A stretch of DNA of 64,000 bases, taken from the NCBI GenBank assembly GCA_044229975.1, contig JBGARZ010000005.1:128001-192000 (forward strand), written 5' to 3'. The notes below the pieces were generated by a model. The model was not told where the DNA came from. It ran no database searches and saw only the letters and a list, made by a program, of their open reading frames with translations. Both the position numbers and the translations under genes were made by a program. The stretch is from Polyangiales bacterium (GTDB lineage: Bacteria; Myxococcota_A; Polyangia; Polyangiales; Ga0077539). Within the stretch, counting starts at the first letter, position 1, and every line of letters starts with the position of its first letter. Below are positions 1 through 64,000 of the stretch, in pieces.

Positions 1-75
1 CGCGAAGCGCGGGTTGCGGGTCAGCGCGATGAGCACCGTGATGAGCAGGATCGCGTAGCCAAGTCCCGTCTTCAT
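1..75 (-). CDS. 5' end of a membrane protein (partial), next gene of the EPS operon
   Basis: ATG at 73-75, 10 bp past the upstream stop; reads MKTGLGYAILLITVLIALTRNPRFA (hydrophobic) and runs off the window. Confidence 0.6.
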   Translation of the reverse strand, partial: MKTGLGYAILLITVLIALTRNPRFA

Positions 76-85
76 GGATGACGTC

Positions 86-1192
86 TCAGGTGTTGGAGAG
101 GGTTCCGTCTTCGAGGGATTTCACGGTCTCGTAGAGCTCGCGCGCCGTGACGTAGTGGAGCACCCACCGCCGCGTGTCCGACGTCGCGCGCTCCAGCGTG
201 GTGAGCAGCGTGTCGAAGGGCCCGCCCTCGCGCAGAAACCACTCGGGCGCGTCGCCGTTGCAGCCGTGGGCGTGCAGCTTCACGAAGCGGTGGTTGGGGG
301 CGCCGCGCATCGCGACGCCGTGCTCCAGCCAGCTCGCCACGCGCTGCTCGAAGGGCACCGGGTTCTCGGGCTCCAGCATCGCCGCCTCGACGCGCGGAAC
401 AAGCCCCATCGCGCGCGACTTCCAATGCAGCGCGAGCGGACCCGGGATGAGCATGAGCTCGCCCTCGCGCTCGGCCGTCCCGACGGTCACCTCGCGGCCC
501 GTGTCGTGGCCGCGCGAGTGCCCCGGTCGACTGCGCGCGTAGTAGATCTGGTTGACCACGCGCCCCTGCGCCGGCGACGGAACGCAGGGCATCGTCATGT
601 CGACGTAGCAGCCTGCTTCGCGCAGCGCGGTGATCTCGTCGTCGACCCCGCAAAACGTCCCGTCGGGCATCGAGTTGTCGAGCGCCCAGTTGCCGTGGAT
701 GAAGGCCCAGACCACCTGTCCCGTGACCGGATCTTTGCGCAGCAACCCGTGCTCTTCGTGGAGGAGCGTCGCGAACTCCGAGAGCGTTCGCTTGAGGTTG
801 TCGGCCGTGTCGTTGTCGTGGTGCAGGTGCAGCTCGACGTCGACGAGCTGCTTCGCGACCAGCTCGTTGATGGCGTGCATGTGCTCGGGCCGGTACTCCT
901 CCTGCGGGAAGAAGAGCGTGCGCTGGTTGGGCCGCCCGAAGCTGTCGCGATGGCGAGCGGCAAGCGCCGGGAAGCCGTCGACCCAGGCGCCGACGCGACG
1001 GCGTTCTTCCTCGACGGAGGGCTTGCGCCAGCGCGGCTCGAAGTGGTCGGCGACGCAGACGTAGAGGTGGACGGGGTGGCCCTCGACGGGCGCCTCGCGG
1101 CGCAGCGCCGAAGCGGCGAGGCCGGGGGCCCAGACGTGGGCGTTGCGACGGTCGACGCGCGAGAGGGCGCGGGAGATCCACGGGGCGTTCAT
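86..1192 (-). CDS. Hypothetical EPS-locus protein, possibly a metal-dependent polysaccharide deacetylase/hydrolase-like fold
   Basis: 368 aa; motifs ADHFEP, ELHLHH, FIHGNWALDNS, KLHAHG; 4-bp overlap with the upstream glycosyltransferase. Confidence 0.7.
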   Translation of the reverse strand: MNAPWISRALSRVDRRNAHVWAPGLAASALRREAPVEGHPVHLYVCVADHFEPRWRKPSVEEERRRVGAWVDGFPALAARHRDSFGRPNQRTLFFPQEEYRPEHMHAINELVAKQLVDVELHLHHDNDTADNLKRTLSEFATLLHEEHGLLRKDPVTGQVVWAFIHGNWALDNSMPDGTFCGVDDEITALREAGCYVDMTMPCVPSPAQGRVVNQIYYARSRPGHSRGHDTGREVTVGTAEREGELMLIPGPLALHWKSRAMGLVPRVEAAMLEPENPVPFEQRVASWLEHGVAMRGAPNHRFVKLHAHGCNGDAPEWFLREGGPFDTLLTTLERATSDTRRWVLHYVTARELYETVKSLEDGTLSNT

Positions 1193-2370
1193 GCGGGGTC
1201 CTGTGAGCGGTGGGAGGCGGCGAGGCAGCGGTCGAGGAAGGTGCGGGCGCGGTCGTCCCAGGTCTCGCCCGCGAGCAGGGCGGCGCGGGCGGCGCGGCGG
1301 TCGGACGGCCCGGCGAGGGCCTCGCTCACGGCGGCGATGGTGGCGTCGGCGGTGTCGGCGAGGCGCACTTCCGGCGCGTAGCGGGCGACCTCGGGGAGCG
1401 ACGTGGCGACGATGGGTTTGCCCGACGCGAGGTACTCACGAAGCTTGAGGGGATTGATGGAGCGGGTGAGCTCGCTGCGGACATACGGGAGCAGCGCGAC
1501 GTCGAAGCTGGCCATCGCCTCGGGCAGGCGCGCGTAGGGGACGGCGCCCACGAAGCGGACGTTGTCGCCGCGCAGTCGGGGGTCGGGCGCGGTGTCGGTG
1601 GGGCCGACGAAGACCACGTCCCAGTCGGGTCGCGCGCGGGCCACGGCCATCACCAGCTCCACGTCGAGGCGCGCGTCCACGAGGCCAAGGTACCCGAGCA
1701 CGGGCTTCCCGCGGCGCACACCGTGGAGCATCGGGGTGGACGGCTCACAGGCCGAGGCGAGGTGCTCAAGATCGACGCCGTGCGGGAGCAGCGTGGCCTC
1801 GCCGTGGCGGGGGCGGCGGGTGTCGAGGAGGTTCTGGCTGGTGGCGAGGACGGCGTCGCAGCGGTCGAGCAGCTCGCGTTCGAGCAGGGTGGCCGCGGCG
1901 CGGTCGACGCCGGGCCAGTTGGTGAAGTCGTCGACGCAGTAGTAGACGAGGCACCGGGAGCCCGCGATGCCGCGACCGTCGACGCCGTTGGGGACGGTGG
2001 TGACGACGATGGGAGCGCGCAGGCCGAGGCGCTCGGCGGCGCGGCCGACGGCGAAGCGAACGCTCTCGCGGTTGGCGAGGCGCAGCGGCGCGGGGCGCAT
2101 CCACGGGAGCATCGGCGGCGAGACGACGTGGAGGTCGAGGTCGCTGTTGGCGGGGGTCGTCGCAGCGGGCTCGCCACGGGGACCGAGCATCCCGCGGAGC
2201 TTGCGGACGACGCGTTCGGCGTCGCGGCGATCGAGGCGCGGGGGGCGGAGGCCGAGGGTGTTGACCCAGAGCGTCCGGTGGGTGCGCGCGACGCGGCGGA
2301 AGAGGTGCTGCACGCTGGAGGGGTGCGCGCCCCAGTCGTCGCCGAAGACGATGAACGACGGCTCCGTCAT
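1189..2370 (-). CDS. GT-B glycosyltransferase (GT4/TuaH-like)
   Basis: FGDDWGAHPSSVQHL, YYCVDDF, PHGVD, NPLKLREYLASGKPIV motifs. Confidence 0.9.
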   Translation of the reverse strand: MTEPSFIVFGDDWGAHPSSVQHLFRRVARTHRTLWVNTLGLRPPRLDRRDAERVVRKLRGMLGPRGEPAATTPANSDLDLHVVSPPMLPWMRPAPLRLANRESVRFAVGRAAERLGLRAPIVVTTVPNGVDGRGIAGSRCLVYYCVDDFTNWPGVDRAAATLLERELLDRCDAVLATSQNLLDTRRPRHGEATLLPHGVDLEHLASACEPSTPMLHGVRRGKPVLGYLGLVDARLDVELVMAVARARPDWDVVFVGPTDTAPDPRLRGDNVRFVGAVPYARLPEAMASFDVALLPYVRSELTRSINPLKLREYLASGKPIVATSLPEVARYAPEVRLADTADATIAAVSEALAGPSDRRAARAALLAGETWDDRARTFLDRCLAASHRSQDPA

Positions 2371-3254
2371 GCGACGGGCGAAGCGGCGACCGCGGAGGAC
2401 TCAACCACCGGGAGGAGCTTGAGCGACTGGAGCACCGTCCTCGCCGGGGCGAGCGGGTACGCGCGCATCAGCTCCGTGAGCCGCGGAACGATCTGGTCGA
2501 TGTTGTGATAGCTGCGCGCCTCGGCGAGTCGGCTCATGGGGAAGCGCGGCTGCTGCGCGTCGATCTCCCACGGGTGCAGGTACACCATGAAGGGCGTTTG
2601 CTCGGCGACGACGCGGTCGAGCGCCCAGCGGGTGTAGGCCATCGGGAGCAGTCGCAGGTAGCCGCCGCCACCGACGGGGAGGTTGCGTCCCATGAGCTGG
2701 ATGGTGCTGCTGGGAAACTCCACGAGCCCTTCGCCGGGGCCCGACGCGATGCGATGCGGCGCGCGCGGCGCCGTGGGGATGCCGTAGCGATCGTGGCGGA
2801 TGGGGAAGATGCTCGCGTCGTAGGTGAAGCCCTCGTCGCGCAGGATGTCGAGCGCCCAGCGGGTCTCCTCGACGACCGAAAACGTAGGCGCGCGGTAGCC
2901 ATCGACGCGCACGCCGCCGAGGTCTTCGAGCGTGGACTTCGCGGCGCGGATGTCGTCGCGAAACTCATCGCGAGACATCTGGGTGATCATGCGGTGGGCG
3001 TTGCCGTGGCAGGCGAGCTCGTGGCCTTCGGCGACGATGCGGCGGATGAGCGCGGGGTGCCGGCGCGCGACCCAGCCGAGCGTGAAGAAGGTCGAGCGGA
3101 CGTTTTCGCGGGCGAAGAGGTCGAGCAGCACGGAGGTCTGCCAGGCGACGCGGGACTCCAGGCGGTCCCACTCGTCGCGGTCGATGACGCGGGCGAGGGC
3201 CTCGACCTGGAAGTACTCCTCGACGTCGACGGTGAGCGCGTTGGGGGTGGTCAT
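2367..3254 (-). CDS. Polysaccharide deacetylase, XrtA/PEP-CTERM-system type (DUF3473)
   Basis: NALTVDVEEYFQV, GHELACHG, GYRAPTFS, GGGYLRL, YLHPWEID; start trimmed to MTTPNA. Confidence 0.9.
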   Translation of the reverse strand: MTTPNALTVDVEEYFQVEALARVIDRDEWDRLESRVAWQTSVLLDLFARENVRSTFFTLGWVARRHPALIRRIVAEGHELACHGNAHRMITQMSRDEFRDDIRAAKSTLEDLGGVRVDGYRAPTFSVVEETRWALDILRDEGFTYDASIFPIRHDRYGIPTAPRAPHRIASGPGEGLVEFPSSTIQLMGRNLPVGGGGYLRLLPMAYTRWALDRVVAEQTPFMVYLHPWEIDAQQPRFPMSRLAEARSYHNIDQIVPRLTELMRAYPLAPARTVLQSLKLLPVVESSAVAASPVA

Positions 3255-3291
3255 GGCGGCGGTGAGGTTAGCCCACCGCGCGGGCGCAGAG

Positions 3292-4356
3292 CTACGGGAT
3301 CCAGCGCACGATGCGCGGCCCGGCGAGTGTGGCAACGGGCACCGGGATGCGCTGCCACGCCGCGATGACCTTCGCGAACTTGGGGTTGTCGGGCTTGAGC
3401 TCGGGCAGCGCCTCTCCGTCTTTCAAGAGGTAGTGATAGGCGAGCGGGGTGGGGACGGCGCCCCAGTTCTTCTTGAAGGCGAAGGTGCCGGAGTCGAGCG
3501 ACGAGCGCCCGAAGGAGAAGGTCTTGTACCCGCGGCGAATCGCCTCGGAGAGGATGGTCCAGTAGAGGAGCATGTTGCCGCGCAGGCGCGTGAAGGCGTG
3601 CAGCGAGCCCGCGCAGGGGATCTCCAGCGTGTCGCCCATGCCCGCGAGAAAGCCGCCGCCGACGGGCCGACCCTGGTAGCGAACGACGGCGACCCAGCAG
3701 CGGTCGGGCATGCGTCGCAGCGCCTCGGCGAAGAGGTGCGCGCTGTGCCCGGGGCTGCCGAGGTCGCGCATCACCGACGAGTACGCAGCATGGTATTCGG
3801 GGATGAGCTCGACTCCGCCGATGTGCGCGGTGAGCCCCTCCTTCTCGGGGCGACGAACATCGGCGCGCACCTTCGGCCCGAGCGCCTTGAGCAGCGCGTC
3901 GGGGTCACCCGGGAGCGTGAGCTGCATCAGCACCTTGTCGCCGCGCGACGGGAGGTCGGCCGCGGCGGGGACGCTGTGGGCGTGGCGGAGCTCGACGCGA
4001 GCGGCACCCTCTTCGGGAAGCAGGGCGCGGGCGGCGTCGAAGAGCGCGCGGTAGGTCTCGTCGTCGTCGGCGATGGCGCCGCCGTGGCCGAAGTACGGGA
4101 GCGAGACGAGCTGCGTACCGAAGGGGATGGATGAGAGGCGGACGAGTGGGAGCACGCCAGAGACGCGGTTGCCGCGGACGGCAATGAGCGGGCACCAGCG
4201 GGTGCCGTAGACATCGCGGAAGAGCTCGCCCCACTCCCAGCGGTGATAGACGGAGGCGTGGGGGTGACGCTCGACGTAGCCGTTCCAGCGGGCGCGGTCG
4301 TCGAAGCGGGCGCCGCGCACGACGGGCGGGATGATGGGCGGGGTGGAGAGGTCCAT
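3292..4356 (-). CDS. FemAB-related GNAT protein, XrtA/PEP-CTERM EPS-associated
   Basis: LVSLPYFGHGG, MRDLGSP, NMLLYW, FSFGRSSLDSGTFAFKKNWGA, PDNPKF; start trimmed to MDLSTPP. Confidence 0.9.
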   Translation of the reverse strand: MDLSTPPIIPPVVRGARFDDRARWNGYVERHPHASVYHRWEWGELFRDVYGTRWCPLIAVRGNRVSGVLPLVRLSSIPFGTQLVSLPYFGHGGAIADDDETYRALFDAARALLPEEGAARVELRHAHSVPAAADLPSRGDKVLMQLTLPGDPDALLKALGPKVRADVRRPEKEGLTAHIGGVELIPEYHAAYSSVMRDLGSPGHSAHLFAEALRRMPDRCWVAVVRYQGRPVGGGFLAGMGDTLEIPCAGSLHAFTRLRGNMLLYWTILSEAIRRGYKTFSFGRSSLDSGTFAFKKNWGAVPTPLAYHYLLKDGEALPELKPDNPKFAKVIAAWQRIPVPVATLAGPRIVRWIP

Positions 4357-4420
4357 GACGGGGCGCGAGGATGCCGGGAGGGCGACGCGGAGGGCAACCG
4401 GGGAGCGAGGTGTCGGGCGG

Positions 4421-4610
4421 CGCGGAAGACAAAGCCGCAAGGGCGCAGGGGTCGCAAGCGAATGGCGGGCTCTGGGCTGTCGTGGGCTCGTACCACTCAC
4501 GCCGCGTCGGCACCTCGCTCGCCCACGGATCTCGCGATACCGAAAGCTCTTCGCCGTAGGGGCTCCGTCTTCCTTGCGACCCTTGCGCCCTTGCGGCTTC
4601 TCGTTCCGCG
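4421..4610. repeat. Imperfect ~38-bp inverted repeat (MITE/REP-like) enclosing ~115 bp
   Basis: 4421-4458 cgcggaagacaaagccgcaagggcgcaggggtcgcaag versus reverse complement of 4573-4610 cgcggaacgagaagccgcaagggcgcaagggtcgcaag. Confidence 0.8.
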
Positions 4611-4627
4611 GAGCGACGGCAGCGACC

Positions 4628-5431
4628 TCACGGCATCGGAGCGCAGCGCCCCATGGCGTCGCAGGTCATGCCCGTCGGGCACGCCGCGCCGCCGTCGGTG
4701 CACGCCCGGTAGCAGAAGTTGCGGCACGTCGCCCCGGCGCCGCACTCCTCCGTGCTCGCGCAAGCCCGCGTGCAGAGCAGCGCTCCCGATGCGAGCTGCG
4801 TGCACGAGTCGCCCGCCACCCCGCACATCGCTCCCGCCATCATGCACGGTCGAAACCGTTCGGCCGTCGATGTCCCGCTGTCCGTCGCGGTCGCGCCGCC
4901 GTCCGTGCCCGTGCCTGCATCCGAGCCCGGTGGACGCCGCGCCGTCATCGCCGTCGTGACCAGATCGTCGAAGGCCACTCGCGCCCAGAGCGCCTGCCCG
5001 CGCACCCCGTCGACCACGCCGCAGTTGCTCGAGGCGCCCACCGACGCGAGACCCCGTCGGCCGCCCACGTCCACGACGATCGCGTAGCCCATGGACGCGT
5101 CCACCGGACAGCCGCCCGCCGCGAACCCGCAGTTGGTCGCGCCGATCGCCGTCGCCGCGCACGACGACCGGCACGCCGCGCTGAAGATGTCCGCGGCGCA
5201 AGGCCCCCGCGGCCCGACGAACACCGTCGCCCCCGCGAAGCGCGCCGCGAGCCGCGTCACACAGCTCGCCAGCGTCTCCTCGGCGCCCCCGTCGCCGGTG
5301 CAGTTGACGTTGATGCGGTCGGGGAGCGCGCTCGTGTCACCCGCGTCGGGCGTCGGGGTCGGCATCGGGTCGTCCCCGCAGGCCGCCAGCAGGAGCACCG
5401 CCAACAATCCCTTCGATCCGCGCGTGGTCAT
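4628..5431 (-). CDS. Cys-rich lipoprotein
   Basis: Signal peptide and lipobox LLLAAC; two Cys-rich domains joined by a D-x-G linker. Confidence 0.8.
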   Translation of the reverse strand: MTTRGSKGLLAVLLLAACGDDPMPTPTPDAGDTSALPDRINVNCTGDGGAEETLASCVTRLAARFAGATVFVGPRGPCAADIFSAACRSSCAATAIGATNCGFAAGGCPVDASMGYAIVVDVGGRRGLASVGASSNCGVVDGVRGQALWARVAFDDLVTTAMTARRPPGSDAGTGTDGGATATDSGTSTAERFRPCMMAGAMCGVAGDSCTQLASGALLCTRACASTEECGAGATCRNFCYRACTDGGAACPTGMTCDAMGRCAPMP

Positions 5432-5570
5432 GGCGCGCGACGGTAACACCCGGTGCCTCGTCTTCGGTCGGACGAGTTCTCCATCGCTTGACAACACCCC
5501 CTCTCGCGGGAACCTTCGCCCGCGTTCGTCGCGACCCCCGCGGCGCACCAACCTCGACGAGGTCCCCACG

Positions 5571-6140
5571 ATGTTCGACCAGCTCCTCGGAATGTTCGGC
5601 CAGTCCCCGCAGGGTCAGCAGGCGTACTCCGCGCTCCAGGCGCAGGGCTACTCCCCCGCGCAGTCCGCCGGCATCCTGACCACGGCGTTTCCCGCGGCCG
5701 TGCAGGCCATGCAAAACGCCATGACCTCCCAGAACGGACAGCTCGGGCTCCTCGACATCAAGAACTCCAACTACGCGATGAACTTCCTCACCGGCGCCGT
5801 CAGCGGGCTCGTCCGCGGCCAGGGGATGAAGGGCGCCGCGATCGACGGTCTCCAAGGCGTCGTCGGCGGCCACGTCGCGCAGGTCATCGCCACCCGCTGC
5901 GGCCTCCCCGAGCGCGTCGCCGGCATGCTCGGCGCCATCGTCACCCCGCTCATGATCGACTTCCTCGCCGACAAGATCCAGGGGCTCAACCTCGGCGCCA
6001 ACGCCGGCGCGGGCGGCCTCGCGGGCGCCCTCGGCACCGCCGCCTCCGCCATCGGCCTCGGTGGCGCAGCCCCCGCCGCGCCGCAGATGCAGGCCCCCGC
6101 CGGGTTCGGCGCGCAGTTCACGCCCTTCGGCAGCCGCTAA
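5571..6140 (+). CDS. Gly/Ala-rich hypothetical protein (DUF937/YidB-like)
   Basis: GAGG RBS, strong GC3 codon bias; AQVIATRCGLPERVAGMLGAIVTPL segment resembles DUF937. Confidence 0.65.
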   Translation: MFDQLLGMFGQSPQGQQAYSALQAQGYSPAQSAGILTTAFPAAVQAMQNAMTSQNGQLGLLDIKNSNYAMNFLTGAVSGLVRGQGMKGAAIDGLQGVVGGHVAQVIATRCGLPERVAGMLGAIVTPLMIDFLADKIQGLNLGANAGAGGLAGALGTAASAIGLGGAAPAAPQMQAPAGFGAQFTPFGSR

Positions 6141-6952
6141 GCCTTCTTCTCCGCCCTCCACGCCACCATCGCCGCCGCGATCGACACCGCGATCTCCGCG
6201 GGCGATCGCGCGCCGATGGTCACCCCGAGCGGGATCTTCACCCGCGCCCGATCACTCTCGCTGAAGCCCCGCGCCTCCAACCGCGCCGCCGTGCGCGCCG
6301 CCTTCGCGCGGCTCCCCACCGCGCCCACGTACGCGTAGCCCTCGCGCAGCGCCCACGCGACCGCGTCCTGGTCGCGCTGGTGGTCGTGCGTCATCGCCAG
6401 CACCGCCCCCCGCCGCGGAACCCACGGCCCCAGCGCCCCCGGCTCGCCACACAGCACCCGCGCGCCTGAGAAGCGCCCGCCGTCCGCGTACGCCTCACGC
6501 GCATCCACCACCGTCACCGCGAAGCCCAACCCCACCAGCAACGGAACCGTCGCCCCCGCCACATGCCCCGCCCCGACGACCCCGATCGGGCAGGCGGCAG
6601 CCATCGCTTCGATGAGCACTTCGACGGTCCCGCCGCAGCACATCCCGAGGCTCTGCCCGAGCCGAAAGGTCTCCACCCGCACGCTCGCCGCACCGCGCGC
6701 CGCCTCGTTGAAAGCGCTCTCCAACGCCCGCAGCACCGCGGCCTCCAGGGCGCCGCCGCCCACTGTTCCGAAGCACCCGTCGGGCGTGCGCGCGAGCTTC
6801 TGCCCCGGCGTCGACGGTGTGCTCCCGTGGCGCGCGATGACCGTCGCCATCGCGGCGCCGAAGCCTCCCTCCACGGCCACCGCCACGCGCCGCATCACCT
6901 CGGGCGCGTCCATCGCCTCGGGCACCGCGAGGGCCTCGTCGACCGCCTCCAC
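6137..6952 (-). CDS. xdhC: XdhC/CoxI family xanthine dehydrogenase accessory protein
   Basis: GSTP, GTVGGGALE, LGMCCGG, GAGHV, MTHDH, VGSRAK, IGARSPAEIAVSI. Confidence 0.9.
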   Translation of the reverse strand: MEAVDEALAVPEAMDAPEVMRRVAVAVEGGFGAAMATVIARHGSTPSTPGQKLARTPDGCFGTVGGGALEAAVLRALESAFNEAARGAASVRVETFRLGQSLGMCCGGTVEVLIEAMAAACPIGVVGAGHVAGATVPLLVGLGFAVTVVDAREAYADGGRFSGARVLCGEPGALGPWVPRRGAVLAMTHDHQRDQDAVAWALREGYAYVGAVGSRAKAARTAARLEARGFSESDRARVKIPLGVTIGARSPAEIAVSIAAAMVAWRAEKKA

Positions 6953-6953
6953 G

Positions 6954-7967
6954 CTATCCGCCCGTCGCTCGCATCGAGACGTCCGCCGCCGTCACCTCGG
7001 TGCAGCCCTTCCACCGCGCGTCGGGCTTCATCGCCCACGCCGTCCGCAGTGCGTCCGCGACCGCGCGCTCATCGCCCGCCTTCGCGGCGTCGCTGAGCAC
7101 CGCCCCATCGGGTCGCGCGAGGCACGACCGCAGCACGCCTTCGCTCGTCGCCCGCAGCCGATCGCAGCCCGCGCAATAGGTGTCCGTCGACCCGCTGATG
7201 AAGCCCACGCGACCGCTGCCCACGCGCGCTCGCAGGTACTTCGCGGGGCCGCGGTCGTCGTCGCGTTGGCCTTCGCCCGCCGCGAGCAAGCCGTCGAGCC
7301 GCGCCACCATCTCGTCACGCGAGACGAGACGTTCGCGCCAGACGTTGGCCCCCTCGCCCACGCCCATCACCTCGATGAAGCGCGGCGTGATGCCCCTCTG
7401 CCACGCCCACCGAACCAGCGCCGGGAGCTCGTCGTCGTTGAGCCCGCGCAGCACCACGGTGTTGGTCTTCACCTCGTCGAAGCCCGCGGCGAGTGCTGCG
7501 CCGATGCCCGCCATCACCGCGCCCAGATCGCCACCGCGTGTGATCGTCGCGAAGCGCGTGGGGTCGAGCGAGTCGAGGGACACCGTCACCCGCCGCAGGC
7601 CCGCCGCCCGCAGCGGACCAGCGAGGGCCGCGAGCCGCGAGGCGTTGGTGGTGAGGGCGAGGTCGTCCATGCCGAGCGCCGCGATGCGACGGACGACATC
7701 CACCACGTCGCGTCGCAGCAGCGGTTCGCCCCCGGTGATGCGCACCCGACGAACGCCCTCCGCCCGCAGCCCCCGCAGCACGGCCTCCCACTCGGAGGCC
7801 GAGAGCCGCGCCTCGGCCGGGAGGTACGCCTCGCTCGCGGCGGGGCGGCAGTACACGCAGGCCATGTCGCAGCGATCGGTGAGCGACACCCGCACGAGCC
7901 GCGCCGAGGCCCGCTCCAGCGCCACCGCGCTGGTCGTCTCACGGAGCATCGGCAGGGACACCGTCAT
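6954..7967 (-). CDS. moaA: GTP 3',8-cyclase (molybdopterin biosynthesis)
   Basis: RVSLTDRCDMACVYC radical-SAM motif, TGGEPLLR, C-terminal CAGCDRLR...C, ends MRATGG. Confidence 0.93.
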   Translation of the reverse strand: MTVSLPMLRETTSAVALERASARLVRVSLTDRCDMACVYCRPAASEAYLPAEARLSASEWEAVLRGLRAEGVRRVRITGGEPLLRRDVVDVVRRIAALGMDDLALTTNASRLAALAGPLRAAGLRRVTVSLDSLDPTRFATITRGGDLGAVMAGIGAALAAGFDEVKTNTVVLRGLNDDELPALVRWAWQRGITPRFIEVMGVGEGANVWRERLVSRDEMVARLDGLLAAGEGQRDDDRGPAKYLRARVGSGRVGFISGSTDTYCAGCDRLRATSEGVLRSCLARPDGAVLSDAAKAGDERAVADALRTAWAMKPDARWKGCTEVTAADVSMRATGG

Positions 7968-8013
7968 GGCCGCGACGATCGTGGCCCGGTCGGCGCCGTT
8001 TGGAAAGCGCGAC

Positions 8014-10434
8014 CTACGACCGCGAGCGCCACGCCGTCGCCGCCGCGACCACGTAGCAGAGCGCCGCGAGCAGCAGCACCACCGAGAACCCTCCCCCCAT
8101 CGCGGCGATCATCGCGCCGACGGAGCCCACCACCGAGGCGTACCCGTTGAGCACCCAGGCGCGGGCGACCCACGACTCGCTCCCCTCGGCGTGCGGCGCC
8201 GACCCCAACGTCAGCCCGGTGGGGAAGGGCATGCCCATGAGGGTTCCGGGGAGGGCGATGAGCGCGACGGAGAGCGCGACGCGCGCCGCGATGGGCCACC
8301 CGAGGCCCGCGACGAAGACCGACTGCAACCCGAAGCGATAGAGCACCAGGCACCCGGCGACCGCGAGCGCGACGGCGGCGAGGCGACGTGGTCGCGAGCC
8401 GATGAGCGACGGCGCGAGGGCGCTACCGACGCCCGACGAGACGAGCAGCGCGAAGAGCACCACCGAGAGCGCATACACAGGGTTGCCGAGAAACAGCGTG
8501 TAGCGCGGGATGAACACCGTCTCGACGGCGATGTACCCGAGGCCCAGCGCGAGGAAGTACACCGTCCACGCGGCGCTCATCGGCGCAGCATCGGGGCGGC
8601 GTCGGCGGGCGATCCATGGCGGGACGAAGAGCAGCAGCGCGCCGCCGAGGAGCGACAGCAGGAAGGTGACGACGAGCAGCGTCTGCCCCGAGGCCGCGCC
8701 GAACACCATCTCGCGGCTGGAGCGCAGGCGCGAGAAGCGGTTGTACTCGAAGAAGAAGGGCGAGTCGTCGGTGCTCGCATCGATGCGGAAGTGGTAGTCG
8801 CGGATGAAGGCCGCGCGGTCGCGCGATCGGAAGTAGCGCTCGAACTGGTTGTTGGTGACGGGCGAGTCGGGCGACCACACGACGGCGAAGCCGCGGGCCT
8901 CGGCGTGCGCGCGGATGGCGCGGAGCTCGTCGCGGCCGAAGGGCGTGCGGCGGGCGAGCACGAGCGACAGGTCGGCCGACGCCCCAGGAACATTGCTCGA
9001 CAGGATCACCATGCGCTCGGCGGCGTCACCGAGCCCGAGCTCGCGGTAGGCATCGACCGCGATGGCGCAGAGCCGGAGCGTGTGGCGCGGCGGGTAGTAG
9101 AGCCAGCGCGTGAGGGTGAGCGTTCCGTTGGGCGTGAGGTGCTGGAGGTACTCCTTGAAGGCCTCGGTCGTGTAGAGGAAGTTCTCGCTGAGGGCGAAGG
9201 CGCCGGCCTGCGACGCGGCGTAGGTGTCGACGCCGGAGAGCTGGAGCAGGTCGTAGCGGTGCGGTGATCGCCGGAGGTAGTGGCGACCCTCGGCGTGGGT
9301 GATGCGCACCGAGGGATGGTGGTAGAGGCCGCCGGAGAAGCGGTCGAAGGGCCCGGCGACGGCGCCCATGATGTTGCGGTTGAGCTCGACGCCTTCGATG
9401 CGGGGGATGCCGAAGTGCACCGCCGCGCGCACGTCGACGCCGCCGCCCGCGCCGATCACCAGCATGCGCTGCGGGCGAAAGCCGCGCGCCCGATCGACGA
9501 GGTGGGGGAAGGCCGGGAGCAGCTCCTCGAAGATGGGGTGACGGAGGTCGGCGGTTCCGTCCGGGCGGCGCTGGGCTTCGAAGATGGAGGTGATGGCCCA
9601 CGCGTCGATGACCACGCCGACCTGCGTCGGGAGGGGCAGCGCGTAGTGCCGGGAGACGCCCCAGATGCCGTGGTGCCAGGGGTTGAAGAAGAGGTCGACG
9701 CAGGCCGTGGAGTCGCAGCTCCGCGAGAGGATGAACGCCTTCGGAACCCGCGGAAACAGCTTGGCGTTGGGCAGATAGAAGGGCCCATGCAGCGGGTCGC
9801 GACCCCACGCCGTCAGCGCCGCCAATACGACGAGCGAGCCCGCGGCGAGGCGGGTGCCCCCCGTGCGCCACGCAGCCGAGCGGCGCGCGAAGGCGAGCGA
9901 CGCGAGGGCCATGGCGACGGCGGCGGTCATCACACCACCGGCGCCACCGCCGAGGCGGTCGAGGGCGACGACGCTCAGCCCGCAGCCGATGCCGCTGCCG
10001 ACGAGGTCGGCGGCGTAGAGGCGCGCCGCGGTAGTGCCGTGGGCGGAGAGGACGGCGGCGACGACGGTTCCGCCGAGGACGAAGGGGATGAGCACCGCGA
10101 CGACGAGGGTGACGAAGCACGCAAACTGACCGGGGCTGGCGAGCACCGACGCCTCGAAGGGCAGCCGGGACGCGACGACGAGCGCGAGCACGATGGCGCC
10201 CGACGCGCCGAGGCAGAGCTTGGCCATGCGGCCGTCGAGGTCGCCCTCGCGCAGTGACGGTCGGAGCTGCACCGCGAGCCCGCCGCCCGTAAACCCGATG
10301 AGCGCGGCGGCCACCGCCAGGAAGGCGAAGTGGTACCAGATGAGCAGCGAGAACACGCGCGTGAGCGAGATCTGGAGCGTGAGCACCGACAGCGCGGTGA
10401 GGGCGAGCGCGAGCAGCGGGAGCCGGGGCTTCAC
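8014..10434 (-). CDS. Multi-TM membrane protein with spermidine-synthase-like SAM-binding domain
   Basis: N- and C-terminal TM bundles around LVIGAGGGVD, GVELN, AEGRHYL, FLYTTEAF; GTG start inferred. Confidence 0.85.
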   Translation of the reverse strand: MKPRLPLLALALTALSVLTLQISLTRVFSLLIWYHFAFLAVAAALIGFTGGGLAVQLRPSLREGDLDGRMAKLCLGASGAIVLALVVASRLPFEASVLASPGQFACFVTLVVAVLIPFVLGGTVVAAVLSAHGTTAARLYAADLVGSGIGCGLSVVALDRLGGGAGGVMTAAVAMALASLAFARRSAAWRTGGTRLAAGSLVVLAALTAWGRDPLHGPFYLPNAKLFPRVPKAFILSRSCDSTACVDLFFNPWHHGIWGVSRHYALPLPTQVGVVIDAWAITSIFEAQRRPDGTADLRHPIFEELLPAFPHLVDRARGFRPQRMLVIGAGGGVDVRAAVHFGIPRIEGVELNRNIMGAVAGPFDRFSGGLYHHPSVRITHAEGRHYLRRSPHRYDLLQLSGVDTYAASQAGAFALSENFLYTTEAFKEYLQHLTPNGTLTLTRWLYYPPRHTLRLCAIAVDAYRELGLGDAAERMVILSSNVPGASADLSLVLARRTPFGRDELRAIRAHAEARGFAVVWSPDSPVTNNQFERYFRSRDRAAFIRDYHFRIDASTDDSPFFFEYNRFSRLRSSREMVFGAASGQTLLVVTFLLSLLGGALLLFVPPWIARRRRPDAAPMSAAWTVYFLALGLGYIAVETVFIPRYTLFLGNPVYALSVVLFALLVSSGVGSALAPSLIGSRPRRLAAVALAVAGCLVLYRFGLQSVFVAGLGWPIAARVALSVALIALPGTLMGMPFPTGLTLGSAPHAEGSESWVARAWVLNGYASVVGSVGAMIAAMGGGFSVVLLLAALCYVVAAATAWRSRS

Positions 10435-10506
10435 GGCGCGGGACGGTAGGGCGAACGCCCCCGCCGGTGGTAGCGGGATATGCGCGAGAGATCGGTGGGC
10501 GTCGGG

Positions 10507-11373
10507 ATGTCTGGCCAGCGCGACCCGCGCCATGCGAGCCTACGCGCCGTCGTGAGCGAGCTCCTGGCCACCCTGCGCGCCTCCGGGCGCATCGCCGCGG
10601 ACGTCGCGATCTACCGGCTGCGCAAGCGCGAGGCGGGCAACCTCGTCACCAGCCTCACCCTCGCCTTCGCCCTCGGCCTCGGCGCCCCCGACCTCGCCTC
10701 CCGCGCGGGCTTCGGGGCGCTGCTCAACCTCTTCGTCTACCTCGTCAACGACTGCTTCGACGTGGGCATCGACCTGCGCGCGCCCGGCCGCGACGGCGAG
10801 CGCACCCGCTTCCTCGCCGAGCACCTCGGGGCCGCGTGGGGCGCCGTCGCCGCGATGGCCGTCGCGCTCCTCGCGTGGGGCGCGCTCCACTCGACGGGCC
10901 TGCTCGTCACCGCGCTCGTCAACATCGTCGTCATCGTCGTGTACTCGCGCGTGCTCAAGCACCGCCCCGGCGCCGACCTCGTCGCCATGGCCGCGTGGGG
11001 CGCCTCCATGGCCATGGTGGGCTTCCCCCTCCACAGCGCGGTCGGCTGGCGCTACGCCGGTCTCCTCGCGCTGCTGTGCATGGTCACCGAGGCCGTGCAG
11101 GTGCTGCGCGACGAGCCCTCCGACCGCGCGGCCAACGTCCGCACCACCGCCGTCGTGTACGGCCCGCGCGTCACCGCCGTCATCGCCCGAGCGCTCATCG
11201 TCGTGGCCGCCGTCTACGCCGCGGTGCTGCTGCATCCCATCGGCGCGGTGCTCGCCGTCGGTGCGCTCGTCCCCTTCGACCCCGAGCGCGCCAACGCCTC
11301 GTGGGATCGCCTGCGCGCCCTCTTCGGCCTCACCTGGCTGGCGCTGCTCGCCCTGCTCCGCTGGGGGTCATGA
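10507..11373 (+). CDS. UbiA-family prenyltransferase
   Basis: NDCFDVGID and RDEPSDRAANVRTTAVVYG Asp-rich motifs; multiple TM helices; start uncertain. Confidence 0.85.
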   Translation: MSGQRDPRHASLRAVVSELLATLRASGRIAADVAIYRLRKREAGNLVTSLTLAFALGLGAPDLASRAGFGALLNLFVYLVNDCFDVGIDLRAPGRDGERTRFLAEHLGAAWGAVAAMAVALLAWGALHSTGLLVTALVNIVVIVVYSRVLKHRPGADLVAMAAWGASMAMVGFPLHSAVGWRYAGLLALLCMVTEAVQVLRDEPSDRAANVRTTAVVYGPRVTAVIARALIVVAAVYAAVLLHPIGAVLAVGALVPFDPERANASWDRLRALFGLTWLALLALLRWGS

Positions 11374-12548
11374 GCGCCCTCCGCCCCGCGCTGCTGGCCA
11401 ACCACCACCCGCCCCTGCACGGCCTGCGCGTGCTCGCCATCGTGGCCATCGTGCAGCTCCACGTCTCCACGGGCTTCAACCGCTGGCAGCTCATGGGCAC
11501 GGGGCACCCCATCTACCGGGTCTCCATGGCGCTCTGGTTTGCCATGGACCTCTTCTTCCTCCTCAGCGGCTTCCTCATCGGCTCGATGCTGCTGCGCGAC
11601 GACGCCGCCGTCACCCCGTCGGGCGCCGCGCGCTTCTGGGGGCGCCGCGCGTTTCGCATCATCCCCGCGTACTACGTCGTGCTCACGGCGCTGGTGCTCG
11701 TCGGGCCCCTCGATGCCGCCCGTCGCGCCGCCCTCTGGCACGAGTACGCCTACGTCACGAACTACTTCGTCACCGAGGGCCCGCCCATCATGATCTGGGC
11801 CTGGTCGCTCTGCGTCGAGGAGCACTTCTACCTCGCGGTGCCGCTGCTCGTCGGCGCCCTGTCGTGGCTCCCGACCCCGCGCTCACGAGCCGCCGCACTC
11901 ACCGCCCTCTGGGCCAGCGGCGTCGTGCTCCGCGTCGCCACCGTGCTCGTCCACCACCGCACCGAGACCTTCGAGCAGCTCTTCGTCGACGTCTATCCGC
12001 GCACCCACCTCCGCTACGACATCCTCGTCGCCGGCGTGCTGCTCGCGTGGGTCGAACGCCACCACGGCCCCCGCCTCGACGAGCTCTTCGCCCGGCCCGC
12101 CGTGCGCCGCGGCGCGCTCGCGCTCTCGGCCCTCGCCCTCGTCTTCCTCCTCGTGCACCTGCCCCTGGCGACGCCGCTGCGGTGCGCCCTGGAGTGGGGC
12201 GGGCTCACGGCCGTCTTCTATGTTCCGCTCGTGCTGTGGCTGCTGCACCACCGCGGCGGCGTCGCGCGCTTCCTCGGGCACCCGGCGTTTCGCTACGTCG
12301 CCACCTTCGGCTACGGCATCTACCTCGTGCACCTCGCCGTCATCGAACACCTGCTCCCCCCGGTGCTGCTCCCTCCCATCGTCGAGTACGCCCGCACCCA
12401 CGGCGGCCCGCCGGCTCTCGGTGTGCTGTGGCTCATCGCGCTCGCGACCGCCCTCGTGCTCTCGCTGCTCGTCAGCGCCGCGCTGCACCTCCTCGTCGAG
12501 AAGCCCGCCCTGGTGCTGCGCGACCGTCTCCTGCCTGGGGAACGCTGA
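11370..12548 (+). CDS. Acyltransferase family 3 (OafA-like O-acyltransferase)
   Basis: LHGLRVLA, FFLLSGFLI, RRAFRIIP, WSLCVEEHFY, YGIYLVH, VEKP; ATGA overlap with the UbiA gene. Confidence 0.92.
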   Translation: MSALRPALLANHHPPLHGLRVLAIVAIVQLHVSTGFNRWQLMGTGHPIYRVSMALWFAMDLFFLLSGFLIGSMLLRDDAAVTPSGAARFWGRRAFRIIPAYYVVLTALVLVGPLDAARRAALWHEYAYVTNYFVTEGPPIMIWAWSLCVEEHFYLAVPLLVGALSWLPTPRSRAAALTALWASGVVLRVATVLVHHRTETFEQLFVDVYPRTHLRYDILVAGVLLAWVERHHGPRLDELFARPAVRRGALALSALALVFLLVHLPLATPLRCALEWGGLTAVFYVPLVLWLLHHRGGVARFLGHPAFRYVATFGYGIYLVHLAVIEHLLPPVLLPPIVEYARTHGGPPALGVLWLIALATALVLSLLVSAALHLLVEKPALVLRDRLLPGER

Positions 12549-12556
12549 GGGTCCCG

Positions 12557-14269
12557 ATGCCCGGTCGCACCCGGTCGGCGCTCGCCTTCGCGGCCACCCT
12601 GCTCGGCGCGCTCGCGCTGCACCTCCCGTCGCTGCGCGTCCCGGCCGCGCTCGACGACCTCGTGCAGCACGCGATGCTCCGCGGCCGCTACCCGGTCGCC
12701 CGCGCGCCGTGGGCCCTCTACGACTTCATCCGCGACACGCCCGCCGAGCACGACGCCCTCCGCCGCGCCGGGATGCTCCCCTGGTGGCACGACCCGCACT
12801 TCCGCCTGACCATGTTTCGCCCGCTCGCGAGCCTCCTGCGCACGGCCGACGACCACCTCTTCGGCGACCGCCCCGTCGCGCTCCACATCGAGTCCCTCGG
12901 GTGGTTCGCGCTCACCCTCGGGCTCGCGTGGGCCGTCTTCCGCCGCCTGCTCGGTCCGCGCGCCGCGCTGCTCGCGGTCGCCCTCCTCGGCGCCTCGCCC
13001 CGCTTCGTGATGCCCCTCGGCTGGATCGCCAACCGCTGCGCCCTCACCGCCTTCGCCTTCGCGCTCGCCGCCGTGCTCGGATACCTCCGCTGGCGCGACG
13101 AGCCCCGTCCCGCCACCGCCGCGCTCACCGTCGCCGCTGCCGCCGCCGCGCTGCTCTCGGCCGAGTACGCGCTCGGCGTCCTCGCGATCATCCCCGTCCT
13201 CGCGCTCGTCGACCGGCGCGCCCGACGCGCCACCTTCGTCGCCTCGGCCTGCGTGCTCGCGGCCTACCTTGCCGCTCGCCTCGCGACCCACGCGGGCGTC
13301 CACGGCTCGTCGCTGTACGCCGATCCCCTCGCCGACCCCATCGCCTTCGCGCGCCAGGCCCCCGCGCGCTTCGCCGCCCTCAGCCTCGCGACGCTCACCG
13401 GCGCCGACATCGACCTCGGGCTCCCGGTGCTCCCGTCGCTCGCCGCGTACGTCTGCGTGCTCTCTCCCCTCGCCGCCCTCGCCGCCACCCGCTTCGGAAC
13501 ATCCTCCACCCGCCGCGCATCCGCGGTGCTCTCCGTGACGACGGTGCTCGCGCTCGCGTCGGTCACCGGCGGCTCCTGGGGAACCTCCCGCCTCGTCGCC
13601 GCCGCCTCGCTGTGGCTCGCCCCGCTCGTCGCCGCGCTCGCGGCCGAGGCCGTCGCCGCCGCGCGCGAACGACGCCCCTTCGCGCTCGCCCTCGCGCCCT
13701 TCGCGCTCCTCCTCGTCTACGCCCACGGCCCCCACGCGGTGGCCTCGACGGCGCGGGGCTACGCGGTGCTCGTCGATCGGTACCAGGCGAGCGTCGACGA
13801 CGGCCTCAACCTCGCGCCGCGCCACACGCCCTTCGCCGACACGCACCTCGTCGTCCTCAACGCCGCCGATCCGCAGACCCTCTACTTCGGTCGCACCACC
13901 CGCCTCGCGTGGGGTTACGCCGTGCCCACGTCCTGGAGCGTGCTGGCGTCGACCGCCGCGCCGGTCGCGTTCGAGCGCGTCGACGACCGCACCTTCGACC
14001 TCTCCTGCGACCGCGGTCTCCTGGGCGGCTTCGGCGCGCGGTGGTTCACGCCCGCTCGCGAACACGTCGCGCTCGGCGCACACACCGCCCTCGACGGCAT
14101 CGACGTCGAAGTGCTGGCGAGTGGCCCGCAGGGGCCAACCCGGATTCGCTATCGTCTGGAGGGTTCGTTGGAAGACCGCGGCTGGTGGATCACCACGCGG
14201 TTGGGTGGGCGCCTCGCGAGGCTCGGGCTCCCGAGGCCGGGCGCCGTGATGAGCCTTCCGGCACCCTGA
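12557..14269 (+). CDS. Polytopic membrane protein, GT-C (ArnT/PMT-like) glycosyltransferase-like
   Basis: N-terminal TM then LDD, FRPL, WIANR and SAEYA motifs; many TM helices and a soluble C-terminal domain. Confidence 0.6.
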   Translation: MPGRTRSALAFAATLLGALALHLPSLRVPAALDDLVQHAMLRGRYPVARAPWALYDFIRDTPAEHDALRRAGMLPWWHDPHFRLTMFRPLASLLRTADDHLFGDRPVALHIESLGWFALTLGLAWAVFRRLLGPRAALLAVALLGASPRFVMPLGWIANRCALTAFAFALAAVLGYLRWRDEPRPATAALTVAAAAAALLSAEYALGVLAIIPVLALVDRRARRATFVASACVLAAYLAARLATHAGVHGSSLYADPLADPIAFARQAPARFAALSLATLTGADIDLGLPVLPSLAAYVCVLSPLAALAATRFGTSSTRRASAVLSVTTVLALASVTGGSWGTSRLVAAASLWLAPLVAALAAEAVAAARERRPFALALAPFALLLVYAHGPHAVASTARGYAVLVDRYQASVDDGLNLAPRHTPFADTHLVVLNAADPQTLYFGRTTRLAWGYAVPTSWSVLASTAAPVAFERVDDRTFDLSCDRGLLGGFGARWFTPAREHVALGAHTALDGIDVEVLASGPQGPTRIRYRLEGSLEDRGWWITTRLGGRLARLGLPRPGAVMSLPAP

Positions 14270-14278
14270 GGAGAGCTC

Positions 14279-14812
14279 TCAGCCCGGACCGCCGCCCGCG
14301 TCGGTGCCGCCGTCGCTGCCGCCACCGCCGCCGTCGCTGCCACCGCCGTCACCACCGGCGCCGCCGCCGTCGCTGCCACCACCACCGCCCATCGAGGGGC
14401 ACACGCCGGTCATGGAGATGCAGAGCCCGCTCAGGCAGCAGTAGCGCACCGAGTCAGGATCGCTGGAGGTGCGGCAGGGATCGCAGTCGAGGTCGGCGCT
14501 GCACGACGACGGGCACATCACCGGGCCGCCGCGGTCGGTCGGGGTGACGACGCCGTTGTCGACCGGACCACCGCGATCGGTCGGGGTCACGCCGCGATCG
14601 ACCGGGGTGCCCGCGTCGAAGGAGGGATTGCCCGTGTCGACGCCCGGGATATCGAAGCTCGGGAGCGCCCCCGCGTCGGTCTCCTCACCCACGTCCGTGT
14701 CGACCTGACCGTCTTCGTCCGGAAACATCGTTGCGGGGTCTTCGGCCCCACAGCCGACGGTGAGACCCAGCAGACAAAGGGAGATGGCGCGAAGAAAGCT
14801 CGATCGGCGCAT
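14279..14812 (-). CDS. Small Cys-rich lipoprotein with Gly/Asp-rich tail
   Basis: Lipobox [14 protein letters not shown] repeated twice; 8-Cys domain; GGGSDGG repeats. Confidence 0.8.
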
Positions 14813-14986
14813 GGTGTCGTCACCCTGGGAGCGGAAGGGGGGTTGGCGGCTGTTTCGTGCTGACCATCGCACGAAACTGTTTCCCCCTTACCAACACGTC
14901 GTAACTTTTCCAAGCCCCGGTTGCGGCGCGTCATGGACCGGCTGGGACGGACTTCCATGCCACGCCTGCATCCCGACGCCGCTTGA

Positions 14987-16495
<1,509 letters not shown>

Positions 16496-16499
16496 CCCT

Positions 16500-19400
16500 T
16501 CAGATCACCGAGCCCAGCGAGAACTGGAAGTTCCAGATGCTCTCGTTGACCTCGGGGTAGCGATTCGGGTTGAACCCGAAGTCGATGGAGATGAGCCCGA
16601 AGGGCGAGTCGAGGCGCACGCCGACGCCGGGCGACCACCGCAGCCGGTAGAGCTGGTCGATGGGGGGAGGCTTCACCCAGAGGTTGCCCACGTCGACGAA
16701 CACCCCGAGCTGCACGCACCCGAAGCCGGTGCAGAGCGGCGTCGGAATGCGCAGGTCGGCCACGGCCACCACGAAGAACTCCCCCCCCGACGATCCGAGC
16801 AACAGCGGGTTGGAGCCCGACGGGTTGGTGAGCGCGGCGTCGATGACGTCCTGCGGGATGAGCTGGTTCTGCTGCCAACCCCGCATGGCGTCGGCGCCGC
16901 CGAGCCAGAAGCGCCGCGACGGGTGCGTGCTCTGCGCGCTCGTCGCGCCGAAGTTGCGACCGAAGCGCCCGCTCAGCATCAGCACGGTGCGCCCGAGGGG
17001 CACATAGCCCGTGACGCGCGCCGTGAGGTGCAGGGTCGTGGGCGTGAGGTTCTGGTTGTCGGCGCTCACCACCTGGAGCACCTCGGCCCGCACCGACGCG
17101 ACGAAGCCGCGCGTCGGGGAGAGCGCGCTGTTGCGGCGGTCGTACTGCAAACCCACGCGCCCGGCGGCCAGCACCGACTCGCCGTCGGAGTACCGCAGGA
17201 GCTGCTGCTGAAGCACCTGCTGGAGCGCGGTGCAGGTCTCCGGGGGATTGCCGAGCTCCTGGCAGCGCATGGGGTACGCGATCACGAGGTCGCGGATGGT
17301 CTGCGCGCCGAAGGGCTGCGTGATGACCCACTGCACCTCGCCGGTCAGGGTGACGGTGAAGTGCCGCAGCGCCGAGAAGAGCAGCGAGGCGCCAGCGCTG
17401 TGCGTGGCGATCGCATAGAACGGCGGCTGGAGCTGGCGCACCGACGAGAGGTCCACCGTGGCGCCCCACGCGGGCCCGAGCAGCGGCACCCACGGGAGCC
17501 CCAGCGACGCCGCGACGCGCCAGTTGAGCAGGTCCGAGAAGCTCGGCTGGATGCCCGCGGGGAAGGTCGGCGTCACCCCGGGGATCTGGAGCAGGTAACC
17601 GCCGCGCGCCTGGATGCCGATGGAGATCGCCCGCCCGAAGACGTTGAGGTGCGTGTACTCCATGCCGAAGCGCACGCCCTCGCCCAGCGAGAAGCCGCCG
17701 CGCACCTCGAAGCCCTGGGGTCGTCGCTCCACCACCTGCACCCGCAGCACCTTGATCGGCGCTTCGAGGTCCGAGTCCTCCAGGCCGACGTTGACGCCGC
17801 CGAAGATGCCCAGCTCGCTCAGCCGCTGCTGCGTCGCCTGCACCTCCGACGCGCGGTACCAGTCGCCCGTCGCCACGGTCATCCGCGAGCGGATCACGTG
17901 CTCCGGCGTGCGCTCGTTGCCCTCGATGCGCACCGCGCCGATGCGCACCCGCGGCCCCTCGTGCACCACCACCTTCAAGCGCGCGCGGGTGTGGTCGGGC
18001 GAGCGCTCGACCTCCAGCTCCGCCCGCACGAAGGCGTAGCCCTCCTCGCGGTACCAGGTGGTCAGGCGCACCCGCGCTTCTTCCACCGCGAGGTACGACA
18101 GCGGAACGCCCACGCGGAGATCGAGCGCGCTCGCGAGGTCGGCCGTGGCGCGATCGCGGTTGCCCTCCACCCGCAGCTCTTCGAGGTACGTGCGCGGCCC
18201 CTCGGTCACCGTGAACGTGAGGTCGACGACGTCGGGGTTGCGGTACCCCACCGGCCCGCGACGCGTGCTCCGTCGCCACAGCCGCACCGGGTTGGGCACC
18301 GCCGCGTCGAGATACCCGATGTCGCGCAGTCGCTGCATGACCCGCTCACGCGCGGCGCCGTCGACCAGCGCCTCGACGTACATCCGGCCGTGCTCTCGCG
18401 GGCCCGCGATGACGTCCGGCTCGGACGGAACGGCCTCCGACACCGCCCCCAGAAACGCCTCTCGCAGCGCGTCCTCCGAGAGCGACCGCGCGCCCTCGAA
18501 GCGCACCGTGCCGAGCAGCGCCGGGACGCCCTCGCGCACCGTCACCCGCAGCACCTTCCGCCCGCCCGGCTCGTCCACCACCTCCGCGACCACCGTCGCC
18601 TCGGCGTAGCCGCGACGCACGTAGAAGGTCCGCACCCGCGCCAGCACCGCGTCGATGCCAGCGCCGTCGAGCCCCTCCTCGGGCAGGTCGAGCGCGTCGC
18701 GCAGTGCCTCCTCGGGAAAGACCCTCACGCCCTGCCAGGCGAGCCGGTAGCGCGGCCCGGGCGTCACCGCGATGGTCACCACCGAGCGACCGCCCTCGAA
18801 GCTCAGCGCCGGGGCGGCGAGCGTCCCTTCGAGGTAGCCGAGCGCCCGCAGCGCCCGCCTCGCCGCAGGCAGATTGCCGCGCAGCCGTCCTGGCGACGCC
18901 ACGCCCCCGTCCACGACGCTCAGCGCCTCGCGCATCGGAGCGATGGCCTCGCTCGGAGCTCCGGGCCAGCGCACCTCGGACACCCGCCGCGCCGCTCCCT
19001 CTTCGACCTCCACCACGAGCACCCGCACGCTCGGGTCGTCGGTCTCCCGCCACGCGCTCGTCACGCGCACCGAGGGGTACCCCGCGTCGCGGTACGCCTC
19101 CTCGACCCGCCCGAGCGCCGCGCTCACCCGCGACTCCGTGACGGCGGCGCCCATCCGCAGCCCGAGCTCGTCGTCGACGTCCGCCTGCGCCCGCGCCGAC
19201 ACCCCGCGGATCGAATACGACTGGAGTCGGTAGCGCCGCTCGCCGCGCACCACGACCTCGATGCCGCCCGACCCGGCCCGCGCCGACACCCGCGCCTCGG
19301 CGAAGGTCCCGCTCGCGAGCGCGATGCGCAGCGCCTCCCTCGCCCGCTCGGCGTTGAACACCGTCCCCGGTGCGAGGCCGGTTCGCACCCACGGGTTCTC

Positions 19401-19571
19401 GCCGGGCAACGCGGGCTCGATGCGAACGGACACCACCGGCCCCGACAGCCCCTCGGCGACGCTGAGGGCCTCCGTCGACGGCGGCGTCTCGACCTCCTCC
19501 ACGACCGGCGTCTGCGCGCCCGCGGTCGCGCTGGCCAGCGCCAGGGCCGCGGCGAGGATCCACCGCCTCAT
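16500..19571 (-). CDS. tamA: Omp85/TamA-BamA family outer-membrane protein with multiple POTRA domains
   Basis: Signal peptide; POTRA repeats (VEGNR, IEGNERT); FWLGGADAMRGW; C-terminal FQFSLGSVI. Confidence 0.85.
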   Translation of the reverse strand: MRRWILAAALALASATAGAQTPVVEEVETPPSTEALSVAEGLSGPVVSVRIEPALPGENPWVRTGLAPGTVFNAERAREALRIALASGTFAEARVSARAGSGGIEVVVRGERRYRLQSYSIRGVSARAQADVDDELGLRMGAAVTESRVSAALGRVEEAYRDAGYPSVRVTSAWRETDDPSVRVLVVEVEEGAARRVSEVRWPGAPSEAIAPMREALSVVDGGVASPGRLRGNLPAARRALRALGYLEGTLAAPALSFEGGRSVVTIAVTPGPRYRLAWQGVRVFPEEALRDALDLPEEGLDGAGIDAVLARVRTFYVRRGYAEATVVAEVVDEPGGRKVLRVTVREGVPALLGTVRFEGARSLSEDALREAFLGAVSEAVPSEPDVIAGPREHGRMYVEALVDGAARERVMQRLRDIGYLDAAVPNPVRLWRRSTRRGPVGYRNPDVVDLTFTVTEGPRTYLEELRVEGNRDRATADLASALDLRVGVPLSYLAVEEARVRLTTWYREEGYAFVRAELEVERSPDHTRARLKVVVHEGPRVRIGAVRIEGNERTPEHVIRSRMTVATGDWYRASEVQATQQRLSELGIFGGVNVGLEDSDLEAPIKVLRVQVVERRPQGFEVRGGFSLGEGVRFGMEYTHLNVFGRAISIGIQARGGYLLQIPGVTPTFPAGIQPSFSDLLNWRVAASLGLPWVPLLGPAWGATVDLSSVRQLQPPFYAIATHSAGASLLFSALRHFTVTLTGEVQWVITQPFGAQTIRDLVIAYPMRCQELGNPPETCTALQQVLQQQLLRYSDGESVLAAGRVGLQYDRRNSALSPTRGFVASVRAEVLQVVSADNQNLTPTTLHLTARVTGYVPLGRTVLMLSGRFGRNFGATSAQSTHPSRRFWLGGADAMRGWQQNQLIPQDVIDAALTNPSGSNPLLLGSSGGEFFVVAVADLRIPTPLCTGFGCVQLGVFVDVGNLWVKPPPIDQLYRLRWSPGVGVRLDSPFGLISIDFGFNPNRYPEVNESIWNFQFSLGSVI

Positions 19572-22500
19572 TGGAAATCCATCCGCCACCGGAGGTCGGC
19601 GCCTGCGTTGGCGTTGACCGTTCCGAGCTGGTTGTTGGCGCTCTCCACCAGCGCCTGAACGCTGAGCCCGCCGCGCAACCGCAGGTCGGCGGTGAAGCGC
19701 GCGATGGGGCTCTCGCTGGCCGTGGTCGAGCCGCCGAGGCGCAGGCCATCGAGCACCTGCCGCCCGAGGTACACCTGCGGCTCGGTGCGGTTGGTGCGCG
19801 GGTTGTACGCGCTGCCGATGCGAACATCGTCGAACACCGGCAGCCAGCCCCGCAGGATGCGGTCGACGCCGAGGCCGCGAGAGGCCGCCTCCAGCGCGAG
19901 GGTCTGCGCGGCGTTGGCGGCGCCGATGCGCTCCAGCTCCAGGCGCGTCAGCCGGAAGAGCAGCATCAGCACGATGTCTTCCCGCGAGAGCGACGGCTCG
20001 GCGGAGAGGTCGACGGAGAACTGGTCGGGCGTCCCGTACGCGTGCAGCCCGACGCGCCACTGGCTGCGCGAGCTGTCGCCGGTGCGGCGCACCTCCGTCT
20101 GCGCGGCGACGTCGAAGCGGGCCGCCACCCGGTCGGGGTTGTCGAAGTCCACCACGCCACGACGAACCTCGAACTGGTTCTCGTACACGCGCAGCAGCCC
20201 GCGGGTGATGTGCATGCTGCCGACGATGCCGGGGCGTTGGAGGGTTCCGACGACGCGGAAGGGCCGCGTCTCGTCGAGGCGCAGCTCGGCGTCGACGATG
20301 TTGTTGGCGATGCGCATCGGCACGGGCGTGCGGAGCTGCACGTCGAGGCGCACGAAGTCGTTGGCCGGGTCGTACGCCGCCGGGGCGGCCTCGACGGTGC
20401 GCCCCTGCAAGCGCCCCGCGAAGTCTGCCGAGAGGGGGATGGGCCGCGTGTAGCGGGCGCGCGTGAGGTCGACCACCCCCTGGAGCAGCGGGAGCTCCTC
20501 GCCGCCCTGCCACCGCAGCCGGGCGTCCGCGTTGACCGAGAGCTCGATGCCCTCCTGCGGCGCCAGCGCGAGGTCGCGCACGAGAATGGGAACGTCCAGG
20601 CGGTCGAGGCGCGTGCCGTCGAAGCGCACCATCGCGGGCGAGTCGTCGCGCGTGAACTCCACACGCCCTTGTCCATAGCGAGCGCTCGCCCTCCGCAGGA
20701 TCGCCTCGCTGCCCTCCACGCGCAGGTCGAGCTCGATGTCCCGCAGCGGCGACGTGAGGCCCGCGAGGCCGAGGCTCGCGTCGTGGAGCTCGACGCTCCC
20801 AGACACCGACGGTCGATCGGGCGTACCGCGCGCCCGCAACTGCAACACCCCGACGCCCCGCCCGAAGGTCACCTGCGGGACCCTCGCCGACACCCGCGAC
20901 AGGTCCGCGTCGCCGCGCGCACGCACGTCGAAGCCCGTCACCGCGAAGTCCGCGCCGACGAAGGCCGAGCCCGCGATCCAGAGGCGCGTGCCGTCGGGCC
21001 CGACCAGCACCGGGCGCGCGAGGTCGAAGGGCGTCACCGGGGTCGTCGTGGTCGGCGCCAACCCGCACTCCGCCGCGTCGGGCGGCGCGAGCCACGCCAC
21101 GCCATCCCGGAAGCACAACGCCAGCGCCGCGCCCTGCCCGAGCGTGAGCGGCAGCCCCCGCACATGGACGTCGAGGGCGTTGAGGCGGGCGTGTCCGGTG
21201 GCGCGCGCGAGCTGGTCGAGGCGGGCCTCCTCGAGGGTGAGCTCGAAGCCCGCCGCCACGCGCGGGTCGGCGCCGAGGCGGGCGAGCATCGAGGGCGGCA
21301 ACCACGGGAGCAGGTCGATGGCGCTGCGCGTGGTGATGTGGGCACGCACGCCGCTGCTCCCCCAGGCGCGCTCCCAGGTCGGGTGCGACACCCCCAGCGC
21401 GTCGCGCCAGCGGCTCGCCTCCCACGGAACCATCAACGCCAGGCGCACCTGGAGCTGGTCGGCCAGCGCCCCGAAGTCCACCTCGATGCGACCCACCGGC
21501 GGGCGCTCGTCAGCGCGCGTGGGCAGCGGCCCCTCGGGGAGCTGCGAGACGTGCAGCACGAGGTCACCGAGCGGCCGATCGATGACGCGGAGGTCACGGA
21601 AGCGCGCGTCTCCGATGTACCGCGGCGCGTCGGGTGTCCCCTCGACGGTGACCAGCGCCGAGACGCTCCCGCTCACCGGCATGTGCCGCTCGCGAGCGAG
21701 GTCGAAGGCGGGCATCGGGACGTCCCTCACCTCGGCGACGAAGTGCATGGCGGCACCGAGGTCCATCGCGCCGCTCGCGCGGAGGTGGCCGCCGCCCTTG
21801 GTTCCCGTGAAGTGGTCGAGGTTGACCCGCGCGCCGCGCACGCCGTCCCGACGCCGCAGCCACACGTACGAGAGCGCCGCGTCGACGTCGCCGATTCGTT
21901 CGCCGAAGGCCGTGGCCTGGGCGCGGTGGATGGCGACGTCGGCGGTCATCACCCCGTCGCGGTCGTCGCCGGGTCGGCCGAGCACGTAGTCCACCGTGGC
22001 CTCGACCACGCCGCGCCCGTCGTACGACGCGAAGGTCGGGTCGCCCTCGAAATGAAACATGTTGTAGAAGTCGCCGAGCTCCATCGGATCGGCGTTCATT
22101 CGCGCCCCCGCCCGCAGCGAGAACTGGGTGAAGTCGAGGAAGGCGTTGTGCAGCGTGTACCGCGAGCGGCGGTGCGTGCCCTCCATCCGCACGCTGTCGA
22201 GGCGCTCGTCGCGGAGCACCCACTCGGTGCCGGGCGCCGTCCCGAGGTCGCCGAAGGGGAAGGTGTTGAAGGTGAAGTCGTCAACGTGGGCCACGCCGTG
22301 CACCCGCGGGTGGTCGAAGTCGTCGCTCACCGAGACCGTCGCGGTGGCCTCGCCCGAGATCGGGATGTCGGCGATGGAGCCGAGGTCGGCGAGGTGCATC
22401 CGCTCCACGACGAGGCCCTCGATCTTGAGGTCGGGGTCATGGCCGTCGGTGTCGTCGTTGTCGTGCGATGTCCGCGACCGGATACGGCGCACCGTCGCGC

Positions 22501-23938
22501 GCGACTGGCCGAACTGCACCACGCAGTCGTTCCAGGAGACCGCCTGGTCATCGATCTCCATGCGCAGGCTGATGTGCGCCCGCGGGATGTGCAGCACCGG
22601 CCGCTGCGGCAGCACGATGAAGAAGTCCCGCAGGATGGAGAAGTCGCGGGTCTCCATGTCGGGGAAGTTCGCGACGAGGCGCAGCGGCTTGAGCCCGCCG
22701 CTGAGGTGCGCGTCCCCCGAGAGCGTCCACAGCACCTTGGTGCGCGGCGTCATGGTGACGTCGTTCATGAGCTGGGTGAAGTCGAGCCCGCGGATGGCGA
22801 GCGTGCCCGCGATGGGCATCACGCCGGTGAGCCCGAGGCTCAACCGGTCGGAGTGCAGCGTGGCGCCGGCGTAGCCCGCCGAAAACTCCGTCGCCTCGAC
22901 GTGGGTCGGGTCGGCGGTGATGCGCGTGCGCAGCCGATCGCCGAGGTTGTACCGGAGCATCACCCCGGTGGTCTGATCGGGCGCGTGCAGCCCGACGCCG
23001 AGGCCGGTCACCACCGCGGTCGCGCGGAAGGCCCGCAGCGGCGCGGCGAGGTCGTCGACCGATCCCTGCACGTCGACGGTCACGGCGCCCTCCAGGTCGG
23101 GCGTCCCCGCCACGTTCGCAAGAACGTCCTCCAGATGCGCCTCCACCCGCGCGTCGAGGCTCAGCGCCCGCGCCGTCGGATCGAAGCGCCCCTGACGCAC
23201 CCGCACCGCCGTGCGACCCGCGAGCACCTGCGCCGAGGCGACGTCGATCACGCCGGTGCGCAGGTCGGCCGTGAGCCTCGCCTCCACGCGCGGGATGGAG
23301 CCCTTGAAGAAGGGGGTTCCGCCCGCGGAGTCCATGGCGAGCAGGCCCACCGACCAGCGCTGGCGCCCGAGGTTGAGCAGGTCGACGTCCACCGAGCCGA
23401 GGTCGAAGTTGCCCGCCACGGGATGGCGTATCCGCACCCGCACATCGCTGATCGCCACGTCGCGCAGCGGCACCTCGCCGCTCGTCCCACCGCCGCCGCT
23501 CCGTGTCACGGGCCCGCAGCGGAGCGCAACGGCTCCCCCCGCGCCGCGCTCGAAGGCGAGGTCGACGGTGCCGCCGTCCACGAGCACCCGCGACAGGCGC
23601 ACGTTGCCGCGGAGCAGGTCACCCAGCGAGGGGATCACCTCCAGCGACTCGACGGTCACCAGCGGCGCGCACCCCGGCAGCGGGCGGCGCACCTGGATGC
23701 TGCGAACCCGCACCGCGAGGTTGGTCGGCGAAAACCCCACGGAGCCGTAGGTGAGGTCGAGCCCCGTCGCGGCGAATACCTGGTCGTGTATCTCCTGCGC
23801 CACGCGGCGGGCGAAGCGGTCGCTGCGCACGACGAGCGCGGCCACCACCAGCCCGAGGAGGACGAGCGCCGACAACCAGCGAAACCGCGGGCGAAACCTT
23901 CGCGCGGCGCCGCTGGGTGAGGGTTCGGGGTCGGTCAC
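19568..23938 (-). CDS. tamB: Translocation and assembly module TamB/AsmA-like protein
   Basis: ~1450 aa; N-terminal TM anchor; C-terminal DUF490-like region (LSAEPSLSREDIVLML); overlaps the tamA start; GTG start inferred. Confidence 0.85.
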   Translation of the reverse strand: MTDPEPSPSGAARRFRPRFRWLSALVLLGLVVAALVVRSDRFARRVAQEIHDQVFAATGLDLTYGSVGFSPTNLAVRVRSIQVRRPLPGCAPLVTVESLEVIPSLGDLLRGNVRLSRVLVDGGTVDLAFERGAGGAVALRCGPVTRSGGGGTSGEVPLRDVAISDVRVRIRHPVAGNFDLGSVDVDLLNLGRQRWSVGLLAMDSAGGTPFFKGSIPRVEARLTADLRTGVIDVASAQVLAGRTAVRVRQGRFDPTARALSLDARVEAHLEDVLANVAGTPDLEGAVTVDVQGSVDDLAAPLRAFRATAVVTGLGVGLHAPDQTTGVMLRYNLGDRLRTRITADPTHVEATEFSAGYAGATLHSDRLSLGLTGVMPIAGTLAIRGLDFTQLMNDVTMTPRTKVLWTLSGDAHLSGGLKPLRLVANFPDMETRDFSILRDFFIVLPQRPVLHIPRAHISLRMEIDDQAVSWNDCVVQFGQSRATVRRIRSRTSHDNDDTDGHDPDLKIEGLVVERMHLADLGSIADIPISGEATATVSVSDDFDHPRVHGVAHVDDFTFNTFPFGDLGTAPGTEWVLRDERLDSVRMEGTHRRSRYTLHNAFLDFTQFSLRAGARMNADPMELGDFYNMFHFEGDPTFASYDGRGVVEATVDYVLGRPGDDRDGVMTADVAIHRAQATAFGERIGDVDAALSYVWLRRRDGVRGARVNLDHFTGTKGGGHLRASGAMDLGAAMHFVAEVRDVPMPAFDLARERHMPVSGSVSALVTVEGTPDAPRYIGDARFRDLRVIDRPLGDLVLHVSQLPEGPLPTRADERPPVGRIEVDFGALADQLQVRLALMVPWEASRWRDALGVSHPTWERAWGSSGVRAHITTRSAIDLLPWLPPSMLARLGADPRVAAGFELTLEEARLDQLARATGHARLNALDVHVRGLPLTLGQGAALALCFRDGVAWLAPPDAAECGLAPTTTTPVTPFDLARPVLVGPDGTRLWIAGSAFVGADFAVTGFDVRARGDADLSRVSARVPQVTFGRGVGVLQLRARGTPDRPSVSGSVELHDASLGLAGLTSPLRDIELDLRVEGSEAILRRASARYGQGRVEFTRDDSPAMVRFDGTRLDRLDVPILVRDLALAPQEGIELSVNADARLRWQGGEELPLLQGVVDLTRARYTRPIPLSADFAGRLQGRTVEAAPAAYDPANDFVRLDVQLRTPVPMRIANNIVDAELRLDETRPFRVVGTLQRPGIVGSMHITRGLLRVYENQFEVRRGVVDFDNPDRVAARFDVAAQTEVRRTGDSSRSQWRVGLHAYGTPDQFSVDLSAEPSLSREDIVLMLLFRLTRLELERIGAANAAQTLALEAASRGLGVDRILRGWLPVFDDVRIGSAYNPRTNRTEPQVYLGRQVLDGLRLGGSTTASESPIARFTADLRLRGGLSVQALVESANNQLGTVNANAGADLRWRMDFQ

Positions 23939-24046
23939 GGGGGAGGGTGCCTTCCTACCCCAATGTGCCCCGCGGTCGCGAGTCGGTGGTGCGTCGACAT
24001 TTGCCGCGGCCCCTGCGGGTCGATAGAGTCTCCGCCCAGTGCACTC

Positions 24047-25480
<1,434 letters not shown>

Positions 25481-25534
25481 AGAATCCTTCCCGCGCCCAC
25501 CGGCGTGACAGGATCGTCGGGTGCGAGATCGTCC

Positions 25535-26560
25535 ATGAAGCGCCTGGTGTGTCTGTCCCTGCTGGCTGCGTTGTTGGCCCCGCTGAGCGCGGCTGCGCAG
25601 TCGCCCCATGCGGACAGCCTGACGCTCTCCGTGGAGACCCGCGCACAGGACGCCTACCAGATCGGCCGTGACCGCTTTCGCACGGGAGACTTCGCGGCGG
25701 CCCTGGATGACTTCCGCCGCTCGCTCGACCTCGTCGACAGCCCCAACACCCGGATGTACCTCGGGCGCACGCTCCTCCAGCTGGGTCGGCTGCCCGAGTC
25801 GTACGCGACGCTCGACCGCGCGGCCGGCGACGCCGACCGTCGATCGGAGTCCGAGCCGCGCTACGCCGCGACCCGCGACAGCGCCCGCGCCGAGGCCGAC
25901 GACATCCGCCGGTCCATCGCCCTCGTCACCGTGCGCGTCGTGTCCCTCCCTGTCGGGGCCACGTTGAGGGTCGGCGGCGCGGAGGTTCCACGCACGGCCG
26001 TCGGCTTCCCGCTGCCCTTCATGCCCGGCGAGGTCATCGTCGAGCTCGACGCGCCGGGCTTCGCGCCCACGCGCGAGATCGTGATCCTTACTCCGGGCGG
26101 CAACGCCGTGATCGACCTTCACCCCCGGGTCGACGCCACCGCGGTCGCCAGTCCTTCGATGGCGTCGGTTGCGTTGCAAGCTCCCGCGTCGCGCGTCCTC
26201 CCGCCGCCCCCCCCCTCCCACTGGACCGCGCCGCGGGTGGCCGGTCTCACCCTGCTCACCGCGGGCGCGGCGACGGCCATCGCGGGCGTCGTCTTCGGGG
26301 TCTTCGCGTGGTCCGACCACCAGGTGCTGAGCAACCAGGTGGAGCTCGATCAAAGCAGCCCGCTCATCGCGCAGGGCGAGTTTCACCGCGACCTCGCCAA
26401 CGTGCTCATCGGCAGCGGTTCGGCGATGGCCGTCGGCGGTCTGCTGACCTACCTGCTCAACAGCCGCAGCACCGAGGCTCCGCCCTCGCGCCCGGCCCTC
26501 CAGGTCGGCGTCGGCGTCAGCGCCGTCGGCGCGACGCTACACCTCGGGGGCGCGCTGTGA
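25535..26560 (+). CDS. Secreted TPR + PEGA-like protein
   Basis: Signal peptide; TPR-like helices; PEGA-like beta domain; two Gly-rich hydrophobic helices and a terminal beta-hairpin. Confidence 0.8.
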   Translation: MKRLVCLSLLAALLAPLSAAAQSPHADSLTLSVETRAQDAYQIGRDRFRTGDFAAALDDFRRSLDLVDSPNTRMYLGRTLLQLGRLPESYATLDRAAGDADRRSESEPRYAATRDSARAEADDIRRSIALVTVRVVSLPVGATLRVGGAEVPRTAVGFPLPFMPGEVIVELDAPGFAPTREIVILTPGGNAVIDLHPRVDATAVASPSMASVALQAPASRVLPPPPPSHWTAPRVAGLTLLTAGAATAIAGVVFGVFAWSDHQVLSNQVELDQSSPLIAQGEFHRDLANVLIGSGSAMAVGGLLTYLLNSRSTEAPPSRPALQVGVGVSAVGATLHLGGAL

Positions 26561-27723
26561 CCCGCTCGTGGCTGCCGCTCGTCGCGACGCTCGGCTCGCT
26601 CTCGGGCTGCGTCCTCGACTTCGACCAGTTTCGCTCACCGAGCGGTACGCGCGACGTCGCTCCCGTCACCGACGCGGGCTTCGATGCGGGCTTCGACGCT
26701 GGTCTCCTCCCCGACGTGGGCACCGACACATCCGACATCCCTGCCATCGACGCGCCCCCGGCGCCCGACCGCGTCAATCCGCAGTGCAGCCCGGCCGCCA
26801 ACGCCTCCATTCGGGTCGCGCACATGGCGGTAGGTCACGGCGTCGTCGACCTGTGCATGCGACGCAACGGCGGCGCCCCGTACGCGCCGGTGATCTCCAG
26901 CGACTGGCCCGACCAGGGCGTGGGCTACGGGATGGTCTCCCAGCACGTCGCGCTCAACCTCCCGGTCACCACCCCCAACGACCGCTGGCAGTTCGCGCTC
27001 GTCCCGCACGGCGCCGACTGCACCGCGGCGGGGGGCGACGCCGGCGTCGCGCTCGCGACCCACTCGGTCACCATCGACCCGCAGAGCGAGTCGACCCTGC
27101 TCTTCACCTCCGAGGTGACCAACGACGGTCGGCTCCTCGGGCTCCTCGGGCTGCTCAACGACCAGCGCTGCACCAACTGCCCGAGCAACACGCTCGACGT
27201 GCGCGCCGTCCACGCGGCCTTCGGCGCCTCCGCCGAGCGCGTCGACTTCTCCATCAACTACAGCCTCCCGCCGTCGTACCCCGAGCCCTTCGTCAACGTC
27301 TTCTTCGCCACCAACGTGTCCTATGGACAGACGGCGCCGGTGGGCGGCGCGGGCTTCGACTGCGACCCCGACTGGCGCGTCGCCGCCGCGCTGCCGCAGA
27401 CCTACACGGTGCAGTTCGCGGCGCTCAACGTCTCCAGTGACATCCTCGCCCGCAGCGATCGCGTCGCGCTCAAGACCGAGCTCCTCCTGCGCTCGCGCAT
27501 GGCGACGCTGTTCTTCTTGGGAGGCGACAGCGTACGCCCGGCGCCGCCCGAGTTCGTGCTCTGTTACGAGGGCGCGCACAACGCGGGCATGACGGTGTGT
27601 GACCGCATCCCCGGCACCGCCGAAGCCCGCCCGACGACCCCGGACGGCGGCGCCACGACGCTCATCCGCGACGCCGGAGTGAGCCCCGCCGACGCCACCG
27701 TCGACGACGACGTGCTGCTCTGA
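26557..27723 (+). CDS. Lipoprotein (DUF4397-like domains)
   Basis: GTGA overlap; lipobox LSGC; IRVAHMA...VDLC and VRAVHAA repeats; DAGFDAGFDAG linker. Confidence 0.75.
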   Translation: MTRSWLPLVATLGSLSGCVLDFDQFRSPSGTRDVAPVTDAGFDAGFDAGLLPDVGTDTSDIPAIDAPPAPDRVNPQCSPAANASIRVAHMAVGHGVVDLCMRRNGGAPYAPVISSDWPDQGVGYGMVSQHVALNLPVTTPNDRWQFALVPHGADCTAAGGDAGVALATHSVTIDPQSESTLLFTSEVTNDGRLLGLLGLLNDQRCTNCPSNTLDVRAVHAAFGASAERVDFSINYSLPPSYPEPFVNVFFATNVSYGQTAPVGGAGFDCDPDWRVAAALPQTYTVQFAALNVSSDILARSDRVALKTELLLRSRMATLFFLGGDSVRPAPPEFVLCYEGAHNAGMTVCDRIPGTAEARPTTPDGGATTLIRDAGVSPADATVDDDVLL

Positions 27724-28003
27724 CCCGATACCCCTCGCCCACTCCCCGAAACCTCCAACGGGTTCGCCCGCTCCTCACCGTTGACGGAAGAGCCGACGAT
27801 TTTCCGGCGGTGGACGCACATCTGCCCCCGTCATGGACATGACATCTCGTCACGAGACCGACCTCGCGTCTTTGGTTCTCGTGGCGACAGCGCGTTGACG
27901 CCGCCACGACCTGCATTCCACGCACGGGTCGACCTTCGCGCATCTCTCGGTCTGCGTAGCGTATTCGCGCGACACGTCGGACGCGCCCGGCGCCTCGCGG
28001 GCC

Positions 28004-28020
28004 CTGGCACCAATCTTTCA
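28004..28020 (+). promoter_or_regulatory. Possible sigma-54-type promoter upstream of the sigma-28 gene
   Basis: CTGGCAC-CAATC-TTTCA: perfect -24 box, but -12 reads TTTCA instead of TTGCA. Confidence 0.35.
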
Positions 28021-28099
28021 TTGTGTCGTCGCCGATGCCTTTCTGCCGGAGAGTCGCGCGACCCCGTTCGACCCCACCCACCAACCAACGGGTTGATCA

Positions 28100-28834
28100 A
28101 TGAACGCAGTGGAGTTTCGGGTGTCCGCTCAACCAACGTGTCCGCCGGCGGAGCCCCGAACACGTGCGCAGCTCACCGATGAGCTCGCCAAGAAGTACCT
28201 CGTGCGGGTCATCGCCCACGCGAAGCGCCTCGCCCGCCGACTCCCTCCGCACATAGCCCTCAACGAACTCATCAGCGCCGGGCTGCTCGGCGTCGTCGAG
28301 GGCTTTCTCCGCTTCGATCACGACCGGGCCGAGAGCCTCGACGTCTACCTCGATCACCGCATCCGCGGCGCCCTCCTCGATGAGCTGCGCCGCGTCGACC
28401 CCCTGACGCGCGCCCAGCGCGGCTTTGCCCGCAAGCTTGGCCGCGCCACGCGCCACGCCACCGCCGCCGGCGAGAGCACCTCCGACGAGTCCCTGGCTGG
28501 TGCGCTCGGTCTCAGCCTCACCGACCTCCGCGCCCGCGTCTCCCAGGTGAGCGTCGCGATGGCGATACAGTCCACGGGCGAGCAGGACGGCGGCGAGCAC
28601 GTCGAGGACGAGTCGCCCTCGCCCGACGACGCCGCGTCCGCGCAGCAGGAGTACTCGCTTCTCTCCGACGCGACCGACGCCCTCACGCCGCGCGAGCGCG
28701 AGGTGCTGCGCCTCTACTACGAAGAAGGCCAGACCCTCCGGGAGATCGGTGCGCAGCTCGGCGTGACCGAGTCGCGCGTCTCCCAGATCCACACCCGCGC
28801 CATCCAGAGCCTGCGCACGATGCTCTCCCCCTAA
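28100..28834 (+). CDS. fliA: FliA/WhiG-family (sigma-28) RNA polymerase sigma factor
   Basis: LARRLPPHI..ELISAG..RIRGALLDELRRVD (region 2); LYYEEGQTLREIGAQLGVTESRVSQIH (region 4). Confidence 0.9.
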   Translation: MNAVEFRVSAQPTCPPAEPRTRAQLTDELAKKYLVRVIAHAKRLARRLPPHIALNELISAGLLGVVEGFLRFDHDRAESLDVYLDHRIRGALLDELRRVDPLTRAQRGFARKLGRATRHATAAGESTSDESLAGALGLSLTDLRARVSQVSVAMAIQSTGEQDGGEHVEDESPSPDDAASAQQEYSLLSDATDALTPREREVLRLYYEEGQTLREIGAQLGVTESRVSQIHTRAIQSLRTMLSP

Positions 28835-28964
28835 GGCTCGGCGCGTCGCGACACGCGCCGTCACTTCACTTCACACCACTCATCACCGATCGATCTTCTC
28901 TTGCAGTCGATTCAAAGCCACATGTGGCGCGCGTCACCCGTTGATTGAATTCGTCGCTCAAGCC

Positions 28965-28991
28965 TCAAGCTAGATCGTCCACGGTCGATAA
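28965..28991 (+). promoter_or_regulatory. Putative sigma-28 promoter for the kinase gene
   Basis: TCAA-N15-GTCGATAA versus consensus TAAA-N15-GCCGATAA; intergenic, directly after the sigma gene. Confidence 0.65.
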
Positions 28992-29119
28992 TGGAAAGGG
29001 AGGGGTCACGGCGCGACGTGTTTGTGACCGCGCAGCGGCCCCGGCTGCCCCGACGGCTCCTTCCAGAGACGGCGGGTGACTTTGGGGGACGGTGAGAGCG
29101 GGAGGAGGTCCGGGCGTTG

Positions 29120-30478
29120 ATGGGAGAGATGGTGCTGTTGAAGTCGGGAACGCTGGTGGCTTCCCGATACCGGGTGAGAGAGGTTCTTGGCCGGGGCGGC
29201 ATGGGGGCGGTGTACCGGGCGGACGACACGCGCACGGGCCACGTGGTCGCTCTCAAGGCGCTGCGCGAGGACATGTACGAGCGGGAAGACCTCGTGAAGC
29301 GCTTCGAGCGCGAGGCCCGCGCGGCGGCTCGCATCGGCCACGAGGGCATCATCGCGGTGCGTGCGGTCGGTCACGACGGGGCGCGGCGCACCCGGTTCAT
29401 CGTGCACGAGTACCTGCGCGGAGCGGACGTCGCCGGCTGCCTGGGTGAGCTCCGGTGCCTGCCGGTGCGGGCCGCCATCGCGATCACGCTCCGGGTGATG
29501 GACGCCCTCATCGCCGCGCACGCCGCGGGCATCGTGCATCGCGACATCAAGCCCGAGAACGTCTTCCTCCACGAGCTCGACGACGGGCGGGTGGTGCCGA
29601 AGGTGATCGACTTCGGCATCGCGAAGGTCAGCGACGAGCTCGATCGCATGGAGCGCGCCGCGACCGGCACCGTCGTGGGGACGCCCTGGTACATGTCCCC
29701 CGAGCAGGCCCAGGGTTCGTCCCTGGTCGACGCGCGCACGGACGTCTGGAGCGTCGGGGCCATGCTCTACGAGATGGTGTGCGGCTCTCCCCCCTTCGCC
29801 GGGTCAGACCCCGACGCCGTGATGGCGCAGATCATCTTCGGGCGGCCGACCCCCCTCCGGCACCACGGGCCCACCGTACCCACCGATCTCCAGGAGGTCA
29901 TCCACCGCGCGTTGGAGCACGACCTCGACCGGCGGTACGCCACGATGGCGGAGTTTCGCGCGGCCCTCGTCCGTTGCCAGCTCTGGAGCGACGTGACGCC
30001 GGCCGACGCCCAGTCGTTTCTGCCGCGACCGAGTTCGTTCGACACCCTGGCCGACGAGTCGGCGACACAACCCGAACCCGACCTCCTCGATCGAGCGCTC
30101 GTCGAGCCCGAACCCGTCACGCCGCCGAGCGCCCCTCTGCCCGAAGCCCCGCCGGAGCTCTCGTTTCCGAGCTCCCGGCCCGGTCGCTCGATCCCCAGCG
30201 CCGACGCCCTGACGATGCGCGGGCTCCACGACCGGCCCGCGGGGCACACACCCCCTTCCGGCGATACGTCCCCGGCGCCAACGCCACGTCGGCGCAAGGT
30301 TCACCCCGGGGTGGGCGTCGCGCTCACCATGCTGTTCGGCGCTGTCCTCGTGGCGGGCGTCACCCATTGGATCCACCGCCCGCTGCTCGATCATCTCTCG
30401 GGCCGACCCCGCGCCGGGACGACGTTTGCTCCGACCGGAGCACTTTCTGACTCAACCATGCGGGGCAACAGCCGATAG
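29120..30478 (+). CDS. Hanks-type Ser/Thr protein kinase with C-terminal TM
   Basis: GRGGMGAVY, VALKAL, HRDIKPEN, DFG, GTPWYMSPEQ; GGAGG RBS. Confidence 0.95.
   Translation: MGEMVLLKSGTLVASRYRVREVLGRGGMGAVYRADDTRTGHVVALKALREDMYEREDLVKRFEREARAAARIGHEGIIAVRAVGHDGARRTRFIVHEYLRGADVAGCLGELRCLPVRAAIAITLRVMDALIAAHAAGIVHRDIKPENVFLHELDDGRVVPKVIDFGIAKVSDELDRMERAATGTVVGTPWYMSPEQAQGSSLVDARTDVWSVGAMLYEMVCGSPPFAGSDPDAVMAQIIFGRPTPLRHHGPTVPTDLQEVIHRALEHDLDRRYATMAEFRAALVRCQLWSDVTPADAQSFLPRPSSFDTLADESATQPEPDLLDRALVEPEPVTPPSAPLPEAPPELSFPSSRPGRSIPSADALTMRGLHDRPAGHTPPSGDTSPAPTPRRRKVHPGVGVALTMLFGAVLVAGVTHWIHRPLLDHLSGRPRAGTTFAPTGALSDSTMRGNSR
30452..30478 (+). promoter_or_regulatory. Putative sigma-28 promoter for the GGDEF gene
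   Basis: TCAA-N15-GCCGATAG, 22 nt before the ATG, followed by AAGGAG RBS. Confidence 0.7.
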
Positions 30479-30500
30479 GTACAATTCAAGGAGCCCTGCC

Positions 30501-31145
30501 ATGATTCGTCCGCGCCCCCCCACCGAAGAGACCGCCTCCCGCGCGATCAACCACCACCGCGAGCTCGCCTGCCTCCTGGGGCACGAAGCGCGAGGGCCCG
30601 GCGCAGACGACCTCGACACCCTGCGCGACCTGGGGTGCACGCTGGAGCGGGAGATCGAGCGCTTCGAGGCGTCGAGCTTCGACGCGCTGACGGGGCTCGC
30701 CAACCGCAGCGGGCTCCTCTCCCTCGGCGAGGAGATGCTCTCCATCTCGCAGTCCGCCGACGAGGGCGCGGCGGTGCTCTTCATCGACCTCGAAGACTTC
30801 AAGCCCATCAACGAGCGCTTCGGCACGATGGCCGGCGACCAGGCGCTGCGCGACCTCGCGCGCATCCTCGAAGGCAACTTCCGCGGAAGCGACCTCGTGG
30901 CGCGGCTCGGCGCGGACGAGTTCTGCGTGCTCATGGCACCGTACAACGACAAGAGCGACGACTTCGGGGTGACCTCGCGGGTGCAGGCCGCCATCGACCG
31001 CTACAACGAGACGGCCGGGGTTCCGTGGACGCTGCACGTCCATATCGGGGGCGCGCGGTGCCAGCCGGGCATGGGGCTCGACCGCCTGCTCTCCCTCGCC
31101 GACGCACGCATGACCGAGGCGCGCGAGCGCTCCGAGGGGCAGTAG
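30501..31145 (+). CDS. GGDEF-domain protein (GADEF variant, RxxD I-site intact)
   Basis: DALTGLANR, FIDLEDFKPINERFG, RGSDLVARLGADEF. Confidence 0.9.
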   Translation: MIRPRPPTEETASRAINHHRELACLLGHEARGPGADDLDTLRDLGCTLEREIERFEASSFDALTGLANRSGLLSLGEEMLSISQSADEGAAVLFIDLEDFKPINERFGTMAGDQALRDLARILEGNFRGSDLVARLGADEFCVLMAPYNDKSDDFGVTSRVQAAIDRYNETAGVPWTLHVHIGGARCQPGMGLDRLLSLADARMTEARERSEGQ

Positions 31146-31226
31146 CGCGACGCCGTGTGGCGGCGCCTCCGCCCTTTGCGACGAACGGCGAGATGAACTA
31201 AGCAACGGCCTGAGGAGTAGCGCCGG

Positions 31227-32420
31227 ATGCACAGTTCATCGAAGGTTCCGTGGATGCTCGGGTTGATGGGTGGACTCGCCGTGGCCTGCGGCAGCAACGC
31301 CGGGACGTCCCCGACGCCGACCATGGACGCCGCGGTCGCGACGGGCGACACCGCGGTCACCCCCGACTCGGGCGCGACCCCCGACACGGGCCCCGCGGGT
31401 CTCGCGGTGCTCGGCAACGGCACCCACAGCGCCGACGCGGTCTCCATCCGCACCATCGCGACGGGCGACGACACGCTCGCCACGCCGCGCGACGTTGCGT
31501 TCAACCCCGAGACGCCGCGTGAGCTCTGGGTGCTCAACTATGCCGACAGCTCGATGACCATCATCCGCAACGCGGGCGCCGCCGATCAAAACGCCGACAA
31601 CCGCGCGGGCCCGCAGCACACGCACTTCATGTCGCACCCGTCGAGCCTGGCCTTCGGCGCGCCGGGCATGCTCGCCACCGCCCACGAGGAAGACCAGCCC
31701 ACGCAGGGCCCCGTCGAGCGCGGCGGCACCCCGGGCAACTTCATGGGCCCCACGCTCTGGCTCTCCGGCTACGACGAGTTCGACGGCGGCCACGCGTCGC
31801 ACATCGACATGCTCCACAACAGCCCCAACGCCGTGGGCATCGCGTGGGAGGTCGACAACGCCTACTGGGTCGTCGACGGCGCTCACCACTCGCTCACCCG
31901 CTACGACTTCCGCATGCCGCACGAGCCCGGCGGCACCGACCACTCAGGCGCGGTCGTGCGGCGCTTCGTCGAGAACGAGATCGGCTATGTCGAGGGCGTC
32001 TCGGCGCACGCGGAGTTCGACCACGAGCGCGGCCTGCTCTACTTCGCCGACCCGGGCAACCACCGCGTCGGCTCGCTCGATCCATCGAATGGGACGATGA
32101 CCACCACCATCACGCCCAACTACGACGGAAGCTCGCAGCGCCGCATGATGGAGGCGTCCACCGTCACCCTCTTCGACGGCAACACCGTCGGCATGGCGAC
32201 CCCGTCGGGCCTCGCGCTCCACGGCGGTCGGCTGTACGTCACCGACAACGCCCGCTCGCGCATCTACGCCATCACCCTCCAGGGGCAGGTGGTCGACTGG
32301 CTCGATCTGTCGGCCACCGTCGAGGCCGGTGGCCTTCAGGGCATCACCCTCGACGAAGAGGGTCGCATCTACGTCGCCGACTCCGTCGGTGACCGCGTGA
32401 TCGAAGTCGCCCCCCGCTGA
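31227..32420 (+). CDS. Lipoprotein, NHL-like beta-propeller, His-rich
   Basis: Lipobox LAVAC; PRDVAF, PSSLAF, PSGLAL, LYVTD, IYVAD blades. Confidence 0.75.
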   Translation: MHSSSKVPWMLGLMGGLAVACGSNAGTSPTPTMDAAVATGDTAVTPDSGATPDTGPAGLAVLGNGTHSADAVSIRTIATGDDTLATPRDVAFNPETPRELWVLNYADSSMTIIRNAGAADQNADNRAGPQHTHFMSHPSSLAFGAPGMLATAHEEDQPTQGPVERGGTPGNFMGPTLWLSGYDEFDGGHASHIDMLHNSPNAVGIAWEVDNAYWVVDGAHHSLTRYDFRMPHEPGGTDHSGAVVRRFVENEIGYVEGVSAHAEFDHERGLLYFADPGNHRVGSLDPSNGTMTTTITPNYDGSSQRRMMEASTVTLFDGNTVGMATPSGLALHGGRLYVTDNARSRIYAITLQGQVVDWLDLSATVEAGGLQGITLDEEGRIYVADSVGDRVIEVAPR

Positions 32421-32423
32421 GCG

Positions 32424-34013
32424 TCACAGCTCGCGACCCGCCAGCCCAACCCCCCGCAACGTCGCCACCAGATCGCCCGTCACCGAGTCCGACGACCGCT
32501 CGCGCCCGTGCAGCGTGAGGTCGCGGAACACGTCACACGAAGACCCCGCCGCGTCGCGGCAGAAGGTCGGGTGCCCGTCGTCCATGCGAACACGGCTGTA
32601 GAGCGGTTGCGTTCCGCGGACGGCCGCGCCCGCCCGGAGCTGCTGCCACTGCGCGGTCGACGTCACGAGCGCCCACACCTCGCCCTGACGCCAACGAACG
32701 CCCTCCATCGACCACGAACGCTCGACCCCCAGCACCAGGTCGAAGCCCTGCACGGCGACCGTTCCGAGGAGCCGCGTCGAGGCGCCCGCGCGGCACCCGT
32801 CGACCTCGAAGTCACCAGGGCCCGTTCCGCGGAAGCACGTCCCCGCGTGCGACCACTCCAGCCGACCCGCGACCGCGCCGGTGCCCACCAGCTGCTCGCA
32901 CATCCCGTCGCGGCAGCTCTCGCCGCAGGTCACCAGCGCGCCTTCGAGCTCCGACGCCGCGCTCGACGCGCCGGGCGCCGACACCCGCCCGACGTAGCCT
33001 CCCGCGCATCGCGCCAGCACCTCGGGGCTCGCGTCGCGCAGGAGGTCCATGGGCTGCGCGAGGCGCACCGACTCCAGCCGTAGACCCGCCGTGGTGCTGA
33101 GCACGCGACGACCGCCCGCCTCGGCCACCGCGAGCACCTCCATCGCCTCGACGTGACGCGCATGGAAGATCTGCGCGCCCAGCGCGAGGCTCCCCTCGAC
33201 GTGCCAGCGATCGCCCACGCGCTCGCAGCGGGTCGCGGGCTGGTTGCCCTCGCACGACAGCCGAACGACACGCCCGTGGTTGCCCGTCACCGCGCGCAGG
33301 TGCGCCGTGCCCGCGCCGAACTCACCGAGATGCACCGTGAGCGTAGGAGCGCCGTCGCTCGCGGGCAGGTCGGCCGCCACCATCAAGCGCTCGCCCTGCT
33401 GCGCCATCCAGAGCGTCGCGCGGTCGGCGATGGTCATTGGCGCGATGGCCGACCACTCTCCGAGCGATCCGTCCACGCTCGCGCCCTCGATGGCGGCGAA
33501 GGTGCGCTGCGGAGCGCCCGGTGCGGCCGCGAGCACATCGGTCACGCGCTGCACCACGAAGCGATCGCCCACCCGATGGAAGCGGGTGATGGGCGACTGC
33601 TCGGGCGGCAACCGCGCGTCGACGAGGCGAACGTGCAGCTCGGCCTGGTGGGCGCCTGCTTCGGTGATGTCGACGATGCGCGCGCGCACCTCGCGCGGCG
33701 ACGACGCGGGGCCGGGCGCGGGGCAGCGGTCGAGGAGCTCGTGGGCCATCTCGGTCCAGCGACCTTCGAGCTGGCCCCAGACGGCCACGCGCTCGGGGGC
33801 GACGGCGCAGCGCGAGGGCTGCTCCGGGGCGCGGGAGCGAATCACGGCGTAGCGGTCGCGGCCGACCTGCGTGCGCGTGACGGAGAGGACGGAGGTTCCG
33901 GCGGGGCCGACGGGGACGATCGCGCCCGGGAGGGACACGGTGACATCGTCGGCGAAGGCGAGCGACGGGAGAGCGAGAGAGACACAGACGACGCCGAGAC
34001 CTGCAACGCGCAT
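32424..34013 (-). CDS. Secreted hypothetical protein with paired Cys
   Basis: Signal peptide ending SLAFA; GGAG RBS; follows the PEGA gene on the same strand. Confidence 0.7.
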   Translation of the reverse strand: MRVAGLGVVCVSLALPSLAFADDVTVSLPGAIVPVGPAGTSVLSVTRTQVGRDRYAVIRSRAPEQPSRCAVAPERVAVWGQLEGRWTEMAHELLDRCPAPGPASSPREVRARIVDITEAGAHQAELHVRLVDARLPPEQSPITRFHRVGDRFVVQRVTDVLAAAPGAPQRTFAAIEGASVDGSLGEWSAIAPMTIADRATLWMAQQGERLMVAADLPASDGAPTLTVHLGEFGAGTAHLRAVTGNHGRVVRLSCEGNQPATRCERVGDRWHVEGSLALGAQIFHARHVEAMEVLAVAEAGGRRVLSTTAGLRLESVRLAQPMDLLRDASPEVLARCAGGYVGRVSAPGASSAASELEGALVTCGESCRDGMCEQLVGTGAVAGRLEWSHAGTCFRGTGPGDFEVDGCRAGASTRLLGTVAVQGFDLVLGVERSWSMEGVRWRQGEVWALVTSTAQWQQLRAGAAVRGTQPLYSRVRMDDGHPTFCRDAAGSSCDVFRDLTLHGRERSSDSVTGDLVATLRGVGLAGREL

Positions 34014-34156
34014 GGAGAACTCCTGGTGGGGGGTTTCGAGGACGAGAGGACCCGATCCGCCGTCGCGAGGGTCGCGTCGGGGCGGTCGGTCCGTCACCTC
34101 TCTGGTATCGGTCAACGGACCGATTTCCTCGAGGTGGGCGCGTGATTTCGGTGGGT

Positions 34157-35620
34157 CTAGAAACTCCAGCCGAGCTGAAGGTGCTGCGGTGTGAACGCGA
34201 CGCGGGGCATGAGCGCAGAGGCGTGTCGCTCGAAGCGCGAGCCCGACGGCGCGCCCGCGAGCAGCACGATGCCGACGACGGACGTGACGAGCCCGGCGCC
34301 CATGATGCCGACGGCCGTGTAGCGGAGGATGTTGGAGTTATCGACGTCGGTCTGTGCGTTGATGACGTTGGTGCGCAGCGTCTCTTGCGGGGTGTTGTTG
34401 GGCTGGCAGAGCGCGAGGTTTCCGCACGCGGCGAGCTGGCCGTTGAGTGTGTTGAAGGTCTCGGTGTTGGCGCTCAACGTGGACTCGTTGACGATGAAGA
34501 AGGCCGCGCCGCCGCCGATGATCGCCGCCCCGACGCCCAGCACCACACCGCCCGTGATGAGCGCGCGGCGGCGGGAGGAGTTGTGCGCCTCGCGGTGCGC
34601 GGGCGTCGGCATCAAGAACACCGAGATGGCGTTGTCGCGCCCCGCGCCGAGGTCGACCTCGCGCTCGTCGGGGAGGAAGTCGGTGCGCTCCACGCGCAGC
34701 GTGTGGCGGCCCGGCGGGACGAGCGTCGAGCCGTCGCTCGCGAGGCGTCGGCCGTCGATGAGGGTGATGGTGTCGGGCTCGTTGGCGTGCACGGTGACGC
34801 GCGCGCCGACGTCGCGGGGCATCGGGTCGCTCCACGAGAGCGAGGCGCTGACGCGGGCGCCGGCGCCGACGGAGTTCACGTCGGTCTCGTAGGTGGTGTA
34901 CCCGGCGCGGCGCACCACGACGTGGTGGCTGCCCTCGGGCACCGGCAGCGGCGAGGTGACGGGGGTGTTGGCGAGGCTGCGGCCGTCGACCAGCACCTCG
35001 GCGCCCGGCACGTTGCACTCCACCGCCATGAACGCCCGCTCGGGCACGAGCGGCTCGGAGATGACGATGGTGCTGCCGCCGCTCACGTCGAACTCCGCCT
35101 CGCGCGACTGGTAGTGCGGCGCCGCGAGCGAGACGCGGTGACGCCCCGCCGCCACGCGGATCTCCACGTTGCCCGAGGAGGGCGGGCGCTGGAGGCCGTC
35201 GATGCGCACGTCGAGGCCCGCGGCCTCGAAGCGGACGACGATGGTGCCGATGCGCGAGCGCAGTCGGCCGAGGGCGGCGTCGACGTCGGCGCGGCGCTGC
35301 TGCACCGTGGCGGGCGGGGCGCGGCGCTCGTAGTCGAGCATGGCGTCGAGGGCCTCGACGAAGTGCCCGGTGAGCTCGTGCGTCGCGCTGATGTTGAAGA
35401 GCACCGCGGGGTTGCGCGTGAGCTCGTACGCCCGGAGAAACTCCGCCATCGCGGCGTCGTAGTTGCGCTCCTCGAAGAGGTCGATGCCGCGCTGGTAGCG
35501 CTGCCTCGCCTCGGCGATGGCGGCCGGCGACGTCGCGGGCTGCGGCGGCTGCTGCGCGAGCGCGGCCGTGGGGCAGAGGGAGAGGCACAGGGCGAGGGTG
35601 GCTCGATGCAGTCGTCGCAT
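34157..35620 (-). CDS. Secreted TPR + multi-PEGA domain protein
   Basis: Signal peptide; TPR (ARQRYQRGIDLFEERNYDAAMAEF..AYEL); PEGA repeats (NVPGAEVLVDG, PPGRHTLRVER); ends LQLGWSF. Confidence 0.88.
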   Translation of the reverse strand: MRRLHRATLALCLSLCPTAALAQQPPQPATSPAAIAEARQRYQRGIDLFEERNYDAAMAEFLRAYELTRNPAVLFNISATHELTGHFVEALDAMLDYERRAPPATVQQRRADVDAALGRLRSRIGTIVVRFEAAGLDVRIDGLQRPPSSGNVEIRVAAGRHRVSLAAPHYQSREAEFDVSGGSTIVISEPLVPERAFMAVECNVPGAEVLVDGRSLANTPVTSPLPVPEGSHHVVVRRAGYTTYETDVNSVGAGARVSASLSWSDPMPRDVGARVTVHANEPDTITLIDGRRLASDGSTLVPPGRHTLRVERTDFLPDEREVDLGAGRDNAISVFLMPTPAHREAHNSSRRRALITGGVVLGVGAAIIGGGAAFFIVNESTLSANTETFNTLNGQLAACGNLALCQPNNTPQETLRTNVINAQTDVDNSNILRYTAVGIMGAGLVTSVVGIVLLAGAPSGSRFERHASALMPRVAFTPQHLQLGWSF

Positions 35621-35631
35621 GGCGGTGCCGA

Positions 35632-37230
35632 TTACTCGAAAGGGTTGTTGCGGTCGATGTTGGGGTGACGACGGTCGTGGGGATTGCCCGCCGGGACGAG
35701 CGCGGGCACCAGGGTCGGAGTCGCGGGCGGGGCCTGGCGCACGATGACCGTGGTGGGCCCCGGAGGCGGCGTCGTCGGGGCGTTGAGCGGCGCGAGCACG
35801 CGCGAGATGCGGGCGTCGGCGGCGGCCACGAGCACGTCGCTCACGTTGGCGTGACCCGGCGCGCTCAGCCGGAGCTGGTAGCGACGACCATCGCGCGGAC
35901 GGAGGATCTCGGCGTGGCCCTGACCGACGACCACGCCGTCGACGGCGATGGTGGCGGTGGGCGGGTCGACGTCGACGCGGAAGGTGATGTTGTCGCCATC
36001 GGTCACGGTGCGCGGCGGGTTGTGGGCGACCGGCACCGCGGGGCGGGCGTTGGACCGGTGGCGCGACACACCCACAGAGACGGCGAGCGCGACCATCGCC
36101 AGCGCGATGACGCCGATGACGCCGGCGACCCACGGGAGAGCGCCACTGCCGGGCATGGCGGTGGTGGTCGTGAGCGACGGCGGCGGCGAGGTCGGCTGAA
36201 CGACCTCGGGCGCCACAGGCAGTGGTGCGCGGGCGAGCGCGGCGCGGCGGGCGTCGGTGGCGCCGGGCGTCCCGTCGGGGCGCGTCTGCTGGTGGGCGAC
36301 GGGAGCGGGCGCGCCGGGGCGTACCGCGAAGCCGCGCACCTGGAGATCGCGGAAGGGAGCGAGCGCGTCGCGGAGGTCGTAGAGGGAGGCGAAGCGGTGC
36401 GAGGGCTCGTACGCGAGGGCGCGCATCACGACGGCCGCGAGGGCGGGGTCGAGGTCGGGGCGCAGCAGGCGGATGTCCTGCGGAGGCCCGGATACGATGG
36501 CCACCAGCATCGCGGGGTAGGCGTCGGCGTAGTGGGGGACGGTGCCGGTGAGGGCCTCGTACATGATCGCGCCGAGGGCGTACTGGTCGGCGGCGGGGGT
36601 GACGTTCTTGGAGCCGCCGGTGGCCTGCTCCGGGGGCATGTACGCGGGCGTGCCGAGGATCATCCCGGTCGCGGTGAGCGTGACGTCGTCGGTGACGATG
36701 CGCTTGGCGATGCCGAAGTCGATGAGCTTCGGGATGATCTGGTCGTCGCCGGGGGTGCGGGTGAGGAAGATGTTCTGCGGTTTGACGTCGCGGTGCACGA
36801 TGCCGCGGCCGTGGGCGAGCGCGAGGGCCGAGATGATCGGTTCGAGCAGGCGGACGATGGTGCCCGGCGCGACGGGCGCCTCGCGCTTGAGCAGCGCCCC
36901 GAGGCTCTCGCCTTCGAGAAACTCCATCACCATGAAGAGGCGGCCGTCGTCGTTGCCGAAGTCGATGACCTCCACGATGTTCTTGTGGCGAACCTCGTTG
37001 GAGGTGCGGGCCTCCTGGAGGAAGCGCTGCGGCACCGCGGGGTTGGACATCGCGATCTCGGGCAGCAGCAGCTTCACCGCGACGGTGCGCTGGATCGTCC
37101 GGTGACGCGCCTCGAACACCGCGCCGGTGCCGCCGACCCCGAGCAGGCGAATGACCTCGTAGCGGCCGCCGATGATGTCGCCCGGTGAGACACCGAGCGG
37201 GCGTTCGGTCGGCGAGGGGTTGGGGCGCAT
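35632..37230 (-). CDS. Hanks-type Ser/Thr kinase with TM and periplasmic PEGA-like domain
   Basis: GVGGTG, VAVKLL, HRDVKPQN, DFG, GTPAYMPPEQ; TM; VDPPTATIAVDG; ends NNPFE. Confidence 0.95.
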   Translation of the reverse strand: MRPNPSPTERPLGVSPGDIIGGRYEVIRLLGVGGTGAVFEARHRTIQRTVAVKLLLPEIAMSNPAVPQRFLQEARTSNEVRHKNIVEVIDFGNDDGRLFMVMEFLEGESLGALLKREAPVAPGTIVRLLEPIISALALAHGRGIVHRDVKPQNIFLTRTPGDDQIIPKLIDFGIAKRIVTDDVTLTATGMILGTPAYMPPEQATGGSKNVTPAADQYALGAIMYEALTGTVPHYADAYPAMLVAIVSGPPQDIRLLRPDLDPALAAVVMRALAYEPSHRFASLYDLRDALAPFRDLQVRGFAVRPGAPAPVAHQQTRPDGTPGATDARRAALARAPLPVAPEVVQPTSPPPSLTTTTAMPGSGALPWVAGVIGVIALAMVALAVSVGVSRHRSNARPAVPVAHNPPRTVTDGDNITFRVDVDPPTATIAVDGVVVGQGHAEILRPRDGRRYQLRLSAPGHANVSDVLVAAADARISRVLAPLNAPTTPPPGPTTVIVRQAPPATPTLVPALVPAGNPHDRRHPNIDRNNPFE

Positions 37231-37297
37231 CGGAGGAGTCGCAGCCTAGCGGAACCCGCGGCGGCCTGTCGCGGCCAACTGCGCGCGGGCGGTTCGG

Positions 37298-37921
37298 TCA
37301 GCCGATGGAGCCGGCGTCCATGCCCGTGTCGGTGCTGGTGCCCGCGTCGGTGCCGGTGTCGATCGTCGTGCCCGTGTCCGTCGTGGTGCCGGTGTCGGAG
37401 CCGGCGCCCGCGTCCGTGGTGGTGCCCGTGTCGGTCGTCGACCCGGTGTCGGTGCTGGCGGTGCCCGTGTCGACCGCCTGGCTCATGCCGCCGTCGCGGA
37501 ACGAGCAGGTCCCGACCCCTTCGACCATGTTGCAGGTGGAGCCGGGGTCGAGCGAGATGGCCTGGCAGTCGCGGTTTTCGCGGCACTGGGCCGAGCAGCG
37601 GCCGTCGATGTTGCAGACGAGCGGCGAGGCGCACTCCGAGTGGTAGACGCAGTAGCCGTTGTCGCCCGTGGGGAGGCAGGCGCCGACGTTGCCCTGGGCG
37701 GCGGTGCGGCAGGTGGTGCCGGCGGGACAGTCGCGGCTGCGGGTCTCGACCGGGGCGGCGAGGTTGCACTGGTTGCGGCAGTAGCGACCGGCGCAGATGA
37801 GCCCGTCGTCACAGTCGGAGTTGAAGACGCATTGGCCGTTGATGGGCTGCTTGCTCTTGCAGCCGGGCGCAACGACGCCGAGGAGCGCGAGAACCAGCCA
37901 CGAACCACGAAGCGTCGACAT
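37298..37921 (-). CDS. Cys-rich lipoprotein with TTDTG-repeat tail
   Basis: Lipobox VAPGC; CxxxxDC/CxxxxEC repeats; C-terminal (T/S)xD(T/A)G repeats. Confidence 0.8.
   Translation of the reverse strand: MSTLRGSWLVLALLGVVAPGCKSKQPINGQCVFNSDCDDGLICAGRYCRNQCNLAAPVETRSRDCPAGTTCRTAAQGNVGACLPTGDNGYCVYHSECASPLVCNIDGRCSAQCRENRDCQAISLDPGSTCNMVEGVGTCSFRDGGMSQAVDTGTASTDTGSTTDTGTTTDAGAGSDTGTTTDTGTTIDTGTDAGTSTDTGMDAGSIG
37311..37472 (-). repeat. Imperfect ~18-bp coding tandem repeat (TTDTGT-like)
   Basis: Repeated gtgcccgtgtcggt-like units at the 3' end of the lipoprotein gene; bounds approximate. Confidence 0.7.
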
Positions 37922-38059
37922 TGCCATCACACCTTTGACCGCGAGGAAGAGGATTGGGCCCATCAACCGGACCACACCGGCCCGCCGACCGGCGACGGTG
38001 GGACTAGAACCCCAAGCGGGGCGGTCGCGCAAGGGCGCAGGCAGGATAGGATCGCGCCC

Positions 38060-39637
38060 GTGTTGACGGCGCGAGCCCGGGTGCTGCTGCGGGGACTGTT
38101 GCTGGCCGCGGTGGTGGTGGCGTCCGGGTTTCTGGCGTGGTGGTCGTGGCACACCTCCTCGGGGCTCGCGAAGACGGGCGAGCAGTCGGTCATCGAGAGC
38201 ACGGTGCTGCTGGTGCGCGAGAAGGTCGACCGCGTCGAGCGCACGCTCATCGACGGCGACAACGCGGTGCTGCCCCTCGTCCATCCCGACGACCTCGACG
38301 ACTTCGCGCAGCGGTGGCCCACCATGGCGGGGCGCATCTCGCCGACGGTGCGCTCGGTGGTGGTGCTCGACGAGGCGCTCCGACCGTTGCGCGTGATCGC
38401 CCACCGCGACGACGACGACCGCAGCGAGCTCCTCGGCTGGATCAACGACTGGTTCAACGGGCGGCTGCCGAAGCAGCCCGGGGACGTCCTGCCTCCCGCC
38501 TCGGTCCCGGGCACCTACGGCCACTGGCACGGCACCGTCGGCGGGCGGAGCCTGCTGATGTCCTTCTTCGTCGGCCAGACCGGGGGCAGGCCGTACTACG
38601 TCGTGCTGGAGGGCGACCTCGACTACGTGCGCAACGAGCTGCTCTCCAGGCTCTTCGACGACCCGCGCGCGCGCGGCCGGTACAACGTCACCGACCCCGA
38701 GGCGCACCAGTTCGTGGTGGGGCGGGCGCTCACCGCCAACCGCCAGTTTCTCGTGTCGACGCAGTTTCCGACCACGCTCTACAAGTGGCACCTCACCGTG
38801 GTCCCCGGGCTGACGGAGCAGCTCGAAGAGCGCAAGAAGCGGCAGCGCGTCGTCGAGGCGTCGTTCGTGGGCGCGTCGCTGCTGGTGATCCTCGTGGGGG
38901 TGTCGTTTCTGCTCTACGCCGCGCGGCAGGAGCAGCAGCTCAACACGCTCAAGAGCGACTTCATCGCGACGGTGTCGCACGAGCTCAAGACCCCGCTGTC
39001 GCTCATTCGCATGTTCGGCGAGATGCTCTCGGGCGACCGCGCGCCCACCGAGGAGAAGCGTCGGCAGTACCTGGAGATCATCGTGCGCGAGAGCGAGCGG
39101 CTCACCGCGCTCATCGAAAACGTCCTCGACTTCGCGCGCCTCGAACAGGGCGGCGCGGCCTACGAGTTCATCACCTCCGACCTCGGGGCGACGGTGCAGC
39201 GCGAGGTGGAGACGTTCCGCTTTCGGGCGCACCGCGAGCGGCCCGCGCTGGTGGTGGAGGTCGAGCCGGGCGTCGCGCCGGTGCGACTCGACGGGCGCGC
39301 GATGCAGGTGCTGCTGTTCAACCTGCTCGACAACGCGTTCAAGTACGCGGGCGACACCGACGCCGTGGTGGTGCGTGTCCGGCAGGAGGGCGCGCGCGCC
39401 GTGGTCGAAGTGGAAGACCATGGCCCCGGCATCGACCCCGAGGAGGGTCGGCGCATCTTCGAGCGCTTCTACCGCGGCAAGGCGGTTCGGTCGGGCGGGC
39501 CGCGCGGCACCGGCATCGGGCTGTCGCTCGTGCAGCAGATCGCGCGAGCGCACGGCGGCGACGTGACGGTGCACCCGGTCGCGCCCACAGGGACGGCGTT
39601 TCGGGTGGCGATCGCGGTGGAGAAGGCGGTCGGTTAG
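38060..39637 (+). CDS. Membrane sensor histidine kinase (no adjacent response regulator)
   Basis: Two TMs; VSHELKTPL H-box; NLLDNAFKY, DHGPGI, GTGIGL; GTG start inferred. Confidence 0.93.
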   Translation: MLTARARVLLRGLLLAAVVVASGFLAWWSWHTSSGLAKTGEQSVIESTVLLVREKVDRVERTLIDGDNAVLPLVHPDDLDDFAQRWPTMAGRISPTVRSVVVLDEALRPLRVIAHRDDDDRSELLGWINDWFNGRLPKQPGDVLPPASVPGTYGHWHGTVGGRSLLMSFFVGQTGGRPYYVVLEGDLDYVRNELLSRLFDDPRARGRYNVTDPEAHQFVVGRALTANRQFLVSTQFPTTLYKWHLTVVPGLTEQLEERKKRQRVVEASFVGASLLVILVGVSFLLYAARQEQQLNTLKSDFIATVSHELKTPLSLIRMFGEMLSGDRAPTEEKRRQYLEIIVRESERLTALIENVLDFARLEQGGAAYEFITSDLGATVQREVETFRFRAHRERPALVVEVEPGVAPVRLDGRAMQVLLFNLLDNAFKYAGDTDAVVVRVRQEGARAVVEVEDHGPGIDPEEGRRIFERFYRGKAVRSGGPRGTGIGLSLVQQIARAHGGDVTVHPVAPTGTAFRVAIAVEKAVG

Positions 39638-40566
39638 GGAGCGACGGGGTCGTCGCTCACCATGCGGTTGCGGCCCGCGTCCTTGGCCGCGTAGAGCAGC
39701 GCGTCGGCCCGCTCCAGCAGCGCCTCGGGGGCGACCATCGAGGGTTGCAGCGTGACCACGCCAAACGACGCGGTGATCTGCACGGTGGCGCCGTCGACGT
39801 CCCAGCGCGCGGTGCGGATGCGGTCCTGGAGGTCGCGCGCGAGCACCGTGGCGCCGGTGAGCTCGGTCTCGGGCAGCAGGATGGCGAACTCCTCACCGCC
39901 CAGGCGACCGAGGGACTCCTCGCGACGGACGCGCGCCAGGATGATGCCGGCGAAGTCGCGCAGCACGGTGTCGCCCGCGAGGTGGCCGTGGTGGTCGTTG
40001 ACGGACTTGAAGTAGTCGAGGTCGATGAGCACCAGCGACAGCGGGCGGTGGTAGCGGCGCGCGCGGCGAAACTCGCTGTCGAGGCGCTCGCGGAAGGCCG
40101 AGTGGGTGAGCGCGCGGGTGAGCCCGTCGGTGATCATCGCGGTGCGGATGGTCGTGAAGTACTGCCCCTCCACGTCGCTCGCGCCGATGTACTTGAACAC
40201 CGTCCCCGCGATCTGGATGCGGTCGCCGCTCTCCAGGCGGCGCACCTCGATGCGGGCGTCGTTGACGAGCGTTCCGTTGGTGCTGTGGTCGTCGACGACC
40301 CACCACTCGCCGGCGCGGTGCTCGACGAAGGCGTGCGTGCGAGAGGCGCGCGGCTGGTTGAGCAGCACGGCGCAGCCCTCCCCGCGGCCGATGGCGTAGC
40401 GCCCGGTGAGGGGGTCGAGCTCATAGCGTCGACAGACCTCGCGCAGGTCGGTCGAGTGAACGATGACGAGGGAGCTCAGCGCCGGGGCGGGCCACGCGAC
40501 GACGGGTGCCACCGCGAGGAGGTTGGGCTCGGTGACGCGCTGCCGGTCGGCGCTCTCCAGGGGCAT
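39634..40566 (-). CDS. FHA-GGDEF diguanylate cyclase
   Basis: FHA (IGR, ASRTHA, STNGT); DLDYFKSVNDHHGHLAGD; RLGGEEF. Confidence 0.92.
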   Translation of the reverse strand: MPLESADRQRVTEPNLLAVAPVVAWPAPALSSLVIVHSTDLREVCRRYELDPLTGRYAIGRGEGCAVLLNQPRASRTHAFVEHRAGEWWVVDDHSTNGTLVNDARIEVRRLESGDRIQIAGTVFKYIGASDVEGQYFTTIRTAMITDGLTRALTHSAFRERLDSEFRRARRYHRPLSLVLIDLDYFKSVNDHHGHLAGDTVLRDFAGIILARVRREESLGRLGGEEFAILLPETELTGATVLARDLQDRIRTARWDVDGATVQITASFGVVTLQPSMVAPEALLERADALLYAAKDAGRNRMVSDDPVAP

Positions 40567-40713
40567 GTGTGAGCGTCGGGATTTCACGCGTGATTCATCG
40601 CTCGCCGGGACCCTAGGCGGACGTCGAAGGAGACGTCAAACCACACGCACGTCCACCGCCGTGCGGTGGATCATTGGCGTCGAGGCGGGCACCTGGGGCA
40701 TACGGTCTGGACC

Positions 40714-41973
40714 GTGAGCGAGCCCACCTTCAGCGCCTTCCGTCCTGTCCCCCGCACCGGTGTGATCTATGTGACGACGGAGGCCCAGAAGATGGGTTTC
40801 CGCTTCGGCGCGGAGGGTTGGTGCAACCTCGGCCAGGGCCAGCCCGAGACCGGCGCCCTCGCCGGCGCGCCGCCGCGCATCGAGTCGCTCAACATCCACC
40901 TCGACGACCAGGAGTACGCCCCGGTGCCGGGCGTGTGGGAGCTCCGCGAGGCCGTCGCGGGCATGTACAACGACCTCTACCGCCGCGGGCTGCCGTCCCA
41001 GTACACCGCCGACAACGTGGCCATCTCGGGCGGCGGTCGCGTGTCGCTCCTGCGCGCAGCCGCCGCGCTCGGGCGCATCAACCTCGGGCACTTCCTGCCG
41101 GACTACACCGCGTACGAGGAGCTGCTCGATGTCTTCCGTCTCTTCTCGCCGATCCCGATCCTGTTGGAGGGCGAGAAGGGCTACGCGTTTCCGCCCGATG
41201 CGCTGGAGCGCGAGATCGTCGGCCGCGGCCTCGGCGCGATTCTCTTGAGCAACCCGTGCAACCCGACGGGCAAGGTCATCGGCGGTGACGACCTCGCGCG
41301 CTGGGTCGCGCTCTCCCGCGAGTACGACTGCGCCCTTCTCTTCGACGAGTTCTACTCGCACTACATCTGGAACCGCCCCGACGACCCCACGCCCATGGAG
41401 AGCGCCGCGCGCTACGTGGAGGACGTCGACCGCGACCCGGTGGTGATCTTCGACGGCCTCACCAAGAACTGGCGCTACCCCGGCTGGCGCATCACCTGGA
41501 CGGTTGCGCCGCGCGCCATCATCGAAGGCGTCGCGAGCGCGGGGTCGTTTCTCGACGGCGGCGGGTCGAAGCCGATGCAGCGGGCGGCGTGTGCCGTGGT
41601 GACGGCCGAGCACGCGCGCGCCGAGACGGCGGCCATCAGCCAGGTGTTTGGCCGCAAGCGACGGCTGCTGCTCGACGGACTCCAGCGCCTCGGCATCAAG
41701 CTCGATCGCGAGCCCGAAGGTGGCTTCTACCTGTGGGGTTCGGTGGCGGGGCTTCCGGCGCCGCTCAACACCGGCATGGGGTTCTTCCGGGCGGCGCTCG
41801 CGGAGAAGATCATCACGGTGCCGGGGGAGTTCTTCGACGTAAACCCCGGCAAGCGCCGCATGGGTCGGGCATCGCGCTTCCGCGACCACGTCAGGTTTTC
41901 ATTTGGTCCGGAGGAGTCGGTGCTGCACACCGCCCTCGCCCGCCTCGAAGGCATCGTGGCGGCGGCGAGGTAG
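40714..41973 (+). CDS. PLP-dependent aminotransferase class I/II
   Basis: NLGQGQP, SNPCNPTG, DEFY, GLTKNWRYPGWR. Confidence 0.92.
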   Translation: MSEPTFSAFRPVPRTGVIYVTTEAQKMGFRFGAEGWCNLGQGQPETGALAGAPPRIESLNIHLDDQEYAPVPGVWELREAVAGMYNDLYRRGLPSQYTADNVAISGGGRVSLLRAAAALGRINLGHFLPDYTAYEELLDVFRLFSPIPILLEGEKGYAFPPDALEREIVGRGLGAILLSNPCNPTGKVIGGDDLARWVALSREYDCALLFDEFYSHYIWNRPDDPTPMESAARYVEDVDRDPVVIFDGLTKNWRYPGWRITWTVAPRAIIEGVASAGSFLDGGGSKPMQRAACAVVTAEHARAETAAISQVFGRKRRLLLDGLQRLGIKLDREPEGGFYLWGSVAGLPAPLNTGMGFFRAALAEKIITVPGEFFDVNPGKRRMGRASRFRDHVRFSFGPEESVLHTALARLEGIVAAAR

Positions 41974-41975
41974 GC

Positions 41976-42737
41976 CTACAACCGCCAGCTCAGCGTGCCC
42001 GCCGGGACCAGCGCCCACGTGAGCGCGTCCACCTTCTGACCGTCGCGACCGCCAGTGGTCCACGCCATCCGCAGGTCGAGCTCGATGGCGGCCGACAGGT
42101 GTCCGAAGCCCACGCGCATCCCGACCGCCAGCGCCCCTTCGACCCGGTGCGCCGTCAGGTCGAAGGACTGCGGCTGGATCGCCGCCGCCTGCACCGTCGC
42201 ATCGCCGTAGAGGTATCCCGCGCGCAGGCCCACCCAGGCGTCGTAGATGTCCCGGCGCGTGATGCCCGCGACCAGTGAAGCTTCACCGCCGTAGAGGTTG
42301 GCGCGCTGCACCTCGAAGCTGGGCATCAACCCATCGAGCGCACCGCCCACGAACGCGAAGCGCCCCGCGAGACCGCCGCTCAGCGTGAAGTCGCCGTCGT
42401 GGATGAGCTCGCGGCGCGCGCCGAGGCGGAGCGTTCGGCCGACGAGCGCGAGGCTGCCCTCCGCGGCGTGGCCGAGACCGACGCGCCCGCCCACGTACGA
42501 GGCGATGCCCGGCGGCGTGAAGGCATACGACGCGGCCGTACGGATCACCTGCTCGTTGGAGGCGGTGGGCGCGCGGCCCTCGTCGAGGGTCGTGGCCGCG
42601 ATGGGCGCGACGAAGGCGGTGCCGAGGTCGACCTCGACCCGACCGGGGCGGAGCACCCGCGCGGGCGCGAGGATGGGGGAGGTGGTCGCGCAGCCGGCCA
42701 GGAGCCCGAAGGCCGCAGCGGCCAGCGCGAGGCGCAT
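41976..42737 (-). CDS. Lipoprotein with beta-barrel-like C-terminus
   Basis: Lipobox LLAGC; alternating beta strands; ends TLSWRL. Confidence 0.75.
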   Translation of the reverse strand: MRLALAAAAFGLLAGCATTSPILAPARVLRPGRVEVDLGTAFVAPIAATTLDEGRAPTASNEQVIRTAASYAFTPPGIASYVGGRVGLGHAAEGSLALVGRTLRLGARRELIHDGDFTLSGGLAGRFAFVGGALDGLMPSFEVQRANLYGGEASLVAGITRRDIYDAWVGLRAGYLYGDATVQAAAIQPQSFDLTAHRVEGALAVGMRVGFGHLSAAIELDLRMAWTTGGRDGQKVDALTWALVPAGTLSWRL

Positions 42738-42742
42738 CGGCG

Positions 42743-43857
<1,115 letters not shown>

Positions 43858-44128
43858 GGTTCTCCCCGATCACTCAGGTCGCACCGTAGGGCGACGTTGG
43901 AACTTCTTCATGACAACCTCCCCCACAACCCGGACAGATCGACCCAATCATCACTCACTACAGAACCGACATCGCGGTCACGGTGCCGTCATCCGCCATC
44001 GAACGCCCTCCCATCAGCGGCGCGTCGTCAACCACCGGCGCTGAGCCCTTTTCGTCGAAGGAGTCCACACTCCCACGAAGTAGCCCGATCAGGGTCTGAC
44101 GAAGCCACGGACCCCGGGCGGCCAGACC

Positions 44129-44212
44129 GAGACCCCCGTTTCGAGTCCCCAGACCGCTGATTTCGACCCCGAGACCCCTGATTTCGACCCCGAGACCCCT
44201 GGTTTCGAGTCT
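44129..44212. repeat. Four imperfect copies of a 21-bp tandem repeat
   Basis: gagacccccgtttcgagtccc / cagaccgctgatttcgacccc / gagacccctgatttcgacccc / gagacccctggtttcgagtct. Confidence 0.85.
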
Positions 44213-44223
44213 CCCGACGCCCT

Positions 44224-45627
44224 TCAGCCCGCCGTCACCCGCAGCGCCACGCGCTTCTTCGGCTTCGCCTTCACCGGGACGGCGTCGCCCTCCTCCATCA
44301 CCACCTCGCCGACCAGGTCGTAGTCCGCGCTCTGCGTGATGTCCGCCATCACCATCTCGCCCGGCCGCACCTCGGCGCCCGACAGGTACACCACGCCGTC
44401 GATGTCCGGCGCCTGACCCGCGTGCCGCCCCTGCAACACAAACTCGTGCTCTTCGCTCGCGCCGTCGACCAACACCTCGACGCGCGTCCCGATGAGAGCC
44501 CGGTTGGCCTTGCGGGCGATGGGCCGCTGCACCGCCATGAGCTTGCGGTGCCGCGCGGCGCTGTCCTTGGGCTTCACCTTGTCGCCCTGGGTTTCGCTGC
44601 CCGTTCCGTCTTCGTCCGAGTAGCGGAACACCCCCACCCGCTCGAACTCCGCCCACTTCACGAAGTCGACGAGCTCGGTGAAGTCCTCCTCCGTCTCGCC
44701 CGGGTGCCCGACGATGAACGCCGTCCGAAAGGTCACCCCCGGGATCTTCGCCCGCACCGTCTCCACCACCCGCCGCAGCCGCGCGCCGCCGTGGCCGCGC
44801 TTCATGCGCCGGAGCATCGCGTCGCTCGCGTGCTGGAGCGGCATGTCGACGTACTTCACCACCTTCGGATGCGACGCCATCACCTCGACGAGCTCGTCGG
44901 TGAGGCTCTCGGGATAGAGGTAATGAACCCGAATCCACCGCAGCGCGGGGATGTCGCCGAGGCGCTTGAGCAGCGCCGCGAGCTTGGGCTTCTCGTCGAG
45001 GTCACGGCCGTAGGCGATGGTGTCCTGCGAGACGAGGTTGAGCTCCATCACGCCGCTCTCGACGAGCCGCGTGGCCTCCTCCACCACGTCGTCGATGCCG
45101 CGCGAGCGCTGCTTGCCGCGGATGGACGGAATCGCGCAGAACGAGCATGTGCGATTGCAGCCCTCGGCGATCTTCAGGTAGGCGCTATGCCGACCCTGCG
45201 AGAGCACGCGCGGGTCGCTCGCACGCAGCACGTAGTTGGCGGGGTTGCCGACCAGCATGCGCTCGGCGCCACCGTCGAGAACGTCACGGAGCTTGAGCAT
45301 GTCGCTCGACCCGAGGAAGTGATCGACCTCGGGCATTTCCTTGGCGAGCTCTTCGGGGTAGCGCTGTGAGAGGCAGCCGGCGACCACGAGCTTCTCGCAG
45401 CGGCCCTCTTCCTTCATGCGCCCCATCGCGAGGATGGTGTCGACGCTCTCCTCCTTGGCCGGACCGATGAACCCGCAGGTGTTGACGACGATGTACTCGG
45501 CGTCTTCGGGCGACGCGGCGAGGTCGCAGCCCGCGCTGTTGGCGACGCCGAGCATGACCTCGGTGTCGACGCGGTTCTTGGGGCAGCCCAGGGAGATGAA
45601 ATGGATGCGCTTGCGCTCGGTGGCCAT
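44224..45627 (-). CDS. rimO: Ribosomal protein S12 methylthiotransferase
   Basis: SLGCPKNRVDTE, NTCGFI, AEGCNRTCSFCAIP, TRAM domain APDIDG. Confidence 0.96.
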   Translation of the reverse strand: MATERKRIHFISLGCPKNRVDTEVMLGVANSAGCDLAASPEDAEYIVVNTCGFIGPAKEESVDTILAMGRMKEEGRCEKLVVAGCLSQRYPEELAKEMPEVDHFLGSSDMLKLRDVLDGGAERMLVGNPANYVLRASDPRVLSQGRHSAYLKIAEGCNRTCSFCAIPSIRGKQRSRGIDDVVEEATRLVESGVMELNLVSQDTIAYGRDLDEKPKLAALLKRLGDIPALRWIRVHYLYPESLTDELVEVMASHPKVVKYVDMPLQHASDAMLRRMKRGHGGARLRRVVETVRAKIPGVTFRTAFIVGHPGETEEDFTELVDFVKWAEFERVGVFRYSDEDGTGSETQGDKVKPKDSAARHRKLMAVQRPIARKANRALIGTRVEVLVDGASEEHEFVLQGRHAGQAPDIDGVVYLSGAEVRPGEMVMADITQSADYDLVGEVVMEEGDAVPVKAKPKKRVALRVTAG

Positions 45628-45690
45628 CGACGGTGGGGCACTCTCTACGCGCAAGCCCCCCGGCGCGGCAAGTCGCGCCCGGTCGAGGGC

Positions 45691-46953
45691 TCAACGCGCC
45701 ACGCACTGTCCGCGGAGCAGGTAGCCGCCCTCCGCCGCGGGCTCGCCGAAGATCACCCACGCCCGGGTTGCCGTCGGGTTGAGGGCGGCGCCGAAGAGGC
45801 GGAGGTTGCGTTCGGTGGTTCCGCGGTAGGCGGTGGCGTGGGCCCCGCGCTCGCCCCACTGGGCCTCGATGGACGAGTTGTAGCCGCCGCCCGAAGGTCG
45901 GCTCGCCCACGCCATGAAGAGCTCACCCGCGGAGGTGGAGGCGAGGGCGCCGGTGGTGGCGTTCCAGGCGGCGCCGGGGTGGAGGAGCGTCGGGAGGATG
46001 GGGGTGCGGCGCGCGAGGGTCATCGGGTCGCGCTCTTCGAGGGCGACGTCGACCTCGCGCACGCCGCGGTACACGAGGCGGTAGAGGGCCGATGGTGTCT
46101 CGACGAAGGCCGACGCGCTGGCGTCGTCGCCCGCCTCGTCGCCGACCTCGATGATGGAGCCGTGGCCCGAGATGAAGCGGCGCATGCGGAGCCGACCACC
46201 GACGTCCTCCAGCGCGGCGTAGCTGCTGCCGCCGTCCTGAAGTGTCACCGACGCGCCCGGCCCGATGGGGTCGATGCTGGGGTTGTTGGGGGTGTTGACG
46301 GTGATGCGGGCGCCGCTGGTGAAGACGAGCGCCGTGTCGGAGGTGACGACGCGGAAGTTCGATGGGGACAGCGTGCGGGCGACGCGGGCGACGCGGGGGG
46401 AGAGGTCGAGGGTGTTGGTGAGGGAGAGGGTTCCGCCGGAGCGGGCGATGATGTGGAGGGAGGGGCCAACGGCGATGGCGCCGGTGTCGCCCGAAAAGGA
46501 GAGCGAGAGCGCGTCGGGGGCGGCGCCGCGGGACGGGAGTTGGAGGGGAATGCCGACAGGACGGATGGGGGTGAGGTCGGGGTCGTAGACGCGAACGACG
46601 GTGGTGTTGTCCGCGGCTTGAACCCAGGCGAGCGCGAAGCCGCCGCCGTCGAGGGGCTCGATGGCGGCGAGCGAGACGCGAGCGCCCTCGGCGAGGATGA
46701 AGGAGCCGCCGCAGCGCGAGGCGGGCGGCGCATCGACGGGGAGCGGCGGGACGTCGGCGGCGACGACGGGCGGACGATCGGTCGGGCGCGACGCGTCGAC
46801 GAAGACGAGCGGGACATCGGGCGCGGCGGCAGCATCGGGCGCGGCGGGGACGTCGGGTGTGGTGGAGGCGTCGGGGGCGTCGACGGTGACGGTGTTGGCG
46901 CAGGCACCGAGCAGGAGCGAGAGGGCGACGAGGCAACGGGAGGAGGCGAGCAT
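45691..46953 (-). CDS. Hypothetical lipoprotein
   Basis: Lipobox LLGAC; PDA/PDV-rich linker; beta-rich domain. Confidence 0.75.
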   Translation of the reverse strand: MLASSRCLVALSLLLGACANTVTVDAPDASTTPDVPAAPDAAAAPDVPLVFVDASRPTDRPPVVAADVPPLPVDAPPASRCGGSFILAEGARVSLAAIEPLDGGGFALAWVQAADNTTVVRVYDPDLTPIRPVGIPLQLPSRGAAPDALSLSFSGDTGAIAVGPSLHIIARSGGTLSLTNTLDLSPRVARVARTLSPSNFRVVTSDTALVFTSGARITVNTPNNPSIDPIGPGASVTLQDGGSSYAALEDVGGRLRMRRFISGHGSIIEVGDEAGDDASASAFVETPSALYRLVYRGVREVDVALEERDPMTLARRTPILPTLLHPGAAWNATTGALASTSAGELFMAWASRPSGGGYNSSIEAQWGERGAHATAYRGTTERNLRLFGAALNPTATRAWVIFGEPAAEGGYLLRGQCVAR

Positions 46954-47006
46954 GGCGGTGGGGTGGCCGGGTGGGGGGTGATCCGTCGGGGAAATTTCGT
47001 CGGAGG

Positions 47007-47031
47007 GCCGCAAGGGCGCGAGGATCGCAAG
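47007..47031. repeat. Solo copy of the 4421-4610 inverted-repeat arm
   Basis: gccgcaagggcgcgaggatcgcaag matches the arm core gccgcaagggcgcaagggtcgcaag. Confidence 0.55.
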
Positions 47032-47300
47032 GGGCTACGAGCTGGGAAGCGGGCCGTATCGGTCGATTGGGCGGATCGGCCGCTGACGTAGCCGCCTCGC
47101 TCCGGGAGCACCCGCCCACGCCCGCCCAACGCGGACTTACCCGGAGGGACGCGCCCGCCCACGTTCGCGGTCACCGCTGCCCCAAGCGAGAGCGCGCGTC
47201 GTTCGGGCGCGCCTCGCTCTTGACGTCGACCTCCCCGCGGCGCTGACATCGCAAGGTCGCCGCCGCTCCGTCGTCCGCCACCGAGAGGAGATTCCCGCTG

Positions 47301-47939
47301 ATGCAACGAATCAATCTGGTCGACCGCCGGTCCCCTGCCCCGCGGTCTACGCTTTCGCCGTGGCTCGCCGGCCTCGGCGGCGGTTCGGTGGTGCTGCTCC
47401 TCGCGGGGCTCTTCGTGGTGCACGCCAACGAGCGCGCCGAGACGGCCCTCCGCGAGGCCGACAACGTCCGGCAGCAGGCGGCCATCGAGGCCATCACGGC
47501 GCGCGTCACCGATCACCCCGCCGTTCGCGCCGAGCTGCGCGAGCACCAGCAGCACGCGGAGGTGGTCGACAACCTCCAGCACCGGCGCATCGACGCCTCG
47601 GCGCGGCTGCTGGAGATCTCGCGCATCCTGACCCGGGGCGGCGCGCCGACACTGCGGCCCGGCCCCGCCCGCGACTACCTGCACGCCCGCGTCTACGAGC
47701 GGCAGCCGTGGACCGCCCAATGGGATCCGCACCGCCTCTGGCTCACCGCGATGGAGGAGGACGGCGATCGGCTGCTCATCCGCGGCGAAGGTCTCTCGGT
47801 GGACGACGTCGGCGAGCTGCTCAAGCGCCTCCAGTTGAGCGCGTTCTTCAATGACGTGCGGCTGGAGCACACCGAGCTCGCGGCGGCCGACCGTGGCGCG
47901 CGAGCAACCCAGCGCTTCACCCTCGTCGCCCGCCTCTGA
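47301..47939 (+). CDS. PilN-like fimbrial assembly protein (orphan)
   Basis: MQRINLV N-terminus (INLL-like), TM, coiled coil, LWLTAMEE..L.I.G...S.FFNDVRL; GAGGAG RBS. Confidence 0.75.
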   Translation: MQRINLVDRRSPAPRSTLSPWLAGLGGGSVVLLLAGLFVVHANERAETALREADNVRQQAAIEAITARVTDHPAVRAELREHQQHAEVVDNLQHRRIDASARLLEISRILTRGGAPTLRPGPARDYLHARVYERQPWTAQWDPHRLWLTAMEEDGDRLLIRGEGLSVDDVGELLKRLQLSAFFNDVRLEHTELAAADRGARATQRFTLVARL

Positions 47940-48075
47940 CCGCAGGCGAACCCCTCCCCCAATAGTCCACGGCATGGGTCGACCGCGGTCGAAGCCGTGC
48001 ACCGCATGTGCTGAGCACGGGTTGGCTCCGGTCGAGCCTTGACCCGACGGGTTCGGTCGGCCACCTGTCCCCAGC

Positions 48076-48597
48076 GTGGTGATCGATCGGGCCTGGGCGT
48101 TGGGGTTGCTGGCGGAGATCGGGGCGCCCGCGCGGCTCGTCACCCACGCGCGCCTCGTCGGCGAGGCCGGTGACCGGCTGGTAGCGCTCGTCGCGGGCGT
48201 GGGCGTCGCGCTCGACGCCAACCTCGTGCGGGTGGGCGTCGCGCTGCACGACGTGGGGAAGACGCTGCACCCGGGTGAGCTCGATGGTCCGGGAGAGCGC
48301 CACGAGGCGGATGGTGAGCGGCTGCTCCTGGAGCGCGGCGTCGACCCGCGGATCGCGCGGGTGTGTCGATCGCACGCGCAGTGGGCGACGATGGAGTGCT
48401 CGCTGGAGGAGTTACTCATCGCGCTCGCCGACAAGCTCTGGAAGGGCGTTCGGGCGAGGCGGTTGGAGGAAGTGGTGATCGACGCCATCGCCGCGCGGCT
48501 GGGTCAGGCGCGGTGGGATGTGTTCGTGGTGCTGGACGACGGCTTCGAGGGGATTACAGCGGGCGGGGACGAGCGGCTCGCGCGGAGCCGCGGCTGA
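48076..48597 (+). CDS. Small HD-domain protein
   Basis: THARLV, ALHDVGK, HE, RSH, LADKL. Confidence 0.8.
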   Translation: MVIDRAWALGLLAEIGAPARLVTHARLVGEAGDRLVALVAGVGVALDANLVRVGVALHDVGKTLHPGELDGPGERHEADGERLLLERGVDPRIARVCRSHAQWATMECSLEELLIALADKLWKGVRARRLEEVVIDAIAARLGQARWDVFVVLDDGFEGITAGGDERLARSRG

Positions 48598-48603
48598 ACC
48601 CAG

Positions 48604-49392
48604 TCAGCGGGTGCTGGACGCCGCTTCTCGCGGGGTCGCGATGAGGGCATGCAGGAGCGCGCCGTCTTCGGCGAGCGTGTCGACGGTGCGCGCGAAGGAG
48701 CGACCCGCCACGCGGAGGGCCTGCGCAGGAAGGTTCGTTGCGAGGGCCTCCTTGTCGGCGTCACCGAGGCAGTGGAGGTCGTGGTGATCCTTCGGCGCAG
48801 CGACGTTGTCGAGCAGCGTACGGTCGACCGCCCACGCCTCATACTGCGCGACGTGGGACCCGGCGCAGACGCGGGCGCGACAGAGTTCCGAAGCGCGCTC
48901 GGTGCTCTGGTAGAGCCACGACTCGATGGAGTAGGCGGGAACGACGAGATGGAGGCGCTGCATGAGGGCGTCGACGTCGACCGCACGCCGCTCGTTGAGC
49001 CAGAAGCGAATCGCGGGTTCGAGCCGGTCGCGAAACTGCCGAACGTTGGTGCTGGCCTCGGCGCCGCCCTGCTTCCACGTGAGGTCGGCGTCGAGGTGGA
49101 AGAAGACGAAGCGCGGAACGTCGTCTCGATCGAGCAGTTGATCGGCGATGTACTGCGCGAGTCGCACCCGCGACTGGTGACCGAGACCACCGCGGGCTCG
49201 CCAGAGCTTCACCCCCAGCGAAGCAAGGACGTCGGCGCCAGCGTCCTCGCGGGGGATGGTCTGCACGCCGTTCCAGTCGACGCCGACGATGAGCAGGTCG
49301 CACATCGCGCGGACGCAGGTCACGACGGGCTTCCAGCCGCTGCCGCCGGTGTCTTCGGTCAGCACGACGAAGACCGCGGCGGCGTCGGTCAC
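48604..49392 (-). CDS. TOPRIM-like protein (DUF4276/RloB-like)
   Basis: FVVLTED, FFHLDAD (DxD) and SIESWLY motifs; 4-bp overlap with the ATPase stop. Confidence 0.65.
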   Translation of the reverse strand: MTDAAAVFVVLTEDTGGSGWKPVVTCVRAMCDLLIVGVDWNGVQTIPREDAGADVLASLGVKLWRARGGLGHQSRVRLAQYIADQLLDRDDVPRFVFFHLDADLTWKQGGAEASTNVRQFRDRLEPAIRFWLNERRAVDVDALMQRLHLVVPAYSIESWLYQSTERASELCRARVCAGSHVAQYEAWAVDRTLLDNVAAPKDHHDLHCLGDADKEALATNLPAQALRVAGRSFARTVDTLAEDGALLHALIATPREAASSTR

Positions 49393-50660
49393 CAGAGGCC
49401 CTGCGTCCGCAGGATGTCGTGCACGTGCATCACGCCGTTCTGGTACGAGCGGAAGAACTCGGCGGACTGAGCGGCGTCGGGGTGCGTCCAGACGGTCTCG
49501 GTGCGGCCCTCGCCAACGGGTGACGTGCGGCAGAGGACGAACCCGCGGCGGACGTCCTCCTCGGACTCGAAGCCGAGGTGATCGAGGAGCAGGGGGTTCT
49601 GCGCGGAGACGAAGACCTGGCGGGTGCCGATGGCCTCGACGCAGGCGTCGATCCAGTCCCAGTGGAGGCCGTTGACGAGCTCATCGGCAACGACCACGTC
49701 GGGGTTGCAGGCGAGGTACCAGAAGAAGGTGAGCAGTCGTCGCTGGCCGAAGCTCCAGTGGTCGTGGGGGACCAGCGGGGAGACGCCAGACTGTGAGAAG
49801 AAGCGGAAGTTGCCGAAGGAGGGGCCGTCGCCTGAGTCCTCCTCGGTACTGACGGACGTCGCAACGACGATGATGCGTCCGCGCCCAAGCAACCCCACGC
49901 ACCGATCGAGTCCCTCGTCGCCGCCAAGATCGAACTCAACGCTAGCGCGCCCATGAGGAGACAGGTCGTTCACTTGGCGCACAAGCGCGTCGGGCACGAA
50001 CTCTCCCTGAAGCGATGGTCCCCCGGATGTTCGAAACCACTCGTGGATGTTTGTCATTGCCACCCGCGGTGGCGACGCGGTTCGAGCATGCCCCTTCGTG
50101 CCGGTGAGCACGTCGAACATCCCAACCCCCTCGTCCATGCGGTAGCAAGCCATGGCGTGGCCCCAGGGACGCATCCGGACTCCGCCTTCGACTTTGTCTA
50201 GCTGCTCTCCAAAAAGCGATGCATCGACGCGTGACCTCCGTAGTGGGTTGTCGGAGTGCACTTCCTTTGCATCGACCGCTCCGACCTTAGACGAACGGAA
50301 TTCCGCGACGAGAACCTTGTCGACGATGATGGCTCGACTGGCATCAAGCTTCACAACCCTCACTAGCGCAGCAAGATCACTCCGAGCTCCACCCGAACTC
50401 CTCCACGTCGGTGTGTTCGTTGAGCACACTACGAACGTCGACCCATCTTCCGCCACCAGTTCGTACTCGATCGCGAACGCCTCCCCCTGCAACGCCGACA
50501 GATCATCGCGCAGCACCATCGAGATCAGGTTGAGCAGCGTGGTCTTCCCGCTCCCATTGCGGCCGACCAGCACGTTCCACCCGTCGCCGAAGTGCAGCTC
50601 GGTGCCCGGCCGCACGTCGCGGAAGTGCTCGATCTTCAGCCGCCGCAGCCGGGTCGCCAT
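49389..50660 (-). CDS. ABC-type (AAA_21/AAA_15-like) ATPase
   Basis: LKIEHFR, Walker A GRNGSGKT, signature WSFGQRR, Walker B VVVADE, LVNGLH. Confidence 0.88.
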   Translation of the reverse strand: MATRLRRLKIEHFRDVRPGTELHFGDGWNVLVGRNGSGKTTLLNLISMVLRDDLSALQGEAFAIEYELVAEDGSTFVVCSTNTPTWRSSGGARSDLAALVRVVKLDASRAIIVDKVLVAEFRSSKVGAVDAKEVHSDNPLRRSRVDASLFGEQLDKVEGGVRMRPWGHAMACYRMDEGVGMFDVLTGTKGHARTASPPRVAMTNIHEWFRTSGGPSLQGEFVPDALVRQVNDLSPHGRASVEFDLGGDEGLDRCVGLLGRGRIIVVATSVSTEEDSGDGPSFGNFRFFSQSGVSPLVPHDHWSFGQRRLLTFFWYLACNPDVVVADELVNGLHWDWIDACVEAIGTRQVFVSAQNPLLLDHLGFESEEDVRRGFVLCRTSPVGEGRTETVWTHPDAAQSAEFFRSYQNGVMHVHDILRTQGLW

Positions 50661-50681
50661 CGCTCGCTCGCGCCCCGCCGC

Positions 50682-51167
50682 CTACTCGCGGAAGTTGTTG
50701 TACTGCGCCTCGAAGGCCAGATCGCTCGCCTTCAACATCCGCATCGTCGCCTGGAGGTCGTCGCGGTTCTTCCCGGTGATGCGCACCGTGTCCTCGTGGA
50801 TCGACGCCTGCACCTTCAGCTTCGACTCCTTCACGAGCTCGATGACCTTCTTGGCGTTCTCGCGGTCGATGCCCTCCTTGAACTTCACCAGCTGCCGGAA
50901 CGTCCGCTGCCCCGCCGGCTTCGCCTCTTGCGGGTCCAACTGCTTCAGCGACACGCCGCGCTTCAGCATCTTCGCGATGAGCACCTCGTAGGCGGCCTCG
51001 ACGCGCCCCTCGCTGCTCGACACGATCACGATCCCCTCGGCGTTGCGCTCGATGGTGGTGCCCGTGTCGCGGAAGTCGAAGCGCGTCCCGATCTCCTTCT
51101 GCGACTGCAACAGCGCGTTATCGACCTCGGGCTGGTTGATCTTCGACACGACATCAAACGACGGCAT
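50682..51167 (-). CDS. yajQ: YajQ-family nucleotide/c-di-GMP-binding protein
   Basis: MPSFDVVS, RFDF, VRITGKNRDDLQ, ends NNFRE. Confidence 0.96.
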   Translation of the reverse strand: MPSFDVVSKINQPEVDNALLQSQKEIGTRFDFRDTGTTIERNAEGIVIVSSSEGRVEAAYEVLIAKMLKRGVSLKQLDPQEAKPAGQRTFRQLVKFKEGIDRENAKKVIELVKESKLKVQASIHEDTVRITGKNRDDLQATMRMLKASDLAFEAQYNNFRE

Positions 51168-51199
51168 CGCTCTCCACTCTCCTCTTCGGCGATCGTTGT

Positions 51200-51823
51200 C
51201 TACGCGCTGCCAGCAGCGCGCAAGGTTTCACCCGCGGTCCAGAGGTCGGCCAATGCCTCCGTCGCGAGCGTCACGCGGTCGATGCCCCGCTCGGCCTCCA
51301 GCACCCGCTGGCGCATCGCCGGGTCGATGATGAAGCGGTCGACCAGCCGCAGCGCCAGCCGCGACGACGGGAGCTCCGTCGGCACCACGTACTCGAACTG
51401 CGGCCGCGTCTCCCGCACCACCCGCATCACCGCCGACAGCGTCGCCATCATCGCGAGGCGCTCGACCGACGGCACCTCGGCGTCATCGGGCTCCAGCATC
51501 GCCGTCGCCTTCACCCGCCGATAGGGCGGAACAAACTCCAGCTCCTCCAACGTCACCCGCACCATCCCCTCCACCAGGATGTTGAAGCGCCCGTCCGGGA
51601 GCTGCTGGTTGGCCACGATGCGCCCCGCCGTCGCGATGTTCGCAAAGGCCGGGTGCTCCTCCGCGGGGTCGCCCACGATGGGCGCCACCACCAGCCAGCC
51701 GTGCGTCGAGAGCGAGTCGCGCACCATCGCCCGGTACCGCGGCTCGAAGATGTGCAGCGGCATCCGCTGGTCGGGCAGCAGCACCACCCCGGGCAACGGA
51801 AACACCGGAACGGCCTCCAACAT
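51200..51823 (-). CDS. LON peptidase substrate-binding domain protein
   Basis: PVFPLPGVVLLP...PLHIFEPRYRAMV, LPDGRFNI. Confidence 0.9.
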   Translation of the reverse strand: MLEAVPVFPLPGVVLLPDQRMPLHIFEPRYRAMVRDSLSTHGWLVVAPIVGDPAEEHPAFANIATAGRIVANQQLPDGRFNILVEGMVRVTLEELEFVPPYRRVKATAMLEPDDAEVPSVERLAMMATLSAVMRVVRETRPQFEYVVPTELPSSRLALRLVDRFIIDPAMRQRVLEAERGIDRVTLATEALADLWTAGETLRAAGSA

Positions 51824-51825
51824 CG

Positions 51826-52401
51826 CTACCCCCGCCCCATCGCGACCGAGTCGAGAAACTCCCGCCGCCCCGCCGCGTCGTCCACCCACTGCCCCGCCCA
51901 CGACTGCGTCACCAGCACCGACTCCACCTGCCGCTCACCGCGCAGCGTCAGGCACGCGTGCCGACCCTCCAGCACCACGCCCGCCGCCCGCGCCCCGAGG
52001 TGCGTGACCAGCGCCTCGACCACCTGCCGACCGAGCGTCTCCTGCAACACCAGCCGGTGCGCGAAGCACTCCACCAGTTGCACCAACGCACCGAGGCCGA
52101 CGATGCGACCGCCCGGCAGGTACCCGAGATGCGCCCGCCCCGCGCACGGCAACAGGTGGTGCGGGCACATGGTCACGAAGGAGATGCTCGTGAGCACCAC
52201 CATCGTCTTCTCGTCCGACGGCAACGACTCGGCGAGCACCACATCGGGCGAGCGCCGATAGCCGTCGAGCAGCTCGTCATGCCACGCGCGGGCCGTGCGT
52301 TCGGGTGCGCCCGAGAGCTCCGCATCGTCGTCCAACGGAACACCCAGAGACCGGAGGAAGGTTCGCAGCGCCTGCGCCGCCTCGTCGATGGTGTCGGCCA
52401 T
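51826..52401 (-). CDS. folE: GTP cyclohydrolase I
   Basis: PERTARAW, MCPHHLLP, GYLP, RLVLQE, HACLTLRG. Confidence 0.9.
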   Translation of the reverse strand: MADTIDEAAQALRTFLRSLGVPLDDDAELSGAPERTARAWHDELLDGYRRSPDVVLAESLPSDEKTMVVLTSISFVTMCPHHLLPCAGRAHLGYLPGGRIVGLGALVQLVECFAHRLVLQETLGRQVVEALVTHLGARAAGVVLEGRHACLTLRGERQVESVLVTQSWAGQWVDDAAGRREFLDSVAMGRG

Positions 52402-52616
52402 GTGCAGGGCTCTCTCGGAGAAGAACGATCGGGGTCGTCGCGACACCCGAAAGCCCCTGTTGGATGCCGCAAGTGCCCGTCGGCCGCAACCTTCGTCCCC
52501 CGTCGCACGACAGGGCCCGCCGCGCCGCCGATGCAGTGACCCCCACGCGCGGTTGCGGGGATGGTTCCCCGAGACGTAGCGTGGGTGGCGGAGCGCGAGA
52601 GAAGGACACCGTCCCC

Positions 52617-52958
52617 GTGAGCAACATCAAACCCACTGGCAGCACCGCAACGGGCGCCGTCGACCCCCTCGGCGACGCCGCTCCCGCCGCACCGACCAAC
52701 GCCGCCGCGCCCACCACCAGCACCACCGCCACCACCGCCGCGACAGCCCCCTCCGAGGCTGTCATCAGCGCGCTCCGCGAGGGCAAGGTCACCCCCGACG
52801 AAGCCGTGCGTCAGCTCACCACCCTCGCCCTCCAGCGGGCGGGCGTTCCCGATGCGATGCGCCCGCAGATCGAGGCCCGCATGCGCGAACTCCTCGGCAA
52901 CGATCCCACCCTCGGCGGGCTCCTCCGCCGCATGGGCGCGACCGTCCCCGAGGAGTAG
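52617..52958 (+). CDS. Small hypothetical protein with Ala/Thr-rich N-terminus and helical C-terminus
   Basis: AAGGA RBS, GTG start, good codon bias. Confidence 0.6.
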   Translation: MSNIKPTGSTATGAVDPLGDAAPAAPTNAAAPTTSTTATTAATAPSEAVISALREGKVTPDEAVRQLTTLALQRAGVPDAMRPQIEARMRELLGNDPTLGGLLRRMGATVPEE

Positions 52959-52968
52959 GTCCGCCCCC

Positions 52969-53565
52969 TCAGTTGTCCCGCTCGCCGGGCGGGTCGAGCA
53001 CCGCGCGGTACATCTCCGCGGTGAACTTCACCTGCCCCGGAAACTCCCTGTCGGCCCCGCCCATCAGCCGGTCGACCACGCTCTCCAGCACATCAAAGCG
53101 CGTCGCCAGCAGGTGGTACTGGTCTTCCGGGAGCGTCCCCAGGACTTCGAGCGCGCTGCGCAGGTGGCCGAGCTCTTCGTTGCTCACGCCGTAGCCCGCG
53201 CCGCCCTCCACCACCTCGCGCCCGTCGATGGCTTCGAGCGCGAAGGCCACCGGGTTGAAGTGCAGGAAGCAGCTCTCGAACTCCACCCGCCACGCCGCGT
53301 GGTCGGACTCCGGAGCGCGCCAACGGGCCGGGTAGACCCGTCGAACCACCTCGCCGAAGTAGGCACCCGCCGCGGGCGCCACGAGGCCGCGGATGTGCGG
53401 CTCGTGGGTGCCGACGTTGTGCAGGTAGTGGTCGAGCAGCGGCAGCGTGTCGCCGGTGAAGTCGAGCAGCACGCCGGTCGCGCGCTCGACGAACTGAACG
53501 CACGCCACGGCCAGGTCGCGGACGTGCTCGGGTGTGCCCTCGGGGCGGAAGTCCCTGAAATCCAT
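52969..53565 (-). CDS. Hypothetical protein (DUF3806-like motif)
   Basis: LDFTGDTLPLLDHYL...GAYFGEVVRR. Confidence 0.7.
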   Translation of the reverse strand: MDFRDFRPEGTPEHVRDLAVACVQFVERATGVLLDFTGDTLPLLDHYLHNVGTHEPHIRGLVAPAAGAYFGEVVRRVYPARWRAPESDHAAWRVEFESCFLHFNPVAFALEAIDGREVVEGGAGYGVSNEELGHLRSALEVLGTLPEDQYHLLATRFDVLESVVDRLMGGADREFPGQVKFTAEMYRAVLDPPGERDN

Positions 53566-53651
53566 AGGCGGGGGCACATACGACGCCCAACACGCGATCG
53601 CCAAGGCCCCCGGCGACGTGATACGCAGGCGGCTCTTCTGGAGGGTCTTGC

Positions 53652-56105
53652 ATGGTCGCGCGTAGCTTCTCCCTGGCGGATCCACCGTACACGGGCACCC
53701 TGGGTTCGACCCGGCGTGAAGTCGTCTTCGTCCCCACGCAGGAGGGCGGCGCGCGTCGCGTCGAGATCCTCCGGGGGGTCAACGCCGCCACCGATCCGCC
53801 CCTCGCGCGGCAGGCGCTCGACGGCACCCTGCACCGCCACGCCGACCACGACCTCGCGGTCCCCTTTGTCTTCCACGACCCGGCGGCGCGGCGCTTCGCG
53901 CTGGTCATCCCGCCGGGGCTCGCCCACCAGGAGCTGAGCCTCCGCGGCGACCTCCTCGCCCGCCTCGCGGGTGACACCAGCGAACCCATCCCGGCGTACG
54001 TCCGCGAAGCGCGCGTGGTGCTCGGCGCCGCCGGGCTGCGCGCCTGGCTCGACACCCCCGACGAGCGATCGGCTCGTGAAGACCTCTCGGTCCGCGAAGA
54101 GCGCCTGCGACGCCGCGCCGAAGACGTCACCCGCCGCGAGAGCGACGCCCAGCTCCTGGAGGAGGCCCTCGTCGCCCGCGAAGAGGCCGTCGCCCAGGAA
54201 GAGCTGGCGATGCGCGCGAACATGTCCGCGCTCGCCGCCCGCGAGGCCGTGCTGCGCGCGAGAGAAGAGGCCGCGGCGGGTGCCGACGGCGGTGGCGTCC
54301 CGGAGGTCGAGGCGCCCATCGCGCTGGAGCCCGAGCCCGCGGCCCCCATCGCCGACGCCGAGGCGAGCGAAGACAGCATGGAGCTGGAGCCCGACGAGCT
54401 CACCGGGCGCCTCTCGCTGGCGCGATCCGAGGCGGTGGACTCGGCCGAGATCGAGCCCGAACCCGATGAGCCCGCGCCCGAGTCGGTGGAGCCCGCGCCC
54501 GACCCCGAGCCCGCTGCGCCAGAGCCTCTCGCGGCGCCGCAGCGCAACACCGCCCCGTGGGCGGCCGTGGTCGACGGCGACGTTCGCCTGTGGTGCCCGG
54601 GGAGCGTCGAGACCTCCGCGGCCCTCAGCGCCGACGACGTGGCGCTGCGCCTCCAGGTGGCCGCCGACGGAACACAGCCCCTCGCCCTGCTCACGCTCCA
54701 GCGCTCGCGCCCGGCCTCGTCGCTCGCGCGCGTGGTGCTCGACCTCCAGAGCCCCGAAGATCGCGGCGTCATCGAGTCGCTGGGGCGCATCTTCCGGGTG
54801 CGCGTCGAGGTGGTGAGCCACGCCGGGCGCTCCATCGCGAGCCACGTGCTGGGCGCGCCGTGCGAGCCCGTGGCGCAGCGCGCGCTGGAGGTGCTGGCCG
54901 CGCGCAGCTTCGTCGACGAGGCGGCCGACGAAGAGGCCGCGCGCATGCTGGCCGACGGGGTGACGAGCGAGGTCGCGGCCGAGGCGGCGGTGCCCGACGA
55001 CGAGCGCGACCTGATGACGGCGGCGGGCGTGACGCGCGCCCTGGAGGCGTACGCGCCGCTGCTCGAAGCGGGCGCCGTCGCGCGCACGTCGCTGACGACG
55101 GGCGTCCCGGTGGCGCACATCGAGGCGTCGGCCAAGCGGCTGGTGCTGGCGGCCCTGCGGGTCGGAGCGTCGCTGCCGCGTCCCTTCGTCGAGCGCGCGC
55201 TCCGGGCGGGCGTGGCGCCCGACGAGGCGATGCTGGTCGCGCGGGCGATGCAGGCGTACCGGCGCTCGGTCGACGCGGGCATCGCGACCATCGGGCGACA
55301 GCGGGCCGACGCCTCGGTGGCGTGGGGGCCGCTGCTCGAACGGGCACGGGCGCTGGAGGTTCCGATCGACGCGACCATCCGCGCGGCCGTCGCAGCGGTG
55401 TGGGACCCCGACGATGAAAGCTCCGTCGCGCCGCCCGACGACCGCAAGGCCCCTTCGTCCATCGCCGCGATGGACCTCGGTGAGCGCCTCAGCTGGATCA
55501 CGCACCCGACCGTCCGCTGGGACGTCGCGCGCTCGCTGGCGGGCAACGACGCGCCCGGCCACATCCCGGCGCTGCGCCTCGCCTTCCACCGCCTGCCCGC
55601 CGCGGACTGCGTGAAGCTCGCGGCCGAGCTCACGGCCCACGGCGACGCCCTGGCCGACCTCTGGGTCGAGCTGCTCTCCTCGTCGCGGCCCGCGCTCGTG
55701 GGCGTGGCGGCGACGGTGGCGAGCGCGCTGCACCTGCGCCGGGCGCTCTCGCCGCTGGTGCAGCGGGCGCTGTCGCCCACCGAAGAGGCGTGGCGGCTCA
55801 TGGGCTGGGCGGCGGGCGGCTTCGGTCCCGCGCTGGTGAAGGCGGTGAGCCGGCTGGAGGGCGTTCAGGTCGAGCGGCTGGCCTGGACGCTGGCGCACGC
55901 CGTGGCGCAGGGCGGGGCCAAGGAGATGGAGCGCTCGCGGCAGGGCTCCGACCCGGCCTTCGAGCAGGCCGCGACGCGGGCTTTGTCGCTGCAGGAGGAG
56001 GTTCAGCGCTGGACGGCGGCGCTGCGCGAGGGCAACGGCGAGACGCCGACCGAGCGCGCGGTGGCCCCGTTGCTGTCTCGGACAGGAGAGTTCGCCCTTC
56101 GCTAG
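53652..56105 (+). CDS. Large hypothetical protein: CpXC-like N-domain, coiled coil, acidic Pro linker, helical repeats
   Basis: 817-aa ORF; VNAATDPPL..LDGTL..PFVFHDP; EE/RR coiled coil; EPEP linker. Confidence 0.7.
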   Translation: MVARSFSLADPPYTGTLGSTRREVVFVPTQEGGARRVEILRGVNAATDPPLARQALDGTLHRHADHDLAVPFVFHDPAARRFALVIPPGLAHQELSLRGDLLARLAGDTSEPIPAYVREARVVLGAAGLRAWLDTPDERSAREDLSVREERLRRRAEDVTRRESDAQLLEEALVAREEAVAQEELAMRANMSALAAREAVLRAREEAAAGADGGGVPEVEAPIALEPEPAAPIADAEASEDSMELEPDELTGRLSLARSEAVDSAEIEPEPDEPAPESVEPAPDPEPAAPEPLAAPQRNTAPWAAVVDGDVRLWCPGSVETSAALSADDVALRLQVAADGTQPLALLTLQRSRPASSLARVVLDLQSPEDRGVIESLGRIFRVRVEVVSHAGRSIASHVLGAPCEPVAQRALEVLAARSFVDEAADEEAARMLADGVTSEVAAEAAVPDDERDLMTAAGVTRALEAYAPLLEAGAVARTSLTTGVPVAHIEASAKRLVLAALRVGASLPRPFVERALRAGVAPDEAMLVARAMQAYRRSVDAGIATIGRQRADASVAWGPLLERARALEVPIDATIRAAVAAVWDPDDESSVAPPDDRKAPSSIAAMDLGERLSWITHPTVRWDVARSLAGNDAPGHIPALRLAFHRLPAADCVKLAAELTAHGDALADLWVELLSSSRPALVGVAATVASALHLRRALSPLVQRALSPTEEAWRLMGWAAGGFGPALVKAVSRLEGVQVERLAWTLAHAVAQGGAKEMERSRQGSDPAFEQAATRALSLQEEVQRWTAALREGNGETPTERAVAPLLSRTGEFALR

Positions 56106-56156
56106 TCGGTCGTGGACACCGACGCCCCCTCTCTCTAGGATCGCGCTCCCGACTCA

Positions 56157-56900
56157 ATGCGCATTGGCATCTTCAGTGACGTCCACGCCAACATCGAGGC
56201 GCTCTCCGCCGTGGTGGAGGCGCTGCGGCGCGAGTCTCCCGACGTGATGTACTGCCTCGGCGACGTGGTGGGCTACGGCGCGTCACCCAACGAGTGCGCC
56301 GACCTGGTGCGCAGCGTCGCGAAGGTCACCATCCTCGGCAACCACGACGCGGCCGTCTCGGGCCGCATGGATTACAGCTACTACTACGAGGCCGCGCGGC
56401 GGGCGCTCGACCTGCACGTCTCGCTGCTCAGCGCGGAAAACCTCTCGTGGCTCCGCGCGCTGCCCTACAAGCACGTCGTCGAAGACACGGGCGTCCACCT
56501 CTGCCACGGCTCGCCCGTCCGGCTGGAGGAGTTCGACTACATCTTCTCGCCGGAGCAGGCGCGCGACTGCCTCTCCATCTACCCCGAGCTCGGTCACCTC
56601 ACGCTCATCGGGCACTCGCACCTGTGCAAGGCCTTCGAGTTCACGGGCGACGACGTCATCGAGCTACAGGGCCCGCCCCGCACCATCGACCTGCGCCCCG
56701 ACCGCAAGTACATCGTCTCCGTCGGCAGCGTCGGTCAGCCGCGCGACTACGACAACCGCGCCAGCTACGTCATCTACGACACCGACGCGAAGCGCTTCGA
56801 GTTTCGCCGCGTCGAGTACGACATCGAGGGCGCCGCGCAGAAGATCTTCGACGCCCGCCTCGAGCGTAACTTCGGGCACCGCCTCTTCATCGGCGTCTGA
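56157..56900 (+). CDS. Calcineurin-like metallophosphoesterase
   Basis: SDVHAN, LGDVVGYG, GNHD, CHGSP, GHSH, GSVGQPRD. Confidence 0.95.
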   Translation: MRIGIFSDVHANIEALSAVVEALRRESPDVMYCLGDVVGYGASPNECADLVRSVAKVTILGNHDAAVSGRMDYSYYYEAARRALDLHVSLLSAENLSWLRALPYKHVVEDTGVHLCHGSPVRLEEFDYIFSPEQARDCLSIYPELGHLTLIGHSHLCKAFEFTGDDVIELQGPPRTIDLRPDRKYIVSVGSVGQPRDYDNRASYVIYDTDAKRFEFRRVEYDIEGAAQKIFDARLERNFGHRLFIGV

Positions 56901-56903
56901 CGG

Positions 56904-57569
56904 CTACCGCGGTGTCGTGCCGCGGCTCCAGCCGAAGCTGGCGCCGATGGAGACGGTGGTCGCGTTGAGCTGCGAGAAGGGGTCGTGCCCCACTGCGACG
57001 TCGAGCTCCATCCAGCGAAAGGGCCGCCACTGCGCGCCGACGTCGAGGGCGTAGAGCCCGTCGATGCCACGGTACTCGGCGTTTTCGGTGCGGTGCGTGA
57101 CGTTGACGATCATCGCGCCGACGCGCAGCCCGGCGTTGAGCACCACGGGGCCGAGGCGCAGCCGCGGGCCGGCGCTCATCCAGGCCAGGGTGGTGAAGCG
57201 AGCGCGGTAGTTCATCGCGTCGAGGCCGGCGGTCACCTCGGGAAACTCGTAGATGTCCGCGCCGACGCGCACATAGAACCAGCGCGCGTCGAAGGCGATG
57301 CCCGCCGAGATGCCGCCGAGGCCCATCCCGTCCCACCCGAGAAACTTCCCGTCGAAGCGCGGCAGGCGCATGGACCCGCTGCGCACCCGGCGGTCTTGCC
57401 CCTCGAAGCTCATCGAGCCGAGGTTGAGGTGCGAGTAGACGAGGCCGATGCGCGCGTAGATGCCGGTGCCGCTCGGGTCGACGCTGGTCTGGGCGTGCGA
57501 CGACCGGGGCACGAGCGACGACACGCCGAGGGCGATCATCGTGAGTCCGATCTGCGCTGCACGTCCCAT
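56904..57569 (-). CDS. Putative outer-membrane beta-barrel protein
   Basis: Signal peptide; amphipathic strands with aromatic residues; start uncertain. Confidence 0.65.
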   Translation of the reverse strand: MGRAAQIGLTMIALGVSSLVPRSSHAQTSVDPSGTGIYARIGLVYSHLNLGSMSFEGQDRRVRSGSMRLPRFDGKFLGWDGMGLGGISAGIAFDARWFYVRVGADIYEFPEVTAGLDAMNYRARFTTLAWMSAGPRLRLGPVVLNAGLRVGAMIVNVTHRTENAEYRGIDGLYALDVGAQWRPFRWMELDVAVGHDPFSQLNATTVSIGASFGWSRGTTPR

Positions 57570-57691
57570 CTGTGGCGGTGCCCTCAGCAACGGATGTTCC
57601 GCCCGTCCCGACGTGGGTTTCAAGCGGTGAAGCCGTGGTTTTCGCATGGCTCCTGCGCTGGCCGTGGTGGCCACCCGAGGCGCCACCCCCG

Positions 57692-58132
57692 TTAGAGGTG
57701 ACCGCGCTGCGAGCGGGACTTCACCGTGAGCACCGAACACGGAGCGTTGCGGACGACCGCCTCGGCGACGCTCCCGAGGAAGAGCCGGTCGAGCCCGCGG
57801 CGACCGTGGGTGCCCACGATGACGGCGTCGGCGTGGATGGCCACCGCGTGGTCGACGATGGTGTCGGCGGGAGAGCTCCCCGGCTGCGCCGAGAACTGCA
57901 ACCGCACACCGTCCGTCGGCGGGTGCGCGGCGCGCTCGGTCTCGACCATGCGGCGCAGCTCGTCACAGGCGTGCTCGAAGGTGCCGAGGGAGGTGAGCTC
58001 GTCGTCGCCCGGCGCCACCACGGTCATGATGTGCAGCTCGGCCGGCGCGGCGCGGGCGGCGACCTCGAGGGCGGTGTGCAGGGCGGACCGGGACGAGTCC
58101 TTGAAGTCCAGCGCGACGAGGAAGCGCAGCAT
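57692..58132 (-). CDS. Universal stress protein
   Basis: [36 protein letters not shown]. Confidence 0.95.
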
Positions 58133-58191
58133 CGGTGTGGCGTGATTTCGGGGGAAGCGGAGGAGAGAGGGAGGGCCGTGAGGCGGAGCGG

Positions 58192-58371
58192 TCAGGCCGA
58201 CTTCTCGGAGGGAGGCGGCGGGGCGGCGGGGTCGTTGTTTTCCCGCAGGCCGCGCTTGAAGTTGGAGATGCCCTCGCCCAGGCCGCGGCCGAGCTGAGGA
58301 ATCTTCGCGGCGCCGAAGATCAGCACCACCAGCAGCAGGATGACGATCAGCTCAGTTGGTCCAAGTCCCAT
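58192..58371 (-). CDS. tatA: Twin-arginine translocase subunit TatA/E
   Basis: MGLGPTELIVILLLVVLIFGAAKIPQLGRGLGEGISNFKRG. Confidence 0.95.
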   Translation of the reverse strand: MGLGPTELIVILLLVVLIFGAAKIPQLGRGLGEGISNFKRGLRENNDPAAPPPPSEKSA

Positions 58372-58408
58372 GGTGGTACTCCGTGTCTCGAAAGGGGGTT
58401 TTCGGGTT

Positions 58409-59191
58409 CTACACCCCGGAGCGCGCGGCGGGCAACTCGACGCACCGGGCCACGTCGTCGAGGTCAACCCGGACAAGGCGCACGGTGAGCGTAGAAACCT
58501 TCGCGGCGACAGCGACGCGGTGGCGAGCGCCGAGGTCGACGCGATGAAAGCGCCAGCACATCGGGTCATCGTCGAGCGTCGGCGCAAACGCGATGCGCAC
58601 CGGGTCGTCGTCGGGCTCGAAGGAGAAGTCCCCGAGCGGAATGGCGAGGCCCATCCCGCGCGCCTTGATGTACGCCTCCTTGAGGGTCCAGAGCGCCAGG
58701 AAGCGGTCGTGGTGCTGCGACGTCGGAAGCGCGCGCAGGGCCGACGCCTCGCTCGCGGAGAAGAAGCGATCGACGATGGGGAGCACGTCGATGGTGCGCG
58801 CCAGCGGCTCGACATCGACGCCCACGAGGGGGTCGCGACCGAGGGCGAGCACGATCATCCCGCGGGTGTGCGAGAGGTTGAAGTAGGTCACCACCGGAGC
58901 CTCCGGCGCGTCGACGGAGGGGCGACCGTACTCGTTCACGGCGAAGCGCCACGCGCGCGGATCGACCGGCGACCACGACGAGAGCGCGGCCCGCACGAGC
59001 GCCCGCGCGCCGAGGTACTCACCCGCCGCGCCCTCGTGGCGGAAGCGATCGTGACGGGCGAGCTCGTCTTCCGGCAGCGCCGACCGCAGCCGCGCCACGA
59101 GCTCCGTCGGAAGCGCCCGGGGAATCTCGACGTGGCAGAGAAGCACCTCGCCGTGCGGCGGCGGCGCGTCGGTGGGGAGCAGCGGGCTCAC
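58409..59191 (-). CDS. Sfp-type 4'-phosphopantetheinyl transferase
   Basis: YGRP, FNLSHT, VGVDVE, WTLKEAYIKARGMGL. Confidence 0.94.
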   Translation of the reverse strand: MSPLLPTDAPPPHGEVLLCHVEIPRALPTELVARLRSALPEDELARHDRFRHEGAAGEYLGARALVRAALSSWSPVDPRAWRFAVNEYGRPSVDAPEAPVVTYFNLSHTRGMIVLALGRDPLVGVDVEPLARTIDVLPIVDRFFSASEASALRALPTSQHHDRFLALWTLKEAYIKARGMGLAIPLGDFSFEPDDDPVRIAFAPTLDDDPMCWRFHRVDLGARHRVAVAAKVSTLTVRLVRVDLDDVARCVELPAARSGV

Positions 59192-60822
59192 GGCGCGCAG
59201 TCGAGGGTGACCGACCGCAGCGCGGGCGTGCTGGTGCCATCGCCCGTGAAGGAGGCGAGCACCTGCACGCGGCGAACGCCGTCACCGAGCGCGATGGTGC
59301 GGCCCGTGGTGGGCGTGCTCCACGCGGTCCAGGTGTTGGGTGTGGCGTCGCGCTCGAAGCGCACCTGGAGGGTGATGCCGTCGCCGTCGGCGTCCCAGCG
59401 CAGCGACTGTGCGCGACCGCTCGCGGGCGTCAGCGGGCCGGAGAGCCAGTGGCCGACGCGGGCGCGACCGGTGGTGGCGACGGCGGCGGAGCGCCACACC
59501 TCGCGGGGGAAGGTGTTGTTGCGATCGGCGGTCTCGGCGTCGATGCACGACGTGCGACCACCGAGCACCCAGAGCTGGCCGAGGTGGTCGACGCGCATCA
59601 CCTGATCGCTGCGCACACGTGGCAGCGTGACGCCCGCGGCGGTCTCCCAGGGACCGAGCGTTCCGTCGGGGAGGAGCGTCGCCCACCAGACGCCGTCGTA
59701 GTTGTCGCCGCCCGCGTCGCCGCAGCGCGAACGACCGCCCGCGCGACCGCCCGCCATCACCACGCGGCCACCGGTGATCACCGCCTTCTGGTCGTAGTTG
59801 CGCACCGGGAGCATGCCCGCGAGGCGCCAAGCCGAGAGCGTCCCGTCGGGCTGCACGTCGGCCACGAACATCCGCTGCTCGATGTTGGCGATGGTCTCGC
59901 AGTCCTTGCGTCGGCAGCCGCCGAAGGCCCACACCCGCTGCGCCGTCGCGGCCCCGGCGAGAAACTGGTTTACCCCGTCGGGTAATGGTGTGGTGCGGCG
60001 CCAGGGGCCGAGCGTCCCGTCGGGGAGGATGGTGGCGACGGAGACGTCGTCCGTGGCGAGGTCTCCGTCGTCGCCGCCGAGCGTGTAGAGGAAGCCCGCG
60101 GCGATGACCGACTCGTGCCCCATGCGACGAACCGGGTTGTCGGGCGCGGTGTCCCAGGCCGCGATGTCGCCGCCAACGGGGGTGGCGATGCGGGTGGCGA
60201 CGAGCTGGCGGACGTTGTCGCCGCCGAGGTCTTCGGCGCCGCCGGTCAGGTACGCGCGACCGGCGTGGGCGACGATGATGTGGTCGAGCAGGGCGAGCGG
60301 GTACGGGGTGCGGGCCGTCCAGGGGCCGAGGGTTCCGTCGGCGGAGAGCGGCGCGGCGAGGAGCTCGGTGGAGGTGTGCGTGGCGTCGGTCTGACCGCCG
60401 AGGAGGTACCACCACCCGCCCATGACGAAGCCGTCGGCGTCGAGGGCGCCGCGCGGGAGGGCGCGGTCTTCGACGAAGGGTCCAGGGCGCGTGGCGGGTG
60501 CGAGCACGAGGCCGCCGCGGGCGGAGTCGAAGACGAGCGACTGGGCCTCGGCGGGGCCGAGCGCGCGGCCGGGGTCGGGCAGGAGGTTGGCGCCGCGCAG
60601 TTCGAAGCAGCCGGGAGGGCCTGCGTCGACAGAGACGTCGGGCACGTCGCGAGCGGACGCGTCGGGCGATGGTACGTCGACGAACGATCGGTCTTCGGCG
60701 GGCGCGTCGACGGGATTACCGAGGTCGGTAAGCGGGGCGTCGGGCGCGGCGTCGGCGGGCGCGAGCGTCGAGCGGCACGCGGAGACCATGACGAGGAGGA
60801 GCGCGGGGGCGATGCGCGGCAT
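59188..60822 (-). CDS. Kelch-like repeat lipoprotein
   Basis: Lipobox VSAC; repeated YLxGG...PDGTLGPW blades. Confidence 0.8.
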   Translation of the reverse strand: MPRIAPALLLVMVSACRSTLAPADAAPDAPLTDLGNPVDAPAEDRSFVDVPSPDASARDVPDVSVDAGPPGCFELRGANLLPDPGRALGPAEAQSLVFDSARGGLVLAPATRPGPFVEDRALPRGALDADGFVMGGWWYLLGGQTDATHTSTELLAAPLSADGTLGPWTARTPYPLALLDHIIVAHAGRAYLTGGAEDLGGDNVRQLVATRIATPVGGDIAAWDTAPDNPVRRMGHESVIAAGFLYTLGGDDGDLATDDVSVATILPDGTLGPWRRTTPLPDGVNQFLAGAATAQRVWAFGGCRRKDCETIANIEQRMFVADVQPDGTLSAWRLAGMLPVRNYDQKAVITGGRVVMAGGRAGGRSRCGDAGGDNYDGVWWATLLPDGTLGPWETAAGVTLPRVRSDQVMRVDHLGQLWVLGGRTSCIDAETADRNNTFPREVWRSAAVATTGRARVGHWLSGPLTPASGRAQSLRWDADGDGITLQVRFERDATPNTWTAWSTPTTGRTIALGDGVRRVQVLASFTGDGTSTPALRSVTLDCAP

Positions 60823-60976
60823 CGCGTGAGACTACGACCGGACGAGGGTCGGGGCGGAGATCGCGTGACAGCGCGGCGAAGGGCTTGACGGGGGGGGGCG
60901 CTTGCCCACAATCGCGCCGCCCGCGGGGGTCCCACCTATTCGGGACCGCAGCTCTCGCGGCGCGGAGGTCGTTTCA

Positions 60977-62941
60977 TTGGAAGCTACGCCCGTACCCGTC
61001 ACCGAGACGCCTGAGCGCCCGGCCTGGAACATCGACGACGCGCTCGCCCTCTACCTCATCGACCGATGGGGCTCCGGGTACTTCACGGTCGGCCCCGACG
61101 GCAACATGGTGGCCCGCCCCCTCCAGGAGCAGGGAGCCGCCATCCCGATCCTGGAGGTCGTGAAGGAGGCGCGCGAGGAGGGCTTCCAGACGCCGCTGCT
61201 CATCCGCTTTCAGGACATCCTCCACCACCGGGTGCGCTCCATCAACGAGGCCTTCAACCGGGCCATCGCCGAGAACAAGTACCAGGGCGTCTACCGCGGC
61301 GTGTACCCCATCAAGGTCAACCAGCTCCGCGAGGTGCTCGAAGAGATCCTCGTGGCGGGCGAGCCCTTCCACTACGGCATCGAGGTGGGGTCCAAGCCCG
61401 AGGTGTTCGCCGGGCTCTCGCAGCACAGCGACCCCGAGTCCCTCATCATCTGCAACGGCTACAAGGACGACACCTTCATCCGCACCGCGCTCGTCGGCCG
61501 CAAGCTGGGCAAGCGCGTCATCCTGGTGGCCGAGAAGCTCGCCGAGGTCGCGGCCATCATCCGCGTCGCCAAGGAGATGGGCGTCGAACCCATGGTGGGG
61601 CTGCGCGTGCGCCTGCTCGCCAAGGGCGCCGGCAAGTGGGCCACCTCGGGGGGTGAGCACGCGAAGTTCGGGCTGAGCACGGCGGAGATCCTCGACGCGG
61701 GGCAGATGCTGCGCGACGCGGGGATGGCGTCGGCGTTCAAGCTGCTGCACTTCCACATCGGGTCGCAGGTGCCCGACATCCTCATCATGAAGCGCGCGGT
61801 GCGCGAGGCGGCCCGCTACTACGCCAAGCTCCGGCAGATGGGCCACGAGGTGGAGTACATCGACGTCGGGGGCGGCCTCGCCGTCGACTACGACGGCAGC
61901 GCGAGCACCTTCCACTCCTCGATGAACTACACGGTCGAGGAGTACGCCGACAACATCGTCTACAACATCATGGACATCTGTGATGACGAGAAGGTCGCGC
62001 ACCCCACCATCGTGAGCGAGTCGGGCCGCGCGGTCGTGGCGCACCACTCGGTGCTCGTGGTCGAGGCCTTCGGGAGCATCGAGAAGACGCCGAGCGAGCC
62101 CGCGCAGTCGCCGCCCGTCGACCACAAGCTCATCCGCGACCTGCTCTACATCCAGCGGCACCTCACCGTGCGCAATCTCATGGAGAGCTGGCACGACCTC
62201 ACGGACATCAAGGAGTCGTCGCAGAAGATGTTCGAGCTGGGGATGCTCGACCTCACCGTGAAGGCCCGGGTCGAGTCGCTCTACTGGGAGATCGCCGAGG
62301 CCATCCAGAACCGCGCGCTGGCCCTCGACCCCGAGGAGCGCCCCGAGGAGCTCGCCGACCTCGACAACCAGCTCGCCGACCAGCACATCTGCAACTTCTC
62401 GGTGTTTCAGTCGCTGCTCGATCACTGGGCGCTGGGGCAGCTCTTCCCCATCGTGCCGATCCATCGCTTGAACGAGGAGCCCACGCTGGAGACCACGCTG
62501 GTGGACATCACCTGCGACTCCGACGGGAAGGTGTCGAAGTTCATCGACCTCAGCGACACCCGCGACACGCTCAAGCTGCACGAGGTGGCCCCGCAGTCGC
62601 CGTACTACCTCGGCATCTTCCTGACGGGCGCCTATCAGGACATCATGGGCGACCTGCACAACCTCTTCGGGCGGGTCAATGAGGTCCACGTCTTCCTCGA
62701 TGAGGACGACGAGCGCGGGTACTACATCGAAGAGACCCTGCCGGGTAACACCGTGGCCGAGGTGCTGGCGATGACCCAGTACTTCCCCATCAACCTGGCG
62801 CAGAAGATGAAGACCCAGATCGACCAGGCCATCAAGGCCGACCGGCTCCGCCCGCAGGAGGGAATGCGCCTGCTCGCCGACTACGAGCGCGGCCTCAAGG
62901 AGCAGACCTACCTCTCCTTCCGGGCGGCCAACGGGAAGTAA
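60977..62941 (+). CDS. speA: Biosynthetic arginine decarboxylase
   Basis: YPIKVNQ, EVGSKPE, HFHIGSQ, DVGGGL, DITCDSDG, GAYQDIMGDLHNLFG; TTG start 8 nt after GGAGG. Confidence 0.96.
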   Translation: MEATPVPVTETPERPAWNIDDALALYLIDRWGSGYFTVGPDGNMVARPLQEQGAAIPILEVVKEAREEGFQTPLLIRFQDILHHRVRSINEAFNRAIAENKYQGVYRGVYPIKVNQLREVLEEILVAGEPFHYGIEVGSKPEVFAGLSQHSDPESLIICNGYKDDTFIRTALVGRKLGKRVILVAEKLAEVAAIIRVAKEMGVEPMVGLRVRLLAKGAGKWATSGGEHAKFGLSTAEILDAGQMLRDAGMASAFKLLHFHIGSQVPDILIMKRAVREAARYYAKLRQMGHEVEYIDVGGGLAVDYDGSASTFHSSMNYTVEEYADNIVYNIMDICDDEKVAHPTIVSESGRAVVAHHSVLVVEAFGSIEKTPSEPAQSPPVDHKLIRDLLYIQRHLTVRNLMESWHDLTDIKESSQKMFELGMLDLTVKARVESLYWEIAEAIQNRALALDPEERPEELADLDNQLADQHICNFSVFQSLLDHWALGQLFPIVPIHRLNEEPTLETTLVDITCDSDGKVSKFIDLSDTRDTLKLHEVAPQSPYYLGIFLTGAYQDIMGDLHNLFGRVNEVHVFLDEDDERGYYIEETLPGNTVAEVLAMTQYFPINLAQKMKTQIDQAIKADRLRPQEGMRLLADYERGLKEQTYLSFRAANGK

Positions 62942-62950
62942 CACCCCCGC

Positions 62951-62982
62951 GAGCTGTCAGGCCCCCGCGACCTGACAGGTTC
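62951..62982 (+). terminator. Hairpin after speA (probable terminator)
   Basis: ctgtcagg ... cctgacag stem followed by gttctt. Confidence 0.55.
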
Positions 62983-63007
62983 TTGACTCATCCTGCCACG
63001 CTTTTGG

Positions 63008-63059
63008 CGGCATTTTCTGTGCATTTTGGCCTCAAGGGCGAAGGCGAATTGACCGATAG
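63008..63059 (+). promoter_or_regulatory. Tandem sigma-54-like and sigma-28-like motifs upstream of the PAS kinase
   Basis: CGGCA-TTTTCT-GTGCA (GG-N10-GC) at 63008-63023; TCAA-N16-ACCGATAG at 63032-63059. Confidence 0.4.
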
Positions 63060-63197
63060 ATGGACTGTGGACGCCGCAGGGCATCGCGCCCTGCGCCCCA
63101 GAGACCTCATCGGCCATGGACCCACTGCCCTCACCACCGGTCCCGCCTTCACGGCATCGGTTGCGTCCATCCACCCATCGCTCGAAAGGGAACTGAG

Positions 63198-64000
63198 ATG
63201 GGCACGGCGGTTCACAGGCTCCTCCGCCAGATCGATCACGACATGCGCGTCGCGCTCCTGCTGGTCACTTCGGAGGGCGTGGTGCTCCACGCCGACCCCG
63301 ACGTGCGGGCGCTGCTCGGCCGTAGCCCGGCCCAATGCGAGGGCCGCTCCCTCGACGAGCTCATCCCCTCCATCGATCTCCTGGCCGCGATGCGCGAGGT
63401 GCACCTCGGCCTCGTCAAGCGCTGCACCCTCACCGTCGGCGTCGACGCGCCCATCCGCCGCCTGCTCGTCTCGCTGAGCGCCGTGCGCGGCGTCGCGGTC
63501 GAGCCGATGGTGGCCGTGCAGGTCACCTCGATGGACGACTACCGCGAAGAGCGCCAGGCGCGCGCCGCGGTGCGCCTGCGGGCCACCATCGAGTCGGTGA
63601 TCGCGGGCTTCGCGCACGAGGTTCGCAACCCCATCGCGGCCATCCTGAGCATCACGGAAGCAGCCCTCACCGACATGGCCCCCGGCACGACCGCCACCGC
63701 GATGCTCACCCGCATCCCGGGCCTGGTGAACCGCGTCGACAAGCTCATCAAGGAGTCGCTGCACTACAGTCGGCCGCGCTGTCCGAAGCGGGCCCCGCGC
63801 CCGCTGCGCTCGCTCGTCGACTGGTCCATCCAGCTCGCGCAGATGGAGAAGGGCGGCATCGACTTCGAGGTCGCCATCGACGACTCCCTCGGCGCCGTCC
63901 TCGTCGACGCCGAGCAGATCGAGCAGGTCATCGTGAACCTCCTCTGCAACGCCCGCGACGCCGCGCGACGGCGGGTTCAGCTCACGGCGCGCCGCGAACC
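63198..64000 (+). CDS. PAS-like sensor histidine kinase, NtrB-like (partial, runs off the window)
   Basis: Translated by hand: MGTAVHRLL...GFAHEVRNPIAAI...QIEQVIVNLLCNARDA; AAGGGA RBS; absent from the ORF track because no stop lies in the window. Confidence 0.88.
   Translation, partial: MGTAVHRLLRQIDHDMRVALLLVTSEGVVLHADPDVRALLGRSPAQCEGRSLDELIPSIDLLAAMREVHLGLVKRCTLTVGVDAPIRRLLVSLSAVRGVAVEPMVAVQVTSMDDYREERQARAAVRLRATIESVIAGFAHEVRNPIAAILSITEAALTDMAPGTTATAMLTRIPGLVNRVDKLIKESLHYSRPRCPKRAPRPLRSLVDWSIQLAQMEKGGIDFEVAIDDSLGAVLVDAEQIEQVIVNLLCNARDAARRRVQLTARRE

Follow-up and report, generated by a model that had tools for sequence, protein, structure and literature searches.

It was found that the sigma factor gene at positions 28121..28834 (+ strand) of the 64,000-nucleotide stretch of DNA analysed here (the window) encodes a non-flagellar sigma-28 paralog. 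As judged from sequence comparison, this sigma is distinct from the flagellar FliA. Its likely role is to transcribe a small regulon of signalling genes from TCA(A/T/C)-N15/16-RYCGAT(A) promoters, with a membrane kinase gene and a degenerate GGDEF gene among the predicted members. The source genome (G000) is that of an uncultured Polyangiales bacterium (93% complete, 10 Mb, 7,872 genes). Since the genes were called with a home-made hexamer caller, the gene starts are approximate. The sigma ORF is open from the ATG at 28100, while translation probably starts from the GTG at 28121, which has a GGAG ahead. Pfam and TIGRFAM domain searches place the sigma gene, a Ser/Thr kinase (Pkinase) gene, and a GGDEF gene in this order on the + strand. 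These are the identities that the sequence-only reading of this DNA had proposed, and the best families are TIGR02479, Pkinase, and GGDEF, respectively. A scan for sigma-70 promoters and terminators gave nothing relevant.

The window sigma is the best FliA/WhiG match in G000, and its best PDB matches include WhiG-type and FliA chains. Pfam Sigma70_r2 and Sigma70_r4 are matched and r3 weakly (E 1e-3), and the score for TIGR02479 is 165.1 bits, yet below the curated cut-off of 189.6. In the alignment to P. aeruginosa sigma-28 (9wsm), D66, S72, Y76, R80, R82, and D87 are kept as D73, S79, Y83, R87, R89, and D94 of the window sigma, and R90, D93, R97, R104, and Q228 as R97, D100, R104, R111, and Q229. 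The promoter form and the -10/-35 contact residues are common to the window sigma and the Pseudomonas and E. coli FliA (PMC12784957; PDB 9wsm, 6pmi). Is it a flagellar FliA that has been redeployed, as was first read from the sequence? The phylogeny argues otherwise. The window sigma and its orthologs form their own clade (SH-aLRT 100) in trees that contained no WhiG sequence, its nearest homolog records being those of Myxococcota. A single clade of the paralog and the FliA encoded in the flagellar island of congeners was rejected (AU p=2.4e-10), and the window sigma is 35-38% identical to the island FliA vs 57-75% to its true orthologs. By identity, trees, and the AU test, it is not orthologous to the flhA-flhF-linked FliA of congeners. 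The island FliA coexists with the paralog, as a separate gene, in 5/8 congeners. In all congeners examined, the paralog copies, up to five per genome in the genus, sit outside any flagellar cluster. On these comparisons, the window sigma is not an orphan of the flagellar system but a distinct paralog of its FliA.

The earlier remark that the window has no flagellar genes holds for the entire genome. Flagellin, FlgM, rod proteins, and FliG all had 0 matches, and a check for flagellin, flgM, and fli genes across the whole genome, 93% complete, revealed no flagellar regulon. The genus is mixed for the complete flagellar island. Two congeners have an island of about 40 genes whose flanking genes are only 50 bp apart in G000, and this syntenic site is empty and free of N. 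Thirty-six of the 42 island proteins are unmatched in G000, while the other 6 match distant paralogs or a shared domain. A single FHIPEP match was rejected as evidence of a flagellum, as the gene behind it is divergent and stands alone, and flagellated congeners have it besides their true flhA. Thus, G000 differs from the Pseudomonas and E. coli FliA/FlgM systems in having no flagellin, FlgM, or basal body, and in having the sigma gene outside a flagellar cluster.

Two predicted sigma-28 promoters follow the sigma gene on the + strand, and their coordinates agree with those given before. P1 (28965..28991, TCAA-N15-GTCGATAA, predicted +1 near 28999) precedes the kinase gene, and P2 (30452..30478, TCAA-N15-GCCGATAG, predicted +1 near 30486) precedes the GGDEF gene. 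As had been noticed, the -10 box of P2 includes the kinase stop codon (its last three bases are TAG), and an AAGGAG (30488-30493) precedes the ATG at 30501. A possible weak tandem site, TCAC-N15-ACCGATCG, is seen at 28866..28892 (+), and this form also precedes the kinase gene in G002 and G004. The kinase (29120..30478, +; Pfam Pkinase 1.9e-45) is a Hanks-type Ser/Thr kinase with one predicted C-terminal transmembrane helix (residues ~397-415, hydropathy 2.08). Its catalytic motifs (glycine loop, VALK, HRDIKPEN, DFG, and SPE) are intact in an alignment with 8 homologs, 7 of which come from the sigma cassettes of congeners. The GGDEF protein (30501..31145, +) has a degenerate A-site (GADEF) and an intact RxxD I-site. 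Of 18 members of its family, 6 have GGDEF at the A-site and 12 a non-canonical sequence, while the I-site, five residues before the A-site, is R-x-S-D in 18/18. Since the A-site is drifting and the I-site is invariant, the protein is probably a c-di-GMP receptor and not a cyclase. One third of the orthologs keep GGDEF, so some of them may be active. The proposal that the sigma drives phospho- and c-di-GMP signalling stands in that both genes are predicted targets by motif, but the GGDEF protein is probably not a maker of c-di-GMP.

How far does the motif extend in G000? TCAA-N15-GYCGATAR, a pattern derived from the sites themselves, matches only P1 and P2 in the window (0 matches in 100 shuffles) and has 3 matches in 10 Mb, including these two. 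With a matrix trained on relatives' sites only, P1 and P2 rank 3rd and 4th at spacer 15 among the 7,872 genes. The genes scoring at least 19 bits number 5 at spacer 15, 2 at spacer 16, and 0-2 at each other spacer, and 4 of the 7 genes at spacer 15/16 encode signalling domains vs 6.7% in the background. In strictly intergenic DNA, spacer 22 equals spacer 15 at 18 bits or more (5 matches each). The suggested enrichment upstream of genes is thus modest: spacer 15 is the best at 19 bits or more but is equalled intergenically. The top matrix score (23.0) belongs to a third site in the window, TCAA-N16-ACCGATAG (63032..63059, +), followed by a PAS-histidine kinase gene (63198 onward) and a REC-sigma54 activator gene; one ortholog was found, the histidine kinase gene of G004, and it lacks this site upstream. 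The regulon had been called local, which is true of P1 and P2 but not of this site and a few others elsewhere. The matrix scan found no motif before the PilZ, CAP, and kinase-PilZ genes on contig C17 of G000. A genome-wide peak of TAAA-N15-NYCGA(T/A) (30 matches) was set aside as largely an artefact, being mostly intragenic and due to one coding motif read antisense, the translation of which is the GAFTG loop found in sigma-54 activators.

The promoters are conserved in congeners, where they precede genes of the sigma cassettes with unchanged spacing. In the G001, G002, G004, and G008 loci, the same motif lies directly 3' of the sigma gene. Among 29 upstream regions of congener sigma loci, TCA-N-RYCGAT was found in 11 at spacer 15 and in 3 each at spacers 16 and 19, while it was found in 0 at the other 14 spacers and in 0.2-0.5% of background regions. 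The length of 15 nt is fixed in many congener loci where the spacer sequence has diverged. The motif accompanies the sigma copies in different genomic settings (C89 and C132 of G004). G001, G002, and G008 have it 23-27 nt ahead of the GGDEF ortholog. There, the preceding gene is another one and the motif is intergenic; thus, the overlap of P2 with the kinase stop codon is incidental. No motif was found before the GGDEF ortholog in G006. In the 26 cassette regions examined, 5 have no passing site and 5 pass only with non-CGAT boxes. Outside the cassette, a REC-EAL target retains TCAT-N15-GCCGATG in 2/3 close orthologs.

The TCAA at -35 had been pointed out as a shared variant. It is indeed common to P1 and P2, but it is not special to this sigma, as the flagellin promoters of congeners have it and the published WhiG2 consensus reads T(A/C)AA. 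As far as these sites tell, the distinguishing feature of the two promoter classes is the -11 base and not the -35 element. With a pattern neutral for -11, the fliC/flgM promoters of the genus have T in 8/8, while the 21 passing paralog-locus sites (26 examined), which span about six target gene families, have A in 16, C in 4, G in 1, and T in 0; the 8 flagellar sites derive from 2 genes and the congeners are kin, so the counts overstate the difference. No G000 gene has CCGTWC upstream at spacer 15/16. In P. aeruginosa sigma-28, -11A and the extended -10 are held by D66, S72, Y76, R80, and R97 (PMC12784957). By my alignment mapping, the island FliA alters this pocket (D66G, S72E, a one-residue insertion, and R97K), while the window sigma retains all of it. 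These data suggest two insulated sigma-28 regulons in the genus, with the split blurred in sister genera. In genus g5 (G012, G019, and G023), the island FliA, FlgM, and canonical FlhA were not found, while intergenic TCAAG-N14-RCCGTTC sites exist before the flagellin, cheX-cheY, and cheW genes. The g5 sister paralog has an identical set of pocket residues and may recognise the T form; this makes the argument from the residues weaker. The T form is also ahead of a REC-GGDEF gene and a histidine kinase gene in G009 and G011. Whole-genome counts of the flagellar-type TCAAG-N14-RCCGTWC showed no excess over controls, so that this pattern is informative only by position.

Among the flagellar FliA/FlgM systems of Pseudomonas and E. 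coli, a sigma-54-to-sigma-28 cascade is known, and c-di-GMP genes occur among the FliA targets. A sigma-54-type -24/-12 element, TGGCAC-N5-TTTCA, lies upstream of the sigma gene at 28005..28020 (+), one base after the start given earlier. It has the GG at -24 but a variant -12 (TC instead of GC; the half reads TTTC, not TTGC). The proposed element is conserved as a sigma-54-type element but non-canonical at -12. TGGCAY- or CGGCAT-N5-TT[CT]CA is found upstream of 11/15 same-genus sigma copies, with CC or TC at -12, while 10/12 sister-paralog loci have GC in a canonical TGGCAY-N5-NTGC. Canonical sigma-54 sites in G000 number 48 at spacer 5 vs 1-8 at other spacers. Expression of the sigma gene would be turned on by a sigma-54 activator acting at the -24/-12 element. 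As the genome has no FlgM, control of the sigma would be mainly transcriptional. The sigma would then raise readers and breakers of c-di-GMP (RxxD-GGDEF, PilZ, kinase-PilZ, and REC-EAL proteins) together with sensor kinases. Where congeners are flagellated, the island FliA would read the flagellin/flgM programme, and the -11 base would keep the two programmes separate. As a guess, the output is probably a motile-versus-sessile or surface-state switch. I hold with less than even confidence the wider reading that one genus has two orthogonal sigma-28 regulons with a common -35, insulated at the flipped -11 base, where the FliA loop would have been remodelled for GCCGT(A/T)C while the expanding paralog kept GCCGATA for a sigma-54-gated c-di-GMP-receptor/kinase programme that outlived the loss of the flagellum.

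Other explanations of P1 and P2 were weighed. It is unlikely that the window sigma reads them with a specificity shared with the island FliA, so that A or T at -11 would reflect the descent of a few promoters and flagellated relatives would have one motility/c-di-GMP programme. In its favour, some sites of both classes have the -35 TCAAG and a GGTG upstream in common, g5 genomes keep T-type sites although the island FliA was not found there, and the WhiG1 and WhiG2 motifs are described as inseparable in Actinomycetota (bioRxiv 10.64898/2026.01.14.699351). However, T is absent from all 21 paralog-locus sites of the genus across their target families, T-type sites at spacer 15/16 are missing upstream of the genes of G000, where the paralog is the only one of the two sigmas, and the specificity loop of the island FliA is remodelled.

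It is very unlikely that P1 and P2 are read by a third sigma-28-like protein of G000 (C38:841575), the adjoining sigma being merely linked. This protein lacks the equivalents of D93 and R97, has a changed region 4.2, and is present in family genomes without an exact motif match (G009, G011, G012, G018-G020, and G022), although it matches TIGR02479 over its full length (E 5e-29) and is conserved in 24/24 family genomes. Its 3.6-kb locus contains no motif, while the motif travels with copies of the window sigma. Chance or dead relics as the origin of P1 and P2 are highly improbable: raw counts give weak genome-wide enrichment, but the spacing is fixed against a diverged spacer sequence, and the motif still precedes the GGDEF ortholog where another gene lies upstream. 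Least credible is that the flagellar FliA of the genus itself was orphaned when the flagellum was lost and then redeployed as the window sigma. That the window sigma is the best FliA/WhiG match in a genome without the island would fit, but flagellated congeners have both genes, and the identities and the AU test cited above stand against it.

The preferred reading, a separate paralog with its own signalling regulon, would be a parallel Myxococcota case of what is already known in Actinomycetota, a non-flagellar sigma-28 controlling c-di-GMP genes. No Myxococcota report of a WhiG2-like non-flagellar sigma-28 was found in the literature searched. The organism is uncultured and known here from its sequence alone, which limits the reach of the case. 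In Actinomycetota, there are two sigma-28 clades, WhiG1 and WhiG2, only one of which is tied to flagellar clusters, and the commonest predicted WhiG targets are c-di-GMP enzymes and signalling genes (bioRxiv 10.64898/2026.01.14.699351). P1 and P2 fit the WhiG2 consensus, T(A/C)AA...GCCGATAA, reported in that preprint. By analogy, the window sigma is a factor that would work like WhiG2, although it belongs to another phylum and probably to a separate paralog clade. The preprint describes the WhiG1 and WhiG2 motifs as overlapping and unassignable with an invariant central CGA, while the flagellar sites here read CGT. Unlike in actinobacteria, the sigma-28 regulons here appear separable by motif at -11, the base flipped out by group 3 sigmas for promoter melting. 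The two sigmas thus offer a natural pair for studying the evolution of sigma-28 specificity and the role of the region 2.3 loop at -11. In the unicellular Rubrobacter, the TSS-supported targets of a sigma-28-family WhiG include several DGC/PDE genes and type IV pilus genes, and WhiG is held by RsiG-c-di-GMP (PMC8325347). In contrast, no pil gene scored with the promoter matrix in G000, and the upstream control looks sigma-54-dependent. A degenerate A-site with an intact RxxD, as seen here, is also described for SgmT and ActA of M. xanthus and for PopA (PMC3509222, PMC3974145). Unlike these, the GGDEF protein stands alone as a domain, and its N-terminal GAF is decaying; Pfam detects the GAF in 2/18 members of the family.

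The sigma gene of the window (28121..28834, plus strand) is of the FliA/WhiG type, as the sequence-only reading had proposed, with a TIGR02479 score of 165 bits, below the cut-off of 189.6. The two genes behind it encode a Hanks-type kinase and a GGDEF-domain protein, also as read. Both proposed promoter motifs were confirmed at their positions: P1, before the kinase gene, is TCAA-N15-GTCGATAA at 28965-28991, and P2, before the GGDEF gene, is TCAA-N15-GCCGATAG at 30452-30478, the kinase stop codon forming its end, with AAGGAG and the ATG (30501) following. With a pattern taken from P1 and P2 themselves, these are the sole matches in the window (none in 100 shuffles) and two of the three matches genome-wide. 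The two-motif sigma-28 locus is real.

The window sigma is not a redeployed flagellar FliA; it is a paralog. Its nearest homologs come from Polyangiales, Myxococcales or Myxococcota records. Close homologs (57-75% identity) were found in all eight congener genomes, in up to five copies, while the flhA-flhF-linked FliA of a flagellar island, present in five of the eight, is only 35-38% identical to it. In the trees, the genus copies form one clade (SH-aLRT 100), which is sister to the copies of other genera of the family (union support 98), and the island FliAs lie apart. A constrained tree that unites the genus copies with the island FliAs of the genus was rejected (p-AU 2.4e-10; 47 rows, without three outgroup rows of group 1/2/RpoH-like type). 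A third sigma-28-like lineage (L210:9576-10259; C38:841575-842258 in this genome), with changed extended -10 and region 4.2 residues, occurs in 24/24 family genomes and part of the order.

The window sigma would work like WhiG2, whose sigma-28 clade is also separate from the flagellar cluster and whose targets are c-di-GMP and signalling genes; for the window sigma such targets are predicted. The full-text literature searched, with few subscription papers among it and with PMC11821767 and PMC11937823 included, yielded no description of the paralog or of a flagellar promoter with CCGTWC; PMC11937823 mentions the expression of flagellar genes in MAGs drawn from both Myxococcota and Bdellovibrionota.

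The absence of flagellar genes noticed in the window extends to the whole assembly (10.0 Mb, 39 contigs, 71% GC, 93% completeness), where profiles for flagellin, FlgM, rod proteins and FliG gave zero matches. Flagellin is present in five of the eight congeners. A complete island of about 40 genes, found in the same number of congeners (L131-L133, G001:C183; L134-L136, G004:C197; L137-L139, G003:C4), carries in G001 the full Pfam set from FliF to FliD, FlgM, and FliA behind flhA-flhF. By tblastn, 36 of 42 island proteins have no match in the window's genome, and the matches of the other six are to distant paralogs or to an OmpA domain held in common. Here, the two genes that border the island in G003 and G004 are separated by 50 bp containing no N; since the island lies elsewhere in G001, this empty-site argument is based on two genomes. 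Divergent type III export paralogs are scattered over the genome: an FlhA-like gene (C38:766562-768280), a FliO-FliP pair (C11:682438-683423), a FliI-like ATPase (C19:363081-364400) and a FliN-like gene (C13:17101-18216). They may form an atypical needleless type III system. The FlhA-like gene was seen in seven of the eight congeners, alongside true flhA where that exists.

Are the two sigma-28 regulons insulated from each other? Sites upstream of congener fliC and flgM read TCAAG-N14-GCCGT(A/T)C or G(G/A)CGTTC, thus having CGT(A/T)C in place of the usually invariant CGA; in region 4.2 of the genus FliA, R and Q are altered (ESMVSRLH). When sites were scored with a pattern neutral for the base following CG, this base was T in 8/8 flagellar sites. 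Of the 21 passing regions (26 examined) at loci of the paralog, 16 had A, four C, one G and none T, the five non-A sites matching the pattern poorly. The Fisher value (2e-7) is too strong, since the sites come from kin and from only two flagellar genes. In the P. aeruginosa structure (PMC12784957), the corresponding base is -11; it is flipped out, with D66 and Y76 holding it. In the specificity loop, K64 and S72 contact the backbone, and R97 reads the extended -10. By alignment, the equivalents of these residues are retained in the window sigma, and the island FliA shows D66G, S72E, an insertion, E88Y and R97K. The chief difficulty for this split is genus g5 of the same family: island FliA, FlgM and canonical FlhA were not found in its three genomes (G012, G019, G023; 93-96% completeness), yet T-type sites precede flagellin, cheX-cheY and cheW there. 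Either these sites are what a recent loss left behind, or the sister paralog, whose specificity loop in g5 resembles that of the window sigma, reads them. Thus, insulation at -11 is supported only inside the window's genus. Genus g5 retains one or two flagellin genes (L145-L148), of which some have a T-type promoter.

The sigma gene lies at the same genomic place in G001, G002, G006 and G008, where the cassette is longer (CAP-like protein, kinase, kinase-PilZ fusion, GGDEF gene; in G001 and G002 an additional PilZ gene upstream). Further copies sit before the kinase gene or a REC-EAL gene. Among 29 upstream regions of congener sigma loci, TCA-N-RYCGAT occurred at spacer 15 in 11; spacers 16 and 19 had 3 regions each and 14 other spacers none (background 0.2-0.5% per region). 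The predicted promoters travel with the cassette. A second conserved RYCGAT(A/C) box just 3′ of the sigma stop codon (L045, L046, L051, L052, L055; window 28885) explains the minor spacer-19 peak. Since the site before the GGDEF ortholog is intergenic in three genomes, the overlap of P2 with the kinase stop codon is incidental. A BLUF blue-light sensor gene lies behind a paralog-type promoter in G001 (L079:1501-2014, C19).

In the window's genome, a matrix built from 13 relatives' sites gave, at 19 bits or more, five genes at spacer 15, two at spacer 16 and 0-2 at every other spacer. Among the spacer-15 matches, P2 is third by score and P1 fourth; a REC-EAL gene, the PAS-histidine kinase gene at window 63032 and a lipoprotein gene also lie behind top matches. 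Against such enrichment, spacer 22 equals spacer 15 (five hits each, at 18 bits or more) when intergenic DNA alone is scored. The REC-EAL site is retained in two of three close orthologs, and none was found before the one ortholog of the histidine kinase gene. From these counts and the patchy retention, the regulon looks small (roughly 5-10 predicted promoters) and fluid.

The proposed TGGCAC element upstream of the sigma gene is present, although it starts at 28005, not 28004. Judged by spacing, this genome uses ordinary sigma-54 promoters (48 TGGCAY-N5-NTGC sites against 1-8 at other spacings). The element reads TGGCAY- or CGGCAT-N5-TT(C/T)CA in 11/15 genus copies, versus canonical NTGC at 10/12 sister-paralog loci, which indicates a homolog of a sigma-54 promoter changed at -13 across the genus. 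GTCGG-N-TGAC-like repeats, 30-100 bp above it, are candidate activator sites in the expected arrangement: three at 31-32 bp intervals in four copies (L051, L053, L055, L063) and two in two more. None was found upstream of the sigma gene in the window's genome.

Regarding the predicted targets, the motifs of the Ser/Thr kinase are intact, and a single transmembrane helix is predicted for it. The active site of the GGDEF protein is GADEF; GGDEF itself is found in only 6/18 family members, while R-x-S-D is invariant. A degenerate active site with an intact I-site is a receptor signature, as in SgmT and PopA (PMC3509222), although certain non-canonical active sites retain activity (PMC3974145). 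A role as c-di-GMP receptor is put ahead of one as cyclase. An FHA-GGDEF protein (39634-40566, minus strand) with a canonical GGEEF site may connect Ser/Thr phosphorylation to the synthesis of c-di-GMP within the window.

At the PAS-histidine kinase locus (window 63032-64000; L068:5199-10502), the predicted sigma-28 site and kinase gene are followed by a REC-sigma54 activator gene, then by a canonical sigma-54 promoter with, behind it, genes for a 120-aa protein, a REC-DUF4388 protein and an Arf-family small GTPase, which I take to be MglA-like; a relay to a polarity module is possible. A signalling island of this genome (L064-L065; C17:135000-162500) contains two MshEN-ATPases, another T2SSE ATPase, REC-GGDEF, REC-EAL and several histidine kinases, together with PilZ, CAP-like, kinase-PilZ and kinase genes that are relocated copies of those in the cassette and lack the promoter motif.

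Follow-up and report, generated by a model that had tools for sequence, protein, structure and literature searches.

Defence systems built around an ABC ATPase, among them PARIS, OLD, Gabija, Septu and Menshen, leave largely open how a trigger is chosen, and inserts in the ATPase are the suspected determinants. In OLD classes 1-3 and in Gabija, the ATPase and a Toprim domain are found in one polypeptide, with a helicase or retron partner for classes 2 and 3 (class definitions as given in PMC10568477 and PMC12065111). In PARIS (AriA/AriB; 'class 4 OLD') the ATPase AriA contains a coiled-coil bundle (PMC10802264), an insert from which the hexamer is built. AriB is kept sequestered by AriA until a trigger frees it, and tRNA is then cleaved. 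As PMC11464382 describes this system, its effector binds over the ATPase dimer interface, the residues of the AriA trigger-binding pore are poorly conserved, and ariA and ariB are rarely swapped between systems. HEC-01, the nearest named candidate to the genes discussed here, gave no protection when tested, according to Payne et al. (bioRxiv 10.1101/2024.01.29.577857).

The locus examined here lies in the window, a 64,000-nucleotide stretch of DNA from a Polyangiales bacterium, and consists of two minus-strand genes next to yajQ. An initial annotation had described them as a translationally coupled ABC ATPase and TOPRIM-like pair, inserted downstream of yajQ and possibly belonging to an unnamed family. 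We consider that the pair is probably a PARIS-like sensor-toxin system of anti-phage defence with exchangeable trigger-sensing inserts. The features of the locus are as follows:

49389..50660, minus strand: ABC ATPase gene, 423 aa, matching Pfam AAA_21 with 48.7 bits against a cut-off of 27; predicted sensor/antitoxin
49950..50456, minus strand: mosaic central insert of the ATPase, aa 69-237, with a lower GC of 0.60; predicted specificity cassette
50145-50456, minus strand: Insert 1 of the ATPase, beta-rich in the predicted model
50100-50144, minus strand: short conserved strand/Q-loop island between the two inserts
49950-50099, minus strand: Insert 2 of the ATPase
48604..49392, minus strand: partner gene, 262 aa, GTG start; predicted Toprim nuclease with a C-terminal helical lobe; predicted effector
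50682..51167, minus strand: yajQ (DUF520), conserved upstream anchor of the variable site, outside the module
45691..48597, no single strand: strain-specific cargo between the pair and rimO, not found at the site in the same-genus loci compared
48076-48597, plus strand: HD-domain gene of the cargo
47301-47939, plus strand: PilN-domain gene of the cargo
45691-46953, minus strand: lipoprotein-like ORF of the cargo, without a Pfam match

Both ORFs were located on the minus strand at these coordinates and are joined by a 4-nt overlap (GTGA), in agreement with the coupling first proposed, and the ATPase starts 21 nt beyond the stop of yajQ. Every motif quoted earlier was found in the sequence, with Walker A (GRNGSGKT, 33-40), WSFGQRR (302-308), Walker B (VVVADE, 322-327) and VSAQNP (351-356) in the ATPase, and VLTED (10-14), HLDAD (99-103) and SIESW (155-159) in the partner. 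No sigma-70 promoter or terminator was found for the pair, nor any convincing att-like repeats at the ends of the cassette. Homologues of both genes are conserved, and in 56 of 57 GTDB loci the gene immediately upstream of the partner is that of the ATPase (the 57th locus begins at a contig end). The pairing of the two is thus not due to chance, and the commonest spacing across loci is the same -4 overlap. Ten further loci came from a phylum sample, two of them repeating contigs of the 57; nine have the ATPase and the tenth is cut by a contig end. The two proteins form a single fused ORF in one of these ten (L095), an isolated case that may come from a sequencing error; a search for longer or fused partner forms, a weak guide in this matter, found none.

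In the predicted model of the ATPase (pLDDT 85.7), the first insert is rich in beta-strands, and a coiled coil is absent. Foldseek matched it to PtuA, Rad50/SMC and AriA (208 rows at E <= 0.001, best 6e-9), with RecN also among the fold matches, while in PADLOC and NCBIfam the best-scoring stretches covered the Walker A region alone and fell far under the NCBIfam cut-offs. The ABC half of the proposed ABC-ATPase and Toprim architecture is thus predicted by the model, and OLD C-terminal regions provide the match for the other half, as set out below. All of 90 rows have K39 of Walker A, D326/E327 of Walker B and W423 at the C-terminal end, and the family has a His in the D-loop (88/90), a degenerate Q-loop (RxDE), a signature of the form S[YFW]GQ and conserved C-terminal helices ending in Trp. 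The initial annotation had also pointed to a Gln in place of the switch His as unusual. The Gln is present and family-wide (88 of 90 rows at the H-loop), but it is not unusual in this class of proteins, as all nine ATPases extracted from one DUF4276-associated clade have TQS at the switch position, and we rejected it as a unique hallmark. It is possible that the Gln slows hydrolysis; TAP1 carries a similar substitution. Among class 1 OLD proteins, Asn is frequent at this position (PMC7049728). In a tree of the core pieces, 45 ATPases of the family fall on one side of a long branch with a support of 100, and 26 ATPases from the same genome group, whether HEC-01A-like, DUF4276-associated or other, fall on the opposite side, the tree being a quick one built without a mixture model and coming with a warning of long branches meeting.

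The partner had zero matches in Pfam, PADLOC (releases up to v2.0.0) and NCBIfam, and a search of PDB sequences with its 68-row profile returned a single chance row (E 1.3). An AlphaFold2 model built from 150 sequences has a mean pLDDT of 95.9, and each of its top five Foldseek rows is the C-terminal region of a class 2 OLD protein (probability 0.94-1.0, E 0.011-0.071, query TM 0.39-0.43, target TM 0.47-0.52). VIA-align also placed an OLD protein first, 6nk8 from Bp, with a Z of 6.1 and an rmsd of 4.9 over 186 aligned residues, and gave a Z of 4.5 for both T. scotoductus OLD and AriB amid unrelated rows. These scores are moderate, short of a Foldseek E of 0.001 and of a Z of 8, and are insufficient alone, but together with the conservation of residues they support the assignment of the partner to the Toprim proteins. 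E13, D14, D101, D103 and E157 are invariant across 150 of 150 relatives, K201 is present in 141 and S155 in 123. Toprim is defined by a Glu after the first strand and a DxD after the central strand (PMC12065111), and the predicted model has E13 after strand 6-12 and D101/D103 after strand 94-99, the same positions. By order and secondary structure, E400, D455, D457, T506, E508 and K562 of Bp OLD (PMC7049728) correspond to E13, D101, D103, S155, E157 and K201 of the partner. The suggestion that the acidic motifs were TOPRIM-like therefore holds, the Toprim residues being invariant and OLD C-terminal regions being the best, if moderate, fold matches. The metal-B acid found in OLD and AriB four residues past the first Glu is not conserved in the partner family, where position 17 is variable, and the invariant D14 may replace it. 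AriB, as described in PMC10802264, is without an equivalent of K562 and has an Arg two residues past its Glu; an equivalent of this RNA-contact Arg is absent in the partner (T15) and in the family consensus. With class 2 OLD DNases as its nearest fold matches, K201 in the order of K562 of Bp OLD and no equivalent of the AriB Arg, the predicted nuclease likely acts on DNA rather than tRNA, though this is a weak call.

The mosaic central insert of the ATPase is the most distinctive trait of the pair. A blastn comparison with two same-genus orthologues gave alignments of 81-85% that are lost over most of 49950-50435, and identity to the orthologue of genome G005 is 94% over aa 1-70, 35% over aa 71-242 and 86% over aa 243-423. 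Along the gene, GC3 falls from 0.9-1.0 outside to 0.5-0.7 across much of the middle. Seven close relatives, 87-99% identical at their ends, have four insert types that are 18-34% identical to one another, a switch of type affecting Insert 1 and Insert 2 alike. In 30 pairs whose cores share an identity of 90% or more, which include kin that are not independent and one duplicate, the median insert identity is 28% (range 18-100). The insert is far more diverged than its flanks, and yet it is constant in length and reading frame and keeps its predicted beta-structure. In comparisons of orthologous neighbours the worst-window identity is 61-98%, against 31-55% for the ATPase in ten pairs with diverged inserts and 80% in the closest pair. 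As a control, 14 pairs of HEC-01A-like or DUF4276-associated ATPases, a small set, have middles that track their ends (59-98%).

Silent sites and trees both bear on how the insert came to differ. At four-fold sites of identical residues, loci L108 and L115 differ at 24 of 54 positions in the insert compared to 22 of 247 elsewhere (p 5e-9), and L109 and L112 have the reversed pattern, with 9 of 87 in the insert compared to 38 of 125 in the partner, both pairs having been picked by eye after the table was seen. In both of two six-taxon Sorangium sets, the partner data reject the insert tree and the insert data reject the partner tree (AU p <= 0.0012). Partner data also reject the trees of the ATPase C-terminus, so exchange or recombination is not confined to the insert, and it is the depth of divergence, not exchange itself, that singles the insert out. 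Across 41 intact pairs, identity of the partner correlates with that of the ATPase core (Spearman 0.56, Mantel p 0.001; a correlation obtainable from shared ancestry alone) versus 0.09 with that of the insert. No silent donor cassettes were found in the same genome, where each gene is single-copy. From these sequence comparisons, we take the insert types to be long-standing alleles that are maintained in balance and swapped through recombination within the conserved flanks.

With a profile built on 25 homologues of the partner, 626 clusters (50% identity level) were retrieved at E <= 0.001, of which a limit of E <= 1e-10 still left 540, and the partner family is large and sharply bounded. It is unnamed in the Pfam, PADLOC and NCBIfam libraries searched, as the initial annotation had thought possible. 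The literature searched had no description of the family or of insert exchange in ABC-ATPase defence sensors, with the qualification that Krishnan et al. 2020 (NAR 48:10045) or its supplements may list the family. Titles of the 57 GTDB loci name myxobacterial groups in 49 cases, only delta proteobacteria in 4 and other labels in 4. The pair is present in 15 of 30 same-family genomes, in 12 of 301 genomes of the phylum sample (nine candidates per genome scored) and in 14 of 19 genomes of the genus Sorangium, one of these as a 33-aa remnant only. Some genomes have up to three copies, and several copies are broken, though some of the breaks may be assembly errors. Vertically conserved core content, which had been named at the outset as speaking against a defence role, is thus not what was found; the pair is accessory, with half of the same-family genomes having it and a patchy occurrence at the yajQ site. 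No copy was found in IMG/VR viral contigs or PLSDB plasmids, leaving mobility on phages or plasmids unsupported, although myxobacterial phages and plasmids may be poorly sampled. Sequencing runs shared at most 0.13 of words, and contigs from them are pieces of relatives that hardly cover the insert, uninformative on expression or habitat.

At the yajQ site itself, the pair follows yajQ in three of nine same-genus genomes (G000, G002, G005) and is absent in five (G001, G003, G004, G006, G008), the contig of G007 stopping 233 nt beyond yajQ. In G006 and G012, yajQ is followed directly by rimO with no pair between them, supporting an insertion downstream of yajQ. Cargo at the site in other strains includes glyoxalase, AraC, peptidase, acyltransferase, GST and similar genes; as this cargo is metabolic or regulatory, we rejected the site as a defence hotspot. 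Sorangium carries the pair at syntenic chromosomal sites, and its neighbourhoods in general are mostly housekeeping, at many unrelated sites. Among 128 non-redundant first and second neighbours, drawn from 285 genes called by a simple gene caller, the raw count of PADLOC matches at E <= 1e-20 is 8, three of which are housekeeping cross-matches (an ABC transporter, a desaturase and a methyltransferase). The remaining ones are a HEC-01A-like ATPase (L053), a Tox-REase-5/Imm52 pair (L047) and NERD-UvrD with RecQ (L064). In addition, darTG adjoins the pair at L099. Among the recurring neighbours, tra, sit and secretion genes are not consistently associated with the pair.

The few defence-like neighbours, the lack of phage and plasmid copies in the collections searched, the syntenic chromosomal sites in Sorangium, the metabolic or regulatory cargo at the yajQ site and the negative outcome for HEC-01 weigh against defence. 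The same sensor-toxin biochemistry could instead be directed at an opponent other than phage, in which case the pair may be a TA module of the addiction type or may protect the cell from plasmids, integrative elements or other incoming DNA. A stand-alone cassette amid housekeeping genes at many unrelated sites, with several copies in a genome and a weak link to defence islands, would fit such a role, and PARIS itself acts as a type II TA pair (PMC10802264). With that said, pure addiction leaves unexplained why deep allelic diversity is limited to the ATPase insert, and the PLSDB search returned no plasmid copies; we regard this explanation as unlikely.

Balanced, deeply diverged alleles between conserved flanks, as seen in the insert, are typical of allorecognition loci. 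The pair could then be a myxobacterial self/non-self module, in which the insert, differing between alleles, would detect either a protein that a rival or prey cell delivers or an allele that is incompatible, with suicide or arrest as the outcome. The locus titles, 49 of 57 naming myxobacterial groups and 4 more only delta proteobacteria, and the Tox-REase-5/Imm52 pair adjoining one locus are in keeping with this, but the missing link to tra, sit or secretion genes is not, and the characterised ABC-ATPase/Toprim pairs covered in bioRxiv 10.1101/2024.01.29.577857 and PMC11464382 are all anti-phage, so that we think it improbable. A housekeeping pair for DNA repair or RNA maturation (RecF/RecR-like or RNase M5-like) with a merely unconstrained, drifting insert is highly improbable: Rad50, SMC and RecN are among the ATPase fold matches, the pair is retained in synteny in Sorangium and the low GC3 of the insert could reflect relaxed selection, but half of the searched same-family genomes yielded no pair, and it is gained or lost at the yajQ site within one genus and occurs in broken copies, while the insert keeps its length, frame and predicted beta-structure, and the silent-site divergence and the conflict between trees need exchange, drift alone being insufficient.

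Returning to a PARIS-like defence pair, we infer that the two proteins bind each other and that phage is the opponent. In the mechanism that we propose, a dimer of the ATPase would hold the nuclease inactive by sequestration, the mosaic insert would recognise an invader molecule, and the nuclease thus released would cut nucleic acid and lead to an abortive arrest of the cell. Inserts would be exchanged by homologous recombination within the conserved flanks. A more specific version, which we put forward tentatively, is a myxobacterial family of immune receptor-nucleases in which aa 69-237 form a programmable cassette that is recombined whole via the nucleotide-binding flanks, in the manner of HsdS, giving allelic sensors on one fixed ATPase-Toprim chassis; signalling could possibly occur by ATP binding with slow hydrolysis.

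Natural alleles have ATPase cores that are 90-99% identical with inserts about 20-40% identical, and with cores so nearly alike, exchanging aa 69-237 alone would be a test of the insert as the determinant of specificity. Given a positive outcome, the ATPase would be a modular sensor chassis. The family, with about 600 clusters, was missed by the defence and domain libraries searched and belongs to a group of bacteria whose immunity has been little studied.

Compared to PARIS, the pair has the same plan of two genes, an ABC ATPase followed by a Toprim protein with a predicted helical lobe, the same occasional fusion (L095 here, AriAB there) and a variable region in the ATPase, and AriA and AriB are both among the fold matches. 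It differs in that none of 68 partner members match DUF4435 or PADLOC AriB at E <= 0.1, and equivalents of AriB D30 and R28 are not conserved in the partner family. The ATPase model also predicts strands and short helices over aa 62-245 (pLDDT <50 at 122-129 and 154-165) with no long coiled coil. Furthermore, the pair is not on phage contigs (IMG/VR), and here it is part of the ATPase gene that appears exchanged. Class 2 OLD and GajA of Gabija come closest in the predicted nuclease, as the C-terminal regions of Bp and Xcc OLD (6NK8, 6NJV) are the best structural matches of the partner, which has a predicted E/DxD/[ST]xE/K catalytic set. The ATPase has a His in its D-loop as OLD does but keeps an SxGQ signature that is absent from OLD as described in PMC7049728. 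Unlike OLD and Gabija, the ATPase and nuclease are separate genes, except for the one fused ORF among ten loci, and no UvrD helicase is linked in the operon of the pair.

HEC-01 is also a two-gene ABC ATPase and Toprim system with a similar order of motifs (HxD[AG]D, EAW and DPK versus xxPK), and 4 of 68 partners match HEC-01B weakly (best E 0.0013). However, the ATPase of the window matches HEC-01A over aa 3-49 only, its partner has no match, and genome G000 has no HEC-01B match. A profile-profile comparison that covered 24 columns gave an E of 0.022, the HEC-01B alignment being shallow with 5 rows. The two groups of ATPases are on opposite sides of the long, 100-supported branch, and the HEC-01A-like ones have the switch His and an SDG signature and are without the mosaic middle. 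Pairs with DUF4276 (Mad3-Mad4 of MADS, the Menshen effector) and RloB/AbiL likewise combine an AAA_21 ATPase with a Toprim effector (PMC12065111, PMC11464382). One clade of DUF4276-associated ATPases also has Gln at the switch, and the third ESM atlas match has DUF4276 on 16% of its members. With that said, DUF4276 is matched by 3 of 68 partner members (best E 0.006) and by nothing in G000, and hhalign gave E values of 0.15 and 0.24 against shallow alignments. NCBIfam MAD3 scores 38 bits for the ATPase, which is in a separate clade, compared to a cut-off of 420. As for RloA/RloB and AbiL, RloB (PF13707) is matched by 0 of 68 partner members at E <= 0.1. The initial annotation had suggested a divergent member of the class of ABC-ATPase sensor and TOPRIM effector pairs, and the weak or missing matches to the DUF4276, DUF4435, RloB and PADLOC profiles agree with that description.

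In the HsdS subunit of type I R-M systems, variable specificity blocks between conserved flanks are exchanged by recombination and often have a lower GC. The insert is like these blocks by analogy only, being a variable block between conserved flanks that lies inside an ABC ATPase, with no homology to HsdS. By the tests run, the pair is not PARIS, HEC-01, MADS3-4/DUF4276, RloB or Gabija; its architecture is of a known kind, and the mosaic insert of its ATPase is new here.

The junction between yajQ and rimO (window positions 45655-50681) is a variable site whose cargo differs among genomes of the same genus, with one genome (G006) having no cargo there and another (G001) carrying DUF924/hydrolase, glyoxalase, AraC and M50B peptidase genes. 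Neither an integrase nor an att repeat was evident there. Besides the ATPase and predicted nuclease genes, the following genes lie within the site or ahead of yajQ:

47301-47939, + strand: solitary PilN-domain gene, within the variable site
48076-48597, + strand: HD-domain gene, small and stand-alone, converging on the predicted nuclease gene
51200-51823, - strand: stand-alone Lon N-terminal-domain gene, ahead of yajQ
51826-52446, - strand: folE (GTP cyclohydrolase I), ahead of yajQ

The PilN-domain gene is unaccompanied by pilM, pilO or pilP. The HD-domain gene, separated from the predicted nuclease gene by 6 nt, did not turn up at the yajQ-rimO site in the same-genus loci compared. The order of folE and the Lon N-terminal-domain gene before yajQ is conserved in all eight same-genus genomes compared and is absent in both compared genomes of other genera.

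Elsewhere, three features were found with or among family members at other loci:

L099:625-2507 (genome G280), - strand: darT/darG-like pair (DarT, Macro), divergent from the family member
L053:9416-10897, - strand: HEC-01A-type ATPase, convergent with the family member
L095:3443-5290 (genome G297), - strand: apparent fusion of the ATPase and Toprim partner

The first, in a region of 56% GC, is the clearest defence-island-like context among the loci seen. Loss of the switch His is recurrent among ATPase-Toprim pairs, since Gln at the H-loop (TQS) also occurs in one clade of DUF4276-associated ABC ATPases (L133-L140, L160).

Some copies are broken. In a Corallococcus copy (L062:5107-7992), ~1.6 kb, possibly an insertion sequence, splits the N-terminal part of the ATPase from the remainder, and the orthologous pair of genome G002 (L081:3974-6228) has frameshifts in both the ATPase and partner genes, reflecting either decay or assembly error. 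The fusion in L095 was met only once and may stem from misassembly; as a single ORF of 616 aa joining ATPase and Toprim partner, it resembles the AriAB fusions of PARIS.
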